From the NCBI GenBank assembly GCA_041611735.1, contig JBFIML010000074.1, positions 1 through 12,280 of the forward strand: a DNA stretch of 12,280 nt, in the 5' to 3' direction. The notes below the pieces were generated by a model, which saw nothing but the letters and a program-made list of their open reading frames with translations, made no database searches and had not been told where the DNA came from. Each line of letters opens with the position of its first letter. Within the stretch, counting starts at the first letter, position 1. Below, piece by piece: positions 1 to 12,280 of the stretch. The position numbers and the translations under genes were made by a program. Source of the DNA: Myxococcota bacterium. Lineage in GTDB: Bacteria; Myxococcota_A; UBA9160; PR03.

Positions 1-602
1 ACGCCCTTGGGGTCTCCCGTGGTTCCCGAGGTGTAGATGATCTGGAGCGGATCGTTCGGGCCCTCGAGGCGCACATCCGGCGTGGGCGCCGGCTCGGCCA
101 GCACGGCACCCAGCGGCTCGACGCCGGGCGTCGGCGCCGGGAAGGCTCCGCCGCGGCCCTCGCGGGTCTCCAGGGACAGGATCCAGCCCAGCTCCGGCGC
201 CTGCCCGTGGATCCGGCCGACCTCCTCCAGACAGTAGTCGGCGCAGACCACGCCCCGGCAGCCGGCGTTCCGCAGCAGGAAGGCCAGCTTGTGGCCGCGG
301 GTGCGCGGGTCGATGGGCACGAAGACGGTTCCCGAGATCGAGGCGGCGATCATCGTCTCCACGAACTCGGGGTGGTTGCGCATCATGAGCCCGAAGCGGT
401 CTCCGCGCTCGAGCCCGCGCGCCACGAGAGCCGCGGCCAGACGGTTGGCGTGGGTCTGGAGGTCGCCGTAGGTACGCACCTCGTCCGGGGTGGCGCCGCC
501 GTCCAGACTCAGGTGCTCGAAGGTGAGGACGTCGAGGTCCGGGTCGCGCTCGGCGCGGGCGGCGACGAGGTCCGCCAGGATCAGATCGTTTCGCTCGCGC
601 AT
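1..602 (-). CDS. AMP-dependent acyl-CoA synthetase/ligase, N-terminal part (runs off the left edge; missing from the ORF track)
   Basis: Manual translation from the ATG at 602 gives MRERNDLILADLVAARAERDPDLDVLTFEH...GLERGDRFGLMMRNHPEFVETMIAASISGTVFVPIDPR...LQIIYTSGTTGDPKG, which contains the canonical AMP-binding P-loop YTSGTTGxPKG. A GGAGGGG RBS lies just upstream. Confidence 0.93.
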   Translation of the reverse strand, partial: MRERNDLILADLVAARAERDPDLDVLTFEHLSLDGGATPDEVRTYGDLQTHANRLAAALVARGLERGDRFGLMMRNHPEFVETMIAASISGTVFVPIDPRTRGHKLAFLLRNAGCRGVVCADYCLEEVGRIHGQAPELGWILSLETREGRGGAFPAPTPGVEPLGAVLAEPAPTPDVRLEGPNDPLQIIYTSGTTGDPKG

Positions 603-630
603 GACCCCTCCGCGGCAGGCGCCGCGTTGT

Positions 631-1863
631 TCACGCCTGGAGTATCGTCACGCACATCGCGGCGGCATCCACCCCGATGTTCCCGCCGCCGTTGTGGGCC
701 AGCGCGAGGCGGGCTCCCTCGACCTGGCGCGGGCCCGAGCGGCCCTGGAGCTGCTCGGTGAGCTCCACGATCTGCGCCAGGCCCGTGGCGCCCACCGGGT
801 GCCCCTTCCGCAGCAGCCCGCCCGAGGGATTGACGGGAATCCGTCCGCCGAGACGCGTGGCCCCCTCGTCGATCAGCTTGCCTCCCTCGCCCTTCGCGCA
901 CAGGGCCAGCGACTCGTAGGCCATCAGCTCGGCGGGGGCGGATGCGTCGTGGCACTCGATCACGTCGAGGTCCGACGCCGAGACCCCCGCCTCCTCGTAG
1001 GCCTCCCGCGCACAGACCTCGACGGTGCCGGGCTCGTCCCAGCCGTGGTCCCAGCCCGAGTGCAGTACGCTCGTCACCACGCGCACGGGCTTGCGCAGGC
1101 CGAGGGCTCTCGCCTTGCGCTCGCTCACCAGGACCGCCGCAGCGGCGCCGTCCCCGATCGGCGAGCACATCGGGCGGGTGAGGGGCTCCGCGATCATGGG
1201 CGCCGCCAGCACTTCCTTCACCGTCAGCTCCTCGCGGAACTGCGCCCGGGGATTCAGGCTTCCGTGGTGGGAGTTCTTGGCGGAGACCCCGGCGAACTGC
1301 TCGATCGTGGTGCCGTAGCGCTGCATGTGGGCCCGGGCGGCGGCGGCGTAGATGTCCATGAACATCGAGCGCTTCTCGCCGGCGCCGGAGGCGCCGGCCG
1401 CCCCACCGCGGGCCTGGGCGCTCTCCTGGAGGCGCGCCAGCAGCTCCTGCAGGGCCTCCACGTCCACGGCTCCACTGAACGCGGCGAAGGACTTGCGTTT
1501 GTCCGGGTGGTGGAGCTTCTCCACGCCCAGCGCGAGCACGACGTCGTGGAGCCCGGCCGACAGCATGGCTGCGGCCTGGTAGAGGGCGGTGGACGCGCTG
1601 GCGCAGGCGTTCTCCACGTTCACCACGGGAATCCGCCCCAGGCCCATCGAGCGCAGGATCACCTGACCCCGGATGCTCTCCTGGCCGGTGACGAGGCCGG
1701 CCGCCGCGTTGCCCACCCAGGCGGCCTCGAGCGCCTGGGGCTCGAGGTTCGCGTCCGCCAGCGCGGCTCGAACCGCCTCGGCGCCGAGGGCCTTGAGCCC
1801 GGTCTCCAGATGCTTGCCGAAGCGGGTCATGCCGACCCCCGCCACGACCGCCTTCATCCGCAT
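631..1863 (-). CDS. Thiolase family protein, SCP2/lipid-transfer type
   Basis: Motifs: GVGMTRFG at the N-terminus, NACAS (nucleophile Cys), VIECHDA, VNPSGGLL, GHPVGATG, and HNGGG in place of the classical C-terminal CxG. GGAGG RBS upstream of the ATG. Confidence 0.93.
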   Translation of the reverse strand: MRMKAVVAGVGMTRFGKHLETGLKALGAEAVRAALADANLEPQALEAAWVGNAAAGLVTGQESIRGQVILRSMGLGRIPVVNVENACASASTALYQAAAMLSAGLHDVVLALGVEKLHHPDKRKSFAAFSGAVDVEALQELLARLQESAQARGGAAGASGAGEKRSMFMDIYAAAARAHMQRYGTTIEQFAGVSAKNSHHGSLNPRAQFREELTVKEVLAAPMIAEPLTRPMCSPIGDGAAAAVLVSERKARALGLRKPVRVVTSVLHSGWDHGWDEPGTVEVCAREAYEEAGVSASDLDVIECHDASAPAELMAYESLALCAKGEGGKLIDEGATRLGGRIPVNPSGGLLRKGHPVGATGLAQIVELTEQLQGRSGPRQVEGARLALAHNGGGNIGVDAAAMCVTILQA

Positions 1864-1887
1864 CGAGGGCGCCTCCGTCCCGGCCGC

Positions 1888-2676
1888 TCAGAGCAGGCCG
1901 TGTCCCTTGATTCCGAGTGCGCTCTTCAGGAACTCGAGCTCCGCCTCGCGCCAGGGCAGGGGGGCCGGATCCTGGAGCATGCCGTCGCGCTCGAGCTCCC
2001 CGACCACCGCCTCCGAACGGGGGAACGGGTCGCCATGACGGTTCATGTGGAAGAGCTGCTCGAAGGGCTGGCGCGGCCGCTGTCCGCCCGCTTCCGGGCT
2101 CTCGGCGGGGTATCCCACCGTCTGCAGCAGCAGCACCCGCGCGCTGTCGGGCAGCCCCAGGTTCTCGCGGATCTTGTCGGTGTTGGGCGTCCCGAGACAG
2201 CAGGTCCCGAGCCCCTGCTCGAAGGCCATCAGGGTGGCCTGTGCGATTCCCTGGCCGCAGTCCACCTCGCCCAGGCCGGGTTCCTTCAGCTTGTCGCGGA
2301 TCGAGTCGAAGATGGGGATCAGCTGCTGTTCGAGGGCCTTCTCCTTGCCCTCCCCGACGCCGAGGGCGCCGGCCCGCAGCAGCTCGCGCAGGCGTTGTGA
2401 CTGCTCGTCCACCGCGGCGGTTTCGATGTACCAGACGATCACCACGGGAGCGAGCCGGATCTGGAAGCCGGCGATCGGCGCCATCAGCGCGTCCAAGGTC
2501 TCCTTGGATGCGCTGTCGCGGAACACCACCACGGCGCGCAGGCTCTGCACGTTGCCCCAGTGCGAGGCGATGCGGGCCGCCTCGAGCATCCGCTGGATCT
2601 TCTCCGGCTCCACCGGCCGGTAGGGCCGCAGGAAGCGGATGGATCGCCTTCGTCCGAGCACCTCGCGCAGTTCCAC
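1888..2676 (-). CDS. Nitroreductase family (FMN-dependent) protein
   Basis: N-terminal RRRSIR FMN-binding motif, D-G-AQATLMA-EQGLGTC helix and GYPAE C-terminal motif. GTG start with an AGGAGG RBS overlapping the upstream stop codon. Confidence 0.9.
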   Translation of the reverse strand: MELREVLGRRRSIRFLRPYRPVEPEKIQRMLEAARIASHWGNVQSLRAVVVFRDSASKETLDALMAPIAGFQIRLAPVVIVWYIETAAVDEQSQRLRELLRAGALGVGEGKEKALEQQLIPIFDSIRDKLKEPGLGEVDCGQGIAQATLMAFEQGLGTCCLGTPNTDKIRENLGLPDSARVLLLQTVGYPAESPEAGGQRPRQPFEQLFHMNRHGDPFPRSEAVVGELERDGMLQDPAPLPWREAELEFLKSALGIKGHGLL

Positions 2677-2689
2677 CGTTCGTACCTCC

Positions 2690-3895
2690 TCAGAGCTTCT
2701 CCGCGGCGACCAGGCTGAGCAGGTCGTTGCAGCCGTCCTCGATCATCGAAGCACGCGCGTCGCGAAGGAGCTTCTCCATGGGATACTCGCGGCTGAGCCC
2801 GTTGCCCCCGAAGATCTGGAGGGCGCCGCTCGCCACGTCGAAGGCGGTCTGGGTGCAGAAGACCTTGGAGGCGATCGAGTACTGCACCAGCGGGGGCGAG
2901 GTGGAGTTGTGGAGCGCCACCCGCCGGGCGAGGGAACGCGCCGCCTCTACCTGGGTGAATGCCCTGAACAGCCGCGCCTTCACGCTCTGGTGCTGGAAGA
3001 TGGAGACGCCGCCCTGGATCCTCTGCTTGGCGTATCCGATCGCGTGCTCGAGGGCGGCGCGGGCCAGCCCGACGAAGATCGTTCCCATGGCGGCGTTGGC
3101 CAGCGCCAGGACCGTCTCCACCACGAGGCCGTAGGCGTCCGGGCCGACCACCATGTACGCCTCGGGGATGCGGACGTCGTCGAAGAAGATCTCGCCCTGG
3201 TTGAGCGCGCGCTGCCCCAGCTTGTCCAGAGGCTTGCCACGCGACACGCCGGGCAGATGGAGCGGAACCACGGCGACGCCGCCCCCCCCGAATCCATGCT
3301 TCGGATCGACGGTGCAGAAGAGCGCCGCCACCGTGGCGATGGTTCCGTTGGAGACCCAGGCGGCCTTCTGGCCGCGGATCACGAAGTGGCTCCCGTCCTT
3401 GCGGGCGACGCAGTTCGGGCGCACGGAGGGATCTCGGAAGTGGGGCTGATCGAAGGCCAGCGAATCGCTGCCATGGTCGGGCTCGGTCACCGCCCAGCAG
3501 CCGATCTCCTCGGCGCCGGCGTCGCAGTAGCGCTCGATCAGCTCCTGACGTCCCGACATGCGGGCGAAGATGCGGTGGAACCCGGAGACGCCCAGACTGA
3601 TGGCGAGCCCCGCATCGCCCCAGCCGAGCTCCTCGCTGACGAGGAAACGCATGCGCGCGTTCTCGGCGGGAGTGCGCTCCCCGGCGGTGGCGTCGAGCGC
3701 GTCGAGACCGAGCTCCCGGTAGCGCTCGAATACGCTCCACAGCACGGAGTCCGGCGCGATCACCGCCTGGGGATCGGCGAGGCGGTCGAGCGCCGCGCCC
3801 GCGGGCCGCATCACCTCCTCGGCGAACTTGTGCGCCAGGTCGCGGACCGCCCGTTCCTCGTCCGTGAGCGACGCCTCGATGTCGACGAGCCCCAT
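2690..3895 (-). CDS. Acyl-CoA dehydrogenase family protein
   Basis: Motifs: EELGWGDAG, WAVTEPDHGSD, GQKAWVSNG, KLGQRA, YAKQRIQGG and QIFGGNGLSREYPMEKLLRDAR. GAGGAGG RBS. Confidence 0.95.
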   Translation of the reverse strand: MGLVDIEASLTDEERAVRDLAHKFAEEVMRPAGAALDRLADPQAVIAPDSVLWSVFERYRELGLDALDATAGERTPAENARMRFLVSEELGWGDAGLAISLGVSGFHRIFARMSGRQELIERYCDAGAEEIGCWAVTEPDHGSDSLAFDQPHFRDPSVRPNCVARKDGSHFVIRGQKAAWVSNGTIATVAALFCTVDPKHGFGGGGVAVVPLHLPGVSRGKPLDKLGQRALNQGEIFFDDVRIPEAYMVVGPDAYGLVVETVLALANAAMGTIFVGLARAALEHAIGYAKQRIQGGVSIFQHQSVKARLFRAFTQVEAARSLARRVALHNSTSPPLVQYSIASKVFCTQTAFDVASGALQIFGGNGLSREYPMEKLLRDARASMIEDGCNDLLSLVAAEKL

Positions 3896-3951
3896 GGCAC
3901 GCCTCCTCGCTCGGACGGGGGTCGACCCTATCCCTTCGGGGCATGCACGGG

Positions 3952-3967
3952 TATGACCCCCGTCATA
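3952..3967. promoter_or_regulatory. Palindromic operator TATGAC-CCCC-GTCATA (CRP/FNR-like), upstream of the acyl-CoA dehydrogenase operon
   Basis: Perfect 6-4-6 inverted repeat. Its centre (3959.5) is 29.5 bp from a TAGGGT -10-like hexamer on the minus strand (3930-3925), which is the class II -41.5 position. Confidence 0.7.
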
Positions 3968-3997
3968 GGCAGGGCACGTGAGCGACCCCGGAGTCGC

Positions 3998-5041
3998 CTA
4001 TCCGCCGCGGGTGTGCATCTCCAAGTGCGGGTCGCGGCGCAGGGCTTTGCGCCCGAAGGGATCCCCTCGCTCCGGATGGCGGAGGCGCTGCTCGGCCCCG
4101 CGGTTGCGGCGCTGCCGCCAGGCTCGGGCGATGCGCTGCTGGAGCTTCGCCCGCGTGGCGCCGTTCCGCAGCGGTCCGCGCAGGTCGGTGCCGCTCCGCG
4201 CGTAGAGACACGGGTAGAGCATGCCGTCGGCAGTGAGGCGCACCCGGTCGCAGGCGCCGCAGAACGGCCGGCTCGTGGAGGCGACGATCCCGAAGCAGGT
4301 CCCGTCCGGCAGGACGAAGCGCTCCGCGGGGCTCGCCTCCGCACCGTTCTTGCCGGGTGCGATGGCCCCGTAGCGCTCGCCGAGCCGGATCAGGATCTCG
4401 GTGCGCGGGACCACGTCGGCCATGGACCAGCGGGTGGCTCCCCCGACGTCCATGTACTCGATGAACCGCACCTCGGCGCCCATCTCGCTGCCGTAGGCCA
4501 GAAGATCGGGCATCTCGTCGTCGTTGACGCCGCGGATCACGACGCAGTTGATCTTGAGCGATCGGAAGCCGGCGCGGGATGCGGCTTCGATTCCCGCCAG
4601 CACCCGTGCCAGGCCGCCCCGCCGCCGGGTCAGGACCTCGAACCGGTCCGCCCGCAGGCTGTCCAGGCTCACGGTGACCCGCTGCAGGCCAGCCGCGACG
4701 AGACCCTGAGCCTGCTCGCCGAGCAGGATCCCGTTGGTGGTGAGCGCCAGGTCCCCGGTCCGCAGCCCGTCGGCGAGAACCCGGATCAGGAGCGGCAGGT
4801 CCCGGCGCACCAGGGGCTCGCCTCCGGTGAGCCGGATCCTCGCCACGCCGAGGCCCACGAAGGCGCCCACCAGCGCGTCGATCTCCTCGAAGCCGAGGAG
4901 GTCCCGGCGCGGGAGCCAGGCGTACTCCCGCTCGGGCATGCAGTATCGGCAGCGCAGGTTGCAGCGGTCGGTGACGGAGATCCGCAAGCTCCGCAGCGGG
5001 CGACCCCGGGCGTCCGTCACGGTCGGGCTTCTCGGTCGCAA
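3998..5041 (-). CDS. moaA: GTP 3',8-cyclase MoaA (radical SAM)
   Basis: LRISVTDRCNLRCRYCMP (CxxxCxxC), RLTGGEP, TTNG, RFIEYM, CGACDRVRLTADG-LYPC (Cx2Cx13C) and a C-terminal GG. The start is placed at the TTG at 5041 (GGAG 6 nt upstream); the GTG at 5020 is an alternative. The track start of 5362 is over-extended. Confidence 0.96.
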   Translation of the reverse strand: MRPRSPTVTDARGRPLRSLRISVTDRCNLRCRYCMPEREYAWLPRRDLLGFEEIDALVGAFVGLGVARIRLTGGEPLVRRDLPLLIRVLADGLRTGDLALTTNGILLGEQAQGLVAAGLQRVTVSLDSLRADRFEVLTRRRGGLARVLAGIEAASRAGFRSLKINCVVIRGVNDDEMPDLLAYGSEMGAEVRFIEYMDVGGATRWSMADVVPRTEILIRLGERYGAIAPGKNGAEASPAERFVLPDGTCFGIVASTSRPFCGACDRVRLTADGMLYPCLYARSGTDLRGPLRNGATRAKLQQRIARAWRQRRNRGAEQRLRHPERGDPFGRKALRRDPHLEMHTRGG

Positions 5042-5116
5042 GCTGCGCTCCAGGACCGGGCTCCCCGCGCGGCGGAATGCCGCCCGGGGATGCTGAAGCA
5101 CCGCGTCGGCGCGGCG

Positions 5117-5132
5117 TATGACCGCCGTCACA
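5117..5132. promoter_or_regulatory. Palindromic operator TATGAC-CGCC-GTCACA (CRP/FNR-like), probably serving moaA
   Basis: Near-perfect copy of the 3952 motif, with a right arm matching the CRP half-site TCACA. Its centre is 29.5 bp from CAGCAT on the minus strand (5095-5090), which keeps the conserved -11A and -7T. Confidence 0.6.
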
Positions 5133-5152
5133 GGCACCCCGCCGGCACCGTC

Positions 5153-5168
5153 TATGACGTCGATCATA
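5153..5168. promoter_or_regulatory. Palindromic operator TATGAC-GTCG-ATCATA (CRP/FNR-like), probably serving the CMD-moaDE operon
   Basis: TATGA-N6-TCATA inverted repeat. Its centre is 30.5 bp upstream of TAAGCA at 5191-5196, a weak -10-like element. Confidence 0.6.
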
Positions 5169-5263
5169 CCGGGGGCCCCGCGCCCCGGGGTAAGCAGGCG
5201 TCGATCGGTGGGGGGTGGGAGGGGCGTTCTCTCGGCGGCTCCGACCCCAGGGAGGGCCATCGA

Positions 5264-5623
5264 TTGAGCCATGAATCCGGGGCGAAGAAGCCGTGCTCCC
5301 AGGAGCTGCCCGGGACGTTCAAGCGCTTCGTCCAGCGCTTTCCCGAGCTGGCGGAAGCCCACGAGGGCGTGGCCCAGGCGGTGGAGAAGCTCGGGCCGCT
5401 CGAATCCAAGGCCTGCCAGCTGATCAAGATCGGCATCTCACTGGGAGCCGGGCTCGAGTCGGCGCTGAAGAGCCACGTGCGTCGCGCCCTGCAGGCGGGC
5501 GCGACGCAGCGCGAGATCGAGCAGGCGATCCTTCTCGGCATGAACACGGCCGGCTTTCCGCGCACGGTCGCCGCCTGGAGCTGGGCGCACGAGCAGTTCG
5601 AGCGCGAAGCCCGGGGGCGCTGA
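5264..5623 (+). CDS. Carboxymuconolactone decarboxylase (CMD)/AhpD-like family protein
   Basis: This is the C-terminal end of the 994-aa track ORF. TTG start with GGAGG 8 nt upstream. The sequence LPGTFKRFVQRFPEL...GPLESKACQLIKIGISLGA...SHVRRALQAGATQREIEQAILL...GFP is typical of the CMD family. Confidence 0.85.
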   Translation: MSHESGAKKPCSQELPGTFKRFVQRFPELAEAHEGVAQAVEKLGPLESKACQLIKIGISLGAGLESALKSHVRRALQAGATQREIEQAILLGMNTAGFPRTVAAWSWAHEQFEREARGR

Positions 5624-5630
5624 GATCCTG

Positions 5631-5879
5631 ATGCGCGTGACGGTGCGCCTGTTCGGATTCGAGGCCGACGCGCTCGGCCAGCGGACCGTGACGATCGAGG
5701 TCCCGGACCAGGAGCTGACCTGCGGCCGCTTGGCGCAGGGGCTGGCCGAAGCGGAGCCGAAGCTGGCGCAGAGGCCCGGCAGCTGTCGCCTCGCGGTCAA
5801 TCACGAGTTTGCCGTGGACGACCGCAGGATCGGGCCCGACGACGAGGTCGCGCTGATCGGGATGGTGAGCGGAGGATGA
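5631..5879 (+). CDS. moaD: Molybdopterin synthase sulfur carrier subunit MoaD (ThiS/MoaD family)
   Basis: 82 aa with VRLF, LAVNHEF and a DEVALIGMVSGG C-terminal di-glycine. Overlaps moaE via ATGA. Confidence 0.9.
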   Translation: MRVTVRLFGFEADALGQRTVTIEVPDQELTCGRLAQGLAEAEPKLAQRPGSCRLAVNHEFAVDDRRIGPDDEVALIGMVSGG

Positions 5880-6292
5880 GCGTCACGGTGCGCATCGTCG
5901 ACGGAGCGCTGGGCCCGGCGGAGGAACCCTGGCGGGTTCCCGGAGCGGGGGCCCTCGTCGAGTTCGAAGGTGTCGTCCGGCCACTCGAGGGAGCGCGTCC
6001 GATCCTCGCCCTGGACTACGAGGTGTACGCGCCCATGGCAGGCCGGCAGCTGCGCCGGATCGCCCAGGCGTTGAAGCGGGAGCTCGGCCTCGTCGCCATC
6101 TGCGTCGAGCACAGCCACGGACGGGTGCCGATCGGCGAGCGTTCGTTCCGGCTCCGGGTGGCGGCGGAGCACCGCCAGCAGGCGCTCGAAGCCGTGGAGC
6201 GCTACGTCGATCTCCTCAAGCGCGACGTCCCGATCTGGAAGAAGCCCGTGCTCGCCGCCGTCGCGGCGGCCAGGGCGGACGCGCCGAACTGA
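5876..6292 (+). CDS. moaE: Molybdopterin synthase catalytic subunit MoaE
   Basis: Motifs: GAGALVEFEGVVR, LDYEVYAPMA, HSHGRVPIGE, AEHR and LKRDVPIWKK. Confidence 0.93.
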   Translation: MSVTVRIVDGALGPAEEPWRVPGAGALVEFEGVVRPLEGARPILALDYEVYAPMAGRQLRRIAQALKRELGLVAICVEHSHGRVPIGERSFRLRVAAEHRQQALEAVERYVDLLKRDVPIWKKPVLAAVAAARADAPN

Positions 6293-6394
6293 GCCGGACC
6301 CTGCGCGGAGAGGTCCTCGACCACGGTCACCGGGATGAGGCGCCCGCCGTCCGCGACGCCGATTGAACGCGCCCCTCCGGAGGTCGATGGCACC

Positions 6395-7651
6395 ATGCCC
6401 GCGTGGCTCGCTCCTGCCGGCGCTTCGGATGCCGCGGGCGGCGAGCCCGATCTTCCGCGCTGCCGCTTCACCCTGAGCGAGTTCTCGGGCGCGCTCGGCG
6501 ACCTGGGCACCTTCCTGCCGCTGGTCCTGGCGATGTCCATCGTATGCGGCATGGAGCTGGGATCGATCCTGGTCCTGGCGGGCCTCGCCTGCGTGGTGAC
6601 GGGGCTCTGGTCGGCTCAGCCGATTCCCGTGCAGCCGATGAAGGCGGTCGCCGCCGTAGCCATCACCGAGCGTCTCGCGGCCGGGGAGATCGCCGCCGCT
6701 GGCCTGATCGTCGGAGCGCTGATGTTGGCGCTGGCCCTCACCGGCTCGGTGGACTGGCTGTGCCGGGCCGTTCCGCGCACCATCGTACGCGGCATCCAGC
6801 TCGGCGTCGGCGTCAAGCTCGTGCTCACAGGTCTCGATTGGCTGATGGGATGGAAGGCCGGTGCCGCGGGTGGGCTGCCGCTCGTCGGCTGGGACAGTTT
6901 GCTGGTGGCCGCGATCGTGGGAGGTCTGCTGCTGCTCCCGGCGCTCGGGCGAATCCCCCTCCTGCTGCTGGTCTTCCTGGGCGGCTTCGGATTGCTCCAC
7001 CTCGCCCACCCGGGGCTCTACGCGCAAGTGACGCTGCGGGTTCCGCGACTCGTGTGGACCTTCCCGAGCGGATCGGAGTGGCTCCCGGGGCTGGTGCACG
7101 GCGCGCTGCCCCAGCTTCCACTGACGCTGCTGAACTCGGTGGTCGCCGTGTGTGCGCTGAGCCAGGACTACTTTCCCGGGCGGGGCATCGCCCCGAAGCC
7201 CACGGCGCTGAGCATCGGACTGATGAACCTGCTCTCGGCCCCCCTCGGCGGAGCTCCCGTGTGCCACGGGGCCGGGGGGCTGGCGGCCCAGTACCGCTTC
7301 GGAGGCCGCACGGGCGGCGGCATGGTCATGATCGGGCTCGTCAAGGTCGCGGCGGGCCTGCTCTTCGGCGCGACGCTGGTGAGCGTGCTCTCCGCCTATC
7401 CCGTCTCGATTCTCGCCGTCATGCTCGTCTTCGCCGGCGTGGCCCTGGGGGCGATCGTGCGGGACGTGCGAGGGAGCGCCGACTGGCTCGTGGTCGGTCT
7501 CACGGCTGTGCTGATCGTGCTGGTGAACACCCTCACGGGCTTCGCGATTGGCGCTCTGGTGGCGGGTCTCCTGGCCGCGCGCAGGCGCCTCCGGCGCCGC
7601 GCCTCCGCTGCCGTGACGGCGCCGGTGCAATGGGAGAGCGGCACGGGCTGA
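6395..7651 (+). CDS. MOT1-family molybdate transporter (putative sulfate/molybdate transporter)
   Basis: Hydrophobic multi-TM protein with MOT1 signatures SGALGDLGTFLP, PVQPMKAVAAVAI, RGIQLGVG, LPQLPLTLLNSVVAV and CHGAGGLAAQYRFGGRTG. The start is uncertain (6335 or 6395; GGAGG at 6379-6383). Confidence 0.88.
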   Translation: MPAWLAPAGASDAAGGEPDLPRCRFTLSEFSGALGDLGTFLPLVLAMSIVCGMELGSILVLAGLACVVTGLWSAQPIPVQPMKAVAAVAITERLAAGEIAAAGLIVGALMLALALTGSVDWLCRAVPRTIVRGIQLGVGVKLVLTGLDWLMGWKAGAAGGLPLVGWDSLLVAAIVGGLLLLPALGRIPLLLLVFLGGFGLLHLAHPGLYAQVTLRVPRLVWTFPSGSEWLPGLVHGALPQLPLTLLNSVVAVCALSQDYFPGRGIAPKPTALSIGLMNLLSAPLGGAPVCHGAGGLAAQYRFGGRTGGGMVMIGLVKVAAGLLFGATLVSVLSAYPVSILAVMLVFAGVALGAIVRDVRGSADWLVVGLTAVLIVLVNTLTGFAIGALVAGLLAARRRLRRRASAAVTAPVQWESGTG

Positions 7652-7891
7652 AGCGGGTTCCGGTCTACTTCCTCTCCGGGGGTCGCAGCTCGCGCTTCGG
7701 CTCCGACAAGGCGCGTGCCCGGATCGGCGGCGATGCGCTGCTGGTGCGGCTCGCCCGGGCGCTGGCACCGGTGGCGGAGGCTCGAAGGGGTCTCCAGCGT
7801 CGCCGTGCGGCTGCCCGCGGGACGCACCCGGCTCTCCCAGGCCAACACCGTGGACGCGCTGGCGGCCTTCGCGGAGGCGAGCCGCCCTTAG
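7630..7891 (+). pseudogene. mobA: Molybdenum cofactor guanylyltransferase MobA-like remnant (internal deletion plus frameshift)
   Basis: The ATG at 7630 gives VYFLSGGRSSRFGSDKARARIGGDALLVRLARALAPVAE, the MobA nucleotide-binding N-terminus. From about 7781 the +1 frame reads LEGVSSVAVRLPAGRTRLSQANTVDALAAF...stop at 7891, resembling the NxNTPxDL C-terminus. The central region is absent. Confidence 0.72.
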
Positions 7892-8079
7892 GCGCCGCAC
7901 GTGCTTGCGCGCCTGCTCCACGTCCGCGAGCGTGGAGGGGATGTCCGGGGTCCAGGCCTCCAGCGCGGGCTTGCGCAGGGCGGCCCCGAGCTGGTTCTCG
8001 CCCAGGAGGAGCGCGATACGCCCGCCCTCCTCGGGTGCGGGGCGGCGGCCCGCGCCGGTCCGGTCCGGTGGCCGCGGCC

Positions 8080-8814
8080 ATGGGCCCGTCTAGCTCCGCC
8101 CGCCAGCGGGCGGGTCCCGTGGCGCTCCTGCGCAGCGTGCTCGCCGTCCTGGCCATCGTCCCGGGCCTCGCGGCCGGGCTCGCCGTCTGGCCGGCCACCC
8201 GCGACCGACGCCGCGCGGTGAACTGCACCTGCGCCGTGTGGGCGCGGCTCGGCCCGGCGGCCGCCGGAATCCGCCTGGCCGTGACCGGTGCGGAGCACCT
8301 GCGCCTGCGACCGGCCGTCTTCCTCTTCAACCACCAGAGCGCCATCGACCCGCTGCTGGTGTGCGCGCTGCTGCGCCACGACTTCCTGGGCGTGGCCAAG
8401 CGGGAGGTGCGCCGCTACCCGCTGGTGGGCCCGGCCTTCGCCTTCGCGGGCAGCGTGTTCCTGGACCGTGCGGACCCCCAGCAGGCGCTGGCGGCCCTGG
8501 GGCCGGCGGTGGAGGCCCTGCGCCGCGGCCTCGCGGTGGCCATCGCGCCCGAGGGCACCCGCAGCCCCGACGCCCGCATCGGCCCCTTCAAGAAGGGCGG
8601 CTTCCGGCTCGCCCTGGCGGCCCGGGTCCCGATCGTGCCCGTGGTGATCCACAACGCCCGGGACGTGCTGCCGCGCGGGGCCTGGCTGCTGCGTCCCGCC
8701 ACGGTGCGGGTGAGCGTGCACGCGCCCCTGGCCACCACGCACTGGACGCTTCCCGGGCTCGAGGACGAGATCGCGGCCATCCGCGACCTCTACGCGCGCA
8801 GCCTCGCGGCGTGA
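8080..8814 (+). CDS. 1-acyl-sn-glycerol-3-phosphate acyltransferase (PlsC/LPLAT family)
   Basis: NHQSAID (HX4D), FLDR, PEGTRS, PFKKGGF and VPIVPVVI motifs, plus an N-terminal hydrophobic helix. The start is uncertain (ATG 8080, no clear RBS). Confidence 0.9.
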   Translation: MGPSSSARQRAGPVALLRSVLAVLAIVPGLAAGLAVWPATRDRRRAVNCTCAVWARLGPAAAGIRLAVTGAEHLRLRPAVFLFNHQSAIDPLLVCALLRHDFLGVAKREVRRYPLVGPAFAFAGSVFLDRADPQQALAALGPAVEALRRGLAVAIAPEGTRSPDARIGPFKKGGFRLALAARVPIVPVVIHNARDVLPRGAWLLRPATVRVSVHAPLATTHWTLPGLEDEIAAIRDLYARSLAA

Positions 8815-8832
8815 CGGGTCCCGACGGCCCTG

Positions 8833-8841
8833 TGGTACGTT
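8833..8841 (+). promoter_or_regulatory. Possible extended -10 promoter (TGnTACGTT) for the carboxylesterase
   Basis: TG-G-TACGTT lies in the 62-bp intergenic gap, about 35 bp before the ATG. This is a pattern match only. Confidence 0.3.
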
Positions 8842-8876
8842 GCGCCGCCCGTCGTTGGCAACGGAGGCGTGGGTCC

Positions 8877-10394
8877 ATGGAGCGGGTGGTCGAGACGGCG
8901 AGCGGCAAGCTGCGCGGCGCGGAGCGCGACGGGATCTTCGTGTTCCGCGGCGTGCCCTATGCCCGACCGCCGCTGGGCGAACGGCGCTTCCGCGCCCCGC
9001 AGCCCCCGGAGCCCTGGCCCGGAGAGCGCGACGCCACCCGCTCGGGAGCCGCGGCGCCCCAGAACCCGCTGGTGACCGCCGTCTTCCCGGACCTGGGCGT
9101 CGGCCGGCAGCAAGAGGACTGCCTCACGCTCAACGTCTGGACCCCGGACACGGGCGGCCCGCCGCGCCCGGTCCTGGTCTGGATCCACGGCGGCGCCTTC
9201 GTGATCGGCTCCGGCGCGCAGCCCATCTACGACGGCGGCGAGCTGGCCCGGCGCGGAAACGTCGTGGTGGTGACGCTCAACTACCGCCTGGGCGCGCTCG
9301 GCTTCCTGCACCTGGCGGAGCACGACGGCGCCTGCTTCGGCGCCGCGTCCAATGCGGGCCTGCTGGACCAGATCATCGCCCTGCGCTGGGTGCGCGAGAA
9401 CGCGGTGGCCTTCGGCGGCGATCCCGAGCAGATCACCGTGTTCGGCGAGTCGGCGGGCGGCATGAGCGTCGGTACGCTGCTCGGTACGCCGGAAGCGCGC
9501 GGGCTGTTCCGGCGCGCCGTCGCCCAGAGCGGGGCCTGCCAGGCGATCCACACCCGGGAGAGCGCGGCGCACGTGGCGGACGCCCTGCTCCAGGAGCTTG
9601 CCCTCGGTCAGAACGAGGCGGCCAAGCTGCGCGAGGTGCCCGTGGCGGCGCTGCTCGCGGCGCAGGCGCGCGTGCTGGCCCGGCTCGGACCCCGGGCGAA
9701 CCTGCTCACCTTCCAGCCCGTGGTGGACGGCCGCACGCTCCCGCGCCATCCCCTCGAGGCGGTGGCGGACGGAGCGGCCCCGGAGGTGGCGCTCCTGGCC
9801 GGCACGACCCGCGACGAGTGGCGCCTGTTCGGGCTGCTGGACTCGAAGGCCCGGGGCCTCGACGAGGCGGGTCTCGTGGCCCGGGTGGAGCGGCGCGTCC
9901 CGGGGGCCGACGCCCGCCGCCTGCTGGCGCTGTACCGGGAGGAGCGTGCCGCCGGCGATCGCAGCGATCCGGCCTCGCTGCTCTTCGCCCTGGAGACGGA
10001 CCGCGTGTTCCGCATCCCGGCCCTGCGTCTGGCCGAGGCCCAACTCGCCCAGGGAGCTCCCACCTGGGTCTACCGCTTCGATTGGGAGGTGGCGGCCCTG
10101 GGCGGCGTGCTCGGCGCCTGCCACGCGGTGGAGCTTCCCTTCGTGTTCGGGACCCTCGGGCTGAAGGGCATCGGGCCGCTGCTGGGCGACGGGCCCGAGG
10201 CGCGCCGTCTCGCCGGGCGGACCATGGACGCCTGGCTCGCCTTCGCGCATACCGGCGAGCCGGGTCACGAGGCGCTCCCCGCCTGGCCGCGCTACGACCT
10301 GGAGCGCCGCGCCACGCTTCTGTTCGGCCCGGAGTGCCGCTGCGCCGACGACCCGGGTGGCGCGCTGCGGCGCGCCTGGGACGCAATCCGCTAG
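8877..10394 (+). CDS. Type-B carboxylesterase/lipase (para-nitrobenzyl esterase-like)
   Basis: Motifs: FRGVPYA-PP-G-RF, EDCLTLNVWTP, WIHGGAF (oxyanion hole), NYRLG, FGESAGG (Ser), GTTRDE (Glu) and GACHAVELPFVFG (His). ATG at 8877 with a GGAGG RBS. No signal peptide. Confidence 0.95.
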   Translation: MERVVETASGKLRGAERDGIFVFRGVPYARPPLGERRFRAPQPPEPWPGERDATRSGAAAPQNPLVTAVFPDLGVGRQQEDCLTLNVWTPDTGGPPRPVLVWIHGGAFVIGSGAQPIYDGGELARRGNVVVVTLNYRLGALGFLHLAEHDGACFGAASNAGLLDQIIALRWVRENAVAFGGDPEQITVFGESAGGMSVGTLLGTPEARGLFRRAVAQSGACQAIHTRESAAHVADALLQELALGQNEAAKLREVPVAALLAAQARVLARLGPRANLLTFQPVVDGRTLPRHPLEAVADGAAPEVALLAGTTRDEWRLFGLLDSKARGLDEAGLVARVERRVPGADARRLLALYREERAAGDRSDPASLLFALETDRVFRIPALRLAEAQLAQGAPTWVYRFDWEVAALGGVLGACHAVELPFVFGTLGLKGIGPLLGDGPEARRLAGRTMDAWLAFAHTGEPGHEALPAWPRYDLERRATLLFGPECRCADDPGGALRRAWDAIR

Positions 10395-11680
10395 GCCGCA
10401 GGCGGGGGTCCGCTCGTGGCGTCTTCCTGCGACTCCGGCTCGAGCAGCTCGGGGCTCCGCAGGGGGCGCGGCGTCGCCGCGGCGGTTCGCGTCTCGGGGA
10501 TCTCGCTGCTCCCGCCGGCGCCGAGCTCCCGGAAGCGCCGCGCCGAGGCCAGCACGCGCAGCTCCAGGGAGCCGACCGCGCGGTTGTAGGAGTCCACGGC
10601 TCCCTCCAGGCTGCGGCGCAGGCGCTCGAAGTGGCCCGCCACGCCGGCCAGGCGGTCGTGCAGGGTGCGGCCCAGCTCGCTGATCTCCTGGGCGTTGCGG
10701 GCGATCTGCTCCTGCTTCCAGCCGTAGGCGACGGCGCGCAGCAGGGCGATCAGCGTGGTGGGGCTGGCCGGGATCACCTTCTGGTCCACGCCCCAGTCGA
10801 TCAGCGCCGGATCGTGCTGCAAGGCGGCCTGGAAGAAGGTCTCTCCGGGCAGGAACATCACCACGAACTCCGGAGTGGGCTCGAACTGGCTCCAGTAGCT
10901 CCGGCTTCCCAGCCGCGTCATGTGCTCACGCACCTGGCGGGCATGATCGCGCAGGCGCGCCGTCCGCTCCTCCTCGTCGGTCGCCTCGAGGGCGAGCAGG
11001 TAGGCCTCGAGGGGTGCCTTGGCGTCCACCACCACGTTCTTTGCGCCGGGCAGGCGCACCACCAGGTCCGGCCGCAGGCGTCCGCCCTCGCTCGTCTGCT
11101 GCTCGTGGAAGTCGCAGTGGTCGAGCATGCCCGCCATCTCCACCACCCGTCGCAGCTGGATCTCGCCCCAGCGGCCGCGCACCGAGGGGGCCCGCAGCGC
11201 CTGGACCAGGTTGCGGGTCTCGCTCTGGAGCTTCTCGTGCGAGGTGGCCACGGAGCGCAGCTGCTCGGTCAGTGCGCCGTAGTGCGCGTGACGCTCCTTC
11301 TCCACCTCGCGCAGCTTCTCGTCCACCCGGTGCAGGGACTCGTGAAAGGGCTTGAGCAGGGCGTCGATGGCCTCGCGGCGGCTGTCCAGGTCGTCGGAAG
11401 CGTGACGTTGGAACTCGCCGAGCGAGGTCCGGGCCAGCTGCAGGAAGGACTCGCTGTTGCGGTGCAACGCCTCGTGGGAGAGGCTCTGGAACGCCTGCCG
11501 CAGCTGACCCTCGGCCTGCTCGAGCAGCGTGAGCTTCTCGCGCGTCGCGCGGCGCTCGTGGCGCAGCAGCCACGCGAAGCCCACCCCCGCGAGCATCCCG
11601 CCCAGGGCGAAGCCGAGCAGGAAGGGCAGCAGCGGGAGCAGCTGCTCCAGGAGCGGCCCCACCGGTTCGAGCTCTTGCAT
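10391..11680 (-). CDS. rmuC: DNA recombination protein RmuC
   Basis: N-terminal TM helix and coiled coil, then RGRWGEIQLRRVVEMAGM, RPDLVVRLPG--VVVDAK, PEFVVMFLPGE and SPTTLIALLRAVAYGWKQE. ATG at 11680 with GAGGGGGG upstream. Confidence 0.94.
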   Translation of the reverse strand: MQELEPVGPLLEQLLPLLPFLLGFALGGMLAGVGFAWLLRHERRATREKLTLLEQAEGQLRQAFQSLSHEALHRNSESFLQLARTSLGEFQRHASDDLDSRREAIDALLKPFHESLHRVDEKLREVEKERHAHYGALTEQLRSVATSHEKLQSETRNLVQALRAPSVRGRWGEIQLRRVVEMAGMLDHCDFHEQQTSEGGRLRPDLVVRLPGAKNVVVDAKAPLEAYLLALEATDEEERTARLRDHARQVREHMTRLGSRSYWSQFEPTPEFVVMFLPGETFFQAALQHDPALIDWGVDQKVIPASPTTLIALLRAVAYGWKQEQIARNAQEISELGRTLHDRLAGVAGHFERLRRSLEGAVDSYNRAVGSLELRVLASARRFRELGAGGSSEIPETRTAAATPRPLRSPELLEPESQEDATSGPPPAA

Positions 11681-11812
11681 GACCCCCCTCGCTCTCGAGT
11701 GTGGCCCAGCGGGCCGCCTCCGACCAGAGCGGGCGTTGCGCGGCTCCCCCGCTTCGGCGAGCCTCCCGACCGGCCGCCCCCTCGGGCGGCACCGGGCCAC
11801 GGAGCGGGGTGC

Positions 11813-12106
11813 ATGACGGAAGCGGAGCAGCGCCGGGAGCGGCTGCGGGAGACCCTGGCGGAGCTCGAGGCGGAGCTCGCGGCGAGCGGATCGCTCGACC
11901 GCGAGCTCCGCGCCCGCCTGGAGAGCACGGTGGCGGACCTCCGCGTGACCCTGGAGCGCGCCGAGGGCGACGCGCCGGACGACGAGGACCACCATTCGGT
12001 GGTGGACCATTTGAGCGACGCCATGCGTCGCTTCGAGGTGACGCATCCCAAGCTTTCGCTGGCCCTGGGCCGGGTGGTGGACGCCCTCAGCAACCTCGGC
12101 ATCTAG
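11813..12106 (+). CDS. DUF4404-like small helical protein
   Basis: 97 aa, LRETLAELEAEL...FEVTHPKLSLALGRVVDALSNLGI, matching the characteristic FE--HP-L and LS-(L/M)GI end of this family. GGAG upstream of the ATG. Confidence 0.8.
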   Translation: MTEAEQRRERLRETLAELEAELAASGSLDRELRARLESTVADLRVTLERAEGDAPDDEDHHSVVDHLSDAMRRFEVTHPKLSLALGRVVDALSNLGI

Positions 12107-12172
12107 CTTGTGGTTCGAAGATTGCGCCTGGGGGGGTGGCGGCCGGGGCCCGATCCGGGGGGATGGCTCGGG

Positions 12173-12280
12173 CTAGCGGGCGTAGACGGCCCGGTGGATG
12201 GGGCCGCGGGGCAGGCAGCGGGTGGGGATGCGGCGCTCGTAGCACTGCCGCAGCCAGCCCGACAGCCGCACCCGGGACGG
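12173..12280 (-). CDS. 3' end of an unidentified CDS entering from the right edge
   Basis: Open frame PSRVRLSGWLRQCYERRIPTRCLPRGPIHRAVYAR-stop, with every codon ending in G or C. Confidence 0.55.
   Translation of the reverse strand, partial: PSRVRLSGWLRQCYERRIPTRCLPRGPIHRAVYAR

Follow-up and report, generated by a model that had tools for sequence, protein, structure and literature searches.

A palindrome repeated at three intergenic positions near molybdenum cofactor genes and an acyl-CoA dehydrogenase operon, a candidate operator of one regulator

Genes and palindromes of the locus

The whole stretch of DNA analysed here (the window) is 12,280 bases long and has a G+C content of 72.8%. Its genes were taken from a list of open reading frames (ORFs) together with Pfam and NCBIfam scans, which covered 13 proteins. 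The genes around the features described below are the following:

3-602, minus strand: AMP-forming acyl-CoA ligase, cut by the window end (Pfam, NCBIfam, ORFs)
631-1863, minus strand: SCP-x/lipid-transfer-type thiolase (Pfam, NCBIfam, ORFs)
1888-2676, minus strand: nitroreductase-family protein (Pfam, NCBIfam, ORFs)
2690-3895, minus strand: acyl-CoA dehydrogenase, ACAD (Pfam, NCBIfam, ORFs)
3998 (stop) to 5041 or 5020 (start), minus strand: moaA, GTP 3',8-cyclase (Pfam, NCBIfam)
5264-5623, plus strand: CMD-family protein, with a TTG start after GGGAGGG (Pfam, NCBIfam)
5631-5879, plus strand: moaD (Pfam, NCBIfam)
5876-6292, plus strand: moaE (Pfam, NCBIfam)
6335-7651, plus strand: MOT1-family molybdate transporter (Pfam, NCBIfam)

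The ACAD, nitroreductase, thiolase and ligase genes are tightly packed, with gaps of 13–28 bases, and make up an operon on the minus strand (3-3895). A spacer of about 102–105 bases separates this operon from moaA, for which two start codons are candidates: a TTG at 5041, with GGAG six bases upstream, or a GTG at 5020, which the alignment to TIGR02666 places at profile position 1-2; alignments with moaA homologues begin at residues 3–10. Divergent from moaA, across an intergenic region of 222 bases, lie CMD, moaD, moaE and MOT1 (5264-7651, plus strand), which probably form one unit because the gaps between them are at most 42 bases.

The sequence-only reading had reported one palindrome at three intergenic places in this locus. 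We recovered the exact sequences at exactly these positions, and all three remain intergenic under independent gene calls:

3952-3967: site 1, TATGACCCCCGTCATA, a perfect palindrome (TATGAC-CCCC-GTCATA) with 0 mismatches to TATGACNNNNGTCATA
5117-5132: site 2, TATGACCGCCGTCACA, with 1 mismatch to TATGACNNNNGTCATA (GTCACA)
5153-5168: site 3, TATGACGTCGATCATA, with 1 mismatch to TATGACNNNNGTCATA (ATCATA)

Site 1 is found in the moaA-ACAD spacer, 57–72 bases upstream of the ACAD start (3895) and 31 bases downstream of the moaA stop (3998). Sites 2 and 3, whose centres are 36 bases apart, occupy the divergent region, 76–91 bases upstream of the moaA TTG at 5041 and 96–111 bases upstream of the CMD TTG at 5264, respectively. 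When up to 2 mismatches to TATGACNNNNGTCATA were allowed, the window contained 3 matches against 0.01 expected, and none of 200 dinucleotide-preserving shuffles of the window reached 3 or more, which excludes chance as the origin of the repetition. At 3 mismatches no further site appeared in the window, and TATGAC occurs on its plus strand 3 times, each time within one of the three sites. For the loose core TGA-N6-TCA, the window contains 4 matches where 0.88 would be expected (4 of 200 shuffles attain as many), and three of these 4 are the sites. The description of the sites as AT-rich in a G+C-rich background proved accurate for the palindromes themselves (44–56% G+C against 72.8% for the window) and failed for their surroundings: the 100-base segments around the sites have 69–78% G+C. 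There is therefore no AT-rich intergenic island, and AT-richness is confined to the palindrome arms.

How would such a sequence be recognised? The arms are conserved among the sites while the 4-base centre varies (CCCC, CGCC and GTCG), a pattern that points to recognition by a protein rather than to an RNA stem. Five of the six half-sites read TATGA or (T)ATGAC, the sixth being TGTGAC (the right half of site 2, TCACA). When the sites are oriented gene-ward, all three have in common the wider asymmetric pattern C-T(A/G)TGACG..G(G/A)TCATAC. Sites 1 and 2 share a 21-base stretch (3951-3971 at site 1) in which 19 of 21 bases are identical (90%), and site 3 pairs with the site 1 region over 26 bases with 77% complementarity. 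The three sites are thus very probably operators of one regulator encoded elsewhere than in the window. Such a protein would be a dimeric helix-turn-helix regulator placing one subunit on each half-site (consensus TATGAC) and leaving the 4-base centre free. Its gene would lie outside the window; no transcription-factor domain (CRP/FNR, ModE or other) was detected in the 13 window proteins scanned with Pfam and NCBIfam.

Promoter geometry and likeness to known regulators

All three sites hold TGA-N6-TCA inside TATGAC-N4-GTCATA, and thus have the layout of a candidate CRP/FNR operator. In class II activation, a CRP/FNR-type site is centred at -41.5. Three hexamers lie at a corresponding distance on the gene-ward side of the sites:

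3925-3930, minus strand: TAGGGT, candidate -10 of the ACAD operon; its first base (3930) is 29.5 bases from the site 1 centre (3959.5)
5090-5095, minus strand: CAGCAT, weak candidate -10 of moaA; its first base (5095) is 29.5 bases from the site 2 centre (5124.5)
5191-5196, plus strand: TAAGCA, very weak candidate -10 of the CMD-moaDE unit; its first base is 30.5 bases from the site 3 centre (5160.5)

Our measurements (29.5, 29.5 and 30.5 bases) agree with the range of 29.5–30.5 bases given in the sequence-only reading, which had picked this offset after seeing the sequence. The motif is repeated, intergenic and set at a fixed spacing to -10-like hexamers; that a protein binds it, and the family, activating role and signal of that protein, are what we infer. 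The hexamers differ in quality: CAGCAT matches TATAAT at 3/6 positions and TAAGCA at 2/6, and the TAnnnT form, present at 0.05% of window positions, is found only in TAGGGT. Taken jointly, they have a summed TATAAT score of 8; among triples of positions drawn at random from the window, 0.45% do as well (P = 0.0045). We also summed the TATAAT match over the three sites at about 110 offsets, from -40 to +70 gene-ward, and found the best value outside the motif at 28.5–29.5 bases gene-ward of the centre, which is the class II position. Judged from sequence, the class II spacing thus appears to be more than a post-hoc coincidence, mostly resting on two of the three promoters.

Class II geometry would put the transcription starts near 3918 (ACAD), 5083 (moaA) and 5202-5203 (CMD). 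A scan of 3800-5400 returned 0 promoters with the sigma-70 -35/-10 consensus, as expected if the promoters are activator-dependent. In the mechanism that we propose, a CRP/FNR protein bound at about -41.5 of three promoters without a -35 element would recruit RNA polymerase in the class II manner and jointly switch on moaA, the CMD-moaD-moaE-MOT1 unit and the ACAD-nitroreductase-thiolase-acyl-CoA ligase unit.

Which known boxes does the motif resemble? The closest in design are those of HcpR1, DNR and Anr (TTGAC-N4-GTCAA). The HcpR1 box of delta-proteobacteria is given as wyTTGACnnnnGTCAArw and the box in two cyanobacteria as TTGACnnnnGTCAA (PMC1274295); the Anr box is written TTGac-N4-gtCAA (PMC4974557). 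These boxes have the 5-N4-5 inverted-repeat design of the present sites, share their TGAC...GTCA core exactly and likewise stand upstream of regulated genes. They differ by one base per half-site, the pentamer beginning with A here and with T there. Their targets are hcp or denitrification genes, whereas here they would be genes of Moco synthesis and acyl-CoA metabolism, and here no regulator gene adjoins the sites. HcpR1 is known from delta-proteobacteria (PMC1274295). The same group appears among the named sources of the relatives closest to ACAD, which are many, have 75–81% identity and come from Deltaproteobacteria, Myxococcota, Binatia and similar MAGs.

The CRP box (TGTGA-N6-TCACA) has the same 16-base frame, and one of the six half-sites here (site 2, right) is exactly TCACA. 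The 22-base CRP site is also close in length to the 21 bases common to sites 1 and 2, and the spacing to the -10-like hexamers fits the -41.5 of CRP class II promoters. Read in the CRP frame, the motif becomes TATGA-N6-TCATA; the third position of its half-site is A, against the G of CRP or the T of FNR. According to PMC1274295, this position varies with one recognition-helix residue, R180 of CRP; the G of the CRP box is contacted by Arg180 (PMC1274295, section 8), and five of the six half-sites here carry A there. The same five of six match none of the half-site consensus sequences of CRP/FNR subfamilies in the list drawn from that source (TGTGA, TTGAT, TTGAC, TTGCG and GTAAC; PMC1274295).

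As for the target genes, transcription from S2, a promoter of moa in E. coli, is FNR-dependent (PMC2408646). At moaABCDE, a global CRP/FNR-family activator thus raises Moco synthesis together with Moco-needing pathways (PMC2408646). A gamma-proteobacterial survey shows putative Fnr sites ahead of moaABCDE in most or several of its genomes (PMC1805755). E. coli moa adds ModE and a Moco riboswitch, whereas here no riboswitch was detected and the window contains no ModE gene. In contrast to E. coli, moreover, the moa genes are here divided between units of opposite direction, and the motif also precedes an acyl-CoA operon that is non-respiratory.

Text searches of the literature for ATGAC-N4-GTCAT, ATGA-N6-TCAT or TATGACNNNNGTCATA found the motif in no paper, and a search on the fatty-acid regulators LiuR, FadP and PsrA turned up nothing of use. 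A reader of the CRP/FNR family is nevertheless the best single guess: the motif has a suitable layout and is nearly identical to described boxes, and both its geometry and the precedent at moa genes fit. The earlier proposal of one activator for three units is borne out by a shared motif far above chance, by the TGA-N6-TCA layout and by the top-ranking offset, and is weakened by two poor hexamers. We therefore favour, tentatively and with somewhat less than even confidence, a CRP/FNR-family class II activator that co-induces moaA, CMD-moaD-moaE-MOT1 and the ACAD operon, in response to a signal that may be oxygen, redox, molybdate or a pathway intermediate.

Other readings of the palindromes

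Other families too, among them TetR, MarR, Rrf2 and ArsR, typically use 16-base palindromes of this design, and repressors of the TetR or GntR type are common regulators of acyl-CoA operons. From this general background, the layout alone would be compatible with TetR, MarR, Rrf2, ArsR or ModE-like proteins too. We consider it a serious possibility, though probably not the correct one, that the same operators are bound by a repressor of one of these kinds. The -10 element would then be a palindrome arm, RNA polymerase would be blocked at the overlap, and release would come from an acyl-CoA, Moco/molybdate or redox signal, with starts near 3955, 5156 and 5165. As would be expected of a promoter-overlapping operator, no hexamer in any of the three regions resembles a -10 more closely than the arms do: (i) TATGAC matches TATAAT at 4/6 positions at 3967 (minus strand), 5117 (plus strand) and 5153 (plus strand); and (ii) TATGAT at 5168 (minus strand) matches at 5/6. 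A score of at least 4 against TATAAT is found at 0.16% of window positions, and a score of 5 at a share that rounds to 0. If TATGAT at 5168 served as the moaA -10, site 2 would be a second operator downstream of the start. The motif of NsrR, an Rrf2 protein, is loosely similar to the present one (ATGyAT-N5-ATrCAT; PMC1274295), and the 13 window proteins scanned include no activator, which also suits a repressor.

Several observations argue against repression. No usable -35 was found 16–19 bases upstream of any arm, the best TTGACA matches being 1–3/6, and at 73% G+C a resemblance to a -10 comes by default with any AT-rich motif. Moco synthesis and an acyl-CoA operon would also less usually share a local pathway repressor than a global regulator. 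The ModE-like variant is further disfavoured since the ModE box is spaced differently from the present motif and the scans of 13 window proteins revealed no ModE.

Could the palindromes act in RNA instead? As hairpins in 5' leaders or in the moaA-ACAD spacer, they would affect stability, termination or translation, which we regard as very unlikely. A hairpin of 5–6 base pairs is possible at each palindrome, and the central 10 bases of site 1 (3955-3964) are the perfect complement of 3909-3918, a segment that closely precedes the ACAD ribosome-binding site. Folding of the 105-base moaA-ACAD spacer yields -53.6 kcal/mol (z = -2.79, 0/200 shuffles as good), and site 2 is part of a longer G+C-rich inverted repeat (-24.6 kcal/mol, z = -3.27). 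However, the local folds at site 1 (z = +0.22, 107/200 shuffles as good) and site 3 (z = +0.54, 142/200) are no better than those of shuffled sequence, and long-range pairing is found at site 1 only. The arms are conserved rather than covarying, and stems made of such AT-rich arms are weak in a G+C-rich genome. Moreover, a cmscan of the whole window gave no match to the Moco riboswitch (RF01055) at E up to 1 and only 2 unrelated Rfam matches, both below the gathering score, and a scan of 3800-5400 gave 0 terminator-like sites.

Least probable of all is that the sites are a non-regulatory short dispersed repeat, either a mobile or REP-like relic or recombination sites around moaA: site 1 and sites 2/3 do flank moaA precisely, and the closest MoaA relatives (Acidobacteriota, Thermoanaerobaculia) are unlike those of ACAD and CMD-MoaDE in a limited set of loci, but this taxonomic contrast comes from non-comparable searches, similarity between the sites ends at 21–26 bases with no longer REP/MITE-like repeat unit, the 13 window proteins scanned with Pfam and NCBIfam contain no transposase or integrase domain, and the spacing to downstream genes and -10-like hexamers is regular.

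Possible meaning and occurrence in other genomes

Most likely, the locus is under gene control of an ordinary kind, by way of an unusual sequence variant. That several promoters share a palindromic operator, and that moa genes can be under FNR-type control, is already well established; novelty may lie in the variant of the half-site and in the association of Moco genes with the present acyl-CoA operon. A bolder proposal, which we think unlikely, is that TATGA-N6-TCATA is read by an undescribed CRP/FNR-like branch, which couples Moco synthesis and MOT1-type molybdate uptake to the ACAD operon in an uncultured lineage of high G+C content (delta-proteobacterial, Myxococcota or Binatia-like). If so, the acyl-CoA pathway would depend on a molybdoenzyme step, as in the anaerobic breakdown of aromatics, steroids and hydrocarbons.

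Confirmation would have several consequences: (i) the motif, as a position weight matrix, would become a probe for regulon mapping in an uncultured and very G+C-rich lineage; (ii) an uncharacterised ACAD-nitroreductase-thiolase operon would be tied to molybdenum-cofactor supply, a hint of molybdoenzyme-dependent catabolism; and (iii) the co-variation of CRP/FNR recognition helices and boxes would gain one more half-site variant.

A search of genome contigs with MoaA as the query gave 80 loci of 35–72% identity, all from organisms other than the source species and its near relatives. The best MoaA matches were in Thermoanaerobaculia and other Acidobacteriota, Gemmatimonadales and Planctomycetota MAGs. 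ACAD adjoins moaA in 0/80 of these loci and CMD-moaD-moaE does so in 1/80, a Phycisphaeraceae MAG (L078). With up to 1 mismatch, the motif was found in 0/80 of these moaA loci of other lineages; since none of them is an orthologous promoter, this absence is uninformative. In L078, which has the CMD-moaDE order seen here, no similar palindrome was found upstream when the sequence was read by eye. At 2 mismatches there were 5 hits in about 739 kb (L033, L059, L060, L066 and L076), near the chance expectation. The hit in L033, the one examined of the 5, lies inside a 454-residue ORF and was rejected as a chance match. In the 80 loci, TGA-N6-TCA is no denser before moaA, at 0.25 per kb, than in the loci as a whole, at 0.26 per kb.

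CRP-like boxes may nonetheless stand before moaA elsewhere. In an Acidobacteriota MAG (L024), two GTGA-N6-TCAC boxes precede the moaA match by 307 and 285 bases, 22 bases apart and between divergent genes; only 13 such boxes occur across the 80 loci. We take this arrangement as a hint that such boxes precede moaA in other lineages, and not as evidence of orthology. The second of the two boxes, TGTGACGGCCGTCACG, resembles site 2 read on the minus strand.

Inverted repeats and folding around moaA

The features referred to below are:
2690-3895, minus strand, acyl-CoA dehydrogenase gene (ACAD)
3952-3967, palindrome in the moaA-ACAD spacer (site 1)
3998-5041, minus strand, moaA
5117-5132, palindrome in the intergenic region from which moaA and the CMD-family gene diverge (site 2)
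5264-7651, plus strand, CMD-moaD-moaE-MOT1 unit

Site 2 lies inside a longer, imperfect and G+C-rich inverted repeat (window 5105-5144, GGCG..GGTG / CGCC..CGCC), whose predicted fold reaches -24.6 kcal/mol (z = -3.27). At site 1, the 10 central bases (3955-3964) are perfectly complementary to the 10 bases at 3909-3918, which lie shortly before the ribosome-binding site of ACAD. Over its full 105 bases, the moaA-ACAD spacer folds at -53.6 kcal/mol (z = -2.79), a value equalled by none of 200 shuffles. This complementarity and the spacer fold could matter if moaA and ACAD are co-transcribed.

Two further repeats were found at the moaA 3' end. A hairpin of 7 base pairs (3981-3998), beginning with the final base of the moaA stop codon, lacks a T-run, and the terminator scan called no terminator there. 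A perfect 11-base inverted repeat, ATCCCTTCGGG / CCCGAAGGGAT (3930-3940 and 4052-4062), flanks both the stop codon and site 1, with about two such pairs expected by chance in this region by a rough estimate.

Gene content of the moaDE unit and the adjacent frame

The order CMD-family gene, moaD, moaE (window 5264-6292) is also present in a Phycisphaeraceae MAG (L078, 5982-7084), with identities of 64%, 52% and 52%, respectively. Because this order recurs, the small CMD/AhpD-like protein is a candidate accessory of molybdopterin synthase. By Pfam, the unit also includes a MOT1-family molybdate transporter (PF16983, window 6335-7651), whereas the usual bacterial molybdate uptake system is modABC.

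At window positions 7630-8814, a MobA-like N-terminus, GGRSSRFGSDKA, continues in one frame into a PlsC-type acyltransferase, the two being separated by Arg/Pro/Gly-rich sequence. The Pfam NTP_transf_3 match covers only profile positions 3-39 of 160. This arrangement suggests a frameshifted or truncated mobA.

CRP-like boxes at an acidobacterial moaA locus

Two CRP-like boxes, TGTGAGTGCTATCAC and TGTGACGGCCGTCAC, occur 22 bases apart in an Acidobacteriota MAG (L024, 4693-4729). They occupy a divergent region, with moaA on one side and, on the other, an ORF with a CxxCH motif that by eye appears cytochrome c-like. Boxes of this type number only 13 within the 739 kb of fetched loci.
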